From: Polyangiales bacterium
GTDB taxonomy: Bacteria > Myxococcota_A > Polyangia > Polyangiales > JADJQN01
DNA: 64,000 bases
Assembly: GCA_964202905.1 (NCBI GenBank)
Contig: CAXNJO010000003.1
Location: forward strand, 480,001 to 544,000
Direction: 5' to 3'
Below, one piece after another: positions 1-64,000 of the stretch. Below the pieces are notes generated by a model that worked only from the letters and a program-made list of their open reading frames with translations, did not search any database and was not told the origin of the DNA. A program made the position numbers and the translations under genes. Positions within the stretch are counted from its first letter, which is position 1. Each line of letters begins with the position of its first letter.

Positions 1-335
1 TCGCGGGCATCGTGGTGACGCCGCTCATCACCTGCTTCGCGCTCGTGCTCGGCGTGGGCGCCGCGCTCGTCGTCTCGGCGACGTCGTTCCAGATCCCGCC
101 CGCGTTCTTCCTCTCCTCGGCGCTCGACGCCATCACCCTGCGCGACTTCTGGGCGGGCATCGGCAAGACGCCGGTCTTCGGCTACCTGATGACGATGATC
201 GGCTGCTACTACGGGATGCACACCACCGGTGGCACCGAGGGCGTCGGCCGCAGCACGACGACCGCCGTGGTCGTCGTCGCGATCGCGATCCTGATCGCCG
301 ACGCGCTGCTCACGCAGGTCTTCGTCAGCCTATGA
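1..335 (+). CDS. mlaE: MlaE-family ABC transporter permease (5' part outside window)
   Basis: C-terminal MlaE signature G-x-x-T-T-G-G-T-E-G-V-G-R-S-T-T-T-A-V-V; hydrophobic; frame open at window edge. Confidence 0.85.
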   Translation, partial: AGIVVTPLITCFALVLGVGAALVVSATSFQIPPAFFLSSALDAITLRDFWAGIGKTPVFGYLMTMIGCYYGMHTTGGTEGVGRSTTTAVVVVAIAILIADALLTQVFVSL

Positions 336-700
336 GCCCGCCGGCGCGCGCCCCGCGGCTCGGCGCAGCGGCGATCGCGGTCGGCGCGGCGCTTGCGGCG
401 GGCCTCGCCGCGATGCTGATCCACGCGCGCGCAGGGCGGGCCGAGGCCGATCGACCGGCGGCACGGCAGGCCCGGGCGGCGATCGTCGGGCTGACGGGGA
501 GCCCCGATCTCGCGCTCTCCTCGGCCTCGCGCTGGCTGCGGCACCCCTCGCTCAGCGAGCCGGGCGCCGCGTTCGCGGACGCCCCCGCGATGCCCGACAC
601 CGATCCGGCGGGCGCCGCGATCGCCGCCCCGCGCGCGCTGTTCCACGGCGCCGCGCGCGAGCGCCTCACGGTGCGCCGCGCACACGGGGCGCCGCGATGA
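332..700 (+). CDS. Small membrane-anchored hypothetical protein
   Basis: ATGA overlaps with both neighbours; N-terminal TM; DLALSSASRWLRHPS motif. Confidence 0.7.
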   Translation: MSPPARAPRLGAAAIAVGAALAAGLAAMLIHARAGRAEADRPAARQARAAIVGLTGSPDLALSSASRWLRHPSLSEPGAAFADAPAMPDTDPAGAAIAAPRALFHGAARERLTVRRAHGAPR

Positions 701-1875
701 AGCGACACCGCGCGCTCCTCGCGCACGCGCTCGGCGCGCTCGTGCGGCGGCGCGGGCGCAACGCGGCGGTCGCGGTGGGCCTCGCGCTCGTGGTCGCGCT
801 CTTCACGGCGGTGCTCTTCCTCGGGGACGCGCTCCGCGCCGAGGTCGAGGCCGGCGCGCGGCACGTGCCGGACCTCGCCGTGCAGCGCCTGGTCGCCGGG
901 CGCCCCGCGCTCGTCCCGACGGACGCGGCCCGCGCGGTGGCGGCGATCCCCGGCGTGCGCACCGTGACGCCGCGCGTCTGGGGCTACCTCTACGCGCCGC
1001 CGATCTCCGCCAACGTGACCGTGCTCGGCGCGACGGGCCGCGAGGCGCTCCCGCCCGCGGTCGTGGCGGGGCGCGCGCTGCGGCCGGGGGAGCGCGGCGC
1101 GTGCGTGCTCGGCGCGGCGCTCGCCGACGCGCTCGGCGTGCGCGTGGGCGACGAGATCGCGCTCGCCGGGAACGCGGGCGCCGACGCGGTGCGCGTGCTG
1201 CGCGTGGTCGGCACGTTCCACGACGCGAGCGCGCTCCGCACCGCGGATCTGCTCGTGACGAGCGACACCGACGCGCGCGCCCTGCTCGGCGTCGCCGAGG
1301 GCTTCGTCACCGACCTCGCCGTCGCGCTCAGCACGCCCGACGAGGCGCGCGTCGCGACGGACAAGATCGCGCGCCTGATCCCGGGCGCGCGCGTCGTCGA
1401 CAAACAGCGGCTGCGGCGTGCGTACGCGCTCACGCTCGACGGCCGCAGCGGGCTGCTCACGGCCGCGCTCCTGCCCGCGCTCGCCGCGCTGCTCCTGCTC
1501 GCGTGGGACCGCCTCACCGGGCTCTCGGAGGCCGAGCGCCGCGAGCTCGGGGTGCTGAAGGCCGTGGGCTGGGAGGTGCGCGACGTGCTCACCGCACGGC
1601 TCTGGGAGTCGGCGCTCGTGGCCTTCGCCGGGGCGACGGTCGGCGTGCTCGTCGCGTACGTCTACGTGTTCGTCGCGCAGGCCCCGGGGCTCGCGGGGGC
1701 CCTCTTCGGGTGGAGCGCGCTCCATCCGCCGCTCCGCCTCACGCCGCAGGTCGACGCCGCGCAGACGCTCGCGCTCGTCGCGGGCGTCGCCGTGCCCTTC
1801 ATCGCGGTCGGCCTCGTGCCCGCCTGGCGCGCGGCGACGCTCGATCCGGATCGCGCGCTGCGGGGGCAGGCGTGA
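697..1875 (+). CDS. FtsX/MacB/LolE-type ABC transporter permease
   Basis: N-terminal TM, periplasmic domain, ERRELGVLKAVGW motif, C-terminal PAWRAATLDP. Confidence 0.9.
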   Translation: MKRHRALLAHALGALVRRRGRNAAVAVGLALVVALFTAVLFLGDALRAEVEAGARHVPDLAVQRLVAGRPALVPTDAARAVAAIPGVRTVTPRVWGYLYAPPISANVTVLGATGREALPPAVVAGRALRPGERGACVLGAALADALGVRVGDEIALAGNAGADAVRVLRVVGTFHDASALRTADLLVTSDTDARALLGVAEGFVTDLAVALSTPDEARVATDKIARLIPGARVVDKQRLRRAYALTLDGRSGLLTAALLPALAALLLLAWDRLTGLSEAERRELGVLKAVGWEVRDVLTARLWESALVAFAGATVGVLVAYVYVFVAQAPGLAGALFGWSALHPPLRLTPQVDAAQTLALVAGVAVPFIAVGLVPAWRAATLDPDRALRGQA

Positions 1876-2606
1876 CGCGCGCCCCGTCCGATGCAGCGGC
1901 GCGGCCGGCGATCGACGCGCGCGCGCTCTGCAAGCGCTACGACGACGGGGTGCGCCGCCGCGAGGTCGTGAGCGACGTGACGCTCGCAGTCGCGCCGGGG
2001 ACCCTCTCCGTGCTCCGCGGCCCGAGCGGCTCCGGCAAGACGACGCTGCTCGGCCTGCTCGGCGGGATGATCGCCCCGACGAGCGGCGAAGTGAGCGTCT
2101 GCGGCGAGCCGCTCTCGCGCCTGCGCGATCACCACCGCGCGCGCGCGCGTCGGCGGCTCGTCGGCTTCGTCTTCCAGGATCTCGCGCTGCTGCCGGGCAT
2201 GAGCCTCACGGAGAACGTGCTGCTGCCGCTCGTCCCGGACGGGGGCGCGACACCCGCGCAGCGCGCGTACGCCGAGGCGCTGCTCGCGCGCTTCGAGCTC
2301 GGGGCGCTCGCCGACGCGCGCGTCGAGCGGCTCTCGGGCGGCGAGCGGCAGCGGGGCGCCCTCGCGCGGGCGCTCGTCTGCGCGCCCGCCGTGCTGCTGC
2401 TCGACGAGCCGACCGCGCACCTCGACGGTGCCCGTGTGCGCGACGTCATCGCGCTCCTCGCGGCGCTCCGCGACGAGGGCCGCACCATCGTCGCGACCAC
2501 GCACGACCCGCGCCTCGCGGACGACCCGCGCATCGACCGCGTGCTCGACCTCGCCGATGGGCGGCTCGTCGGCGACGCCCCCCGCGGCCCCGCAACCCCC
2601 GATTGA
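1872..2606 (+). CDS. ABC transporter ATP-binding protein (LolD/MacB-like)
   Basis: Walker A GPSGSGKT, signature LSGGE, Walker B LLLDEPT, H-loop; GTG start overlaps the permease stop. Confidence 0.92.
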   Translation: MTRAPSDAAARPAIDARALCKRYDDGVRRREVVSDVTLAVAPGTLSVLRGPSGSGKTTLLGLLGGMIAPTSGEVSVCGEPLSRLRDHHRARARRRLVGFVFQDLALLPGMSLTENVLLPLVPDGGATPAQRAYAEALLARFELGALADARVERLSGGERQRGALARALVCAPAVLLLDEPTAHLDGARVRDVIALLAALRDEGRTIVATTHDPRLADDPRIDRVLDLADGRLVGDAPRGPATPD

Positions 2607-2658
2607 ACCGCGACGTCGCGACGCGAACCGCCGTGGCGCCCGCGCGCGGCGACGGCGA

Positions 2659-3735
2659 TCAGCCGCGCAGGGACGCGACGACGCGGAGGACGTTGCCGCC
2701 GAGGATCTTGCGGATGCGCTCGGGTCCGTAGCCGCGCTCGAGCATGAGCGCGACGAGGCGCGGCAGCTCGAGACAGGTCGGCATGTCGCGCGGCGTGACG
2801 ATCGCGCCGTCCCAGTCGCTGCCGAGCGAGACGTGATCGTCGGAGGTCAAACGAATCACGTGGTCGAGGTGATCGACGATGCGCGCCGCGCGCCGACCCT
2901 CGCTCCCGCGCCCGAGGAAGCTCGCCTGGTACATGATGCCGATGGTCCCGCCGCGGTCGGCGATCGCGCGGACCTGATCGTCGTCGAGGTTGCGCCAGTG
3001 CGGGTGCACGCCCGCGATCCCGGTGTGCGTGACGATCGGCGCGATCGTGCGGTCGTGCACCGCGAGCGCGTCCCAGAAGCCCCTCTTGCTGATGTGCGCG
3101 AGGTCGACGAAGACCTTCCGCGCGTTCAGGGCCTCGACGAGGGCACGCCCCGCGTCGGTGAGCCCGGTGTCGCCGGGGCCACGCAGCGGCGAGCTGGTCG
3201 CGCCGAGCCCCGAGTTCGAGAGATGCACGAGCGTCACGCGCAGGATGGCGCCCGGCGGGAGGCGATCGAGCGCGCCGACGTCCCCGTCGAGCGCGTTGCC
3301 GCCCTGGATGCCGAGGAAGGCGCCGTGCTTGCCGGCGGCGCGCGCCGCGCGGTACTCGCGCACGTTCGTCACGAGCGCGAGGTCCTCGGGTGCGCGCGCG
3401 ACGAGCGCGCTCAGCGCGCGCACGTTCTCGACGAGCGCGTGGGGGCGGCTGCCCGTCGGGCGGAGCGGGTTGGTCGTGACGACCCAGACCGCGCCGCCGA
3501 TCGCCGCCTCGCGGATCCGCGGGAAGTCGACCTGCCCGAGGATGCGCGCCCCGAAGGGCCCCGTCCCGTGGCGACGCGTCAGGTCGTAGCCGAAGACGCG
3601 ATGCCAGATGAACGTGTCGACGTGGAGGTCGATCACCTCGCTCGCGAGGTAGAGCTCGACGGCCTCCCGCGGGATGCCGAGCGCGCGCGCCCAGGCCCCC
3701 GGATCGACGTGGTGATCGGTGAAGGCGAGTCGCAC
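2659..3735 (-). CDS. Membrane dipeptidase family (peptidase M19)
   Basis: DLHVDT, VDLAH, THTG, RNLDD and LGSDWDG motifs; GTG start inferred at 3735 within ORF 2659..5244. Confidence 0.85.
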   Translation of the reverse strand: MRLAFTDHHVDPGAWARALGIPREAVELYLASEVIDLHVDTFIWHRVFGYDLTRRHGTGPFGARILGQVDFPRIREAAIGGAVWVVTTNPLRPTGSRPHALVENVRALSALVARAPEDLALVTNVREYRAARAAGKHGAFLGIQGGNALDGDVGALDRLPPGAILRVTLVHLSNSGLGATSSPLRGPGDTGLTDAGRALVEALNARKVFVDLAHISKRGFWDALAVHDRTIAPIVTHTGIAGVHPHWRNLDDDQVRAIADRGGTIGIMYQASFLGRGSEGRRAARIVDHLDHVIRLTSDDHVSLGSDWDGAIVTPRDMPTCLELPRLVALMLERGYGPERIRKILGGNVLRVVASLRG

Positions 3736-3746
3736 CGCGGGGCGCC

Positions 3747-5762
3747 TCAGCCGAGGATCGGCGTGCAGAGGCCCGCGACGTCGACGCTGAACACGCGCGG
3801 CGCGCTGCGCCGATCGTCGGTGCTCAAACGGATCTCGACCTGCAGGAACCGTCGCTCGGGGATGGGGCCGGGTGCCTCGGTGAGATCGACGGGCGAGCCG
3901 GCGAAGGGGCCGATCCACGTCTCGAGCTCGAGGCCCGCGAGGCTGTCGGCGGCGCGCACCCAGATCTCGACGCGCGTGCCCGGCGGCGTCTCGGCGCGGA
4001 AGCGCGCGCCGAGCCAGCGGTTGCGGCCGCCGGCGCAGCCCTCCTCGACGAAGCGGTAGCGGCCGCGCGGCTCCGCGAAGGTGTTGAGGCCGAAGCCGAT
4101 GAAGTCGCTGTACGTGTACGGCGTGAGCCCGACGGGATGCTCGATCCACGTCCCCGCGGCCGGATCGAAGCGCGCCGCCGAGTTCGTGCCCTGACAGATC
4201 GCCCACACCGAGCCGTCGAAGGAGACGCCGACGCCCACCGGCCCCGTGCCCGTCGGCATCGTGTGCGTCGCGACGAAGCCCATCGTCGCGAGGTCGTACT
4301 GCACGATGCGGTTGGAGAGCCCGCCGCCGAAGCCCGCCGTGTTGTGGCTGAGCCCCACCCAGAGGCTCGTCTCGTCGGCCGCGACGCCGCGCGTCGTGCC
4401 GCCGCCGGGCACCGTGTACTGCTCCCAGGTGTCGGTCGCGATGTCGTAGCGGAGCAGGTTCGGCTCGGAATCGCTGTTCGCTACGATCACGTGGCCACGA
4501 CCATCGACGGTGATGCCATACGTACCGACCGGCTGCCCACCCGGCAGCGGCGAGGCCATGCGCCAGGCGCCGCTCGCGTCGAGGTAGCCGAGCAGGTCGC
4601 GCACGCTCGAGCGATCGCCCATCCAGATGCGGCCGTCGGCGTCCGCGGAGGCGCCGTACGGACGAAACGGCCGCCCCGCCGAAGAGAGCGGCGTGCACGC
4701 CACCGTCGCGCCCGTGCGCGGGTTGAGGCGACACGCCTGCGCCGCGTTGTAGAGCCCGACCCAGACGTCGCCGATGACGTCGTCCGCGGGCGCGAGGCCG
4801 ATCGTGAGCGCGCGCGGCACGCCGTCGTTGCCGCCGACGGGCACCGTCCAGAGGATGCACTCGTCGTCGTGGCCGATGTACTCGCCGGGCGCGCTCAGCG
4901 AGATCGCGCCGTCGCCGTCGAGGTCGCGGCTCGTGTCGATCACGCCGTTCGCGTTGCGGTCGACGCAGTCGCTCTCGCGGTTCGCGTACTTGGTGACGCT
5001 GCCCTGGTTGCCGAAGGCGCGGTTCGCGACGTACGCGTCGAAGTTCTGATCGACCGCGGTGCGCGAGGGGCAGTTGCCGATCTCCGGCAGGCCCAGCGCG
5101 GCGTTCGCGCCGAAGCTGCACCGCTCGCCCCAGGGCCGCGCGCGGTTCGTCGCGTCGGGGCGCGCGCTCGGGTAGCGCGCGAGCTCCGTGTTCGTGCGCG
5201 AGTCGAGCTTCGACACGGTGGACTCGTCCTGATTGGCGACCCACACCGCGAAGGAGCGCGACTCCGTGCGGCCGAGCGTGAGGGCGCCCTCGGCGTCCAC
5301 GATCACGCCCTCCGCGTTCTCCGGCGTCGGCATCCAGCCCGCCATGCCGGGCGTCGCGGAGACGGTGCAGCCCGGCTCGCAGAGCGTGCAGACGTCGGCG
5401 AAGCCCTCATCCGTCTCGCCGTCGCAGTCGTTGTCGACGGTGTCGCAGACCTCGTCCCCGCCGCGCTGCGCGCTCGTGTCGTCGCAGTCCGGGCCCGCGG
5501 CGCAGCCCTCGCCGCGACCGTCGCCGTCGCCGTCGCTGCAGCCGTCGCCGAGGTCCTGTCCGCCGAGATCGGGGGCGCCGGCGTCGGGCCGCGCGACACA
5601 GCGCCGATCGCGGCAGGTCTCGCTCGCGGGGCAGTCCGCGCTCGACACGCACGCCCCCGGCGCCGGGGGCGTCGGAGAGCCTCCGCAGTCGCACGCGCCA
5701 AGCCCGAGCACCCCGAACAGGAAGACGAGCACGCGGGCGGAGCGGGAGCGGCTTGGCATCAT
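3747..5762 (-). CDS. Secreted Cys-rich lipoprotein with Vgb-like beta-propeller
   Basis: Signal peptide/lipobox (LGAC), DCDD...EVCDTVDNDCDG Ca-binding motif, repeated VWV/G-x-x-VD propeller blades, YTYSDFIG. Confidence 0.75.
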   Translation of the reverse strand: MMPSRSRSARVLVFLFGVLGLGACDCGGSPTPPAPGACVSSADCPASETCRDRRCVARPDAGAPDLGGQDLGDGCSDGDGDGRGEGCAAGPDCDDTSAQRGGDEVCDTVDNDCDGETDEGFADVCTLCEPGCTVSATPGMAGWMPTPENAEGVIVDAEGALTLGRTESRSFAVWVANQDESTVSKLDSRTNTELARYPSARPDATNRARPWGERCSFGANAALGLPEIGNCPSRTAVDQNFDAYVANRAFGNQGSVTKYANRESDCVDRNANGVIDTSRDLDGDGAISLSAPGEYIGHDDECILWTVPVGGNDGVPRALTIGLAPADDVIGDVWVGLYNAAQACRLNPRTGATVACTPLSSAGRPFRPYGASADADGRIWMGDRSSVRDLLGYLDASGAWRMASPLPGGQPVGTYGITVDGRGHVIVANSDSEPNLLRYDIATDTWEQYTVPGGGTTRGVAADETSLWVGLSHNTAGFGGGLSNRIVQYDLATMGFVATHTMPTGTGPVGVGVSFDGSVWAICQGTNSAARFDPAAGTWIEHPVGLTPYTYSDFIGFGLNTFAEPRGRYRFVEEGCAGGRNRWLGARFRAETPPGTRVEIWVRAADSLAGLELETWIGPFAGSPVDLTEAPGPIPERRFLQVEIRLSTDDRRSAPRVFSVDVAGLCTPILG

Positions 5763-5869
5763 CGCGCTCAGACTAGCGGAGAGGCGCGGCGGCGCGAAGT
5801 GGACGGCGGCACGCAGGACCCGCGCGGTGCGGCGGCGCGCGCGGGGGCGCGTGGTAGATCCCCGGTGTC

Positions 5870-6907
5870 GTGGCGACGAACGTCCTGCACCCGCTGCTGC
5901 TGCTCCGGCTCGTGGCCGCGGTCGTGGTGGCCGCGCTCGTGATCGCCGGGACGCGGGTCGGCTGGCAGGTGCTCGCGCGCTGGCACGTCGCGCAGGCGAG
6001 CGAGGGGCAGTTGATCCTCGAGCGGCGCGCGGAGCTCGTCGCGACGCTCGTGCAGGGCGCGCTCGGCGCGACGGTCGCGGGGCTCGTGCTCACGGTGCTC
6101 ACCGCCGATCGGCTCGCGCCGTCGATCCGCGGCGCGATGTGCGCGTACGGCGTGTTCGGCTCGACGGCGACGGGCTTCGTCGCGCTCGCGACGAGCGCCG
6201 CCTCCGCCGCGGCGTGCGCGCTCTGGGTCGTGCTGCACCGGCTCGACCTGCGCCTCGCGACGCCGGCGCTCACGCGCCGGAAGTTCACCGCGCTGCTGCT
6301 GCTCGCGCCGCTCGTGCTCGCGGACCTCGTCGCGCAGCTGCGCTTCGTGCTCGAGCTCGACTTCACCGTGGTCGCGTCGTGCTGTTCGACCTCGCTCGAC
6401 GGCGCCGCCGCCGTCGTCGAACGCGCCGCACCCGCGGGCGCGCGCTCCCTCGCGACGGGCGTCGCGCTCACGGCGGCCCTCGGCGCGGCGGGCGCGGCCC
6501 TCCTCACGCGCAGGGCCCCCAGGGCGGGCGCGGCGTGGGCGGGCGGCGCGCTCTCGCTCCTCGCTGCGGCGGCCGCGGTGCCCGCCGTGCTCTGGGTCGT
6601 CGCGCCCTACGCGTACGAGTCGCCGCACCACCTCTGCCCGTTCTGTCTGCTCCGCGCCGAGGCCGCGGGGCTCGGCTGGCCGCTCTTCGCCGCGCTCTTC
6701 GCGGGCACGGTGCTCGGCAGCGCGCTCGCGCTCGTCGAGTCACAGAAGCGCGCACCCGGCGCGGCCGTCGAGGGCGCGGCCCTGCAACGCGGGCTCGCGG
6801 GCTGGGCGGCCGGGGCCTGGCTGCTCGCCGTCGCGCTCGCGGCGACACCGGTCGTGCGCTACCTGCTGCGCACGGGCGGTGCCTCGCTCTTCGGAGACCA
6901 CGGATGA
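5870..6907 (+). CDS. Multi-TM membrane protein with conserved Cys motifs
   Basis: About 8 hydrophobic segments; GAMCAYG, SCCS and HHLCPFC motifs; coupled to the NosL-like gene. Confidence 0.75.
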   Translation: MATNVLHPLLLLRLVAAVVVAALVIAGTRVGWQVLARWHVAQASEGQLILERRAELVATLVQGALGATVAGLVLTVLTADRLAPSIRGAMCAYGVFGSTATGFVALATSAASAAACALWVVLHRLDLRLATPALTRRKFTALLLLAPLVLADLVAQLRFVLELDFTVVASCCSTSLDGAAAVVERAAPAGARSLATGVALTAALGAAGAALLTRRAPRAGAAWAGGALSLLAAAAAVPAVLWVVAPYAYESPHHLCPFCLLRAEAAGLGWPLFAALFAGTVLGSALALVESQKRAPGAAVEGAALQRGLAGWAAGAWLLAVALAATPVVRYLLRTGGASLFGDHG

Positions 6908-7365
6908 CGAACGCCCTCCCGCGCCGCAGCCTGATTTTCGCTTTTTTTTCAGGCGTTTTCGCCCTCTTCGTCGCGGGCGCGTGCAACCGCGAGGAGCGCC
7001 CACGCTGCGAGCGCTGCGGGATGTTCGTCGACGCGCAGCCGCGCTGGCGGGCGGGCGCCGTCGCCGCGGGCGGGCGGGCGGTGCACTTCGACGCGCCGCG
7101 CTGCCTCTTCGCGTGGCTGCGCTCGGACGCCGCGCGCGGCAGCGAGGCGCCCTGGGTCACGGAGTACTACGCGCAGCGCCGGCGCCCCGCCGCCTTCCTC
7201 TGGTACGTCGCGGGCAGCGACGTGACGGGCCCGATGGGCCCCGACCTCATCCCCCTCGACGACGAGGCGGCCGCGCAGCGCTTCCGCGAGGAGCACCGCG
7301 GCACGCGGGTCCTGCGCTTCGACGCGATCGACGCCGCGACGCTCGACGCGCTCGACGCGCGCTGA
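6904..7365 (+). CDS. nosL: NosL-family copper-binding lipoprotein
   Basis: Lipobox AGAC, CERCGM, FDAPRC, YVAGSDVTGPMGPDLIP; ATG at 6904 overlaps the upstream stop. Confidence 0.85.
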   Translation: MTNALPRRSLIFAFFSGVFALFVAGACNREERPRCERCGMFVDAQPRWRAGAVAAGGRAVHFDAPRCLFAWLRSDAARGSEAPWVTEYYAQRRRPAAFLWYVAGSDVTGPMGPDLIPLDDEAAAQRFREEHRGTRVLRFDAIDAATLDALDAR

Positions 7366-7374
7366 GGAGCCCGC

Positions 7375-8290
7375 GTGCGCCGACGACACCTCGCCCTCGT
7401 GCTCGTTCTCGCGCTCGGCCCGCCGACGGCGCCGCGGCACGCGCGGGCCGGGGACTTCTGGGAGCAGGTCCGCTCGCCCGGCGTGCGGGCCTATCGACGG
7501 CGGGTCGAGGAGGGTCGCGCCGCGCTCCGTGAAGGCCGCGCCGAGGATGCGCTCGCCGCCGCAGACGCCGCGATCGCCCTGCGTCCGGACGCGGCCCCGG
7601 CGCACGCGCTGCGGGCGCTCGCGTCCATCGGCACGGGGGGACCGGGCGACCCGCGCGCGCTTGACGCCGTGCGACGGGCCGCCGCCGCCGATCCCGCCGC
7701 GTTCGACGCGCCCGACGAAGCCGAGGCCGCCGCCCGCGCCGCCGCGCTCGGAGGCGAACCCGCGCTCGGCGCGACGCTGCTCGCGCGCGCCGTCGCGCGG
7801 CTCGCCGGCGCACGCTCCGCACCGCGCGCGCCTCTACGTGCTGCTCGGCGATCTGCGGCTCGCCGCGGGCCCTGGCGTCGAGGCGGCCACGGCGACGGAC
7901 GCGCTGCGCACGGCGATCCGCGCCTTCCGCGAGGGCCTCTCGCACCCCGCCACGCAGACGCGCGCGCGCCTCGGGCTCGCGCTCGCCCTGCGCCGCGCGG
8001 GACAGCTCGAGGAGGCGCGTGTCGTCGCGCGGGAAGTCCTCGTGCAGGGCGGGTTGGTGGAGCAGGTCTTCGGGGCCGATCGCCCCCTGCTGCCGCCGAC
8101 GGAGCTCACCGCGCGCGCGGCGGTCGCGCTCGAAGCGCTCGGCGACCGCGAAGGGGCCCGCGAGCGCTGGCGACGCGCGGCGGAGGACGGCCCCTGGCAG
8201 GCCCACGCCCTCGCGGAGGCCGACGCCCCCGCCATGCCGACGCCGACACGCCCGCCGCGCAGGCCCGCACGCCGCGGAACGACGCCGTGA
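7375..8290 (+). pseudogene. Secreted TPR protein, split by an apparent frameshift near 7810
   Basis: Signal peptide and TPR-like helices in frame 7375 up to ARAVARLAG; TPR-like sequence continues in frame 7529..8290 (RARLYVLLGDLRL...). Confidence 0.6.
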
Positions 8291-8437
8291 GCCCGCCGCG
8301 GCGGCGCGCTCCCCGCGTCACGCGGCCCCCCGCGCACCGCGCCGACACGCGGCGATCCGCAGAGACGCCGCCTGCACCGCCGCCGCGCGACATCCACGGG
8401 CGCCGCACGGCGCGCGGACGCCGCGCATGGGCGCGGT

Positions 8438-9952
8438 GTGCACGCGCGCGGCGCGCGTCCGCGGGGCACGCCGCAGGACTGCGACCGGCCACGCTGCGAC
8501 CGGCCGACGCTGCGACCGGCCGCACTCCTCGCGGCCGCGCTGTTCGCGCAGGCGCTCGGGCTCGACGCGCCGCGACGCGCTCAGGCCGACGACGGCGTCC
8601 GCCGGCCCCGCGCGACGGCCCCGTTCTGGGCCCGCGTGACCGAGCCGGGCGCCGCGCGGGCGGCGACGCTCCTAGCCTCGGCGCGCGGCTGGCTCGACCT
8701 CGCGACGGGGGTGCCCGGCGGCTGGGCCACGCTCTGCCCGGCGCTCGACGCGGCCTCCGCGCGGCTCACGCGTGAGCGGCTCGTCAAACAGTCCGTCGCG
8801 GCCGACAACGCGATCGCGCGGCTCACGCTGGCGCGCGCGGACGCCCCGCGGGACCCCGCGATCGTCTACGCGCTCGCGCTCGCGACGAGCCTCTGGGAGC
8901 GCCCGGATCGCGGCTGCGCCGTGCGGCGCCGCGACGCCGACGCGCGCGCGCTGTGGCAAGCGCTGCGCGACCTCGATCCGGGCTTCGAGTCGGAGACGGT
9001 CGGCGCCGAGCTCGCGCTGGCGCATACGCGGCTCGGCGACGTCGACGCGGCGATCGCGGCGTACGCGCAGCTCGTCCAGCAGACCGAGCACGCCCCGCGC
9101 AAGGCGCTCCTCGCGCACGGCAACCTCGCGGAACTGCTCATGTTGCGGGGCGACCTGCGCGCCGCCGTGGCGCACTACGAGCGGGCCGCGGCGCTCGCCC
9201 GCGAGGCCGATGACCCCGACGCGCTCGCGCTCGCGGAGCTGGGGCTCGCCTGCGCGCTCGATCGGCTGGGCGAGCACGCGCAGGCGCTCACGGTCGCGCG
9301 CGCCGCCGTCGATCGCAGCGGCGACTCGCTGCGCGTGCTGCGGAGCGGCGGCGTGTTCTTCGTGCCCGCGTGGGAGGTGCACGTCTACGAAGCGCTCGGG
9401 CACGAGGCGCGGGCCGATGGCACCCGCGCGCCGCTGCCTGCCGCACGGGCCCGCAGCACCCGCGCGGAGGGCCTCGCCCGCGCGCTCGACGCGCTGCTCG
9501 CCCGCCCCCTCTCGCGCGAGGCGCTCGACACCGTCGCGCGGGGCACCGCGGCGTGGCTCGCCGCCTCCGGCGCCGGTGTGTCCGAGCCCTTCGCCCGCGA
9601 GGAATCCGCGGCCGCGCGCAGCCTCGGTGAGACGCTCGCGCGGGTCGGCGCCGCGCACGAGGCGCAACGCCGACGGGAGCGCGAGGTCGCACGATCGGCC
9701 TCGCTCCGCACCCTCGCCGACGACGCAGCGCCTTCCGCGGTCGCGACGGCCGAAACCCGCGACCGCCTCACGCTCGGCGGCCTCGCCGCCGCGGCGCGCA
9801 GCTGGCGGCGTTACCTCGACGAAGGCGGCGCCGACGGGCCCTCCGCCGCACACGCCGGCGCGCACCTCACCCGGCTCGCCGCACGCATCGCGACCCTCGC
9901 GGCGCGCCCCGCAGCCCAGGGGGCCCGCCGTGACAGGCTCCACATCCCGTGA
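8438..9952 (+). CDS. TPR-repeat protein (start uncertain)
   Basis: Repeated TPR-like helices ([26 protein letters not shown]); hydrophobic signal-like stretch near aa 25-40. Confidence 0.7.
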
Positions 9953-10009
9953 CCGGCGACGCCCCCGGTGAATGGCGACGCGCCATGCGCCCGGTAAACG
10001 GCGACGCGC

Positions 10010-10654
10010 TCAGCCCTCGAGCGGGAACGCGACGAGCACGACGACGTTCCACACGAGGTGCGCGACGAGCGGGGGCACGAGGCTCCCCGACCCCTCACGC
10101 AGCAACCCCCACGCGAGCCCGCACGCGAGCGCCACGAGCGCCAGCGTGGGCGCGCCGAGCGGCAGCAGCACCAGCCCGTACACGAGCGCGCACGCGCCGA
10201 GCCCCACCACGCGCCCGAAGCGCCGCACGAGCGCGGCATGCACCACCCCGCGCCACACGAGCTCTTCGCCGACGATCACGGGCAGGACCGCCAGCGCCGC
10301 GGTCGCGGGCGAAGGCCCACGGAAGGCCGCGTACAGCGCCGCCGTGTCATGCGCGACGAAGGGCGCGAAGCGCGCGATCGTCGGGTAGAGCAGGTGGGTC
10401 GCGCAGGCCATCGCGACGCCCACCCCCGCCCCGAGGAGCACGAGCGGGCCGCTCGGCCGCGCGACGGCGCGCATCGCGGGACCCTCGATCGCGAACGCCG
10501 CCGCGCCGAGCACGAGCGCCGCGCTGCCGACGGCGAGCCACATGCCGATGGGCCGCGCCGCCGCGACCGCCACCAGCCAGACGAGCACGGACGCGCCCGC
10601 GAGCGCTTCGTCACGCCGTACGCGGGGGTCGCGCGCGGCCACCCCCTCGCTCAT
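10010..10654 (-). CDS. CPBP/Abi (CAAX-like) intramembrane glutamic endopeptidase
   Basis: EELVWRG and AHLVWN motifs, multi-TM. Confidence 0.88.
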
Positions 10655-11622
10655 GCGCCCCCCGAGACGCGGCCGCGGGCCCGCTCGACCGCGCCCCAGG
10701 CGCCGCCGACCGGCCCACGCGCAGCCTCCGCGCCGAGCGCGCGCCGCGCCGCCTGCGTGAAGCTGAGCCGGGTCGGATGCCCGATCAGCGTCCAGAAGCG
10801 CGCGTCCTCCGCGAGCAGGTCCTCGGTGAGCCCGACGACCACCTCACGCGCGACCGACCACTCGGCGCGCGTCACGAAGCGCACCCACAGCGACGAGAGC
10901 CGCGGCGTCAGCAGCGGCACCGCGATCATCCGCGGACTCACGAGGCCCATCACGCGCGACGTCGCCTCGAGGATCTCGCGCCCCGAGAGAATGTCGGGAC
11001 CGGGCAGGTCGTACACGCCATCGGCGCCCGGCGGCAGATCGAGCGCCCGCACGAGCGCGACGACGATGTCGTCGATCGCCACCGGCTCCGTCCGCGAGCG
11101 GAGCCAGCGCGGCAGCACCATCACCGGGAGCCGCGCCGCGAGGTCGCGCACGATGAGCCAGCTGAGGCTCCCATCGCCGACGATCATGCTCGCCCGCAGC
11201 TCCACGACGGGCACCGCGCCGGCGCGCAGCACCTCACCCACGTCGCGCCGGCTGCGGAGATGCGCAGAGCCCTCGCCCTGGGGCGCGACGCCGCCGAGGT
11301 AGACGATCCGCGCGACGCCGGCCGCGCGCGCGGCCGCCGCGAACGTCTCGGCGGCCTCGACCTCGCGCCGGTGGTAGTCGTGGCCCTCGCCCATCCCGTG
11401 CACCAGGTAGAGCGCCGCGCCGCATCCCTCGAGCGCACGCGCGCACGCGTCGCGGTCGCCGACGTCACCTTGCACCCAGTCGCGCCCCGGCATCCGCTGC
11501 CGCGCCCGCTCGGCGTCGCGCGTGAGCGACCGGACCGTCCAGCCCGCCTCGACGAGCGCAGGCCAAACGGCGCGGCCGACGAAGCCCGTCGCACCGGTGA
11601 GCAGGAGCGTTCTTGGTGGCAT
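10651..11622 (-). CDS. NAD(P)H-binding atypical SDR / epimerase
   Basis: TGATGFVG Rossmann motif, [22 protein letters not shown] at 11622. Confidence 0.88.
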
Positions 11623-11688
11623 GCAGCTCCCCGGAGGTTGATGGAAGGCGATCGCGGCCCCAGGTTCGCCCGCGGAGGGCAGAGCACC

Positions 11689-12180
11689 ATGGCCACACGC
11701 GTTTTGGGTCCGGCGGGGGCGCACGTCCACCACGAGTTCGAGGTCTTCTTCGACGGGGATTGCCCGCTCTGCGTGCGCGAGATCCGCCTGCTCGAGCGCC
11801 TCGACCGGAAGCACCGCATCCTCTTCACGGACATCGCCGCGTCCGACTTCGACCCGTCGGGCACCGGGCGCTCGTGGCAGGCGCTCATGGACCACATCCA
11901 CGGGCGTTTGCCCGATGGCACGCTGGTCGAGGGCGTCGAGGTCTTCCGGCGGCTCTACACGGCCGTCGGCTTCGGCCCGCTCGTCGCGCTCACGCGGCTT
12001 CCCGTCGTCGCGCCGCTGCTCGACCTCGGCTACCGCGTCTTCGCGAAGAACCGGCTGCGCCTCACGGGCCGCTGCGCGGACGGCACCTGCCGCGTCGCGC
12101 CCCGCGCCGCGACCGACCCCGCTTCTCCGACCTGCGCGTCGTCGACCGCACCGTCGTCGACCGCACCGTCGGCCGCCTGA
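11689..12180 (+). CDS. DCC-family (DUF393) thiol-disulfide oxidoreductase
   Basis: FFDGDCPLC motif, YRVFAKNR. Confidence 0.88.
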
Positions 12181-12240
12181 CCCGCGCGGACCTGAGCCGC
12201 GCGGACCTGGACCACGTAGCGCGTCTCGTGACGGGCGCTC

Positions 12241-12681
12241 TCAGCGCGAACACGCCACGCGGTCAGCGCACACGCACGGTGCCGCGGCGCGGCGGCACCG
12301 ACCTGCACGCCCCCGCGTGCCGGCGGCGGTCGGACGCCCACGCTCGCCGTGCGGCCGCGGACGCCATCGACCCGGCTCCCAGCGCCAGCCACGCGCCTGC
12401 GGGACCCAGCGTGGCTGCACGAAGAACTGCCCCGGGCGCGGCGCCGTCCAGTGGCCGTCGAACCACGCCCAAGTCGAGCCGCTCCAGCCCCAGTAGCCGT
12501 CCACCCAGACTTGGCCGAGGCCCGGCGCGACCGGCCGCGCCATGACGCGGGGCGCCGGCGGCGCGTCGTACACGACGACGGCGCCGCCGTACCCAGCGCG
12601 CGCATAGCACCCCGAGAGGGCGAGCACGAAGCCCAGTCCCGCGGCGAGTCCCAACCGGCGTCCGCGTGCGCTCGCGTCCAT
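12241..12681 (-). CDS. YXWGXW-repeat lipoprotein
   Basis: Lipobox LSGC; VWVDGYWGW, WFDGHW and WEPGRW repeats; GGAGG upstream of ATG 12681; C-terminus uncertain. Confidence 0.75.
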   Translation of the reverse strand: MDASARGRRLGLAAGLGFVLALSGCYARAGYGGAVVVYDAPPAPRVMARPVAPGLGQVWVDGYWGWSGSTWAWFDGHWTAPRPGQFFVQPRWVPQARGWRWEPGRWRPRPHGERGRPTAAGTRGRAGRCRRAAAPCVCADRVACSR

Positions 12682-12798
12682 CGAGGCCTCCATGACGGCG
12701 TCCGCGTGCATCCGACGCGGGGCGGCGGTCGCGTTCGAACTACGCCCGCCACGCGCCGCTGCACGTCCGCGCGCGCGTTCCATGCGATGCTCGCGCCG

Positions 12799-13056
12799 AT
12801 GACGACCCCCGCTGACCTCGAGGCGGCCGTGCGCCGCGTGAACGCGCTCTCGCAGGCCCCGAGCACCGGCGACATGCTCGCGCTCTACGGCCTCTACAAG
12901 CAGGCCACGGCGGGGGACGCGGGCAGCACGCGCCCCGGCATGTTCGACCTGAAGGGCCGCGCCAAGTACGACGCCTGGGCGACGCACCGCGGGCTCGACG
13001 CCGAAGCCGCCCGCGCGGCCTACGTCGCCCTCGTCGATCGCCTCGCGGGGCGCTGA
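12799..13056 (+). CDS. Acyl-CoA-binding protein (ACBP)
   Basis: LYGLYKQATAGD...RPGMFDLKGRAKYDAW signature. Confidence 0.93.
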   Translation: MTTPADLEAAVRRVNALSQAPSTGDMLALYGLYKQATAGDAGSTRPGMFDLKGRAKYDAWATHRGLDAEAARAAYVALVDRLAGR

Positions 13057-13132
13057 CGCCGCGCTGGCCCGCACCGCCCGGCGTCGGCGCGCGCCACCTC
13101 CGCGCGCCCACTCCGCGCGCTCAGCCGCGCGC

Positions 13133-13504
13133 TCAGCCGCCCTGCAGGAACAGCGCGACGCAGCAGCCGATCCCGCCCGTCCAGAGCGCGGTGCGGAGCA
13201 GCGCGGCGTCCGCGAGGTACGCGACGAGGTAGCCCACACGCAGCCCGACGAACGCGAGCGCGAGCGCGTCGACGCGGCCCATCGGCGCGTGCGTCTGGTG
13301 CGCGACGAGCACCGCGGCCGCGAACAACGGGAACGCCTCGAAGCCGTTCGCCTGCGCGGCGTTCGCGCGGCGGCGCCAGCCCTCCTGGCGCGCGAGCCAA
13401 TCACGCGGGTTGCTGTTGTCGAAGCGCGAGCCCGCCTTGGCGATGCCCGTCGCGATGTAGGGCAGAAGTCCTGCAACCAGGATGCACCAGTAACCGATCG
13501 TCAT
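13133..13504 (-). CDS. MAPEG family membrane protein
   Basis: DNSNPR, RRANAAQANGFEAFPLFAAAV, RVGY; ATG at 13504. Confidence 0.9.
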   Translation of the reverse strand: MTIGYWCILVAGLLPYIATGIAKAGSRFDNSNPRDWLARQEGWRRRANAAQANGFEAFPLFAAAVLVAHQTHAPMGRVDALALAFVGLRVGYLVAYLADAALLRTALWTGGIGCCVALFLQGG

Positions 13505-13581
13505 CACGCCTCCGCGCTCCGCAGCGCGCGGAGCGCCGCGACCCTGCCACGGAAACCGCCCCGGCGACGCCGAGAAGCGCC

Positions 13582-13813
13582 ACGCACGACGCCGAGTCAG
13601 CGTGAAAGACCCAGCACTCGCGCCGGGATGTCGCGCTGAATCAAGGAGGCGCCCGCAGCCGGGCTCGGGGCCCGGCGAGGACGCACGACGCCGAGTCAGC
13701 GTGAAAGACCCAGCACTCGCGCCGGGATGTCGCGCTGAATCAAGGAGGCGCCCGCAGCCGGGCTCGGGGCCCGGCGAGGACGCACGACGCCGAGTCAGCG
13801 TGAAAGACCCAGC
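13582..13813. repeat. Intergenic 99-bp perfect tandem repeat (~2.3 copies) with imperfect inverted ends; REP/MITE-like
   Basis: Unit ACGCACGACGCCGAGTCAGCGTGAAAGACCCAGC... starts at 13582, 13681 and 13780. Confidence 0.9.
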
Positions 13814-13820
13814 GAGCGCG

Positions 13821-15056
13821 TCAGCCGTCGCTGACCATGTCGCCGAGTTCTTCCCCACTTTGCACGAAGAAGGCCTGCCCGTACGAGTCGAGCAGCTCGA
13901 GCGCCATGTCCATGTCCTCGCGCGTGTGGCCGCGCGTGACGTTCACGCGGAGGCGCTCTTCGCCCTTCTTCACGCCGGGATACGTGATCGGCACCATCAT
14001 CACGCCGCTCTCGAGGAGCGCGATGTGCATGAAGAGCGCCTTGCGCTCGTCGCGGCACATCACGGGCATGATGTGCGTGTCGCTCATGCCGAGGTGGAAG
14101 CCGAGCTCGCCGAGGCGACGCCGCATGTAGCCGGCCTTCTCGTGCAACTCCGCGACGAGCGCCGGGCCCTCTTCTTCGAGCATCGTCAGGATCGTCGACG
14201 CCGCCGCGACGATCGGCACGGGCAGCGACGCCGAGAAGAGGAACGAGCGCGCGTAGTGCTTCACGTGGTCGACGACCTCGCGCGAGCCGAGCAGCACGCC
14301 GCCGATGCCGCCGAAGGTCTTCGAGAAGGTCGTGACGACGACCGGCACGCGCCCCTCGAGCCCGAGGTGCTCGGCGAGCCCGCGTCCGTGCGTGCCGAGC
14401 GTCCCCGAGCCGTGCGCGTCGTCGCACACGACGACCGCGTCGTAGCGGTCGCACACCTCGAGGATCTCGGCGAGCTTCGCCATGTCGCCGTCGAGCGAGT
14501 AGATGCCCTCGATCATGACGAGCGCGTTCTTGCGCTCCTTCGTCTTGAGGATGCGCTCGAGCGACTTCACCGAGTTGTGGTTGAAGAAGCGGACCTCCGG
14601 CTGCCGCGTGGGCGTGCCTGCCGCGAGGAAGGTCCCGTCGAGGATGCAGGCGTGCGAGAGGTTGTCGAGGACGATGGTCGTGTCCTGATCGGCGAGCGCC
14701 ATGATGGTGCCGACCATCGCTTGGTAGCCGGTCGTGAAGATCAGCGCCTCTTCGAAGCCGAAGTACTGCGCGAGCCGCTCTTCGAGCTCGACGTGGGCGG
14801 TCGTCGTGGCCTGCACGCGCGACGACGAGAGGCCCGTCGAGAAGCGGTCGATGGCGGCCTTCGCGGCCTCCTTCACCTTCGGGTGGTTGGTGAGCCCGAG
14901 GTAATCGTTGGAGCTGAAATTGACGATGGGTTTGCCGCCGATCGTCGTGTGCAGCCCGCCCGTCTCGAAGGGACGGAAGTACGGGTAGACCTGCTTCTCG
15001 CGCGCCTCGCGGATGCGGGCGAGTTCCTGGTGGGCCTTGTCGTCGATCCAGCTCAT
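13821..15056 (-). CDS. PLP-dependent alpha-oxoamine synthase, serine palmitoyltransferase-like
   Basis: YPYFRP N-terminus, NFSSNDYLG, SHACI, DDAHG, TTFSKT (PLP Lys), SFLFSASLP, RLRVN. Confidence 0.85.
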   Translation of the reverse strand: MSWIDDKAHQELARIREAREKQVYPYFRPFETGGLHTTIGGKPIVNFSSNDYLGLTNHPKVKEAAKAAIDRFSTGLSSSRVQATTTAHVELEERLAQYFGFEEALIFTTGYQAMVGTIMALADQDTTIVLDNLSHACILDGTFLAAGTPTRQPEVRFFNHNSVKSLERILKTKERKNALVMIEGIYSLDGDMAKLAEILEVCDRYDAVVVCDDAHGSGTLGTHGRGLAEHLGLEGRVPVVVTTFSKTFGGIGGVLLGSREVVDHVKHYARSFLFSASLPVPIVAAASTILTMLEEEGPALVAELHEKAGYMRRRLGELGFHLGMSDTHIMPVMCRDERKALFMHIALLESGVMMVPITYPGVKKGEERLRVNVTRGHTREDMDMALELLDSYGQAFFVQSGEELGDMVSDG

Positions 15057-16267
15057 GGGTGTCTCTCAGCAGTGGAGGCGCGTCCCAGCACGACGGCCGA
15101 GACGTTGCCGTAGAAGCCAACCGTCGTGACGACGACGTGCTCGAGTCGCGCGCGCGGGCGGCCGCAGAGCACGGGCTCGACGGGCGCGCCGTCGAGCCAC
15201 GCGAGCGCCGTGGCGAGGCCGAAGGCGCCTGCCGCGCCGAAGGTCTCGCCGCAGTAGGCCTTGGGCGCGGCGCAGAGCACGTCCGGGTGCAGCGCACGCC
15301 CGATCCCGACGAGCTCCGCGGCGTCGAAGCGCTCGAGACCGCTCGCGGCACACACGACCGCGTCGATGTCGCCGGCGCCGAGCCCCGCGTCACGCACGGC
15401 CGCGCGGATCGCCCGCGCGACACCATCGACGGAGGGGTGCACGATGAGCGCCTCGCTCTCGGGCGCGGTGAAGGCCGTGCCGTAGCCGAGGAGCCTCCCG
15501 CGGATGCGGGCCCCGCGCGCGCGCGCGTCCGCCGGTCGCTCGACGACGACGTACGCCGCGCCTTCGCCGACCCGCATGCCGTGGCCGTGCGACTCGCCCG
15601 GCGCCCACGGCCCGTCGCCTTCGGAGACGAGCTCGAGCTTGCGGAGCGCGCGGTAGAGCGGCTCGCTCACGACCTCGCCGCCGCCGACGAGGAAGACGTC
15701 CGCGCGCTCGTGCGCGAGGTGCGTCTCGGCCGTCAGCACCGCGTCGAGCGCGCCGCAGTTCCCATCGACGATCGTGACGTTGGGCGCCCGCAGGTCCTCC
15801 CAGATCGACACGTAGCCCGCGGCCGCGTTGACGACGGTGTTCGGGAAGCGCGCGGGGTTGATGTAGCGGGGGTCCTCGCGCTCGGCGACGAGGTTCAGCT
15901 CGGTGATCGCGTCGAGCGAACCGTACGCGGTCGCCGAGATGATCCCGACCTCCTCGGGCCGACGCGCGATCCACGCGCCGTCGCGCTTGAGCCCCGCGTC
16001 CTCGAGCGCCTGCTTCGCCGCGACGATCAGGAACTTCGTGAGCCGGTCGAAGTTGCGAAGCCCCTTGTCGCCGAGATAACGCGCCGCGTCAAAGCCACGC
16101 ACCTCCGCGATGCGCGCCTGCGGGAGCTCGGCGGCGGGCAGCGCCGTGACGGGCCCGTCGAACGCGCGCGCCGCCGCGAGGCTCGGATCCGCGAGCGCCT
16201 CGCGGTGCGCCGCGGCTCCGACGGCGAAGGGCGCGACGACGCCGAGGCCGGTGATGGCGAGCTCCAT
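15053..16267 (-). CDS. Beta-ketoacyl synthase-like chain-length factor (catalytically inactive KS)
   Basis: KS fold (ITGLG, FPNTVVNAAAG, VGEGAA) but the Cys/His/His positions read N/A/E; coupled to both neighbours. Confidence 0.82.
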   Translation of the reverse strand: MELAITGLGVVAPFAVGAAAHREALADPSLAAARAFDGPVTALPAAELPQARIAEVRGFDAARYLGDKGLRNFDRLTKFLIVAAKQALEDAGLKRDGAWIARRPEEVGIISATAYGSLDAITELNLVAEREDPRYINPARFPNTVVNAAAGYVSIWEDLRAPNVTIVDGNCGALDAVLTAETHLAHERADVFLVGGGEVVSEPLYRALRKLELVSEGDGPWAPGESHGHGMRVGEGAAYVVVERPADARARGARIRGRLLGYGTAFTAPESEALIVHPSVDGVARAIRAAVRDAGLGAGDIDAVVCAASGLERFDAAELVGIGRALHPDVLCAAPKAYCGETFGAAGAFGLATALAWLDGAPVEPVLCGRPRARLEHVVVTTVGFYGNVSAVVLGRASTAERHP

Positions 16268-17511
16268 CAGCGCCTCCCCACGGTGTCGGGGAGCACGCCC
16301 TCGCGCGCGAGCAGGAGCACCGCGTCGTAGCCGCCGAAAGCGAGCGCGTTGTTGAGCACGACGTCGACCTTCGCCGTGCGCGCCGCGCCGACGACGAGGT
16401 CGAGCGCGCAGTCGGGATCGGGCGTCTCGTAGCCGAGCGTCGGCGGGAGGATCCCCGTCGCGATCGACTCCACGCACGACACCGCCTCGAGCGCGCTCGC
16501 CGCGCCCATGCAGTGGCCGATCATGCTCTTCATCGAGCTGATCGGGACGCTGCGCGCGCGGTCGCCGAAGACCTTGTGCATCACGAGCGCCTCGACCTTG
16601 TCGTTGGCGTCGGTGCCGGTGCCGTGCGCGTTGACGAAGTCGACGTCCTCGGCGCGCAGGCCGCTCGCCTCGATCGCGCGGCGCATCGCCTGCACGGAGC
16701 CCTCGCCCTCCGGGTGCGGCCGCGTGATGTGGTGCGCGTCGCAGGCGAGGCCGTAGCCGCCGATCTCCGCGAGGATCCGCGCGCCGCGGGCGCGGGCGTG
16801 GTCCTCAGACTCGATCACCATCATGCCGGCGCCCTCGCCGACGAGCAGCCCCTTGCGGTTCAGGTCGAAGGGCTGGCAGCGCTCGGGCGCGATCGCGCCG
16901 AGCCGCGCGAACCCCGCGAACTGCAGCTTCTCGATGATCTCGCTCGCGCCCGTGATCGCGACGTCGGCGCGGCCCGCGCGGATCTGATCGGCCGCGAAGC
17001 CGATCGCGTAGTTGCCCGCGGCGCACGCGGCCGGCAGCGTCTGCGTCATGCCGTGCGCGCCAAACGCGCGCGCGACGTGGATCGGCAGCAGCGTGGTGCC
17101 GTAGCGGTTGATCGTGCGGCTCTTCACGGCCTCTTCGCCGCGGTGGATCCACGCCGACTCGAGCTCGCTGATGACGTCGGCCTCGCCCATCGTGGTGCCG
17201 ATGATGACGGCCGTGCGCTCGGTCGCGAGGAGCCGCGCGGGGATGCCGGCGTCCTCGACGGCCATGCGCGCGGCGGCGACCGCGAACTGCGAGCAACGCC
17301 CCATGCGCCGCGCCTCGGCCGCGGTCATCCAGTCCCGCGCGCGGAAACCCTTGACCTCGCAGGCGATCGAGCGGCCGATGGTGCCGGTGTCGAAGCCCTC
17401 CACGGGGGACGCGCCGCTCCGACCTGCGGCGAGCGACTCCCAGAAGGCCCGACGCCCGAGGCCGATGGAACTCACGGCCCCGAGCCCCGTCACGAAGACA
17501 CGGCGGCTCAT
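16267..17511 (-). CDS. fabF: Beta-ketoacyl-ACP synthase II-like (FabF/KS-alpha)
   Basis: Intact triad AACAAG, NAHGTGT, KSMIGHC; C-terminal AFGG. Confidence 0.9.
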   Translation of the reverse strand: MSRRVFVTGLGAVSSIGLGRRAFWESLAAGRSGASPVEGFDTGTIGRSIACEVKGFRARDWMTAAEARRMGRCSQFAVAAARMAVEDAGIPARLLATERTAVIIGTTMGEADVISELESAWIHRGEEAVKSRTINRYGTTLLPIHVARAFGAHGMTQTLPAACAAGNYAIGFAADQIRAGRADVAITGASEIIEKLQFAGFARLGAIAPERCQPFDLNRKGLLVGEGAGMMVIESEDHARARGARILAEIGGYGLACDAHHITRPHPEGEGSVQAMRRAIEASGLRAEDVDFVNAHGTGTDANDKVEALVMHKVFGDRARSVPISSMKSMIGHCMGAASALEAVSCVESIATGILPPTLGYETPDPDCALDLVVGAARTAKVDVVLNNALAFGGYDAVLLLAREGVLPDTVGRR

Positions 17512-17679
17512 GAATGAGCCGCGCGTTGTACCCCGCGCGCGCGCAGCAGCGCAAGGCGACGCCCAGCGTCATCGGGCGCGGCGCACACCCCGTCCGCGCG
17601 CGCGCCGCACCGCCCGCGGACCACGCCCGACGCACGGCCCCCGCGACGCGCACCCCCGCGACGCGCTACCCTCGACGCC

Positions 17680-18672
17680 GTGACGCGACGCACCGGCCGC
17701 TCCTTCGCGCTGCTCTCCGTCTGCGTTCTGCTCGCGGGCGGCTGTGCCGTCGCCCGCGGAGGGCTGTTCGGCGCGGCGGCGCCCGACGCAGGCCAGCGCG
17801 ACGCCGGCGACGCCACCGACCTCGGCACCGAAGACGCCGGCGACGCGACCGACCTCGGCAACGCAGACGCCGGCGACGCCACCGACCTCGGCAACGCAGA
17901 CGCCGGCGACGCGACCGACCTCGGAACACCCGACCTCGGAACACCGCTCTGCGACCCCGAGCTCTGCCCCGGGCGCGTCTGCGTCGCGGGCGCATGCGGC
18001 TTCGCGACGAGCTGCGCCGCGCTGCTCGCGGCCGTCCCGCGGCTGCCGGACGGCGCCTACACCCTCGACGGAGATGGTCCCGGCGAACTACTCCCCGCAG
18101 ACGCCTGGTGCGACATGAGCACCAACGGCGGCGGCTGGACGCTCGTGCTGAAGGCCGATGGCGCCCTCGCGACGTTCTCGTACGACGCGGCCGCGTGGAC
18201 GGACGACACCGAGTTCGGTGACGCCGCGATCGACGGCATCGAAGCGAAGCTCCGCAGCTACCGGACGGTCGCCTTCACCGCGCTGCGTCTCGTGCTCGTG
18301 ACGGGCGCGGAGCGACGCGCCGTCGAGCCGATCGTCGACGGCGCCAGTGCGCGCGCGCTCTTCGCGGGCCCCACGCGCGACACGGGCCTCTCGCGCGACA
18401 CATGGCTCAGCCTCGTGCCCGGCAGCGCGCTGCAGGACGACTGCAACGACGAGGGCATCAACGTCGTTCCCGCCGCCGGCTTCGCCCGTGTGCGGATCGG
18501 CATCGTCGCGAACAACGAGCGCAACTGCTACACGCCCGACTCGCGGGTCGGCCTCGGCGGCGCGGGCGGCGCCGACCCGCTCACCGTCGGCAACGTGAAC
18601 CCCGACGTCGGGTGGACGTGGGGCGACGAATCGCGCCGCAGCGCGTCGTTCGCCTACCTGTTCGTGCGCTGA
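17680..18672 (+). CDS. Lipoprotein with fibrinogen-like C-terminal domain
   Basis: Lipobox AGGC; DGAYTLD...WCDMSTNGGGWTLV fibrinogen-related motif; acidic repeat linker. Confidence 0.8.
   Translation: MTRRTGRSFALLSVCVLLAGGCAVARGGLFGAAAPDAGQRDAGDATDLGTEDAGDATDLGNADAGDATDLGNADAGDATDLGTPDLGTPLCDPELCPGRVCVAGACGFATSCAALLAAVPRLPDGAYTLDGDGPGELLPADAWCDMSTNGGGWTLVLKADGALATFSYDAAAWTDDTEFGDAAIDGIEAKLRSYRTVAFTALRLVLVTGAERRAVEPIVDGASARALFAGPTRDTGLSRDTWLSLVPGSALQDDCNDEGINVVPAAGFARVRIGIVANNERNCYTPDSRVGLGGAGGADPLTVGNVNPDVGWTWGDESRRSASFAYLFVR
17800..17946 (+). repeat. Intragenic 33-bp tandem repeat x4 (DAGDATDLGxx) plus 15-bp duplication
   Basis: GACGCCGGCGACGCSACCGACCTCGG at 17800, 17833, 17866 and 17899. 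Confidence 0.9.
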
Positions 18673-18713
18673 CGCCGCGCGGAACGGGCCGTGATGTTCC
18701 GCGCCGCGGCACC

Positions 18714-18741
18714 TTGACACCCCCGACGCGCCCCGTACAAA
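18714..18741 (+). promoter_or_regulatory. Putative sigma70 promoter of the FAAL operon
   Basis: TTGACA-N16-TACAAA ending 9 nt before the ATG; no Shine-Dalgarno. Confidence 0.5.
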
Positions 18742-18750
18742 GCGCGCCGC

Positions 18751-20466
18751 ATGGCCCCCTCCGACGCGCCGCTCACGCTCGTCTCCGCGATGTCGAGGCT
18801 CCGCCGCGGGCCGGGTCGCGGCTTCCGCTTCGTCACGACGAAGGGCGAGGAGCGCTTCTACGCGTACGAGGCGCTCGAGGCCGAGGCGCACCGCCGCGCC
18901 GCGCACCTCGCGTCGCTCGGCCTCGCGAAGGGCGACCGACTCGCGATCGTCGTCGCCGAGGGCGACGAGTTCGTGCTCTCGTTCCTCGGCGCCTGCGTCG
19001 CGGGCGTCGTGCCCGTCCCCATCTATCCGCGCGCGACCTTCAAGGGCATCGAGGGCTACGCCGACACGGTCGCGCACATCGCGCGCGCCTCGGGCGCCCG
19101 CGTCCTGCTCACGATGGAGGCGACGCGGCCCTACGTGGAGCCGGCGCTCGCGAAGGACTGCGGGCTCGAGCGCGTCGTGCTCACCGAGCAGGTCTTCGCG
19201 GGTGAGGCGCCGGCCTTCACGCCGCCCGCGATCACACCGGAAGACCTCTGCTTCCTCCAGTTCACCTCGGGCTCGACCAGCCAGCCCAAGGGCGTGGTCG
19301 TCACGCACGCGAACCTCGTCGCGAACGCCACGGCCTTCCTCGGGCCCGCGGGACTCGACCGCAACGACGACGACCTCGGCGTCTCGTGGCTGCCGCTCTT
19401 CCACGACATGGGGCTCATCGGCTTCGTGCTCGGCACGCTCGTCTGCGACATCCCCGTCGTGTTGCTGCCGACCTCGACCTTCGCCCGCGGTCCGCGCATC
19501 TGGCTCGAGACCATCCACAAGCACCGCGGCACCATCACCTACGCCCCGAACTTCGCGTACGCGCTCGCGGTCAAGCGGCTCAAGGACCGCGACCTCAAGG
19601 ACCTCGACCTCTCGTGCCTGCGCATCGCGGGCTGCGGCGCCGAGCCGATCCACGCGCAGACCATGCGGGACTTCGCCGAGCGCCTCGCGCCCGCGGGCTT
19701 CGACGCGCGCGCCCTGCTGCCGAGCTACGGCATGGCCGAGGCGACGCTCGCGATCACCTTCCATCCGCGCGGCACGCCGCTCCTCACCGACACCGTCGAT
19801 CCCGAGGCGATGAAGCGCGGCGAGGCGCGCCCCGTCCCGCCCGGCACGCCCGGCGCGCTCGAGCTCGTCGCGTGCGGCGTGCCCTTCCCCGAGCACGGTC
19901 TGCGCATCGTCGACACCGAGACGGGCGAGCCCCTCGGCGAGCGCCGCGTGGGCCAGATCGTCAACATCGGACCGTCGGTCACGGGCGCCTATTTCCAGAA
20001 CCCCGAGGCCACCGCGCTCGGCTGGAAGGACGGCTGGCTCCAGACGGGCGACCTCGGCTACGTCGCCGACGGCGCGCTCTACATCTGCGGTCGCCTCAAG
20101 GACCTCATCATCATCCACGGCGCGAACTACTACCCACAGGACATCGAGTGGGCCGTGCAGGACATCGAGGGCGTGCGCCGCGGGAACGTCGTCGCCTTCA
20201 GCGTGCTGCGCGACGGCGTCGAGCAGCTCGTCGTCGCGGCGGAGGCCAACTCGGGCGACCTGGAGCGCCTGAAAAAAGCCATCCCCGAGCGCGTCTACGA
20301 AGCCGCCGGCCTCGCGACCTCGCACGTCGCGATCGTCGGTGTCGGTACGCTGCCGAAGACCTCGAGCGGCAAGGCGCAGCGCCTGAAGACGAAGCGCCTC
20401 TACGAGGACGGCCTGCTCGCCGAGCACGGCAGCGGGCGTGTGGCCGAGGGCGGCGAGGCCGACTGA
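18751..20466 (+). CDS. Fatty acyl-AMP ligase (FAAL)
   Basis: FLQFTSGSTSQPKG, SWLPLFHDMGLIG, PNFAY, SYGMAEATL followed by a FAAL-type insertion, GRLKDLII, LPKTSSGK. Confidence 0.92.
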   Translation: MAPSDAPLTLVSAMSRLRRGPGRGFRFVTTKGEERFYAYEALEAEAHRRAAHLASLGLAKGDRLAIVVAEGDEFVLSFLGACVAGVVPVPIYPRATFKGIEGYADTVAHIARASGARVLLTMEATRPYVEPALAKDCGLERVVLTEQVFAGEAPAFTPPAITPEDLCFLQFTSGSTSQPKGVVVTHANLVANATAFLGPAGLDRNDDDLGVSWLPLFHDMGLIGFVLGTLVCDIPVVLLPTSTFARGPRIWLETIHKHRGTITYAPNFAYALAVKRLKDRDLKDLDLSCLRIAGCGAEPIHAQTMRDFAERLAPAGFDARALLPSYGMAEATLAITFHPRGTPLLTDTVDPEAMKRGEARPVPPGTPGALELVACGVPFPEHGLRIVDTETGEPLGERRVGQIVNIGPSVTGAYFQNPEATALGWKDGWLQTGDLGYVADGALYICGRLKDLIIIHGANYYPQDIEWAVQDIEGVRRGNVVAFSVLRDGVEQLVVAAEANSGDLERLKKAIPERVYEAAGLATSHVAIVGVGTLPKTSSGKAQRLKTKRLYEDGLLAEHGSGRVAEGGEAD

Positions 20467-20586
20467 TCGGGCGGGCCGCGCGCCGCGGTCCGGGCGTGCT
20501 TTCAAGCGGCGGGCGGTTATGCTCGGCCGCGCTGCGCGACCACCCGGACGCGCGGAGATGTCCGCGAAAATCAGGGAGACGAGAAG

Positions 20587-20835
20587 ATGGACCGCCCCGA
20601 GCTACTCAAGACGTTCCAGCGCATGGCGACCGAGATCGCCGAGAAGGACTTCGGCCACGTCACCGAAGAGCACGTGATCGCGGACCTCGGCATCGACTCC
20701 CTCGGCATGCTCGAGCTCGTCGGCTCGATGGAGCGCGAGCTGAAGATCGCGGTCCCCGACGAGCAGCTCGTCGGCATCCAGACCGTCCGTCAGCTCCTCG
20801 ACCTCGTCGAGAAGCGCACGCGCGCATCGGCCTGA
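20587..20835 (+). CDS. Acyl carrier protein 1
   Basis: DLGIDSL phosphopantetheine site; 82 aa, acidic. Confidence 0.92.
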   Translation: MDRPELLKTFQRMATEIAEKDFGHVTEEHVIADLGIDSLGMLELVGSMERELKIAVPDEQLVGIQTVRQLLDLVEKRTRASA

Positions 20836-20856
20836 GCACTGCAGCGAGGGGGTCCC

Positions 20857-21675
20857 ATGGCGTCCGACCAGTTCCACGAGAAGCTCTACAAGAACTTCAC
20901 GACCTTCTTCGACAAGGCGGAGCAGGAGCGCCGCTGGAACCCGTACCGCGACGTCCCCTGGGATCGCATCAACCCCGAGACGCCCGCCTTCGTCGCCACC
21001 TGCGCGGAGACCTTCCTCGGCGTCGAGAGCTTCCTGCCCGACTACATCCGCAAGGGCCTCGAGGTCGTGCGGGCGTCGTCGTGGGCGCAGCGCTCGTTCG
21101 CGGCGAACTGGGGCTACGAGGAGCTCAAGCACTCGGTCGCGCTGATGGAGTACCTCCTCCGCTCGGGCAAGCGCACGCAAGAGCAGATGTTCGACTTCCA
21201 GGCGAAGCTGATGACCGAAGAGTGGCGCCGCCCCTTCGACACCGCGCGCCAGATGACCATCTACGGCAGCTTCCAGGAGATGGCGACCTTCGTCATCTAC
21301 CTGCGCCACGAGGCGCTCGCCAAGCAGTACAACGACGACGCGCTCGCGGCTGTGTACCGCTTCAACGCGCGTGACGAGATCGCCCACGCGCGCTTCTACG
21401 AGGACATCGTGAAGGTCTATCTCGAGGAGGACCGCGAGGGCACGCTCCGCGACATCGCGCACGTCGCGAAGAACTTCGAGATGCCCGGCATCGGCATCGT
21501 CCCGGACTACGACGCCCGCATCGAGCTGATGCGCGAGCACGGCCACGTCGACCGCGACATCTTCCTTCAAAAGGTCTATTTCCCCGTCCTCAAGTACCTC
21601 GGCGTGACCCGCCAGGAGCTCGTCGAGGTCGCGCGCCGCGAGCGCGACGAGCGCCGCGCGTCCGCCGCGCAGTGA
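20857..21675 (+). CDS. Soluble di-iron (ferritin-like) acyl-ACP desaturase
   Basis: Ligand pattern E (GVES), ExxH (YEELKH), E (FQE), ExxH (RDEIAH); FEMPG. Confidence 0.85.
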   Translation: MASDQFHEKLYKNFTTFFDKAEQERRWNPYRDVPWDRINPETPAFVATCAETFLGVESFLPDYIRKGLEVVRASSWAQRSFAANWGYEELKHSVALMEYLLRSGKRTQEQMFDFQAKLMTEEWRRPFDTARQMTIYGSFQEMATFVIYLRHEALAKQYNDDALAAVYRFNARDEIAHARFYEDIVKVYLEEDREGTLRDIAHVAKNFEMPGIGIVPDYDARIELMREHGHVDRDIFLQKVYFPVLKYLGVTRQELVEVARRERDERRASAAQ

Positions 21676-21697
21676 TCCCCCCGATCGGAGCACGAGC

Positions 21698-21940
21698 ATG
21701 AGCGCCGAATTGAAAGAGAGCCTCCGCCGCATCGTCGCCGACGTGAGCGAGGTCGACGAGATCCCCGACGACACCGACTTCCGCGAGCTCGGCATCGACT
21801 CGATGATGGGCATCGAGATCGTCGCGGAGATCGAGCGTACGTACAAGATCTCCGTCCCGGAGAGCGAGCTGAAGAACATGACCTCGCTCACCCGCGTGTA
21901 CGAGCTCGTGCAGACGCACCTCGCGGCCGCGGCGGGCTGA
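21698..21940 (+). CDS. Acyl carrier protein 2
   Basis: ELGIDSM phosphopantetheine site; 80 aa, acidic; GGAG RBS. Confidence 0.92.
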   Translation: MSAELKESLRRIVADVSEVDEIPDDTDFRELGIDSMMGIEIVAEIERTYKISVPESELKNMTSLTRVYELVQTHLAAAAG

Positions 21941-21947
21941 GCCCGCG

Positions 21948-22373
21948 GTGCTCGGCACGCGCGACGGTCGCCCGGCGTACACGCACGCGGTCCGCGTCGC
22001 CTACGTCGACACCGACGCCGCCGGCGTGGTGCACCACTCGCAGTACTTCCGCTATCTCGAGCAGGGCCGCGTCGAGCTGATGCGCGCGGTGGGCGTCGAT
22101 TACCTCACGTTCGAGCGCACGCGCGGCCTCGCGTTGCCCGTCGTCGAGGCCCGCCTCCGCTACCGCGCGCCCGCGCGCTTCGACGATCTGCTCGCGCTCG
22201 AGACCTGGCTCACCGAGGGCTCCCGCGCGAAGCTCGTGTTCGCGAGCGTGCTGCGCCGTGCAGCCGACGACGCCGTGCTCCACGAGGCGAGCGTCACCCT
22301 CGCGTGCGTGACGATGCCGGCCGGCACGATCTGCAGCGTGCCGACGGACCTGCGCGAGCGGCTCGGCGCCTGA
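21948..22373 (+). CDS. Hot-dog acyl-thioesterase (YbgC/FadM/4HBT family)
   Basis: VRVAYVDTDAAGVVHHSQY...EQGR, YRAPARFDD. Confidence 0.9.
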   Translation: MLGTRDGRPAYTHAVRVAYVDTDAAGVVHHSQYFRYLEQGRVELMRAVGVDYLTFERTRGLALPVVEARLRYRAPARFDDLLALETWLTEGSRAKLVFASVLRRAADDAVLHEASVTLACVTMPAGTICSVPTDLRERLGA

Positions 22374-22407
22374 ATCTCGCGCAGGCATTCGCGGTACGGT
22401 CGCGCGC

Positions 22408-22947
22408 ATGCATCCCCCCTCGACCCCCGACGCGCCGCAACCCGCGCCGACGCAGCAGCCCCCCACCCGGACGAACCGCAAGCTCTGGATCGTCGTCGGC
22501 GCCCTCGCGGTGTGTGGGATCCTGGTGATCCCGTGCCTTGGGATCACCGCGGCGGTCGCGATCCCGGCCTTCGTCGGGTACGGGCGGCGGAGCAAGACCG
22601 CCGAGGCCCACGCGAACCTCGCCGCGCTCGCGTCGGCCGAGCGCGCGTACTGCGAGGAGCACGGCGCCTACCTCGCCCCCGCCGGCCCCGTCCCGCCGAG
22701 CCCCGGCGCGCTCCGCGTTCTCGGTGACTTCGCCGGCGATCCGACCTTCGCCGAGCTCGGGTTCTCGCCGCCCGAGCCCGTCTACTTCCGCTACGCGATC
22801 GAGCGCGATGCGCGCGATCCGCAGGCGATCCGGCTGGTCGCGCAAGGCGACCTCGACGGTGACGGCAACCTCAGCACCTTCGCCCGGCGCTGCGGCCCCG
22901 CCTGCACATGCGCGGAAGCCGCCGAGGTCAGCGACGAAACCGAGTGA
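22408..22947 (+). CDS. Type IV pilin-like protein lacking the prepilin cleavage motif
   Basis: AAVAIPAF...RRSKTAEAHANL...AERAY pilin helix; AQGDLDGDG. Confidence 0.7.
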   Translation: MHPPSTPDAPQPAPTQQPPTRTNRKLWIVVGALAVCGILVIPCLGITAAVAIPAFVGYGRRSKTAEAHANLAALASAERAYCEEHGAYLAPAGPVPPSPGALRVLGDFAGDPTFAELGFSPPEPVYFRYAIERDARDPQAIRLVAQGDLDGDGNLSTFARRCGPACTCAEAAEVSDETE

Positions 22948-23002
22948 TCGCGCCGCGCGCGCCTGCGGCCGTGCCCGACGGCGCCCACGGCGACGCCACG
23001 GA

Positions 23003-23899
23003 TCAGAGGCAGTCGACGACGGTCGAGCTGATGTGGTCGGCGGCGATGCGCACGTCCGTCGTCTCCGCGGCGCTCCCCGCCCAGGCAAAACCGGTCGCCG
23101 CGCAGGTGAGCGTCGGGTGCGCGAAGCCCACGACGTAATCGCCGGGCGCGACGTTCGCGAACACCGCGGCCCCCGAGGTCGTCGTCGACGAGAGCCCCAT
23201 CGAGGGCACGCCCGTGGCGCTCGCGTAGAACGGCCCGGAGCCGCTCGTCGGCGTGAGCGTGACGACGACGCCCGCGGTCGCGCCCGTCTGCACGAAGATC
23301 TGGCCCTTCGTCGCGTCGATCGTCTGGCCGATCGCGAAGCCGAGCAGCGACACCGTGGAGCGCTTGGCGAGCAGGTAGTTGAACGAGACGTTCGTCGTGC
23401 CGCTCGTGACCGTCGCGAGCGCCGGCGTGTACATCGGGGCCGTGATCTCGACGAGCATGCGCGTGTTCTCCGGGATGCCCGTCGCGGTGAACGAGCCGTC
23501 CGCGGCGCTCGGGACGCATGGGCCGCCCGCGGGCTCGATCACGCAGATCGTCGCGCCCGCGACGAGCTCGCCCATGCCGCTCACCGGCTGCTCACGGAGG
23601 ACGCCGGTGATCGTGAGGCTGCCCGCCGGGAAGGCCGCATCGACCGCAGGCCCGGCGTCGGAGGCCGCGCCGAGATCCTCGGGCGCCGGGCCGAGATCGG
23701 CCTCGACGCCGCCGTCCGCATCGCCGCCGAGATCGGGCGCGCCGAGGTCCCCGCCGCCGAGATCCCCCGTCACGCCGAGATCGACCGCGGGCGCATCGTC
23801 GTCGTCGCCGCAGCCGACCAGCGCGAACGCGCCGGCGACGAGCAAAATCGGGAGGAGACGGGAGCGGGGCGTGGCGGGCGCGGAAACGAGAAGCGTCAT
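23003..23899 (-). CDS. Lipoprotein with carboxypeptidase-regulatory-like beta-sandwich domains
   Basis: Lipobox LVGC, DLG linker repeats, ADGSFT and FANVAPGDY motifs. Confidence 0.7.
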   Translation of the reverse strand: MTLLVSAPATPRSRLLPILLVAGAFALVGCGDDDDAPAVDLGVTGDLGGGDLGAPDLGGDADGGVEADLGPAPEDLGAASDAGPAVDAAFPAGSLTITGVLREQPVSGMGELVAGATICVIEPAGGPCVPSAADGSFTATGIPENTRMLVEITAPMYTPALATVTSGTTNVSFNYLLAKRSTVSLLGFAIGQTIDATKGQIFVQTGATAGVVVTLTPTSGSGPFYASATGVPSMGLSSTTTSGAAVFANVAPGDYVVGFAHPTLTCAATGFAWAGSAAETTDVRIAADHISSTVVDCL

Positions 23900-24007
23900 G
23901 GCGGTGATTTGCTCTTGAAAAAGAGGGCCGACGGTAGCGGCTCGGCGCGCGCGCGTCCACCGGGGGACGGCAGCGTGCGCCCCGTCGCGGAGACCGGACC
24001 GCGGCGA

Positions 24008-24460
24008 TCAGCGCGGCTCGACGTGGACCTCGGTCTTCACGCTCGACGCGATGAAGCAGCCGCGGTGCGCGGACTCGTGGAGCACCTGCGCCTCGGCGAC
24101 GTCGGGGCGACGGTCGCCCCCGAACGTCACGCGTGGCCGCAGCACAACGCGCGTGACGGCGTGGCGCCCGTCGCCTCCCTTCTCGAGATGGCCGATGGCC
24201 TCGTCGTCGTAGGCGTCGACGACGAAGCCCTTGCGGGCCGCGACCGCCAGGAAGGTGAGCATGTGGCAGCTCGCGAGGGCCGCGACGAGCAAGTCCTCGG
24301 GGTTGGGGAGCGCCGCGTCGCCGTGATACTGGGGTGCGGCCGAGGCCGCGAGCGGCGTGCGCGCCGGCCCGAGGGTGAGCGCGTGCGCGCGCACATACGT
24401 GGGGTAGGCGAAATCCGGCGTCGTTCGGGACCAGGAGACGCTGGCGGTGTGCTCGCTCAT
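24008..24460 (-). CDS. OsmC/Ohr family protein
   Basis: NPEDLLVAALASCHMLTFL and AHRGCFIASSV. Confidence 0.92.
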   Translation of the reverse strand: MSEHTASVSWSRTTPDFAYPTYVRAHALTLGPARTPLAASAAPQYHGDAALPNPEDLLVAALASCHMLTFLAVAARKGFVVDAYDDEAIGHLEKGGDGRHAVTRVVLRPRVTFGGDRRPDVAEAQVLHESAHRGCFIASSVKTEVHVEPR

Positions 24461-24684
24461 GTCGGGGGCTCCAGAGAATGAATGGCGGTTCAGTGGCCCT
24501 CCGCGCACGAGGCGTCAACCGGAACGCGCGCTCGTACGTCGGAGGCTCCACGCCCTCGCCCCTGCGCCGCTCCGCCGTGCGACGACGCCCCGCCACGTTC
24601 TCCGCGAGGCCGAGGCGCTCGCCCCGCTTTCCCTCGATTTTTCCGGTCACGAACCCGGCCGACCCGGCCACATGGGAGATGATG

Positions 24685-25257
24685 ATGGCCCTCGAAGCGA
24701 CCCCCACCCCCCTCGCGCCGCCCGACCCGATCGGTGCGCTCGTGCGCGCCGGCGCCTACCGCGAGGCCGTCTCGCTCTGCGCGCGCGAGCACGGCCCCGC
24801 GCTCGGCCGCCTCTGCCTCGCGATGCTCGGCTCGCAGGCCGAGGCCGACGAGACCGTGCAGGAGTCGCTCATCGCCGCGCACGACGCGATGGCCGGGTGG
24901 CGCGGCGAGGCGAGCGTGCGCGCTTGGCTCTTCGGCATCGCGCGGCGGATGTGCGCGCGGCGCCTCGAGCTGCGCGGCCGGCAGGAGCGGCGGCTGCGGC
25001 TCGTCCACGACGCGGGCGCCGAGACGCACCTGCCCGACGAGCTCGTCGCGACGCGGCGGCGCGCTGCGCGGGTGCGTGAGGCGCTCGAGGCGCTCCGGCC
25101 GACGGAGCGCGACGCGGTGCTGCTCCGCTACGAAGCGGGGCTGAGTTTCCGGGAGATCGCCGCGGTGTGCGGCATCGACGAGGCCGCGGCGCGCAAGCGC
25201 GCGAGCCGGGCGCTCGAGAGTCTGCGGTCGCTCCTTGCCGACGAGGGATCACGATGA
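24685..25257 (+). CDS. ECF RNA polymerase sigma factor
   Basis: Region 2 (EADETVQE, WLFGIARR) and region 4 (LRYEAGLSFREIA...ARKRASRA); GGGAG RBS. Confidence 0.9.
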   Translation: MALEATPTPLAPPDPIGALVRAGAYREAVSLCAREHGPALGRLCLAMLGSQAEADETVQESLIAAHDAMAGWRGEASVRAWLFGIARRMCARRLELRGRQERRLRLVHDAGAETHLPDELVATRRRAARVREALEALRPTERDAVLLRYEAGLSFREIAAVCGIDEAAARKRASRALESLRSLLADEGSR

Positions 25258-28200
25258 CGACGAACCCGCAATGTGAAGCCGTCCGCGACGACCTCGCGGC
25301 CCTCGTCGATGGAGACGCGGACGCCCTGCGCCGACACGCCGAGCACCTCGCCGACTGCGACGCGTGCCGCGACGCGCGGCACGAGGCCAGGCGCCTCGCG
25401 GAGCACGTCGCCGACGCGGGGCACGACTACGCGCCGCCCGCGGATCTGGAGGCGCGCGTGCTCACCGCGCTCGCCGCGCGCGGGCCCGGCGTCGGCGCGC
25501 CCGCACCGCAGGCGGCGTTCACGCCGCCTCCCGCAGCCACGCCCGCCACGCCCCCTGCCACAGCCACGCCCGACGCCACGCGCGAGGCCGAGGACGGCGC
25601 GTCGTCCCCTGCGAAGACGGCGGGCGCTGGCCCGACCCGCACCGCGTCGCGCGGCCCGCTCGTGTGGCTCGTCGGGCTCGCGGCCGCGGCAGCGCTCGTG
25701 CTCGCCGTCGTCGCGCGGCGCGATGTCCCGAGGCCCCCGAGCGCAGGCGGCAGCGCCGGCGGTACGGGCGTCGCCGCCACGGGCGGTGGCCGCCTCGCCC
25801 GCATCGCGCGCGCCGCGAGTGACCGCGCGACGGGCGTCTCGCTGCGCGCCCCCGGCGCGACCGGGTTCGTGGAAGTCGGCCCCGGCGCCGCCCTCGTGCC
25901 CGGTGCGACGCTGCGCACCGACGCGAGCACGCGCGCGCGCCTCGAGCTGGTCGACGGCACGATCCTCGTCCTCAACCACCGTTCGGAGCTGACGCTCGAC
26001 GCGACGGCCCCGCGCACCTTCACGCTGCCGCGCGGCGAGCTGCTCGCGGACGTCGCGCACCTCGGCGACGCCGCGCCGCACGCGCTCTTCCGCACACAGA
26101 CGGGCGAGGTGGAAGTGCTCGGCACGAAGTTCCTCCTCGCGTCGGACGACACGACCTCGAGCGTCCGCGTGACGCGCGGCGCGGTGCGCGTCCGCAGCGC
26201 GGGCGGGCAGGCGGCCGACGTGAAGGCCGGCCAGGAGGGCCTCTTCACGAAGTCCGGCGCACCGAGCGTCGCATCCACGCTCGACCTCGCGGGCGCGATC
26301 AGCTGGTCCGAGCTCGAGCCGCCGCAGCTCGGCGGCGCGACGGGCGACGCGCCCATCGCCGGCCTCGGCGAGCTCCGCGCGAAGCGTCCCGGCGATCGCG
26401 GTGAGGATCGCCCGCTCGCGCTCGCGAGCCACAAGGTCACGGTGCGGATCGTCGGGAACGTCGCGCGGACCGAGATCGAAGAGGTCTTCCGCAACGACGG
26501 GGGCGACGAGCTCGAGGGCATCTACCGCTTCCCGCTCCCGCCGGACGCGCACATCTCGCGTCTCGCGCTCGACGTCGACGGACGCCTCGAGGAGGGCGCG
26601 TTCGTCGAGAAGGACCGCGCCTCGAAGATCTGGCGCGGCGTCATCCGCAACGCGACGCGGCCCACGCAGCGACTCGCGCAGGAGGAGTACATCTGGGTCC
26701 CCGGCCCGTGGCGCGATCCCGCGCTGCTCGAGTGGCAGCAGGGCGGCCGCTTCGAGCTGCGCATCTTTCCGATCCCCGCGCGCGGCGAGCGCCGCATCGT
26801 GATCGGCTACACGCAGACGATCGCGCCGCACGGCGAGGGTCGTCGCTACGTCTATCCGCTCCCCTTCGGCAGCGACCCCTCGCTGCGCGTCGGGCGCTTC
26901 GAGGTCGACGCGCGCATCACCGGCGCCTCGCGCGTCGTGCCCCGCGGCTACGAAACACAAACCATCACGGAAGATGGTGCCATTCGCGTCACCTACGGCG
27001 CGCAAGGCTTTCTCCCGACAGGCGATCTCGTGCTCGACTACGCGACACCGGAGGGCGCCGCGGAGCTCCGCGCCTTCACGTACGAAGGGAGCGTCGCGGT
27101 GCCCTCGGGCGACACCGACGCGTGCACCGGCGCGATGCGCTCCGACGCACAGCGCGCGGCGTGCACCCGCGCGACGGCGCAGAACGCGCTCGCGGCGGAC
27201 ACCCGCCCCTACGTCGCCTTCACGCTGCGCCCCGAGCTGCCCGCCTTCGCGGCGAGCACGGCGAGCGACTTCGTCGTCGTCGTCGACGCCTCGCAGTCGA
27301 TGGTGGGTGAGCGCTTCACGCGCGCGCAGCGGCTCGTCACGGCGATGGTCTCGGAGATGGACCGCCGCGACCGCTTCGTCGTCCTCGCGTGCGATTCGAC
27401 GTGCCGCGCCGAGAGCGCGGAGCCGCGCGTGCCCTCCGCGCAGAGCGCGACCGCGCTCAGCGCCTGGCTCGCCGCGATCCGCCCCGCGGGTGCGTCCGAC
27501 GTCGTCGGCGGGCTGCGCGCCGGTGCGCACGCGCTCGACGGCCACCGCGTCGCCGACCGCACGCTGCGCGTCCTCTACGTCGGCGACGGGCTCGCGTCGG
27601 TGGGCACGCGCCGCGTCGCGTCCATCGCCGCCGAGGCCGCTGCGCTCGCGCGGGATCCCGCAGTGCGGATCGGCACCGTGGGGATCGGCGGCGACGCGGA
27701 CACGCAGATCCTCGCGGCGATCGCGCGCGCGGGCGGCGGACACTACGTGCCGTACGTGCCCGGCGAGCGCGCTACGGCGGCCGCCCTCTCGGTGCTCGAG
27801 ACGACGTACGGCGCCTCGCTCGAGGACGCGGTGATCGAGCTGCCCGAGGGCGTCGTCGACGTCGCGCCGGCACGCCTGCCGACGATCCGCGCCGGGCAGG
27901 AGATCGTCGTAACCGCGCGACTGACGCGCCCGGAGGTGACGGGCGAGGTCGTGCTGCGCGGGAAGGTCGGCGGCGAGGCCTACCTCGATCGCTATCCGGT
28001 CACGCTCCGCGCCTCGACCGCGGCCGGCAACCTCTTCGTCCCGCGCCTCTGGGCCACGGGCGAGATCGAGAAGCTCGAACTCTCGGGCGTCGCGGGCGAC
28101 CGCGATCGCATCATCGCGCTCTCGAAGGGCTTCGGCGTGATGTCGCGCGAGACCTCGCTGCTCGTGCTCGAGAGCGACGCGATGCTGCGCGCCTTCGGTG

Positions 28201-29549
28201 TCGATCGCGAGCAGCAGGTCGCGCAGTGGAGCGGCGAAGAAGACGTCGACGGCACCGTGTCGACCGGCACCGAAGAGCAGGCTGGCGCATCGCTGCTCGG
28301 CGCGTTGGGCGACGCGGGCGGCGGCAGCGGCGGGCTCGGCGTGCTCGGGGCCGCGAGCGGCGCGGGCGCACAGCGCGCGATGGGCCCGCGCGCGGAGGCG
28401 TCGATGGACGCGCTCGCGGACAGCGCGCCGAGCGGAGGCCAAGCGCCACCCGCCGCGAGACCGCGCGCGGCGGGGGGGAGAGCCGCGAGCAGCGCCATGG
28501 ACGAGGAGGCCGAGCGCGTGATGGCGGCCCCCGCGCCATCGTCTCCCGCCATGGTCGCGCCCCTCCCCGACACGCGCGTCATGCGCCGCGTGCCGCCGCC
28601 CCCGCCCAACCGCGGGCAGTGGATGCGCCGCGTCTGGTTCAAGGTGGGTGAGGTCACGCCCGGCGGCGACGCGCAGGCCCGCGAGCGCGCCGCGGTCGCT
28701 GCGGCCGAGACGGCGCTCCGCCTCGCGCCCGACAGCCGTGATCGCCACCGAGAGCTCGTGCGCGCGCTCGCCCGGGCGGGCGCTCTCCCGCGCGCAGCCG
28801 AAATCGCGGAAAAATGGCTCGGCCGTGACGCGCTCGACGCCGAAGCGCTCACCTACCTCGCGGACGTCGTCGGCCGTCAGGGTCGCCGTGACGACGCACT
28901 GCGTCTCCTCAGCGGCGTCGTGGACCTGCGCCCCGACGACGCCACGCTCCAGGAGCGCCTGGCGTGGGCCTTCGAGCGCGCGGGCATGTCCGAACGCGCA
29001 TGCGCCCACCGCGTCGCGCTCGCCGAGCTCGGCGGTGCAAGCGCCGAGACGCTCGGCACCGCCGTCCGCTGCGAGCGCAACCTCGGCCGCGCCGACGCCG
29101 CGCAGCGTCTCCTTGACGCGGCCGACGACCCCTCGCTCCGCGCGCGCGCAGAGACGGTCGCGCTCAACGGGGGACTCGTCGAGCGCGGGGGCGGCGACGT
29201 CATCCTCGACGCGACTTGGTCGGGCGGCGCCGACCTCGACATCGCGCTCATCACGCCGCAGGGCACGCGCCTCTCGTGGATGGGCGGCCGCAAGAGCGTG
29301 CATGGGAGCGACGCGACGAGCCTGAGCCACGAGCGCCTCGGCCTGCGGAGCGCGACGGTCGGCGACTACGTCGTCGAGGTCAGCCGCACGCGCCCGGGCG
29401 ACGCGACCCCGTCGAGCGGCACCGTGCAGATCACCGCCTTCGGCACGCGGCGCGCGATCCCGTTCACGTTGCTGCGCGAGCGCGCGGCGATCGGGCGCGT
29501 GCAGGTGCGACGCGAGTCTCGGCTCGAGACCGTGTTCGGCCCGCGCTGA
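25254..29549 (+). CDS. Large anti-sigma: zinc-finger (ZAS) - TM - FecR - VIT - VWA - TPR
   Basis: HLADCDAC; TM; FecR-like VEVLGTKF...VTRGAV; VIT-like ARTEIEEVFRN...LEGIYRFPLP; VWA VVDASQSM; ATGA overlap with the sigma gene. Confidence 0.85.
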   Translation: MTTNPQCEAVRDDLAALVDGDADALRRHAEHLADCDACRDARHEARRLAEHVADAGHDYAPPADLEARVLTALAARGPGVGAPAPQAAFTPPPAATPATPPATATPDATREAEDGASSPAKTAGAGPTRTASRGPLVWLVGLAAAAALVLAVVARRDVPRPPSAGGSAGGTGVAATGGGRLARIARAASDRATGVSLRAPGATGFVEVGPGAALVPGATLRTDASTRARLELVDGTILVLNHRSELTLDATAPRTFTLPRGELLADVAHLGDAAPHALFRTQTGEVEVLGTKFLLASDDTTSSVRVTRGAVRVRSAGGQAADVKAGQEGLFTKSGAPSVASTLDLAGAISWSELEPPQLGGATGDAPIAGLGELRAKRPGDRGEDRPLALASHKVTVRIVGNVARTEIEEVFRNDGGDELEGIYRFPLPPDAHISRLALDVDGRLEEGAFVEKDRASKIWRGVIRNATRPTQRLAQEEYIWVPGPWRDPALLEWQQGGRFELRIFPIPARGERRIVIGYTQTIAPHGEGRRYVYPLPFGSDPSLRVGRFEVDARITGASRVVPRGYETQTITEDGAIRVTYGAQGFLPTGDLVLDYATPEGAAELRAFTYEGSVAVPSGDTDACTGAMRSDAQRAACTRATAQNALAADTRPYVAFTLRPELPAFAASTASDFVVVVDASQSMVGERFTRAQRLVTAMVSEMDRRDRFVVLACDSTCRAESAEPRVPSAQSATALSAWLAAIRPAGASDVVGGLRAGAHALDGHRVADRTLRVLYVGDGLASVGTRRVASIAAEAAALARDPAVRIGTVGIGGDADTQILAAIARAGGGHYVPYVPGERATAAALSVLETTYGASLEDAVIELPEGVVDVAPARLPTIRAGQEIVVTARLTRPEVTGEVVLRGKVGGEAYLDRYPVTLRASTAAGNLFVPRLWATGEIEKLELSGVAGDRDRIIALSKGFGVMSRETSLLVLESDAMLRAFGVDREQQVAQWSGEEDVDGTVSTGTEEQAGASLLGALGDAGGGSGGLGVLGAASGAGAQRAMGPRAEASMDALADSAPSGGQAPPAARPRAAGGRAASSAMDEEAERVMAAPAPSSPAMVAPLPDTRVMRRVPPPPPNRGQWMRRVWFKVGEVTPGGDAQARERAAVAAAETALRLAPDSRDRHRELVRALARAGALPRAAEIAEKWLGRDALDAEALTYLADVVGRQGRRDDALRLLSGVVDLRPDDATLQERLAWAFERAGMSERACAHRVALAELGGASAETLGTAVRCERNLGRADAAQRLLDAADDPSLRARAETVALNGGLVERGGGDVILDATWSGGADLDIALITPQGTRLSWMGGRKSVHGSDATSLSHERLGLRSATVGDYVVEVSRTRPGDATPSSGTVQITAFGTRRAIPFTLLRERAAIGRVQVRRESRLETVFGPR

Positions 29550-29653
29550 CGCATCGGGCGCCCCGTCGACGAGCGCGCGGCGAATCGGGCCCGCCGCGCG
29601 CAACCGCCCGCGATCGCCCGCGATAAGGCGCGCGCTTTTCACGGAGCGTGCCC

Positions 29654-31132
29654 ATGTCGGATCCCGTCTCGTCGTATCGCAACACCTGTCGCAACGCCCC
29701 TCTCATGCTCGGCGGCGACCCCGCCCGCGTCCGCGGCGAGGCCGCCGTGCAGCTCGCCCGCAGCGCGCTCGACGGCGTGCGCCAACACCGGCTCGACGCG
29801 ACCACCGGGCGCGCCGCCTACGCGGAGGGGAACGCCGCGATGCGACATCTCCCTCCCGATCTGCAAGCGCAGCTCGCCCCACTGCTCTCCCAACTCGACA
29901 CGCAGGTCTCCGATCTCGAGCGCGCCGGCCGCGTCCACCAAGACCACGGCGCCCCCGCGGCGCGACAGACCGCGCACGCCCCCCGCCACGCCGCGCCCGC
30001 CGCGGCGACCATCGCCGCGGGCCTCTCCCCGAGCCTCGCGTCACACCGCGGCAGCGAGCTCCACGCGACGATCCAGCAGACCCTGTTCACCGACGGACCG
30101 CAGACGACGCGCACGCTCCGCGCGCTCGCGTCTCTCTCCCCCGCGGCGCTCCGCGAGACGGTCACTGCGCGCGTCGGTGCGCACGCGGCGGATGCGGTGC
30201 TCGACGCCATCTCTGGCGGCGCGCGCATGCAGTTCCGCGTCCGCGTCTCCGAGCGCGCCCACGACGCAATCACGCGCACCGCGCAGCGCCTCGAAGACCG
30301 CAGCACCGGCGCAGGCCTCGACACGACGCTCGCCGCGCTGCGCGGCCCGGGCCGCGGTCCCGTGATCGCCCAGCTCGCCGCGCTCGGGGTCTCGCCCGCT
30401 CGCGTCCACGCGCTCGTCGCAGAGGACGCGTCTCCGGAGGCGCGTCACGCGCTGCGCACGCTCGTCGCGGACGCGACGCGCGACGGCGCCGAGACACTCC
30501 GCGCCTTCGCCCAGCGGTACGACGCCGCGCACAACGTCCTCGACGCGACCGGCCAGCTCTACACGCTGCTCGAGGACTCGGTGCGCCAGACCCGCGCGCA
30601 ACTCGGCGTCCCCGTCGACCCGGCGCGGAGCGCACTCGGCCGCTTCATCGAGGCGGACATCGCTGAAGCCCGAGCCAACCAGCGGGTGAACGACGTGTCC
30701 GCATTCGTCGCCGGTGTGGTGGCGACGGTCGCACTCGCCGTGTCGGGCGTGGGCGTGGCCGCCGACGCGGTCGCCATCGCCACACGCGGCACGGCGAGCT
30801 CGTTCGGCGCGGCCGACCACGCCGATGACGTCGGCCTCGCGGCCCTGGCAGGCGAAACGACGCGCGAAGCGGCCGACGACGCGCGCGCGCACGCGCGCAT
30901 CGAGACGGCGATCACGGTGGGCGCCGGCATCGTCGGCCTCGGCGCGGGAGTTCTCCAACAACACCGCGCGGCGGCCGCCCTCCGCAACGCGTACTTCCCC
31001 ACAACGGCGCTGCGCGAGGCCGCCCATCACGCCGCGCACGTCCAGGCCAGCCTGACCGGCGGGGCCGTCGAGACAGCCATCCACGGTGCCGCCCTCGCCC
31101 ACCGCCACGCCTCGCACGGCGAGACGCCCTGA
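29654..31132 (+). CDS. Hypothetical helical protein with C-terminal hydrophobic segments
   Basis: Long ORF, GGAG RBS, no recognised family. Confidence 0.65.
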   Translation: MSDPVSSYRNTCRNAPLMLGGDPARVRGEAAVQLARSALDGVRQHRLDATTGRAAYAEGNAAMRHLPPDLQAQLAPLLSQLDTQVSDLERAGRVHQDHGAPAARQTAHAPRHAAPAAATIAAGLSPSLASHRGSELHATIQQTLFTDGPQTTRTLRALASLSPAALRETVTARVGAHAADAVLDAISGGARMQFRVRVSERAHDAITRTAQRLEDRSTGAGLDTTLAALRGPGRGPVIAQLAALGVSPARVHALVAEDASPEARHALRTLVADATRDGAETLRAFAQRYDAAHNVLDATGQLYTLLEDSVRQTRAQLGVPVDPARSALGRFIEADIAEARANQRVNDVSAFVAGVVATVALAVSGVGVAADAVAIATRGTASSFGAADHADDVGLAALAGETTREAADDARAHARIETAITVGAGIVGLGAGVLQQHRAAAALRNAYFPTTALREAAHHAAHVQASLTGGAVETAIHGAALAHRHASHGETP

Positions 31133-31144
31133 GGGAGCGCGACG

Positions 31145-31849
31145 ATGAACGACGATTCATTTCCCTGCGCGCCGCTCGAGACGCACGACGCCGTGTCCCT
31201 TTGCGAGCGCGCCGACGTCGCGCTCGACCCGGAGGTCGTCTCCTACGCGCGCGTCCAGGCCGTCCACCACCGCGTCCTCCTGCTCGAGATCGACGACGAC
31301 GAGGCCACGGAGAGCGGCTATCGGGGCCTCCCCGCGACGCGACGCGTGCTCGTCGGCACCCTCGACGTGCTCCGCGCTCGCTACGACGTGAACGAATCCC
31401 TCGACGCCGTGCGCTGGCTGGAGGGGCCCACCCCCGAGTGGCTCTCCGAACGCGTCCGCGCGACGTTCGCCGCAGCCGCGCTCGCCCCGCGCGCGGTGAC
31501 GCGCTGGGCTGAAGAGGACGTCGCCGAGATCCGCGCGACGCCACAATACACATGCTCGAGCATCTTCGTCGGGACGAGCCCGCCACGCCCCCTCGCGCCG
31601 TGGCACGACGCGTCGCCCGCGCTCGGCGCGCTCGACAGCGTGGTCCAGTTCGTCACGGGCTCTGCGCTGGCGGCGCTCATGTTCGTGGCGATGGAGGTCG
31701 CACGGGATCACGACAGGATCATCGCCGTGGTGGCTCCCCCCCTGATGTTCCTGGCCGCGCGCGGGATCGCGTGGCTCTACCGGAGCCTCAGCGAACGGCA
31801 CTCACCGCGCGGCCGACGCTTCGCGGGCGCCGCCGCCCGTACGGCGTGA
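31145..31849 (+). CDS. Hypothetical protein with two C-terminal TM helices
   Basis: GGGAG RBS; starts 12 nt after the upstream stop. Confidence 0.65.
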   Translation: MNDDSFPCAPLETHDAVSLCERADVALDPEVVSYARVQAVHHRVLLLEIDDDEATESGYRGLPATRRVLVGTLDVLRARYDVNESLDAVRWLEGPTPEWLSERVRATFAAAALAPRAVTRWAEEDVAEIRATPQYTCSSIFVGTSPPRPLAPWHDASPALGALDSVVQFVTGSALAALMFVAMEVARDHDRIIAVVAPPLMFLAARGIAWLYRSLSERHSPRGRRFAGAAARTA

Positions 31850-31925
31850 GCTGGCCCCGCGCCCGCTGCGCTCGCGCGCGTCGACCCGTCACGCCGCCTG
31901 ATCCGTCGCGGCTGCGGGCGACGCC

Positions 31926-32309
31926 TCACGCCGAGTCGACGCCTGCCCCCGGCCCCGCCGCGGTCCCGCCGCCCGGCGCGGCCGCGCGGCCCAAGACGCC
32001 CTCGCGCACGAACAAGAACAACGGGAACGCGCTCGCGAACGCGACGAACATCCCGAGCGCGACATACGCCCAGACCCAGCGCATCCCGAGGCGGCGCCCC
32101 TCGGCGATCATCCACACGCTGCCCGCGCCCGCCGCCACGAGGATGTCCGCCGAGAGCGAGCCCCCGGCCGGCGTCGAGAAGGCCTCCGAGACGAACACCC
32201 CCGGGTCGAACGCGCCGCCGTGGGCGACGGCGAAGGCCGCGTTGTACCACCACGGCCACACGGCCCCGATGAGCGCGAGGACGAGGTAAACGACCCGCAG
32301 CGGGCTCAC
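31926..32309 (-). CDS. DUF2834-like membrane protein
   Basis: EGRRLGMR...AFPLFLFVRE motif. Confidence 0.75.
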   Translation of the reverse strand: MSPLRVVYLVLALIGAVWPWWYNAAFAVAHGGAFDPGVFVSEAFSTPAGGSLSADILVAAGAGSVWMIAEGRRLGMRWVWAYVALGMFVAFASAFPLFLFVREGVLGRAAAPGGGTAAGPGAGVDSA

Positions 32310-32316
32310 GCGACGC

Positions 32317-33357
32317 TCAGTGCGCCGGGTGCACGACGGGCCCGGGGGCGCCCGCGTGCGCATGGGCGTGCGCGTGGGTGTGCCCGTCCTCGCGAAGCGA
32401 GGTCTCGCTCGGCTCGAGCGGCGTGAGCCCCGCGTCGCGGAGGAGGCGCTGGTCGGCCTCGACGTCGGGGTTGCCCGTCGTGAGCAGCTTGTCGCCGTAG
32501 AAGATGCTGTTCGCCCCCGCGAGGAAGCACAACAGCTGCGACTCGCGCGACAGCGCCTCGCGCCCAGCGCTGAGGCGCACCATCGCGCGCGGCATGACGA
32601 TGCGCGCGGTCGCGATCATGCGGACGAGCTCGATCGGGTCGATGCGGGGCTGCGAGGCGAGCGGCGTGCCCTCGACCGGGACGAGCGCGTTCACCGGGAC
32701 GCTCGAAGGGTGCGGGGTCATCCGCGCGAGCGTGACGAGCATGCGGCAGCGGTCCGTGATGCTCTCGCCCATCCCGATGATGCCGCCGCAGCACACACCG
32801 ATCCCCGCGGACGTCACGCGCTCGAGGGTCGCGAGCCGCTCGTCGTAGGAGCGCGTCGTGATGATCGAACCGTAGTATTCGCGGCTCGTGTCGAGGTTGT
32901 GGTTGTAGGCCGTGAGCCCGGCCTCCGCGAGCGCGCGGGCCTGGGCGTCGTCGAGCATGCCGAGCGTCGCGCACGCCTCCATGCCTAGCTCGCGGACGCC
33001 GCGCACCATCGAGAGCACCTGGTCGAACTGCTTGCCCTGCTTCGCGTCGCGCCAGGCCGCGCCCATGCAGAATCGCGAGGCGCCGTTCTCCCTCGCGCGG
33101 CGCGCCGAGGCGAGCACCTCCTCGACGCCGAGCAGCTTCTCCGGCTCCACGCTGCTCGCGTGGCGGGCGCTCTGCGGGCAATACGCGCAGTCTTCCGGGC
33201 AGCCGCCGGTCTTCACCGAGAGCAGCGTGCAGAGTTGCACCTTGTCCGGCGCGTGGTGGGCGCGGTGGACCGTCTGTGCGCGGTGCACGAGGTCGGTGAG
33301 CGGGAGGTCGTGGATCGCGCGGACCTCGGCGACGGTCCAGTCGTGGCGGGGCTCCAT
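32317..33357 (-). CDS. bioB: Biotin synthase
   Basis: CPEDCAYC radical SAM motif, [28 protein letters not shown]. Confidence 0.97.
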
Positions 33358-33482
33358 GGGTCGGGAGGCGTAGCCCCGAACGGTGCCCGCGCGCAAGGCG
33401 CACCGCGGCAATCCACGTCCGGCGCACCGGCGCGCGGCTCGTTGCAACCGCCCACGGCGACGCGTACCGTGCCGCGGGTCTC

Positions 33483-34580
33483 GTGACCGACGAACGCCCC
33501 CCCGAGCCGGACGCGACGTCGGCGCCCGCCCGCGACGAGACCCGCACCTCGCCTTCGGCCCTTCCCGGGGCAGCGCGGCCGTTCACGCACGCGCCGTTGC
33601 TCGCCGCGCTCGCGGCCGTCGCAGCCCTCGCCGACACGCTCATCAGTCGACTCGTGGCCCCCACGCTCGCGCCGCGCGCGCCCCTGGCGGTCACGCGCGC
33701 GATCTTCGCGGCGGGCGACGTCGCGATGAACCTCGCCGCGGTCGCGGGGCTCGTGGCGCTCGGCAGCGTCGTGCTCGAAGCGCTTCGCCGCGGGCGGTTC
33801 GGCTCGCTGTTCCACCGCCTCACCGTCGCGGGCTTCGCAGGGGTGTTCCTGCCCAGCATCGCGCTGGCAGCGGTCCTGCCGCGCGCGCGCACCTCCCCGC
33901 AACTCGTGATCTTCGCGACGGGCGCAGCCTTCGTCCTTGCGTTGCTGTTCGGCGTGAGCGCGCTGCAGCGGCGGAGCGCGGCTCCCCTGCGGCTCGCGGT
34001 CGGACTCGTCACCGCGAGCGCCTGCGCGGGACTGCTCGGGATGCTCTGCCTCTACGCACCCTGGCTGGGGCGGCACGCGGGCGGCGAAGTCACGGCCGCG
34101 CTGCTCGGCCACGTGGCCGAGGTCGCGTGGCTCACGACGCCGCTCTGCGCGGCTGTCGCGCTGCGCCCTGAACTCGCCTCGCGCCGCGGGCGTGCGGCGC
34201 TCGTGGTCGCGCTCCTCCTCGGGACCGCCCTCTCCATCGGCTTCCGCACCCTGCGCGCCCTCGCCCGCGGACAGCTCGGCGACGTCCTTTACTACGCGTT
34301 CCGTGTGCAGCTCCTGCTCGAGACGGCGCCGCTCGCGTACACCGTCGGCATCACGCTCGTCGTGATGCTGGGCATCGTCGCGCTCCTCGCGCGCGAGTCG
34401 TGGCGCCGCCAAATTGGCACGGCCGTGCTCTTGCTGGTGGCCGCCGGGGTCACGCCGCGCATGCCCGGCACGCTGCTCATGTTCGTGCTCGGCGCCACCA
34501 TGCTCGGCCGCCTCGCGCTCGCTGACGCGCAGGCGGGCGCGAGCGACGACCAGACCGGGGACGCCCCGCCGTCGGCCTGA
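33483..34580 (+). CDS. Multi-TM hypothetical membrane protein
   Basis: About 9-10 hydrophobic segments. Confidence 0.65.
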
Positions 34581-34640
34581 GCCGCGAGGCCCCGCGTTGC
34601 CGGCGGGGGTGCCCTCCGCGAGCGCGCCCCCGCGCCCGGC

Positions 34641-35843
34641 TCAGCGGAGCGCGGCGATGGCCTCACCGATGCGGCGGACGCCCTCGCGGATCAACTCCAC
34701 GGAGGTGGCGTACGAGAGCCGCACATAACCCGGCGCGCCGAAGGGCGTGCCCGGCACCACCGCGACGCGCGCCTCCTCGAGGAGCCACTGCGCGACGCCG
34801 ATGTCGTCCGTAAGCACACCCGTGGCCGTCCGCTTGCCGTAGAGCCCGACGATGCTCGGGAAGGCGTAGAACGCGCCCTCCGGCATACGGCAGTGGATCC
34901 CCGGCAGCGCGGCCAGCCCACCGACCATGGCCTGACGGCGCTCGTCGAACGTGCGGTGCATCGCCTCGAAGGCCTCCTCGGGCCCCTCGAGCGCGGCGAT
35001 CGCCGCGAACTGCGCGGCGGCCGTCGGGTTCGTCGTGCTCTGGCCCTGCACCATGTCGACGGCCTCGCAGAGCGCCTTCGGCGCGAGGATCCAGCCGATG
35101 CGCCAGCCCGTCATCGCGTAGGTCTTCGAGACACCATCGACGACGATGGTGCGGTCCTTCAGGTCGGGCGCCACCTCGAGGATCGAGCGCTGCTCGAAGC
35201 CGCCGTACACGAGGCGCGCGTAGATCTCGTCGGTGATGATCCAGAAGTCGTGCTTGCGCGCGACCGCCGCGATCGCCTCGAGCTGCGCGGGCGAGTACGC
35301 CGAGCCCGTCGGGTTCGACGGGGTGCACAGCACGAGCGCCTTCGTGCGCGGCGTGATAGCGGCCTCGAGCGCCGCGGCCGAGAGCACGAACCCCTCGTCC
35401 TCGCGCGTCTCGACGACGACCGGCGTCGCGCCGAGCATGCGCACCTGCTCGGGGTAGCTCACCCAGTACGGCGCGGGGATGATGACCTCGTCACCCTCCT
35501 CGTAGAGCGCGAGCGCGAGGTTGAAGAGCGAGTGCTTCGCGCCGACCGAGACGACGACCTCTTCGGGCGCGTGCGCGACGCCACCGCGCCGACGCTTGGA
35601 GTCGGCGCAGATCGCTTCGCGCAGCTTCGGCAGGCCGCGGACCGCGGTGTAGTGGCTCGCGCCCTCGTCGATCGCGCGCTTCGCGGCCTCGCGGATGTGC
35701 CCCGGCGTTTGGAAATCGGGCTCGCCGACGCCGAAGGAGATGACGTCGATGCCCTTCTTGCGGAGCTCGGTGGCCCGCTGCGAGATGGCGAGCGTGGCGG
35801 AGGGTTGGACACTCTGCAGGCGCGTGGCGAGGCGGCGGGTCAA
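34641..35843 (-). CDS. aspC: PLP-dependent aspartate aminotransferase (class I)
   Basis: GEPDF, PSNPTG, DEIY, SKTYAMTGWRIG, RLSYA. Confidence 0.92.
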   Translation of the reverse strand: MTRRLATRLQSVQPSATLAISQRATELRKKGIDVISFGVGEPDFQTPGHIREAAKRAIDEGASHYTAVRGLPKLREAICADSKRRRGGVAHAPEEVVVSVGAKHSLFNLALALYEEGDEVIIPAPYWVSYPEQVRMLGATPVVVETREDEGFVLSAAALEAAITPRTKALVLCTPSNPTGSAYSPAQLEAIAAVARKHDFWIITDEIYARLVYGGFEQRSILEVAPDLKDRTIVVDGVSKTYAMTGWRIGWILAPKALCEAVDMVQGQSTTNPTAAAQFAAIAALEGPEEAFEAMHRTFDERRQAMVGGLAALPGIHCRMPEGAFYAFPSIVGLYGKRTATGVLTDDIGVAQWLLEEARVAVVPGTPFGAPGYVRLSYATSVELIREGVRRIGEAIAALR

Positions 35844-35876
35844 GGCAGGCTCCTGGGCTTCACGGGGCGTCGCGCC

Positions 35877-36326
35877 TCAGCCCGGCGCGGCAGACGGGTT
35901 CTTCACGACCATCACGGTGCAATGCGCACCGCGAACGACGTTCTCAGCGACGCTCCCGAGGAGCATCCGCTCGAGCCCCTGCCGACCGCTCGTCCCGACG
36001 ACGATCCCGTCGACGGCGTGCTCGGCGGCGACGCGCAGGATCTCGGTGTCAGGCCGCCCGTGGACCGCGCGGTAGCGAAGCGCGATGGCGCCGGTGAGCG
36101 GCGTCCCGTCCGCGGCCACCAACTCACGCTCAGCGACCAAACGCATGCGCCCCACCGCCTGCTCGATGTCGAGGAGCACGGCGTCCGCGGCGGACGGCGG
36201 CTCGGCGCCGAGCACGTGCAGGAAGTAGATCTCCCCGGCCGACAGCCCGAGCGCGTACTGCGCCGCGAAGCGACACGCCGGGCGCGAGACCTCGGTGAAG
36301 TCCATCGCGACGAGGAGCTTGATCAC
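35877..36326 (-). CDS. Universal stress protein
   Basis: LLVAMDFT, IVVGTSGR...LLGSVAENVVR. Confidence 0.92.
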   Translation of the reverse strand: MIKLLVAMDFTEVSRPACRFAAQYALGLSAGEIYFLHVLGAEPPSAADAVLLDIEQAVGRMRLVAERELVAADGTPLTGAIALRYRAVHGRPDTEILRVAAEHAVDGIVVGTSGRQGLERMLLGSVAENVVRGAHCTVMVVKNPSAAPG

Positions 36327-36443
36327 GCGGCGCCTTGTACCACGAAAGAAGCGCCCACTCGACGCACAGCGTCAAGACGGGCGCTTCGGGTGGCCTCGCG
36401 GTGCCGGACCGGGGTCAGCCGGTCGCGGCGCGCGGGAAGGCGG

Positions 36444-38069
36444 TCAAATCAGGATCACGCCGCCCTCGGGCGGCACGACGATGTAGACGTTGCGGAAGTC
36501 GAGGTCGGCGACGCCGTTGCCGACGACGATGATGCGCGCCTGGTGGATCTCGGTGCGCAGCGGCGTCGGGCGCACGTCGTTCCAGAAGTCGATCGCGAAC
36601 TCGACCTGCGTCCCCGGGATGACCTGGTAGAAGGTCGTGTCGTCCTTCGAGTTGTACGTGACGCCCGGGATCGGGCCGATCTCACCGCCCGGCCCGAAGC
36701 CCTCGACGGGGATGATGGCCTTGATGAACAGCCGCGCGTCGAACTCGTCCGGGTTGCCCGGGACGTTCTCGGTGCGCGTGCTGACGTCCTGCGGCGTGCC
36801 GCCGACGAGCGAGGTGATGCCGTCGATGATCTGGTCGGAGGTGGTCGACGCCGGCCCCGTGAAGACGAGCGGCGTGCCGTCGGAGCGCACGCTGCCCGTG
36901 CGGCGGGCCATCTCCTCCATGTCCGGCCCCGACCCCGCGAAGCCGACGTTCGCCCCGATGAAGCGCGCGCCGATCGCGTTCATCGCGTCGACCGCCATGC
37001 TGAACGACACGGGCCCCCTGATCCCGGCGTAGTCGTTGAACGGGTCAACACCGTTGTGCCAGGGCGCGTCCGAGACGAGCACGACGATCGGAAGGGAACC
37101 CGGGCGGAAGCACGGATAGCCGCGGCGCACGCCCATCTCGTCCGGGATGCTCGGGCAGGAGCGCGGCGGAATCGTCCCGACGCCGCGGGTGTCGTCGTCA
37201 TACGTCATCCCGGCGCCCGAGGCGGTGAGGTACACGGCGGCCGTGTTCGACTCGGGCGTGTCGTTGCCGCTGTTGGCCGTGAGCGAGAGCGCGCCGTTCA
37301 CGCGTCCGAGGTCAGCGGTGATGTCCTCCAGGTGCGCGTAGGGAACGTCACCCGAGAAGGCATCGCCGTAGAACCCTGTCGGGAAGTCGTCGAAGCGCCC
37401 CACGCCGAACTGCGCATCGCGCACGAGCCCCGAGACCGCTGATGCGATCGAACGCAACGACGAGTTCACGTCATCGATCGCCGACTGCATCGACCCCGTG
37501 GTGTCGATCAGGAAGTAGACGTCGGCCTTCGAGATGTTCGTGCCGAAACGAAGCGGGCGCATCACGCGCTCGCCGTTGTAGGGCAGCACGACGAAGTAGT
37601 CGGTCGGCGGGACGACGCTCGACGGGTCCGTGGGGCTGGTGCCCGCGGTGCGCTCGACGAGGTCCGTGAAGCCGTCGCTGTCGGTGTCCGGGTTCGTCGG
37701 GTCGGTGCCGCCCGCGACCTCGTCGCCGTCGAGCACGCCATCGTTGTCGGAGTCGACGTCCTGGAAATCGGGGATGAAATCGCCGTCGGAGTCGCGCGGC
37801 GAGCACTCGCCGGCGCTTCCGGCCTCCGCCGAGTCGGGTACGCCGTCGGCGTCGTCGTCCGGGTTGCCGACGCCAGCCCCCTCGAGCGAGTCGGCGATGC
37901 CGTTGCCGTCGCTGTCGCCCGGGGTGCACGGGCGCGTCGACCCGTCGCGCGGCGGGACGACGCCTCCGTCGCGCGTGCCGCGCACACCGCGACCGCGCTC
38001 GTCGCCGCAACCCGTGGCGACGAGGCCGAGCGCGAGCGACAACGTGAGGATTCGAAAGCGGATTCGCAT
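36444..38069 (-). CDS. TSP3-repeat + VWA lipoprotein (paralog 3)
   Basis: Lipobox ATGC; DxDxDG repeats; DVYFLIDTTGSM; GNDTPES. Confidence 0.85.
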   Translation of the reverse strand: MRIRFRILTLSLALGLVATGCGDERGRGVRGTRDGGVVPPRDGSTRPCTPGDSDGNGIADSLEGAGVGNPDDDADGVPDSAEAGSAGECSPRDSDGDFIPDFQDVDSDNDGVLDGDEVAGGTDPTNPDTDSDGFTDLVERTAGTSPTDPSSVVPPTDYFVVLPYNGERVMRPLRFGTNISKADVYFLIDTTGSMQSAIDDVNSSLRSIASAVSGLVRDAQFGVGRFDDFPTGFYGDAFSGDVPYAHLEDITADLGRVNGALSLTANSGNDTPESNTAAVYLTASGAGMTYDDDTRGVGTIPPRSCPSIPDEMGVRRGYPCFRPGSLPIVVLVSDAPWHNGVDPFNDYAGIRGPVSFSMAVDAMNAIGARFIGANVGFAGSGPDMEEMARRTGSVRSDGTPLVFTGPASTTSDQIIDGITSLVGGTPQDVSTRTENVPGNPDEFDARLFIKAIIPVEGFGPGGEIGPIPGVTYNSKDDTTFYQVIPGTQVEFAIDFWNDVRPTPLRTEIHQARIIVVGNGVADLDFRNVYIVVPPEGGVILI

Positions 38070-38146
38070 GAGACGCGCTCCTCCCGCGGCGATGCCGCGG
38101 GCCTGTCGACGAAGAAAAGGGGGAAAGGCGGCGGGAGGCGCCCGCC

Positions 38147-39871
38147 TCAGATCAGGATCGGGCCGCCCTCGGGCGGCACGACGATGTACACGTTGCGGAA
38201 GTCGAGGTCGGCGACGCCGTTGCCGACGACGATGATGCGCGCCTGGTGGATCTCGGTGCGCGCCGGCGTCGGGCGCACGTCGTTCCAGAAGTCGATCGCG
38301 AACTCGACCTGCGTGCCCGGGATGACCTGATAGAAGGTCGTTTCGTCCTTCGAGGTGTAGGTGATACCGGGGATGGGGCCGATCTCGCCGCCCGAGCCGA
38401 AGCCCTCGACCGGCACGATCGTCTTGATGAACAGGGTCGCGTCGAACTCGTCCGGGTTGCCGGGGACGTTCTGCGTGCGCGTGCTGACGTCCTGCGGCGT
38501 GCCGCCGACGAGCTGGCCGACCGCATCGACGACGGCGGTGCCGAGCCCGCTGCCGTTCGACGCGATGTCGAAGACGAGCGGCATGCCGCCGACCGTCACG
38601 GCGCCGGTGTCCCGCGCGGTCTGCTCGTAGTCGCTGCGCAGGCTGGAGCCCGTGCCGCCCGAGAACACGCCGATCACGCGCCCACCGATCCCGTTCAGCG
38701 CGGCGACCGTCTCGGCGTAGCTCGGCGAGGGGAAGGAGTAGGGCTCCGTGCCGCCCGGCCCGTTGTGGAAGTTGAAGTCGCCGAACAGCAGGATGATCGG
38801 CAGCGCCCCGGGTCGGAAGCAGGGGTAGCCCCGGCGCACGCCCAACTCGTCCGGGACCGACGCGCACGCGGGGGCCCCAGGAATGGACCCGCCCGGCCAG
38901 CTCAGCCCCATCCCCGTCGCGGTCGCGTAGAGCGCCGGGACGTATGACTCAGGACCGTCCGAGCCGCCGTGACATGGCAGTCCCTCGACCGCATCGAGGA
39001 TGTCCCAGCGCCCGTTCGGGCCGCCGCTGATGCGGCCGATGTCGCTCGTTCCTGCGCTCCGCGGGCAGGTCGTCGGCCCCGCGGGGATGGACCAGCCGCC
39101 GATGTCCTCGTCCGCCGGTCCGATGCTGCGGAGCAGGTAGAACGGGAGGTCGGGCGCGGAACCGAAGGAGGCGTAGGGGTAGTCGTCGAAACCGCCCGCG
39201 CCGAACTGGACGTTCGGGATGGCCGCGGCGATGCCCGGGATGATCGTGTCGACGAGGCCGCGGATGAGGTTCGTGCGCTCGCCGCCCATCGAGCCCGTCA
39301 TGTCGACGAGGAAGAAGACGTCGGCCTTCGAGATGTTCGTGCCGAAACGAAGCGGGCGCATCACGCGCTCGCCGTTGTAGGGCAGCACGACGAAGTAGTC
39401 GGTCGCCGGGACGGTGCTCGAAGGGTCGGTCGGGCTCGTGCCCGCGGCGCGCTCGACGAGATCCGTGTACCCGTCGCCGTCGGTGTCTGGATTCGTCGGG
39501 TCGGTCCCCGCGGCGACCTCGTCGCCATCGGGGATGCCGTCGTTGTCGGAGTCGGTGTCCTGGTAATCGGGTCTCCCGTCGCCGTCCGTGTCGCGCGGCG
39601 AGCACGGGCCGCCGGTCCCCGCTTCGGCGGCGTCCGGGACGCCGTCGGCGTCGTCGTCCGGGTTGCCGACGCCCGTGCCCTCGAGCACGTCGGCGATGCC
39701 GTTGCCGTCGGAGTCTGCCGGATCGCAGGGCCGCACGGCGCCATCGGTGCCGCCGCCGGAACCCGCGTCGCGGGCGCCTCGTCGGCCCCCGACGCGGCTG
39801 TCCTCACAGCCGAACAGGGCCAAGCAGACGAGCGCGAGACCGACCCCGAGACCGAAGCGACGACGTACCAT
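38147..39871 (-). CDS. TSP3-repeat + VWA lipoprotein (paralog 2)
   Basis: Lipobox LFGC; DxDxDG repeats; DVFFLVDMTGSM; GGSDGPES. Confidence 0.85.
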   Translation of the reverse strand: MVRRRFGLGVGLALVCLALFGCEDSRVGGRRGARDAGSGGGTDGAVRPCDPADSDGNGIADVLEGTGVGNPDDDADGVPDAAEAGTGGPCSPRDTDGDGRPDYQDTDSDNDGIPDGDEVAAGTDPTNPDTDGDGYTDLVERAAGTSPTDPSSTVPATDYFVVLPYNGERVMRPLRFGTNISKADVFFLVDMTGSMGGERTNLIRGLVDTIIPGIAAAIPNVQFGAGGFDDYPYASFGSAPDLPFYLLRSIGPADEDIGGWSIPAGPTTCPRSAGTSDIGRISGGPNGRWDILDAVEGLPCHGGSDGPESYVPALYATATGMGLSWPGGSIPGAPACASVPDELGVRRGYPCFRPGALPIILLFGDFNFHNGPGGTEPYSFPSPSYAETVAALNGIGGRVIGVFSGGTGSSLRSDYEQTARDTGAVTVGGMPLVFDIASNGSGLGTAVVDAVGQLVGGTPQDVSTRTQNVPGNPDEFDATLFIKTIVPVEGFGSGGEIGPIPGITYTSKDETTFYQVIPGTQVEFAIDFWNDVRPTPARTEIHQARIIVVGNGVADLDFRNVYIVVPPEGGPILI

Positions 39872-39968
39872 GGGACCTCCCGGCGCCGCTCGGCGGCGCG
39901 AACCGCGATTGTCTCAGATCACAGGCTCGTGCGACAGGGGGCAGCGATTCCGGTGCCCCCTGCGACGC

Positions 39969-42206
39969 TCAGCCGAACGGAACCGGGTTCGCCGGCACGA
40001 CGATGTAGACCTCGCGCGTGTCGAGGATCGCCGAGCCGCCCCCGCGCACGTCGATGTAGGCGACGAACAGCTCCGCGCGATCCGTCCCGCGAAAGAAGTC
40101 GTTCTGGAATGTGATCTGGAAGGTCACGCGCGTTCCCGGGATCACCCCGAAGAAGGTCGACGTGTCGATGAACGCGACCGCCTGATCCGACAACACGCCG
40201 GCCGGCGCCTCGAAGCACGGCGTGATCGCGGGCGTCGCTCGGCAGCCGGGCGTGCGGCGCTTCACGAACATCGCCGCGTTCGCGAGCAGGCTCGGCTCGC
40301 CGCGCAGGCCCGTGTCGACGTCGAGCGGGACGCGCGTCGCGACCGTCTCGACGGCCTGCACGACGGTGTCCGCGAAGACGGTCGTCGAGGCGGTGTTCGG
40401 CAGGTCGTAGACGAGCGGGTTGCTGTCGAGGTCGACGGAGCCCGTCTCCTCGGCGGTGCGCTTCAGGAAGTAGCAGGGGCTGAAGCCGTCCGGCGCCGTC
40501 GGCCCGGCGCACGAGCTCCCGGAGGACGCGTTCACGCCGATGAACTTCGCACCGCGGACGTTCATCGCGGCGATGGCCTCCTCCCAGGTGGGCAGGACAG
40601 GCGTGACCATCGAGTAAGGCTCGCAGCTCGAGTCCTCGCCCGGCGGGCCGTTGTGCGAGCAGATGTCGGTGAAGAGGATGACGATCGGCAGCGCCGCTTC
40701 ACGGAAACAGGGCGCGCCCCAGCCGCCATCGAGGCACATGCCGACGTAGTTCGGCATGGTGTAGGTCGCCGCGCCACCGAAGCCGCCGCCGTACATCCAC
40801 GTGCCGCCGGCGCCCGTGACGATCTGGTGGAGGGCGATCGTCTGCGACTCGGGGCCGTCTGAGCCGCCGTGCATCATGATGCCGTTGAAAGCGCTCTGCA
40901 CGGCGCTCGCCATGTCGGGCGGCGTCATGCGGATCGCGAGGATGAACGGCTCGTCCGGCGACGAGCCCCAGCTCGAGAACGGCACGTCATCGTGCTGACC
41001 GCCGCCGAACCACGCGTCGGGGATCGTCGTGCCGATGCGGTCGATGAGTCCGGTGCCCGGCGTCGTGACGGTCGCCTTCACGTTGTCGACCGTGCCGCCC
41101 ATCGAACCGGTGGTGTCGGTGATGAAGAAGATGTCCGCGACGCGGATGCTCGTGCTGAAGTCGAGGACGCGCGTCTGCGGCGCACCGCCGTACGGGAGCA
41201 CGAGGTAGAAGTCCTCGCTGCGGATCGTGCAGGACGCACGCGCGCCGCACTGGCAGATGGTCGGATCGACGCCCGCGGCCGGCACGCCGCCGGGGCAGTT
41301 GCGCTCGGCGTACGCGCCCTCGAAAAGGTCATCGACGCCGTCGTCGTCCGTGTCGAACCGGCAGGGGTCGCTGCCGACCGCGATCTCCTGGCCGTCGGAG
41401 AGTCCGTCGTTGTCGCTGTCGGTGTCGATGAAGTTCGAGTAGCCGTCACCCGGGTACGCCGAGCCGTCCTCGTTGAGCGGCGTGCGCGTGATCGGGCTGA
41501 CCTCTTCGCCGCACACTTGGGGCGGCGTGGTCACGTCGCCGTCGCCGGCCTCGAGCGAGTCGTTCACGCCGTCGCCGTCCGCGTCGAGGTCGCGGAAGTT
41601 CGCCGCGCCGTCCCCGTCGAGGTCCATGCCGCCCTCGAACTGATCCGGGATGGTGTCCCCATCCGAGTCGAGGTCCTGGAGGTCGGGGGTGCCGTCCGCG
41701 TCGGTGTCGGCGGCCATCGGCCCGGGGCCGAACTCGAGGGTGTTCGAGATGCCGTCGCCGTCGAGGTCGTTCTCGCGCCAGTCGGGCACACCGTCGCCGT
41801 CCGTGTCGCCGGTCTGCGTCGCGTCGTCGAGGCCATCGGCGTTCGCGTCGCGATCGAGGAAATCAGGCGTCCCGTCGGCGTCGGAGTCGCTCGGGACCGT
41901 GCCGCAGCTGCTGTCGCCGGCCTCGAGGCGGTCCAGGATTCCGTCTCCGTCGGAGTCCGTGTCGGCCGCGTTCGGCGTCCCGTCGCCGTCGACGTCGCCG
42001 CTTCCCTCATCCATCGCGCTGATGAGGTCCATGTCGGCGTCGTCCTCGGGGCTGCAGCGCACCATCGGACCGCCGCTGTCGAGGGCACCGGCATCGACGC
42101 GGGGCCCCGGCGGTGTCGGGGTGTCGTCGTCGTCGCCGCAGCCGACGAAACCGAGAGACGCAGCAAGCACGAGGATGAGCGACCAGGAACGCGGGCGGAG
42201 GGACAT
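39969..42206 (-). CDS. TSP3-repeat + VWA lipoprotein (paralog 1, longest repeat tract)
   Basis: Lipobox FVGC; more than 10 DxDxDG repeats; DIFFITDTTGSM; GGSDGPES; start 42206 inferred. Confidence 0.85.
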   Translation of the reverse strand: MSLRPRSWSLILVLAASLGFVGCGDDDDTPTPPGPRVDAGALDSGGPMVRCSPEDDADMDLISAMDEGSGDVDGDGTPNAADTDSDGDGILDRLEAGDSSCGTVPSDSDADGTPDFLDRDANADGLDDATQTGDTDGDGVPDWRENDLDGDGISNTLEFGPGPMAADTDADGTPDLQDLDSDGDTIPDQFEGGMDLDGDGAANFRDLDADGDGVNDSLEAGDGDVTTPPQVCGEEVSPITRTPLNEDGSAYPGDGYSNFIDTDSDNDGLSDGQEIAVGSDPCRFDTDDDGVDDLFEGAYAERNCPGGVPAAGVDPTICQCGARASCTIRSEDFYLVLPYGGAPQTRVLDFSTSIRVADIFFITDTTGSMGGTVDNVKATVTTPGTGLIDRIGTTIPDAWFGGGQHDDVPFSSWGSSPDEPFILAIRMTPPDMASAVQSAFNGIMMHGGSDGPESQTIALHQIVTGAGGTWMYGGGFGGAATYTMPNYVGMCLDGGWGAPCFREAALPIVILFTDICSHNGPPGEDSSCEPYSMVTPVLPTWEEAIAAMNVRGAKFIGVNASSGSSCAGPTAPDGFSPCYFLKRTAEETGSVDLDSNPLVYDLPNTASTTVFADTVVQAVETVATRVPLDVDTGLRGEPSLLANAAMFVKRRTPGCRATPAITPCFEAPAGVLSDQAVAFIDTSTFFGVIPGTRVTFQITFQNDFFRGTDRAELFVAYIDVRGGGSAILDTREVYIVVPANPVPFG

Positions 42207-42474
42207 CGAAATAACTCCCGTGGAGACGTGCCGGGGGCGTGGCCACGGGCGCAGGCCCATGGACAAGCGCGTACTATGCAATCGGGGTGCCCTCACCACA
42301 AGCGCCCCGTGAGGCGGGTTTCGCTCCGCAGCGGCGTGCCAGCGTGTGCCAGTCGCACCGCCCCGCCACTCGACCGCGACGGCGCGCCCGACATGGCGCG
42401 GTTTGACAACGCGTCCATCTGCCACTACGCGGGGCGCGACGCGTGGAATCGCCACGCACGGAGACACGACGACG

Positions 42475-43146
42475 ATGACGAAGACGGCGACCCTCTCGGG
42501 TCTGATGTTGACGGCGATGATGACCCTGGGCCTCGTGGCGGGGTGTGGCCCCAACTACCCGCTTTGCGGCGAAGACAGCGACTGTCACTCCGGCGAGTAC
42601 TGCGTGAACGGGCGCTGCCAGATCTGCCGCAGCGACGCCGATTGCGGCGCGGGAGAATCCTGCGCGTCCGGGCGCTGCGAGGCGACACCCGGCTATTGCG
42701 CGAGCAGCGACCAGTGCGCGAGCGGCGAAGAATGCCGCGCGAACCGCTGCGTGCGCGCGGCCTCGATCCAGTCGGAGCTGCCGACGCCCCCCGGAAACGA
42801 GCCCACGCCGCCGGCGCTCTCGTGCGACGTGCCGGCCGTGTACTTCGAGTTCGAGTCCAACGAGCTCTCGTCCTCCACGCGCGACCAACTCCAGACCGTC
42901 GCCCGCTGCGCGCGCGAGCGCAATTACGGACGCCTGCACCTGACGGGCGGCTGCGATCCCCGCGGCACCGAGGAGTACAACCTCGCGCTCGGCGACCGCC
43001 GTGCGCGCGCGGTGCGCGAATTCCTCCGCTCGCTCGGCATCGAGGCCAACAAGCTGAGCGTCTCCTCGAATGGTGAAGAGTACGCGCGCGGCGAGGACGA
43101 GAGCGGCTGGGCGCGCGACCGGAACGTGACGATCGAGGTCCGGTGA
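42475..43146 (+). CDS. pal: Pal/OmpA-family lipoprotein with Cys-rich N-terminal repeats
   Basis: Lipobox VAGC; 3x CxxDxxCxxGExC-like repeats; VYFEF, DPRGTEEYNLALGDRRA. Confidence 0.85.
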   Translation: MTKTATLSGLMLTAMMTLGLVAGCGPNYPLCGEDSDCHSGEYCVNGRCQICRSDADCGAGESCASGRCEATPGYCASSDQCASGEECRANRCVRAASIQSELPTPPGNEPTPPALSCDVPAVYFEFESNELSSSTRDQLQTVARCARERNYGRLHLTGGCDPRGTEEYNLALGDRRARAVREFLRSLGIEANKLSVSSNGEEYARGEDESGWARDRNVTIEVR

Positions 43147-44018
43147 GCGGCGCGGGGCCGGGGCGCGTCGCCGCCTCGCTGGTGGCCGTCTCGGCCCTCG
43201 CTTCGCTGTCCCTCGCGGCGGGCTGTCTCTGGACGAGCCACGGCGAGGGCCGAAAACTCCACGCGCTCACGATCGAGCACGGGCAGCGGCTGACGAAGCT
43301 CGAATCCGGCGTGCGCAACGAGCGCGAGACGCTCCACGCCGCCGTGAGCAGCGCGCAGACGAAAGTGCAGCAGCTCGAGGAGGTCCTCGAACGCGCGACC
43401 GCCGTCGTCACGCGCAACAGCGCGGACACGGGCGCGCTCGTGCAGGAACTGCAAGCGCAGCTCGGCTCCCTCGAAGGCCAGATCGCCGAGCTTCGCAACA
43501 CGCAGGAGCAGCTCACGCGCCAGCTCTCCACGCAGCGCTCCGAGATGGACGAACGGATCACGCAGGTCGCGCGCAAGGCCGGCATCGACATGCCGCTGCC
43601 GCCCGCCGAGATCCCCGCTGAAAAAGTCGACCACTTCGCCGCCGCGACGCGCGCCTACCAGGCCAGCGATTACTCGCGCGCCCGCGCGCTTTTCCGCGAG
43701 TACCTCGCGCGCTACGCCGGCGACGCCGAGAGCGACGACGCGCAGTACTGGATCGGCGCGAGCTACCTCCAAGAGGGGAAACCCGCGACCGCATTGGGTG
43801 AACTCCGCAAGGTCCTCTCCGACCACGGCGGCGGCGACGCCGTCGACAACGCGCTGCTCGACATGGGCGACGCGTTCTTCCGCCTGCACGCGTGCACGGA
43901 CGCGCGCACGACGCTCGAGGCGCTCATCCGCACCCAACCCACGTCGCCGCTGCTCGCCCGTGCACGCGAGAAGCTGCGAGAAATTCAGCGCGCGCCGCGC
44001 GGTTCCTGCTCCTCGTGA
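43143..44018 (+). CDS. cpoB: Tol-Pal accessory CpoB/YbgF (coiled coil + TPR)
   Basis: Follows pal with GTGA overlap; coiled coil; DDAQYWIGASY TPR. Confidence 0.8.
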   Translation: MSGAGPGRVAASLVAVSALASLSLAAGCLWTSHGEGRKLHALTIEHGQRLTKLESGVRNERETLHAAVSSAQTKVQQLEEVLERATAVVTRNSADTGALVQELQAQLGSLEGQIAELRNTQEQLTRQLSTQRSEMDERITQVARKAGIDMPLPPAEIPAEKVDHFAAATRAYQASDYSRARALFREYLARYAGDAESDDAQYWIGASYLQEGKPATALGELRKVLSDHGGGDAVDNALLDMGDAFFRLHACTDARTTLEALIRTQPTSPLLARAREKLREIQRAPRGSCSS

Positions 44019-44076
44019 TCGCGGGGGCCGCCGGTGGGCCGCGACGGACGTACCGCGTCGCCCTCGACCGCGCGGC

Positions 44077-44709
44077 TCAGCGCGCGAGTTCCCGGGCGTC
44101 GCGTTCGAGTCCCGCCAACGACGCCGTGTCGAGGGCGTAGAGACCGCGCGCCCGTCCTTCGGCATCGACGAGCAGCAAGCGGCCCGTGTGGACGATGTCC
44201 CAGGCACCGTCCGCGCGCGGCTCGCGTCCGCCGACCGGCTGCAGCAGCCCGCCCTCGATGACGCCGCGTACCGTCGCCGGGTCGCCCCCGAGAAACGACC
44301 AGCGCGAGAAGTCCGCGCGGTGCCGCTCACCGAAGGCGCGCAGCACGGGTGGGGTGTCGTGCTCGGGGTCGACGGTGAACGACACGAAGCGCATCGCGGG
44401 GACGTCCGCGAGGCGCCGCGCGACGTTGCCCTGCTGCGCCGTGATCATCGGACAGATCGTCTTGCAGGTCGTGAAGACGAACGCGCCGATCCAGGGGTGA
44501 CCGCGCAACGCACTCGAGGTGAAGGTGCGCCCGTCCTGATCGACGAGCGAGAACGGTCGCACCGCGAAGAGCACCGGCGGCCCATCCGCCCCGCCGTACG
44601 CGCGGCCCCCGGCGAACACGGCGAGCGCGAGCGCGGCGACCGCACTCAAACTCCACACCGCGATCCGCAGCCTCGACATCGCGGACGCCGGGGCGCGCTC
44701 AGACGGCAT
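44077..44709 (-). CDS. SCO1/SenC copper chaperone
   Basis: FTTCKTICP, TVDPEHDTP, IVHT. Confidence 0.92.
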   Translation of the reverse strand: MPSERAPASAMSRLRIAVWSLSAVAALALAVFAGGRAYGGADGPPVLFAVRPFSLVDQDGRTFTSSALRGHPWIGAFVFTTCKTICPMITAQQGNVARRLADVPAMRFVSFTVDPEHDTPPVLRAFGERHRADFSRWSFLGGDPATVRGVIEGGLLQPVGGREPRADGAWDIVHTGRLLLVDAEGRARGLYALDTASLAGLERDARELAR

Positions 44710-45583
44710 CCGCGACCATCGCGGCGAAGAGCAGCGTGAGGTACACGAGCGAGACCCCGAAGACGCGGCGCGCCCAGCCGGTATCCGGCCCCTTCGCGCG
44801 CAGCCCCACCACGCACACGCCCACGAACACGAGCCCGAGCAGGACTGCGCTCGCGAGGTAGAGGCTCCCCGTCACGCCGAGCGGCGTGAGAACGAGCGAC
44901 GCCGGTACGAGCGCGACGCACCACGCGACCATGTGGGCCTTCGCCGTCGGCACGCCGAGGACCGCCGGTAACACACGGATCCCCGCGCGCTCGTACTCAG
45001 CCTGACGGAACACGGCGATCGCTATGAAATGGGGGATCTGCCAGAGGAAGAGCACCGCGAAGAGCGCCAACCCGGGCAGTTCGACCGCGCCCGTCGCCGC
45101 CGTCCACCCCATGAGCGGCGGCATCGCGCCCGGCACCGCGCCGACGAGCAGCGCGAGCCAGGTCCGCTGCTTCAGCGGCGTGTACATCCACACGTACGAG
45201 ACGAGCGCGACCGCCCCGAGCACGCCGGTGACCGGATTGACGAGCAGCGCGAGCACCGGCACCGAGACCGCCCCGAGCGTCAGACCGAACCCGAGCGCGA
45301 GGCGCGGATCGAGGCGCCCGGCGGGAAGCGGCCGCGTGCGCGTCCGCGTCATCTCCCGGTCACTGACGCGCTCCATCCAGCAGTTGAGCGCGTTCGCGCT
45401 CATCACCACCGCGGCGATCGCGAGGACCGCGACGAGCGCACCCACCGGAGCGGGCGTCCCGGGCGCGAGCCACAGCCCTCCGGCCGAGGTCGCGATCACG
45501 AGGAACGTGATGCGCGGCTTCGTCAAGGCGACGAGGTCTCGCAGCGTCCCGGCGAGCGATCCGTGGGCGTGCAGCGTGGTCAT
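44699..45583 (-). CDS. cyoE: Protoheme IX farnesyltransferase (heme O synthase)
   Basis: LTKPRI, DREMTRTRTRPLP, YTPLK, GAMPPLMGW, WQIPHF. Confidence 0.95.
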   Translation of the reverse strand: MTTLHAHGSLAGTLRDLVALTKPRITFLVIATSAGGLWLAPGTPAPVGALVAVLAIAAVVMSANALNCWMERVSDREMTRTRTRPLPAGRLDPRLALGFGLTLGAVSVPVLALLVNPVTGVLGAVALVSYVWMYTPLKQRTWLALLVGAVPGAMPPLMGWTAATGAVELPGLALFAVLFLWQIPHFIAIAVFRQAEYERAGIRVLPAVLGVPTAKAHMVAWCVALVPASLVLTPLGVTGSLYLASAVLLGLVFVGVCVVGLRAKGPDTGWARRVFGVSLVYLTLLFAAMVADAV

Positions 45584-45693
45584 GGGATGTGTGCGGCGAC
45601 GCGGACCGATGACGAAACTCGGTCTCCGCCCGGACAGCGCGGGGGGCGGCGCGCGGCGGTATTTAGATGCGCGCTCGCGCGACGGTCAAGGCG

Positions 45694-46845
45694 TCACTTG
45701 AGCAGCAGCGCGGCGACGAGCGCCATGCCACCGGCCATCGCGAGGAGCGCGGCGAGCACGAGCACGACGTACGGCGCACGCGAGGCGGGAAGGTGCACCG
45801 GCTCGTCGAGGTCGCGGGCGCTCGCAGGCGCCCCCGCGGGGCCGGGGCTGCGACGCGCCTGCGCCTCCTGCGGCGGCAGCGGTCCGCGGAGCTGCCCGCG
45901 CCGCTGCATCTGCTCGGCCTCACGCCGCGCCGCATCGACGGGCAGCGCGCGCAGCGCCCCGGTCATGACCTTGCCCTGCATGACCTCCTTGAGCATCAGG
46001 GCGAAGTCGCCCGCACTCACGGGACGGTCCTCGGGGCGCTTCGCGAGGCAGTGCTGGAGGACCTCGTCGAGCCCCGGCGGAAACTCGCGCGACGGCGCGC
46101 GGTCGCCGAGGCGCATCGGCGCCGTCTGGATGTGATGCGTGATGTAGTCCATCGGCTGCTTCGCCTCGAAGGGCAGCTTGCCGGTGAGCATCTCGAAGAG
46201 GATGCAGGCGAGCGAATAGATGTCGCTCCGCGCGTCGAGCGTCTTCCCCTGCGCCTGCTCGGGCGACATGAACTCGGGCGTCCCGAAGACCATGCCCTCC
46301 TGCGTGAGGATGAGCGAACCCGGCCGCATCTCACGCTCGCTGACCTTCGCGAGCCCGAAATCGAGCACCTTGGGGAAGTCCAGGATGCCGCCCTGCGTGC
46401 AGAGAAAGACGTTCTCGGGCTTCAGGTCCCGGTGGACGATCCCCGCGCGGTGCGCCTCCTCGAGCGCGCCGCAGACCTGGATCATGATGTTGATCGCCCG
46501 CGCCGTCTCGAAGGGCCCGTGCGCCTTCACGTGCTGCGCGAGGTTCATCCCCGAGAGATGCTCCATCACGATGTAGCAAGCGTTGTCCTCGAGCTGCCCG
46601 TAGAGAAACACCCGCGCGGTGTTCGGGTGCGAGAGGTGGCTCATCGCCCGCGCCTCGCGGCGGAACCGCGCGACCAGGTCGGGGCGCGAGACGTACTTCG
46701 GATGCAGGATCTTGATCGCGACGAAGCGATTCATGTCCGGCTGCTCGGCCCGATAGACCGAGCCCATCCCGCCTGCGCCGATGCGATCGACGATGCGGAA
46801 CTGTCCGGCAATGTCCTGGCCGATGTACGGATCCCTCGGGCGCAC
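45694..46845 (-). CDS. Hanks-type Ser/Thr protein kinase with C-terminal TM
   Basis: GAGGMGSVY, VAIK, HRDLKPEN, DFG, GTPEFMSPEQ; GTG at 46845 with GGGAG RBS. Confidence 0.92.
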   Translation of the reverse strand: MRPRDPYIGQDIAGQFRIVDRIGAGGMGSVYRAEQPDMNRFVAIKILHPKYVSRPDLVARFRREARAMSHLSHPNTARVFLYGQLEDNACYIVMEHLSGMNLAQHVKAHGPFETARAINIMIQVCGALEEAHRAGIVHRDLKPENVFLCTQGGILDFPKVLDFGLAKVSEREMRPGSLILTQEGMVFGTPEFMSPEQAQGKTLDARSDIYSLACILFEMLTGKLPFEAKQPMDYITHHIQTAPMRLGDRAPSREFPPGLDEVLQHCLAKRPEDRPVSAGDFALMLKEVMQGKVMTGALRALPVDAARREAEQMQRRGQLRGPLPPQEAQARRSPGPAGAPASARDLDEPVHLPASRAPYVVLVLAALLAMAGGMALVAALLLK

Positions 46846-46970
46846 GCGCGTCGTTCTCCCTGGCCGCCCGGCGGAGGCGCGCCCCGCAGGGTCTATCCCG
46901 GCCACCCTGACAGCGGGCGAGCATACCACCGCCCGGCAACCGCGAGGGACGCCGTTCGACAAGCGTCCCC

Positions 46971-47666
46971 ATGTCGACCACGACGCACACACGCAACGCG
47001 CCCCCGACGCCGTCCCCCCGCCCCCCACCCACCACGCCAACCCTCCGCCGCGGCGCGCTCGCACCGAACGGACCGCGGCAGTTCGAGCGGAGCGCGCGCT
47101 TCGCGGAGCACCTCGCGCAGGCGGGGCGCGCCGCGGAGGCGGCCCATCCGCGCGCGACGTCCGGCACCACCCCTGGCGGCGCGGCGACCGGGCCGGCGCG
47201 ACGCGACCCCCCCCCGCACGGGTCCGGCGACACGCACGGTTCACCGGCCAAGCCCCGCCTGCGCGCAGGCGCGAGCGACATCGAGCGGGCCGATCCCACG
47301 CTGCTCGCGCCGTTCCTCCCGCCACCGTCCGTGCTCGCGCTTCCCGTGACGGCCGCAGGCGCCGGCACCCCGGCAGCCCCGCGTCGCGCGCCGACGCACG
47401 AGTTGTCCGCGCTCGCCGAGCGCCTGCTGCATTCGATGCGAGTCGGGCAGATCGGCCGCGACGGCCACGAGGTGAGGCTCCGCCTCGGCGTCGGAGCGCG
47501 CGAGGACATCGAGGTCCGACTGCGCCGCGTCGATGGTGCGCTCGCGGCCATGGTCTTCGGTGAGCGCGTCGATCGTGCCGAGGTCGAACGCCTCGCCGAC
47601 GCGCTCCGCGCAGAGCTCGCGGCGCGCGGCGTCGCCTGCGAATCGGTCTCGGTCGAACTCGCCTGA
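46971..47666 (+). CDS. Putative SctP/FliK-like ruler protein
   Basis: Low-complexity Pro/Ala N-terminus plus a C-terminal EVRLRL...IEVRL...L...L..RG domain; sits just upstream of an SctQ-like gene. Confidence 0.5.
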   Translation: MSTTTHTRNAPPTPSPRPPPTTPTLRRGALAPNGPRQFERSARFAEHLAQAGRAAEAAHPRATSGTTPGGAATGPARRDPPPHGSGDTHGSPAKPRLRAGASDIERADPTLLAPFLPPPSVLALPVTAAGAGTPAAPRRAPTHELSALAERLLHSMRVGQIGRDGHEVRLRLGVGAREDIEVRLRRVDGALAAMVFGERVDRAEVERLADALRAELAARGVACESVSVELA

Positions 47667-47847
47667 CCGCCGTGACATCGCGTCCCGCCGACCCCTGCGG
47701 CGCATTGCACGGCCCGCACGAGGCCAATGCGCGCGCGGGTCGCCAACCCGCAGCCGCGACGACGCCCTTCGCACTGCGCGAAAGAACGCGCCGCGGCACG
47801 TTCGCCCGTTGATCGAGCGCCCCGCGATCGTGTAGATCGCACACGTC

Positions 47848-48975
47848 TTGGAAATCTCGGATTTCCCATTCTCGCGGCTGCCGGCGCTGTCCCGGAGCGC
47901 TTGCGCCGAGCTGCGGCGGGCAGCACGTCGCCTCCCGCTCGACGCGCCCGAGGCCGCGATCGCCCAGCTCACCTCGCTGCTCGGCGCGCCGCTCGTCTTC
48001 GAGCCCGCACCTCTCGAGGTCTGCCCACCGGGGGCCCTCGCGGCGTGCGTCTCCGATCCACTCGTCGCCGTGATCCTCGAGACGGGTGTCGATTTGCGCG
48101 CGCCGCGCCTCGCGGTCGAGATCGACGCACGGCTCGCCGCGTGTCTCGTCGACCGCGCCCTCGGCGGCGAGGCCGGCCCCTCGATCGTCCCTCCGCACCA
48201 TCCCCTCTCCGACGTCGCCTGCGGTGTCCTCGGCTACGTCGCCGCGCGGGCCCTCGGCGCCTGCGCCCCGGCCGGCGCGCTCCGGGTGCGCGCGGTGATC
48301 ACGTCACCCGCCGCGCTCGGGCAGGCCGTGGGGGACGCAGGGAGCCTCGTGTGGCCTGCACGCGTGACGCTCGGCGAGGACGTCGGCGTCGTGCGCGCCT
48401 GGATCCCGGACGCCTCGCTCGTGCCTCCGTTGAACGAACATCGACGCGTGGCGAGCACAAGGCTCGCGTCGCTCTGCGTGACGCTCGCGCTCGAAGCCGG
48501 CGACGCGTCTCTTCGTCCCGACGAACTCGCCTCGCTCGGGCACGGCGACGTCGTCGTGTTCGAGCGCACGCGGCTCCGGCTGGAGAACGGCGCGCCTGCG
48601 GGCACCGCAGACGTGCGCGCCGTCGGTGCAGCCCGACCGCAATGGGAAGCCGCGTTGGCGAATGGTGACGCGCGGCTCGCCGGCCGCGCGCAGCAAGGAG
48701 ATGCACGAATGACACGCGACATGACGAACTCGGTTCCCCTGCACGCTGCGCTCGACCTCGTCGGCGATGCACCGATCGAGCTGCGCGTGGAGCTCGCGCG
48801 CGTCGCGCTCACGCTCTCGGAGTTGGCGGAGATGCGGCCGGGCGAGGTGCTCGTCACCGGGCGGCCGCTCGGCACGGAGGTCGTGTTGCGCGCCGGCGAT
48901 CGCGCCGTCGCGACGGGCGAGTTGGTCGACGTCGAGGGCGAGCTCGGTGTGCGCGTGCTGCGACTCGGCACCTGA
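47848..48975 (+). CDS. sctQ: SctQ/FliM-FliN-like C-ring protein (SpoA domains)
   Basis: ELASLGHGDVV (SpoA1); C-terminal ELARVALTLSEL...GELVDVEGELGVRV (SpoA2). Confidence 0.8.
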   Translation: MEISDFPFSRLPALSRSACAELRRAARRLPLDAPEAAIAQLTSLLGAPLVFEPAPLEVCPPGALAACVSDPLVAVILETGVDLRAPRLAVEIDARLAACLVDRALGGEAGPSIVPPHHPLSDVACGVLGYVAARALGACAPAGALRVRAVITSPAALGQAVGDAGSLVWPARVTLGEDVGVVRAWIPDASLVPPLNEHRRVASTRLASLCVTLALEAGDASLRPDELASLGHGDVVVFERTRLRLENGAPAGTADVRAVGAARPQWEAALANGDARLAGRAQQGDARMTRDMTNSVPLHAALDLVGDAPIELRVELARVALTLSELAEMRPGEVLVTGRPLGTEVVLRAGDRAVATGELVDVEGELGVRVLRLGT

Positions 48976-49002
48976 CGCGCTCACCGCGTCGGGCGCCGCG
49001 CC

Positions 49003-49734
49003 TCAGTAATAGAGCGTCGCGCCGAGGAAGGGCGAGAGCAGAAGCTGCCCCCCCTCCAGGATGCCTTCTCCAAACGAGTTCTTGCCAACGGTCGAGAAGT
49101 CCGCGCGCACCCCCGCCTCGACCGCGAGATCCGCGCTGAGCTCGTACGCGACACCCGCCACGCCGCTCAGGCCGAGCGCGAGGTAATCGTTGTTCATCGT
49201 GATGAACGTGCCGTCGAGCGCGCGGTCGGAGCCCCAGAAATTGAGCTGCAGCCCCACACCGACGAACGGCACGAGCGCGCTCGCGTTGAGGAAGCTGTAG
49301 CGCACGCCCGCCCCCGCGAAGAAATTCGCGAAGGTGACGGGATCCGAACCGAGCACGCCGCCGTTCGCGTGGCCGCCCACCATCAGCTCCGCCGTGAACC
49401 CGCCCCCGAACTCCCAGCCGATCCGACCGACCAAGCCGAGCCCCGGGTCGATGCTGTCGAGGTTTTCGCGCGGCGTCGACAGGAAGATGGGCACCATGAG
49501 GTACGCGCCGTACTCGACGCCGCGGCCCTGCTGGGACTCTGCGTTTCCAGCGGATTCCGGGGTCGGCTGCGGTTGCGGCTGCGCGTACTGCGCGTTCGGA
49601 TCCCCGATGACTTGCGGCTGGCCGCTCGGGTCGACGTAACCGGGCTGACCGGGCTGCGGGCCCTCGGCGCGGACGACGGGCGCGGGAAGAATCACGAGAG
49701 CGACCACGATCCCGAGCACGTTCTGGATACGCAT
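49003..49734 (-). CDS. Small outer-membrane beta-barrel protein
   Basis: Signal peptide, amphipathic strands (GVRYSF, PFVGVG), terminal aromatic residue. Confidence 0.75.
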   Translation of the reverse strand: MRIQNVLGIVVALVILPAPVVRAEGPQPGQPGYVDPSGQPQVIGDPNAQYAQPQPQPTPESAGNAESQQGRGVEYGAYLMVPIFLSTPRENLDSIDPGLGLVGRIGWEFGGGFTAELMVGGHANGGVLGSDPVTFANFFAGAGVRYSFLNASALVPFVGVGLQLNFWGSDRALDGTFITMNNDYLALGLSGVAGVAYELSADLAVEAGVRADFSTVGKNSFGEGILEGGQLLLSPFLGATLYY

Positions 49735-49772
49735 GTTGGGTTCTCCGTGGGCGCCACCCGGGCGCCCCCAAG

Positions 49773-50246
49773 TCAATCGACGATCGCGAAGCGCGCCTCG
49801 CGCCGTTCACCAGCGCGCAGGTACTCGATGGCGAGGGTGCTGGCGACCCGCAACCCCTCCCAGACTGCGAGCGCCTGCTCGGGCCGCTCGATGGCCTGAC
49901 CGTTGACGCGCACGACGACGTCACCGGGGCGCACCCCGAGGCCTTCCGTGTCGGGCACGGTCAGCGCATCCTCGATCGACACGACGCGAAAGCCGACGAA
50001 CGCGCCGCCTTCGCGCGCAGGCTCAGTCGCGACGCGCCCGAGGAAACGCCCGAGCCCCGCGTCGAGCACAGGAACGAGCGCGCTCCGCGCGAGGGTCAGA
50101 CGCCCCGTGGCCTCCGTCGCGTCCGGCGCCGGGTCCGACGCTGCCGCAACAGTCGGGGCGCGTGGCCCGGGCGCCGCACCACCGCATCCCGCGAGGGCGA
50201 GAAGCGACACGATCGCGAAGGGCGAAATGGGGGGCATTCGGCGCAT
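49773..50246 (-). CDS. PDZ-domain lipoprotein resembling the GspC C-terminus
   Basis: Lipobox LAGC; FVGFRV, GVRPGDVVVRVNG, PEQAL. Confidence 0.75.
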   Translation of the reverse strand: MRRMPPISPFAIVSLLALAGCGGAAPGPRAPTVAAASDPAPDATEATGRLTLARSALVPVLDAGLGRFLGRVATEPAREGGAFVGFRVVSIEDALTVPDTEGLGVRPGDVVVRVNGQAIERPEQALAVWEGLRVASTLAIEYLRAGERREARFAIVD

Positions 50247-50401
50247 CGTCGCTCCAGGCGCGCGCTTGGACGGGCGCGGCGCGCGATGATTTACATGCCA
50301 CCGCGCAGCCAGCGTCAATTTTGCGCACAGCGCGGTCCGCGTCGGGTGGGCGCCATCGCACCGCGAGGTTCGAGCCACGGGCGGCGCGCCGCCCGCGACC
50401 G

Positions 50402-51049
50402 TCACGCCGCGCGGACGTCCAGCGCGAGCGCGAGGATCTCGGCCGCGACGACGTCGGCGTCACGGTGCGCGTCGACGTGAACGATGCGCTCGCCCGGGAA
50501 ATACCCCTCGATCGTCGCGTAGAACGCGACGAGGCGCGCCTGGAGCGCGTCCTCCTCGTAGAGTTCGTCCTGCGTGCCGCGGGCGCGGCGCCGTGCGCGC
50601 GTCACGTCTACGGGAACGTCGAGGACGATCGTGAGGTCGGGCCGCCGCGCTTGCCCGTTGATGGCCCGAATCCACGCGCGCGTCGCGTCGTCGCCGCCCG
50701 CCGAGAGCGACTGGTACGCGAGCGACGAATGCACGTAGCGGTCGCTCAGGACGACCATGCCATCCCGCACGTTCGGGTCGATCTCCGCCTCGAGGTGGTC
50801 GAGTCGATCGGCGGCGAACAGCAGCGCGAGCGTGCCCCACGAGGGTGGCCGCGGCCCGCTAATGCCCGGCACGACGAGACGTCCCGAGAGCATCTGCCGG
50901 ATCATCACGCCGATCGGTCCGTCGCTCGGCTCCCGCGTCGCGCGCACCGCGCGGCCGCGCGCGCGGAGCGCCTCGGTGAGCAGGCGCGTGTGGGTCGTCG
51001 TCCCGGCGCCGTCGACGCCCTCGAGCACGATGAAACAGCCATCATTCAT
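50402..51049 (-). CDS. tmk: Thymidylate kinase
   Basis: FIVLEGVDGAGTTT, TREP, LFAADR, SDRY..SSLAYQ, PDLT. Confidence 0.93.
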   Translation of the reverse strand: MNDGCFIVLEGVDGAGTTTHTRLLTEALRARGRAVRATREPSDGPIGVMIRQMLSGRLVVPGISGPRPPSWGTLALLFAADRLDHLEAEIDPNVRDGMVVLSDRYVHSSLAYQSLSAGGDDATRAWIRAINGQARRPDLTIVLDVPVDVTRARRRARGTQDELYEEDALQARLVAFYATIEGYFPGERIVHVDAHRDADVVAAEILALALDVRAA

Positions 51050-51091
51050 GAGCGCAGCGTCTCCGGGGCAGGGTGGGCGACGACGCGCCGT

Positions 51092-53245
51092 TCAGAACTT
51101 GTAGGTCACGCCGAGACGCACGTAGAGCTCGGGATCCGCGGTGAACGGCCCCCAGTCGCCGAACATCCGGCGGCCGAGCGAGCGCGGAACGCTGCCGCTG
51201 CGGTCGACGCCGTTGCCATCCGCGAGGATGCCATCAAGCTGGCCAAACGCGTTCCAGTTGCGACCGAGCACGAACTCCATCGCGCCGCCGAGTCGGAAGC
51301 GCGCGGCCGCGTTGCGTCCGGGGAGGTCGCTGCCCGAGGCGACGGGGAGCGTCGCGTCGCTGTCGCGCTCCGCGTAGCCGTACTGGTCGGTGTAGTAGTC
51401 GAGCGCGCCCCAGAGCGTGACGCTCGCGCCCGCCCCGAAATACAGCGAAAACAGCGCCTCGAGCGAGAAGCCAAAGGTGTTGATCGGGTAGCCGAGGCGC
51501 GTCGCGCACGTCGCCGCGGCATCCGGGCAGGCGCCCTCGTACGTCGGACCGATGCCGCCACCGAGCCGCGCCGCGACGCCGGCCGCGATCTGCGGGGTGA
51601 AGCGCCGGCTCAGCTCGACGCGCCCCTCGAACTCGGTCGCGCGCCCGAACATCGAGCGCACCGTGAAGCCCGCCTCGAGGTAGTCCGTGAGGCCGACCCC
51701 GAGCCGCATCTCCGCGAGGTGTGGCCACCCGAGCGACAGCCCGATCACGAAGAGTTCCGGCGGGAGCGGCCCCGCGGCGGTGATCATCGCGGTACGGCGC
51801 TCGAGCAGGCGCCGCTGCGCGCGCTCGGCCCGGGTCTGGTCCTGCTCTTCGTCCGCCACGTTCCGCAGCGTCGCCGTGATCGCGCGGCGTTCGGCGCTCG
51901 CGACGAGGTCGATCTGCGCGACGTACGGCGCATGCCCCTCCGCCCGCACCTCGATCTGATGCTGCCCCACCGGCAAGTTCCCCTCGTAAGGCGTGGGGCC
52001 GCGGGGCCGTCCATCGACGACGAGCTCGGCGCCCTCGACGTTCGCCGTGACGAGCACAGGCGTCCCGATCGGCTCGAGGCGCGCGTCGATCGTGCAGTTC
52101 TGACCAGCCCGGATCTCGCACGTCGTGCGGAAGTCCTCGTAGCCCTGCGCGACGACCACGACCGCGTGTGCGCCCCCGGGCGCGTTCTCCACGACCACGG
52201 GCGCCTGGCCCCGGTCCTCCCCGTCGATGGTCACGTGGGCGGTGCCGACGTTCGCGCTGACGACGATGCGCCCCGGCGGGAGCGACTGCGCGCGCAGTTC
52301 GAGCGAGACCACGCGCTGCGCGCCGGCCTCGATCGTGACGGTCTGCATCAGCCGCTCGTATCCGTCCGCCACGGCTTCCACGATGTGCTCGCCCGGCGCG
52401 AGGTTCGCACGCGTCGCCGGGGCCTCGCCGAGCGCCTCACCGTCGACGCTCACCCGCGCACCCGCCGCATTCGCGAGGACGCGCAGCGTCCCACCCTGCG
52501 GCGCGGCCGGACGCAGCGTGACGTTCAGCGTCGCGCGCTGGCCAGTCTGGATGGTGACGGTCTCGGTGCGCGCCGGCAGCCCCGGCGCACGGAGCTCGAC
52601 GGCGTGCGCACCGGGCGAGAGGTTCTCGATGAAGGTGGGCGTGGTCCCGCGGACCTGCGCGTCGCCGTCGATACGCACTTCGGCGCCGGAGACGTCGGAC
52701 GCGACGAGCAGCGAGCCCGTCTGCGGCGCCTCGCGCTCGAGCACTACCGGGAGTTGCAGCCCCTGGGCCGGAGCGAGGTCCACCCACTGACTGAAGGTCA
52801 CGAACCCCTCGCGGCCCACCTGCACGAGGTGGCGGCCGGGCGACAAACTCGCCGAATACGGCACGTTCCCGACTGGAACCCCATCGACGCGCACCGCTGC
52901 GCCGATGGTCGCTTCGCTGCCGCCGCTGATCGCGATCGTCGAAAGCGGACTCAGCGTCGCGCGGAAGGTCTCCCGCCGCGTGCGGATCGTGACCTGCGCT
53001 TGCGCGTCGGCATGCCGCTCGAGCCGGAAATGCAGGGTGTGCGCGCCACCGGGAACCCGCACGGCGCGGCACGGCGTCGTGCAAAGCGCAGCGCCACCCG
53101 GCGCGTCGACGAACACCTGTGCGCCGGCCGGCGTCGACTCGATGTTGACCGGAACGAGCGCTTGCGCCGACGCACGCGAGGCGATGGCCGAGAGCCCGAG
53201 CACGAAGATGCCCAACCACCGAGCGACACGATCACACCGACGCAT
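51092..53245 (-). CDS. Multi-PEGA-domain secreted protein with C-terminal barrel-like region
   Basis: About 6 repeats of S..GA.V.VDG...TP...L.PG.H.V; signal peptide; ends in YKF. Confidence 0.82.
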   Translation of the reverse strand: MRRCDRVARWLGIFVLGLSAIASRASAQALVPVNIESTPAGAQVFVDAPGGAALCTTPCRAVRVPGGAHTLHFRLERHADAQAQVTIRTRRETFRATLSPLSTIAISGGSEATIGAAVRVDGVPVGNVPYSASLSPGRHLVQVGREGFVTFSQWVDLAPAQGLQLPVVLEREAPQTGSLLVASDVSGAEVRIDGDAQVRGTTPTFIENLSPGAHAVELRAPGLPARTETVTIQTGQRATLNVTLRPAAPQGGTLRVLANAAGARVSVDGEALGEAPATRANLAPGEHIVEAVADGYERLMQTVTIEAGAQRVVSLELRAQSLPPGRIVVSANVGTAHVTIDGEDRGQAPVVVENAPGGAHAVVVVAQGYEDFRTTCEIRAGQNCTIDARLEPIGTPVLVTANVEGAELVVDGRPRGPTPYEGNLPVGQHQIEVRAEGHAPYVAQIDLVASAERRAITATLRNVADEEQDQTRAERAQRRLLERRTAMITAAGPLPPELFVIGLSLGWPHLAEMRLGVGLTDYLEAGFTVRSMFGRATEFEGRVELSRRFTPQIAAGVAARLGGGIGPTYEGACPDAAATCATRLGYPINTFGFSLEALFSLYFGAGASVTLWGALDYYTDQYGYAERDSDATLPVASGSDLPGRNAAARFRLGGAMEFVLGRNWNAFGQLDGILADGNGVDRSGSVPRSLGRRMFGDWGPFTADPELYVRLGVTYKF

Positions 53246-53387
53246 GAGACCTCCCGGGGGGACGAGGGCGACTTCTAATCGCGGATGTTCCTTTGTTCAA
53301 GGCTCGCACTCGGGCAAGGCCGCGACAACGGAGGTCACGGCGGGACGCACCGCGCGTCATGCAGTGTCGCGAGCGTCGAACGGTTCC

Positions 53388-53894
53388 TCAGGGAGCGGCG
53401 AACGCTGACTCGACGCGCTCGGGCGTGGTTCCAAATGCATGCGCAACCCGCCGATAGACCCAGGGGACGAGTCTTCCGCCGGGCGGCACGAGGATGGCGG
53501 CGAGATCCGCATCGTCGACTCCGAGGCCGACAGACTCCGGCCACGCGAGGCCCTGCTCACGCGCGCGCACGAAGTCGCGGGCACCTCCCGCGACGGCCTT
53601 CGCGCGAAGTGCGACGCGGAGCCATGCGTGGACGGCGCTCTGCAAACGGGCCCATTCCGGCAGAGGCGCATCGCCGCGCGCCGCGCGGTCGAGTTCAGCG
53701 AGACGTGCTTCGATCACTGCCATCGGCAACAGGTCGAGTTCGCGCAACGCGGACGGGAACTGCGCAGCCAGCGCGCGCAAGGCGGGGCGCGGGTCTACCG
53801 GATCGCCCGCAGCATGCAGCGCGCGGAGCCGCTGAATCGCCTCGTATTTGAGCGCGAGCGCGGCAGCGTCGGCCCGTTCTGCCAGTGCCTCCAC
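53388..53894 (-). CDS. Hypothetical protein
   Basis: Starts 3 nt after the transglycosylase stop; QFPSALRELD motif. Confidence 0.6.
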   Translation of the reverse strand: MEALAERADAAALALKYEAIQRLRALHAAGDPVDPRPALRALAAQFPSALRELDLLPMAVIEARLAELDRAARGDAPLPEWARLQSAVHAWLRVALRAKAVAGGARDFVRAREQGLAWPESVGLGVDDADLAAILVPPGGRLVPWVYRRVAHAFGTTPERVESAFAAP

Positions 53895-53897
53895 GCG

Positions 53898-56435
53898 TCA
53901 CTCGCCGTCGGACGACCAGCTGGCCGCCCCATCGTCTTGCCACGCCGCTTCCGGCTCGGCGCCGTCGTCACCTGTCACGTCCGACCAGCCAGCAGCGGAC
54001 ACCTCGGGCAGCCCGAACGGCAAGGGTTCGGTGCTCCCGACCAGCACGCGCGGCGGCGGCGGCTCGGCGCCCTCACGGTGAAAAGCGAGCACATCGATCT
54101 CGGCGAGCCCGGCCGCGAGCGCGACCTCGTCGATCCGTCCCCGCGACGCCAGACGCCGCAGGAACCCTCGCAGTCGGTCGCGCAGCCGCGGCGACGGTTC
54201 GCCGTCCTCGTACGCCTGATGGAACAGCTTCGGGCTCGGCAGAATCATCGCGAGAAAGGCGCTCTCGCCGACGGACAGTTCGCGCGGTTCACGGCCGAAG
54301 TAATGCGACGCCGCGCTGCGAACGCCATAGATCGCCGGGCCGTACTCGATCACGTTGAGATACAGCTCGAGAATCTTCTCCTTGTCGAGGACACGCTCGA
54401 TCCACCAGGTGAGCAGCACCTCCTGCACCTTGCGGGCGAGCGTCTTTTCTCGATGCAGAAACACGTTCTTCACGAGTTGCATCGTGATCGTGCTCGCCCC
54501 TTGTACGTAACGGCCGGCGCGCAGGTTCCGCACGAGCGCGACCTGGATCTCCGAAGGCGCAAAGCCGTGATGCCGGAGAAACCCTCCATCCTCGTGGGCC
54601 ATCACCGCATGCGGGAGAAACGGGCTGATCTCCGAGATCGGTGTCCACGCCGCGGAACCCGGTCCCGTCTCGAACACGAACTCCGTGTCGTCCGGCTCAA
54701 CGACCCGGTGCTCGAACGGCCGAGTGAAACGGCGGAGATCGGCCAGCATCGGGACAGCCTCGAACTCGCAGTCGTCGTCGACGTGGACCTCCACCTTCGT
54801 CGCCTCGAGGTCTGCTGCGTCGACATGGACCCGGAGGCGTCCGGCCAACGTCCCGGCGAGCCGGAAGCCCGCCAAGTCGGCCAGCAGATCCGCAGGGATC
54901 GCGCCCACAGCGACACCGCACGGCGTCGTCGGAAGCGTCGCGTTCACGTCGACGAGGTATCCGCTGGAGCCCCACTCGAGCGCACCGTCGAGCGCCACCG
55001 CGACGGAACCTCCGGAGGCTGGACCTGCCCCGTCCAGCGAAAGTCGCGCCCCATGGACTTCGAGCCGACGGCGCGACGGCACGAACGACGCGCGTCCCGA
55101 TATGCCGACCGCGAGTCCACGCACGGGAGCCGGCGCGATCCGCGACGACTCGAGCACAGCACCGCTCACGTCGACGTTGCCCGCCAGTGAGAGGCGGTCG
55201 AGGCCCTCCGCGCGGACGGCGACGTCCGCATCGACACGTGCCGCGCCCGCGTGGAGGGACGTCAACGTGGGGAAAAAAGGGAGGAACATCGCAAGCGGGA
55301 GGCGGACCATCCGCACGGCGCCCTCACCCCGCAATTCCGACGGTCGGACCTCGAGGTCCCAATGAAGCATTCCGGAGGGCACGCCCGTGCCGGTCCCCCA
55401 GGTGCGGAACACGTTCCCGGGCTCTCGAACGATGGCTCCGTGGAGTCGACGAACCACGTCCGATTCGCCCATCGGCCCGCGGTTCGCGACGACGACGTCA
55501 CCGACCCAAAACCTGGCCCGGTCGGCCACGTGCGCGAGCCATCTGCCCGCCGCGCTCTCGTCCGCCGGCATCGAGTGCGCTGCGGTCGCGCTTGCTCGGG
55601 GGACTGCCGCGAGAACGCCCCGTCCGAATGCAATCCGAAGACGCTCGCGAGTCGAGGCAGCGGATGACCCGGTCGGTGGGGCCCCATCCTCGGATGCGCC
55701 CGCTACCACACGTCCAGAGCGCACGGAAACCATCCCCAGTTGCCACAGCCCCGCTTCCCGTGAGAGCGCCACGTCGAGCCCAGCGCACGTCCAGCGCTCG
55801 CTGTCTTCTCCGCCAACATCCAAGCGCGACACGCTCATCGCGAGCGTCGATGCATTCGACACGATCCGCGCGCCATCGAACGACACCAACAGACCGGACT
55901 CGTCGCGAACCTGCCCGGCAAGCCGCTCCACGCGAACGGAGCGCGAAACGTTACGCCGCCCGGCGTCCGCGCGATTGCGCTCACGCAGACCTTCCATCCA
56001 GCGCTGGAACCCCGGCGCGGACACGTTCACGTCCGCATCGACACCTTCGACCCGCGCGGAGCGACAGGCGGAGCCCCCCTGCCAAAGCCAGGTCACGGGC
56101 GAACAATCCATAGCCACGCGCTCGACACGCAAGCGCACTCCCTCGTTCTCTCCCGCAACAACGAGCCCCTCGAGCTCCACGCGGCCAAGCGCCACATGCG
56201 CGAGCGACACTGAAGCGCCCACGTGAAGCCGCTTCACCAGTGCACGTTCGGCGTACCGTCGCACGACCTCAGGCAGCGCGAAACGCCACAGCGCCCCGAC
56301 CAGCACCGACACGGCGACGACGGCGAACAGAACACGCTTGGCACGCTCGGACCGCACGACCCGTCGGGATGTAGCACGACGGGATTCTCGCGCCGCGATG
56401 CAAACGCCCAAACACGACTCCGATGAGCTCGGCAT
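53898..56435 (-). CDS. Monofunctional peptidoglycan transglycosylase (GT51) with long N-terminal beta-rich region
   Basis: EDGGFLRHHG, GASTITMQLVKN, RKVQE, KEKILELYLN; no transpeptidase domain. Confidence 0.85.
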   Translation of the reverse strand: MPSSSESCLGVCIAARESRRATSRRVVRSERAKRVLFAVVAVSVLVGALWRFALPEVVRRYAERALVKRLHVGASVSLAHVALGRVELEGLVVAGENEGVRLRVERVAMDCSPVTWLWQGGSACRSARVEGVDADVNVSAPGFQRWMEGLRERNRADAGRRNVSRSVRVERLAGQVRDESGLLVSFDGARIVSNASTLAMSVSRLDVGGEDSERWTCAGLDVALSREAGLWQLGMVSVRSGRVVAGASEDGAPPTGSSAASTRERLRIAFGRGVLAAVPRASATAAHSMPADESAAGRWLAHVADRARFWVGDVVVANRGPMGESDVVRRLHGAIVREPGNVFRTWGTGTGVPSGMLHWDLEVRPSELRGEGAVRMVRLPLAMFLPFFPTLTSLHAGAARVDADVAVRAEGLDRLSLAGNVDVSGAVLESSRIAPAPVRGLAVGISGRASFVPSRRRLEVHGARLSLDGAGPASGGSVAVALDGALEWGSSGYLVDVNATLPTTPCGVAVGAIPADLLADLAGFRLAGTLAGRLRVHVDAADLEATKVEVHVDDDCEFEAVPMLADLRRFTRPFEHRVVEPDDTEFVFETGPGSAAWTPISEISPFLPHAVMAHEDGGFLRHHGFAPSEIQVALVRNLRAGRYVQGASTITMQLVKNVFLHREKTLARKVQEVLLTWWIERVLDKEKILELYLNVIEYGPAIYGVRSAASHYFGREPRELSVGESAFLAMILPSPKLFHQAYEDGEPSPRLRDRLRGFLRRLASRGRIDEVALAAGLAEIDVLAFHREGAEPPPPRVLVGSTEPLPFGLPEVSAAGWSDVTGDDGAEPEAAWQDDGAASWSSDGE

Positions 56436-56619
56436 GGGTCTTTGGGGAATCGTGAGGCCGACCTACGTTTTTACGGGTTGACGGCAACCGTCTCGTGGGG
56501 CCGCGCACTGTCGCGCCCCCCGCGTCACGCCGCGGCGACCAAAGCACGCGCGCGGAACGCAGACCAATGCGGAGGGCCAGCGACGCGGACCGTCCGCAGA
56601 TTCCGCGGACGGAATAAGT

Positions 56620-56651
56620 GAACCCCGCCTCCAGTAAAGGAGACGGGGTTC
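56620..56651 (-). terminator. Hairpin terminator downstream of 5S rRNA
   Basis: GAACCCCGTCTCC-TTTACT-GGAGGCGGGGTTC followed by ACTTATT; a second GC hairpin at ~56590-56612. Confidence 0.7.
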
Positions 56652-56657
56652 GAAGAA

Positions 56658-56775
56658 AACCCGGCAGCGTCCTACTCTCCCACACACTTACGCGTGCAGT
56701 ACCATCGGCTCTGGAGGGCTTGACTTCCGAGTTCGAGATGGGATCGGGTATGGCCCCTCCGACATTGCCGCCGGA
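56658..56775 (-). rRNA. rrf: 5S rRNA
   Basis: CCGATCCCATCTCGAACTCGGAAGTCAAG, GATGGTACTG and GGGAGAGTAGG motifs; ends approximate. Confidence 0.95.
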
Positions 56776-56933
56776 AGAAGTGGAAGTGTCCGCTCGCTCC
56801 GCGTGCGTCGCACGACGGAATTGACAGCGCCGAATTTGTGTTTCCGGGGCTGGGCGGCGAGCGCTCGGCACCCTGAGGTGTCCGCGCGACGCTCTTACTC
56901 CCAACCCTGGACTCGAGTTCGATGTTTGCCTTA

Positions 56934-59958
<3,025 letters not shown>

Positions 59959-60210
59959 TACCCCTAAGGCACGCATCGATGACTCGAATCCAGGGTTCGT
60001 CGCAAGAGCAGAAGCCTTGCCAAACCCGGACCGACATCATCGGCGCAATTCGTCTACGAGAAAAAAACACTTCCACGTATTAAATTTTCAGTAGGCACAC
60101 TGGACAGAGTCCAGGCTTGGAGGCCGGTCGCCTCGTTCGGTACCTCGAGCGCTGCTCGAGACATCGAACCAAGAGACCGACTGGCCGGCAGCGAACCTGC
60201 GGGCATGCGG

Positions 60211-60283
60211 TGGAGCTGATCGGGATCGAACCGATGACCCCCGGCTTGCAAAGCCGGTGCTCTCCCAGCTGAGCTACAGCCCC
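60211..60283 (-). tRNA. tRNA-Ala(TGC)
   Basis: GGGGCTGTAGCTCAG...TTGCAA...GTTCGATCC; G3:U70 pair; CCA not encoded. Confidence 0.95.
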
Positions 60284-60344
60284 TCGTGAGCTCGAACTCA
60301 GCGACACCTGCAGGGAGGCCGCTACCCAGCGAAGCCGGGTCCGG

Positions 60345-60418
60345 TGGGCCACGCTAGACTTGAACTAGCGACCTCACGCTTATCAAGCGTGCGCTCTAAC
60401 CAGCTGAGCTAGTGGCCC
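60345..60418 (-). tRNA. tRNA-Ile(GAT)
   Basis: GGGCCACTAGCTCAG...TTGATAA...GTTCAAGTC; CCA not encoded. Confidence 0.95.
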
Positions 60419-60564
60419 GTTATACGACAGGGCTCGCTCTGCTATTTGTGCCGTAGATTCTCAGAGAGCACCGCTTGCGGGCGGCACGACTCCTCAAAAC
60501 TGAGCCGGAGTTCCATTGGATGAGCGGGTATGACCGAGCTCCCTGTACCGAGGTACGGGGAATG

Positions 60565-62131
<1,567 letters not shown>

Positions 62132-62401
62132 AAAACTGTGAGCGTCCTTTGTGGCGACCGGCTAAGAATCGCCACTCGGCTCTCGGATATTACCCAAACT
62201 CGTCAAGGCCGAGACCTTGACGAAGGGACCCGTTCATCCTGCACATTGCTGTGCATTGGATGGAACTCCGATTCAGTTTTCAGGAGTCGAACTTGCTCGC
62301 GGCATCCGGATAGACCGGCGTACCTGGCTAGCTGACTTGCGAAGCATCCGACTCTGCAGCGGCTCCGCTTTCGCGGCGACCCTCGTCTGCAGGGGAGGCG
62401 G

Positions 62402-62429
62402 ATACTGACAGCGTTTTGTTTTCGTGCAA
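62402..62429 (-). promoter_or_regulatory. rrn promoter (proximal)
   Basis: TTGCAC-N16-CAGTAT, upstream A-tracts, GC-rich discriminator. Confidence 0.65.
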
Positions 62430-62679
62430 GCTTTTTTTCGACTCGGAAGCTTTTTCTTCCGGCGCCCCGTTTTACCGGGGGAGCTGCTCACCGCCCACCC
62501 AAGGAGGGGCGGTCCCACCAGCGCGACCTGCATCGGTCGCCGAACCTGGCAGAGGGCTTTCTTTCAGCTGATAGCCGGAGGTGCCGCCGTAGCGATACCA
62601 CGCGACCTTCAAACTCTCGAAGAATCCGTCCTTGCAGCGGCCCCGCTTTCGCGGCGACTCTCGCTTCCAAGGGAGGCGG

Positions 62680-62707
62680 ATACTGCCAGTGTTTCGTTTT
62701 CGTGCAA
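62680..62707 (-). promoter_or_regulatory. rrn promoter (middle; duplicate of the proximal one)
   Basis: TTGCAC-N16-CAGTAT inside a ~278-bp imperfect duplication. Confidence 0.65.
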
Positions 62708-62879
62708 GCTCTTTTTTCGACTCGGAAGCTTTTCTTCCGTCGCTCCGCTTTGCGGAGGGAACTGCTTCACCCGCCGAAGCGGGCGACTTCTGCCAGCGCG
62801 GCCTGCGACGGCCGCCGAACCTGGCAGAGAGCCTTCTTCGTTCGGCTGCTGATGCTGCCGCCCGCCGAAGGGGACGCGG

Positions 62880-62907
62880 ATACTAGCGAAGAGCCTCGCC
62901 GCGTCAA
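62880..62907 (-). promoter_or_regulatory. rrn promoter (distal)
   Basis: TTGACG-N16-TAGTAT, A-tract UP-like element, discriminator CCGCGTCCC. Confidence 0.75.
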
Positions 62908-63219
62908 GACTTTTTTGAGTTTTCTTTTTCCGGCTGGCGTCGTCGCCATGAGACCGGTGGGAGGCCGGATGCCTCCCGGGAGCGGCCGGCTTGCGCAGCA
63001 GTCTGCGAAGCCTTTTGGAGCGGGCCGTTTTGGGCGACGCACTCAGGGAGACTGCCCGAAGGCTCGTCACCCACCCCTACGCACTCGGAAGCGGTAGGGA
63101 GGCCGTCTCTATCATGGCGGTGAATGCTGTCAACCGTGATCCGTCGATCGGTTGCGGTTATCTTCGCGCGTCTGTCCGGCACTGCGAGAGCGCGGTGTCC
63201 AGCTATAGGGAGATCCTGG

Positions 63220-63714
63220 ATGAAACGTTTCGCAATCGCGGTCTGTGTGTCGTCGCTCGTGGCGTGCGTGGCGGTGTCGTTCGCCGATCTCGGGGGCGCA
63301 CCCGGGCTTGGTCCTGAGCGCGTCGAGGCTCAGGCTCGCACGAAGCGCCCGCCGCGGACGAAGCGGGGCGGTCGGGCACCCGTGGCCGCGCCGAACGCGC
63401 CGGCGGTCGTCGCGTGCGGCGAAGCCGGACAGCCGAAGTGTCCGCTCGACGCGTGGATGGAGGAGAACGTCGAGCCGGCCGCGGAGCGCGGGGACCTCCC
63501 TCGCCTGGCCGAGCTCTACACGAAGATGGCAGCGTTTGCGCCGGACCCGTCGTGGAACACGGGCGCGACGTCCTGGCGGGCCATCTCGGAGGCCGCGGCC
63601 GAGAAGGCGCGCGCCGGCGACATGCGTGGCGCGCGTAGCGCGTGCAAGTCCTGTCATCAGGCGTGGCGCAGCCGCTACCGCGCCGAGTTCCGCGGTCGCA
63701 CTCTGCCGAACTGA
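63220..63714 (+). CDS. Secreted monoheme c-type cytochrome (helical, cytochrome c'-like)
   Basis: Signal peptide; C-terminal CKSCH; GGGAG RBS. Confidence 0.7.
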   Translation: MKRFAIAVCVSSLVACVAVSFADLGGAPGLGPERVEAQARTKRPPRTKRGGRAPVAAPNAPAVVACGEAGQPKCPLDAWMEENVEPAAERGDLPRLAELYTKMAAFAPDPSWNTGATSWRAISEAAAEKARAGDMRGARSACKSCHQAWRSRYRAEFRGRTLPN

Positions 63715-63791
63715 CGGCGGCGGCGCAGGTTGGCGGCGGTATGGACGGTGCTCGCCCCCGGGGTGCGCGCCGTTCACCGTACGCGGCGGGG

Positions 63792-64000
63792 TCAATCGAG
63801 CGAAAGGACCCAGGCTTCGTCGCCCGGCTCGAGTGCGAGTTGGGCGGCCGTCTCGGGGGGGACGATGAGGGGCATGGCGGAGCGGTCGTCCGTGGGGAGA
63901 ACGACCGGCGAGGCCACCGCGACGAAGAAGGGGGGGCCATCCTGTTCGCGGGCGACGAGGGCGCGCTGCGCGCCGGTGACCGGCGCCACGTCGATCTCGA
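63792..64000 (-). CDS. C-terminal end of a gene, possibly arginine N-succinyltransferase
   Basis: Truncated by the window; ending AQLALEPGDEAWVL resembles AstA C-termini. Confidence 0.4.
   Translation of the reverse strand, partial: EIDVAPVTGAQRALVAREQDGPPFFVAVASPVVLPTDDRSAMPLIVPPETAAQLALEPGDEAWVLSLD

Follow-up and report, generated by a model that had tools for sequence, protein, structure and literature searches.

The gene cluster at positions 13821 to 22373 of the analysed 64,000-nucleotide stretch of Polyangiales DNA (the window) probably makes the long-chain-base backbone of membrane ceramides, with a divergent alpha-oxoamine synthase (AOS) likely acting as serine palmitoyltransferase (SPT). 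A long-chain base had already been proposed in a preliminary description of this DNA and is still the best guess at the product. Gene content, catalytic residues, co-conservation, the AOS tree, the exclusion of canonical SPT and an unlinked bCerS homolog together make a tailored ceramide base the likely reading.

An ORF and domain check of the window found all eight ORFs of the cluster present, intact and in place, bearing out the gene content first described. The minus strand carries an active FabF-like KS (16267..17511, 414 aa), a dead KS or chain-length factor (CLF; 15053..16267, 404 aa) and the AOS (13821..15056, 411 aa), with overlapping stop and start codons. The plus strand carries an AasR-like fatty acyl-AMP ligase (FAAL; 18751..20466, 571 aa), ACP1 (20587..20835, 82 aa, PF00550), a soluble, DesA-like di-iron acyl-ACP desaturase (20857..21675, 272 aa, PF03405), ACP2 (21698..21940, 80 aa, PF00550) and a YbgC/FadM-type hot-dog thioesterase (21948..22373, 141 aa, TIGR00051 above cut-off), separated in turn by gaps of 120, 21, 22 and 7 nt. 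The arms do lie on opposite strands, as had been noted, but are not directly back to back, since a 330-aa lipoprotein-like gene (17680..18672, plus strand; NF040941, with a fibrinogen-like YCDxxxxGGGW domain) intervenes. This gene is present between the arms at 2 of 80 related AOS loci and also occurs in the close metagenome relatives L203 and L205; it is probably unrelated to the other eight and outside the pathway. Domain and NCBIfam searches of the cluster genes confirmed that no KR, DH or ER lies inside the cluster. An NAD(P)-binding SDR-like gene is located at 10654-11571, 2.2 kb past the AOS, and is absent from the conserved neighbours of AOS loci.

The AOS is a stand-alone ORF with no fused ACP or PKS domains. 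It keeps the PLP and serine-pocket residues N50, S79, H135, S187, D212, H215, T243, S245, K246 and R370, and the serine-pocket set described for SPT (N52, S81, H138, S185, T241, S243 and K244; PMC10196870) was conserved in the alignment. The fold-type I PLP core is present throughout, with H135, D212, H215, S245, K246 and R370 found in 53/53 orthologs and T243 in 49/53. Counting against an SPT, all 53 aligned orthologs carry SSSRVQA at the SPT loop GSRxxNG(T), with S77 replaced by G in two and V81 variable, and all have Met (Met114) at the position of SPT Asn117. The fold matched best to SPT 3A2B (Z 54.6, rmsd 1.2 over 388 residues), followed by Kbl (Z 51.9, rmsd 2.0), E. coli BioF (Z 48.2) and an Alistipes CFAT structure (Z 47.5). 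None of the NCBIfam SPT models passed (330, 286 and 231 bits against cut-offs of 640, 500 and 670), and canonical myxobacterial SPT-type enzymes also fell below the SPT cut-off at 445-563 bits. The window AOS was this genome's best match to E. coli Spt.

Of 66 rows, 16 were left out of the first AOS trees, and the later tree held 29 rows with the long-branch row L156 omitted. In this tree the divergent AOS clade joined the SPTs with support of 100/98, which became 93/97 when L156 was included. The AOS was sister to the canonical SPT clade rather than inside it, on a long branch; an AU test did not reject nesting with the canonical SPT of Polyangiales (p 0.066). The same test rejected grouping with BioF (p 0.018) and with Kbl (p 0.0017), so that the concern raised earlier over such a grouping falls away. 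An alternative biotin-precursor route, in which the AOS would act as BioF on a cluster-built pimeloyl-ACP, or a role of the AOS as Kbl, is therefore extremely improbable, even though BioF (335 bits) outscored every other NCBIfam model, the lead being 5 bits, and nine g11-type loci have a putative bioB some 5.8 kb away from the AOS. This genome has separate BioF and Kbl genes, the latter scoring above cut-off, and a separate bioF beside bioD was found both here and in 5/5 small genomes.

Judged by its sequence, the AOS is likely the cell's SPT. Serine is not assured as its substrate because a long branch sets the enzyme apart from the canonical SPT clade, as is also seen for the cysteate-using CFAT enzymes, and distinct branches can switch substrate (PMC13692747). 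Use of alanine, glycine or cysteate in place of serine for a sphingoid-like base, with 1-deoxy-ceramides or sulfonolipids as products, would fit that position and the SPT-pocket changes of G80 to Ser and N117 to Met. We nevertheless regard it as unlikely: most serine-contact residues are retained, the equivalent of CFAT Lys280 is Ala276, as in SPT (a mapping inferred through the SPT alignment), the CFAT structure was the poorer match in the fold comparison, and no cysteate synthase was found in this genome (TIGR03844 scored 56 bits; cut-off, 325).

The distribution of the AOS also argues for the SPT assignment. A divergent ortholog was found in 38/49 genomes of the same order, Polyangiales, and in 0/252 others, and the remaining 11 Polyangiales genomes carried a canonical SPT and no CLF. 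When 161 genomes of the order were queried with a canonical SPT, 28 gave a match of at least 70%, 116 gave matches of only 36-42% and 17 gave none. One genome of 1.8 Mb (G124; one contig, 96% complete) keeps the cluster AOS together with bCerS, and its only two oxoamine synthases are BioF, beside bioD, and the divergent AOS. Because its core is kept across most of the order, even in a genome of this size, the cluster looks like core housekeeping membrane-lipid synthesis of Polyangiales and not a rare secondary-metabolite or otherwise special cluster, a correction to the preliminary view. The cluster was not described in the literature searched, a scope that most subscription papers fell outside. 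The imidacins, type I PKS-based in the portion of PMC11301661 available, were considered and are unrelated to it.

The co-conservation of the two arms expected from the preliminary description was observed: they were linked at 43/53 loci with enough flank and divergent in all 43. It is thus very unlikely that the arms are separate pathways, the plus arm producing a modified fatty acid freed by the thioesterase and the AOS working alone. Such a separation would agree with the finding of the arms on different contigs in one genome (G002) and with the frequent absence of FAAL, desaturase and thioesterase from the 53 loci. Against it, ACP2 lies upstream of the AOS at 50/53 informative loci and at 7 is the one gene still beside it after other losses, and in the 49 Polyangiales genomes the CLF never occurs without the divergent AOS (24/38 genomes with that AOS versus 0/11 with canonical SPT).

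The pairing of one active with one dead KS stood up in the window translations. The active enzyme has the Cys, His and His motifs ACAAG, NAHGT and GHCM, kept in 63, 63 and 62 of 63 orthologs, and it adjoins a triad-less homolog with N171, A308 and E342 at the catalytic positions (numbered on the 405-aa frame 16270-15056), the arrangement of a KS/CLF gene pair. Chains of PDB 9S5H were the best sequence matches of both, with 9s5h_B at 427 bits for the KS and 9s5h_C at 147 bits for the dead KS (next match, 112 bits), and the CLF keeps the tunnel residues Phe, Thr and Val as in the anammox heterodimer. From the matching Cys165, His298, His335 and Phe394 we infer that 9S5H is the anammox amxFabF2/amxFabF-mut heterodimer, for which the preprint text gives no code. 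A fold search with the dead KS against a structure library to April 2026 returned only tied FabF and Iga11 rows (Z 48-52), with 9S5H unlisted. A point against the ceramide line as drawn is that elongation is not essential: the AOS occurs with no CLF in the 14 genomes of genus g11.

The main rival of the ceramide reading is RedL-like pyrroline chemistry, in which a dissociated RedL-type line would pass an unreduced beta-ketoacyl-ACP2 to the AOS for condensation with glycine or serine, with a product that cyclises to an alkyl-pyrrolinone or persists as a diketo-amine signal. The gene set FAAL-ACP-KS-ACP-AOS repeats the domain order of RedL, and the lack of KR, DH and ER in the cluster and of detectable FabZ-type dehydratases in 16/41 genomes would suit such a line, as would distant clusters (L258) with a FAAL-methyltransferase-ACP-desaturase front end, a fused KS-ACP-AOS and no KR. 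We consider this chemistry improbable here, since it leaves unexplained both the exclusion of canonical SPT and the retention of bCerS where no other SPT candidate occurs. Moreover, genus g11 keeps the AOS (73-75% identical) and ACP2 without the CLF, and in a quick tree the fused AOS domains fell outside the divergent clade.

The plus arm is consistent with supply of acyl chains to an SPT. PRK09192 was the best NCBIfam model of the FAAL, at 499 bits against a cut-off of 600 (E. coli AasR scores 870 on it), and the FAAL was the genome's best AasR match, at 317 bits versus 105 for the next. An acyl-ACP synthetase and a dedicated ACP thus adjoin an SPT-type gene, as in AasR-AcpR-Spt, with PRK09192 below its cut-off. 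The combination had been thought unfamiliar, which does not hold for FAAL, ACP and SPT, already known as AasR-AcpR-Spt from the accessible part of PMC9386255. ACP1 is directly upstream of the desaturase at 37/37 informative close loci and is likely the loading and tailoring carrier; ACP2, the sole partner of the AOS where other genes are lost, is likely the carrier that feeds it. The desaturase has the ligand motifs EELKH, QE and DEIAH, including two (D/E)ExxH motifs of the ferritin-like type, and its top PDB match was DesA2 (E 8e-9), tied with plant enzymes. The thioesterase has a DTDxxGVVHH-type motif, found in 15/17 orthologs. Both had been counted as members of the pathway, and both proved optional, the desaturase being present at 3/53 loci (and in 6/41 genomes) and the thioesterase at 12/53. 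Fuller copies of the cluster include a mycolic-type SAM methyltransferase, unlinked in this genome (C7:33197-34057), which is of the short CMAS type, about 290 aa, without the CFA-synthase N-terminal domain.

Further genes for ceramide synthesis were found elsewhere. This genome has an unlinked bCerS homolog (C1:770853-771977, 34%, E 4e-60), and homologs were found in 38/41 genomes and in 5/5 further genomes; canonical SPT adjoins a bCerS homolog at 5/9 loci examined. CerR is not in the cluster, and a weak match is unlinked (C6:366275-367258, 29%); this, and the unlinked position of bCerS, weigh against the ceramide reading. The suggestion that reduction is borrowed from FAS is uncertain, as no FabA/FabZ-family domain was found in 16/41 genomes and here the only one lies inside a PUFA-synthase-like locus. 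LpxC was not found in this genome and occurs in only 6/41 relatives. Replacement of LPS as the cause of the cluster was rejected because LpxC does not track AOS type within family f17, where it was present in 10/12 divergent-AOS and 7/11 canonical-SPT genomes.

From these data the following pathway is proposed. The FAAL would load a free fatty acid onto ACP1, where the desaturase, if present, may introduce a double bond that the methyltransferase could convert into a methyl branch or cyclopropane. The candidate KS/CLF pair would then take the chain from ACP1 and extend it with malonyl-ACP2. Whole or partial reduction of the beta-keto group by enzymes encoded elsewhere is the weakest predicted step. 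The AOS is predicted to form a 3-keto long-chain base by condensing L-serine with the acyl chain on ACP2, the bCerS homolog would N-acylate this base and a CerR-type reductase would complete the ceramide, while the thioesterase would clear stalled carriers. More tentatively, most Polyangiales may possess a mycolic-acid-like dissociated line, with desaturation and methyl branching or cyclopropanation of a scavenged fatty acid on ACP1, an anammox-type KS/CLF and hand-off of a still beta-oxidised or 2-unsaturated chain to a remodelled SPT; the direct products would be branched ceramides of the sphingosine type, serving in the outer membrane of cells often without lipid A, and we hold this fuller scheme to be possible rather than likely.

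Known bacterial sphingolipid pathways join a ready-made fatty acid to serine. If the ceramide reading is true, the cluster adds a private elongase and on-carrier tailoring to sphingolipid synthesis, and a second SPT-like lineage replaces the usual enzyme in most members of a large order that is mainly uncultured, whose producers would be overlooked by surveys that count canonical SPT alone. It would also name testable genes for the unusual sphingoid bases of myxobacteria without LPS and give a second biological setting to a kind of KS/CLF known from anammox bacteria, where its characterisation is recent.

Several known systems resemble the cluster in part. The prodiginine systems RedL/RedN and PigJ/PigH follow a logic of FAAL loading, KS extension, ACP hand-over and AOS release, presumably shared here; the cluster differs in that its proteins stand alone, AT and pyrrole genes are lacking, the AOS is sister to SPTs and the distribution resembles that of housekeeping genes. 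The tailoring of meromycolate in mycobacteria (AcpM, DesA1/2, CmaA/MmaA/UmaA and KasA/B) likewise employs a soluble acyl-ACP desaturase and a short CMAS methyltransferase, but identity is low and release here would be by an oxoamine synthase rather than Pks13. Ishigamide Iga11/Iga12 (PDB 6KXD, a highly reducing type II PKS) supplied the second-best KS match (6kxd_A, 332 bits), whereas the present cluster has no clustered KR or DH and is order-wide, not strain-specific. The anammox amxFabF2/amxFabF-mut pair, a KS/CLF heterodimer in the available text of the preprint (bioRxiv 10.64898/2026.05.19.726425), is, if 9S5H is indeed its structure, the closest PDB match by sequence to both KS proteins. 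In contrast to anammox ladderane cluster I, neither the cluster genes nor their conserved neighbours include a radical-SAM enzyme, a phytoene-dehydrogenase homolog or amxFabZ; the partners are FAAL and AOS, and nothing points to ladderanes. The AasR-AcpR-Spt ceramide route is proven in Caulobacter (PMC9386255); with CerR and bCerS it accounts for ceramide synthesis in Caulobacter crescentus and in E. coli BL21(DE3) (PMC9386255, PMC11324152). The cluster departs from it in having two ACPs, KS/CLF, a desaturase and a thioesterase that are both optional, a methyltransferase that may be linked or not, no cerR and an AOS beyond the canonical SPT clade, and shares with it an acyl-AMP ligase, a dedicated ACP, an SPT-type enzyme and a bCerS homolog in the genome.

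All eight genes claimed for the cluster in the preliminary description were found in the window, and all are intact. As claimed there, the KS, dead KS and alpha-oxoamine synthase (AOS, 13821-15056) genes of the minus arm are translationally coupled; the intergenic gaps of the plus arm are 7-120 nt. Cys-His-His motifs are intact in the KS, in agreement with its assignment as active, and the catalytic positions of the second KS, the CLF, are occupied by Asn, Ala and Glu, as expected of the dead enzyme described. The two arms do diverge, but a fibrinogen-like lipoprotein gene lying between them had been overlooked; just two of the 80 related loci have it. Just beyond the AOS are genes for an acyl-CoA-binding protein (PF00887) and a MAPEG-family protein (12751-13504), and no MAPEG-family gene was found in the 80 related loci. 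A unit of about 35 codons downstream of the AOS (~13540-13790) is duplicated in two overlapping ORF translations, suggesting a tandem noncoding repeat. Between 54000 and 62000 the GC content is 55-61%, against about 73% elsewhere, which suggests an inserted island or rRNA region.

The genome holding the window (G000; 5.7 Mb, 94% complete) encodes two other oxoamine synthases, a BioF adjoining bioD and a Kbl scoring over the cut-off. The nearest relatives of the AOS (93% and 85%) carry Sandaracinaceae titles, placing the genome within Polyangiales. In the tree, the AOS fell on a long branch, within a tight clade (100/100) that is the sister of the canonical serine palmitoyltransferases (SPTs); support for the union was 100/98, or 93/97 when one long-branch row was included. 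As SPT references the tree had E. coli Spt (annotated spt) together with enzymes from Parabacteroides and Rubrobacter that were called SPT here from their gene neighbors. The SPT-like assignment of the preliminary description withstood the AU test, which rejected union of the AOS with BioF (p 0.018) or Kbl (p 0.0017); its union with the Polyangiales canonical SPT was not rejected (p 0.066). A biotin route for the cluster is close to excluded, and all five small genomes tested have their own bioF-bioD pair. The AOS model (pLDDT 93.5) had Sphingobacterium SPT as its best fold match (Z 54.6, rmsd 1.2), with lower scores against Kbl (51.9) and BioF (48.2). The AOS reaches none of the SPT model cut-offs. 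Seven SPT pocket residues named in PMC10196870 are retained, and Gly80, Asn117 and the GSRxxNG loop of SPT are altered in 53/53 AOS orthologs. Possibly the product is a sphingoid-like base made from an amino acid other than serine, for which cysteate is an unlikely candidate.

The AOS was found in 38 of 49 same-order genomes in a phylum sample, versus 0 of 252 others. The 11 same-order genomes without it, plus G013 and G032, carry a 38-42% relative whose best-scoring model is that of Bacteroidota SPT. This canonical-type enzyme adjoins a homolog of the ceramide synthase bCerS at 5 of 9 fetched loci. With the canonical enzyme as query, 28 of 161 order genomes gave a match of at least 70%, one copy each, and 116 (including the unpublished G370) matched at 36-42% only; 17 gave no match at the threshold used, and since 2 of these are known to carry the divergent AOS, a second near-threshold match could be missed. 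CLF was present in 0/11 canonical-type versus 24/38 divergent-AOS genomes, the 14 lacking it all belonging to one genus. The compared genomes are kin rather than independent, and thus all such genome counts reflect few events. A bCerS homolog is present in G000 (E. coli YghO, 34%, E 4e-60) and in 38 of 41 genomes. It is retained in G124, where BioF and the divergent AOS are the only oxoamine synthases shown.

Of 41 order genomes, 36 had an AOS ortholog at 73% or more, partial in two of them; a broken copy at 56% was also found. Locus counts rest on the 53 of 80 AOS loci with at least 7.5 kb of upstream sequence. The two arms, proposed earlier to act as one pathway, were indeed co-conserved, being linked in 43/53 loci and divergent in every one. 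KS and CLF were present in 46/53 and the full set of KS, CLF, FAAL, ACP1 and ACP2 in 32/53, while ACP2 alone was kept in 7, the thioesterase in 12 and the desaturase in 3. In G002 the arms lie on separate contigs. Since the cluster is widely kept in the order, even in the single-contig 1.8-Mb genome G124, its distribution looks more like that of core metabolism than of a secondary metabolite. Many Polyangiaceae-titled and related loci (L023, L029, L043, L049, L053-L058, L066, L069, L090) have a third ACP gene just downstream of the AOS, and in 14 loci a putative LpxL-like acyltransferase, read from sequence, lies a few genes beyond it.

The cluster FAAL is the top match to E. coli AasR within G000. 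PMC9386255 shows AasR to acylate the dedicated ACP used by SPT, and mentions aasR-acpR homolog operons in other gene contexts in Sorangium and Myxococcus. The desaturase occurs in 6/41 genomes, lying between ACP1 and ACP2 in all five with context, and is lacking in G001, of the same genus as G000. Among 47 close metagenome loci, the gene immediately upstream of it was ACP1 in all 37 with enough flank, and the one immediately downstream was ACP2 in 28/39. In fuller clusters (G015, G019 and 14 metagenome loci, some of which are near-identical), ACP1 is preceded by the gene for a short CMAS-family methyltransferase lying just upstream. Of the 41 genomes, 25 have this gene, among them all six desaturase carriers. 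The copy in G000 (contig C7, 33197-34057; L283) is unlinked to the cluster and 71% identical to the ortholog at L213, which is near an ACP1-desaturase pair; it is likely an unlinked member of the cluster pathway. At L209 and L213, ACP1 and the desaturase are found outside the cluster, close to the methyltransferase, which at L213 adjoins an ERG4/ERG24 sterol-reductase-family gene. A canonical-SPT genome (G257, contig C11, 4223500-4227800; L284) has FAAL, methyltransferase, ACP and FabF-like KS genes in a row, without CLF or AOS. LPS-lacking Sorangium reportedly contains a C9-methyl-C20-sphingosine (Keck, 2011). LpxC was not found in G000 nor in 34 of 40 relatives; LPS loss does not track the cluster and was rejected as its driver.

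The best PDB matches of the two KS genes were chains B and C of 9S5H, which from matching residue numbers is probably the Brocadia amxFabF2/amxFabF-mut heterodimer. bioRxiv 10.64898/2026.05.19.726425 describes that heterodimer with a tunnel modeled to accommodate up to C16. On its contig C13, G000 carries a fabG-acp-fabF operon (gene names read from sequence). The FabA/FabZ domains of G000 are confined to a PUFA-synthase-like locus (contig C15, 9600-25100), which has KS and FabA-type domains, and stand-alone FabZ was not found in the whole genome. No FabA/FabZ domain was found in 16 of 41 genomes, several of them 95-100% complete; MaoC-type dehydratase domains were present in 5/5 genomes tested.

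The cluster itself has no reductases, and its gene set resembles the parts list of RedL. RedL-like chemistry, in which the AOS would release a beta-ketoacyl chain that cyclizes to a pyrrolinone, would fit both features as a less likely alternative. Distant clusters sharing the front end (L241, L248, L250, L252, L253, L258, L262, L264) have FAAL, methyltransferase, ACP and desaturase followed by a type I KS and AOS region, fused as KS-ACP-AOS in L258 and KS-AT-ACP-KR-DH-AOS in L241. These fusions lend the idea further weight, but their AOS domains fall outside the window AOS clade, and such chemistry leaves the exclusion with SPT unexplained. The L241/L258-type clusters themselves resemble a RedL-like system with tailoring genes added.

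A description of the cluster was not found in the literature searched. The cluster is a real feature and, by its predicted product, would be a variant of the bacterial ceramide pathway, to which this study adds the optional desaturase, the methyltransferase associated with the cluster, the measured exclusion between the divergent AOS and canonical SPT, and the anammox-type match of the KS pair.
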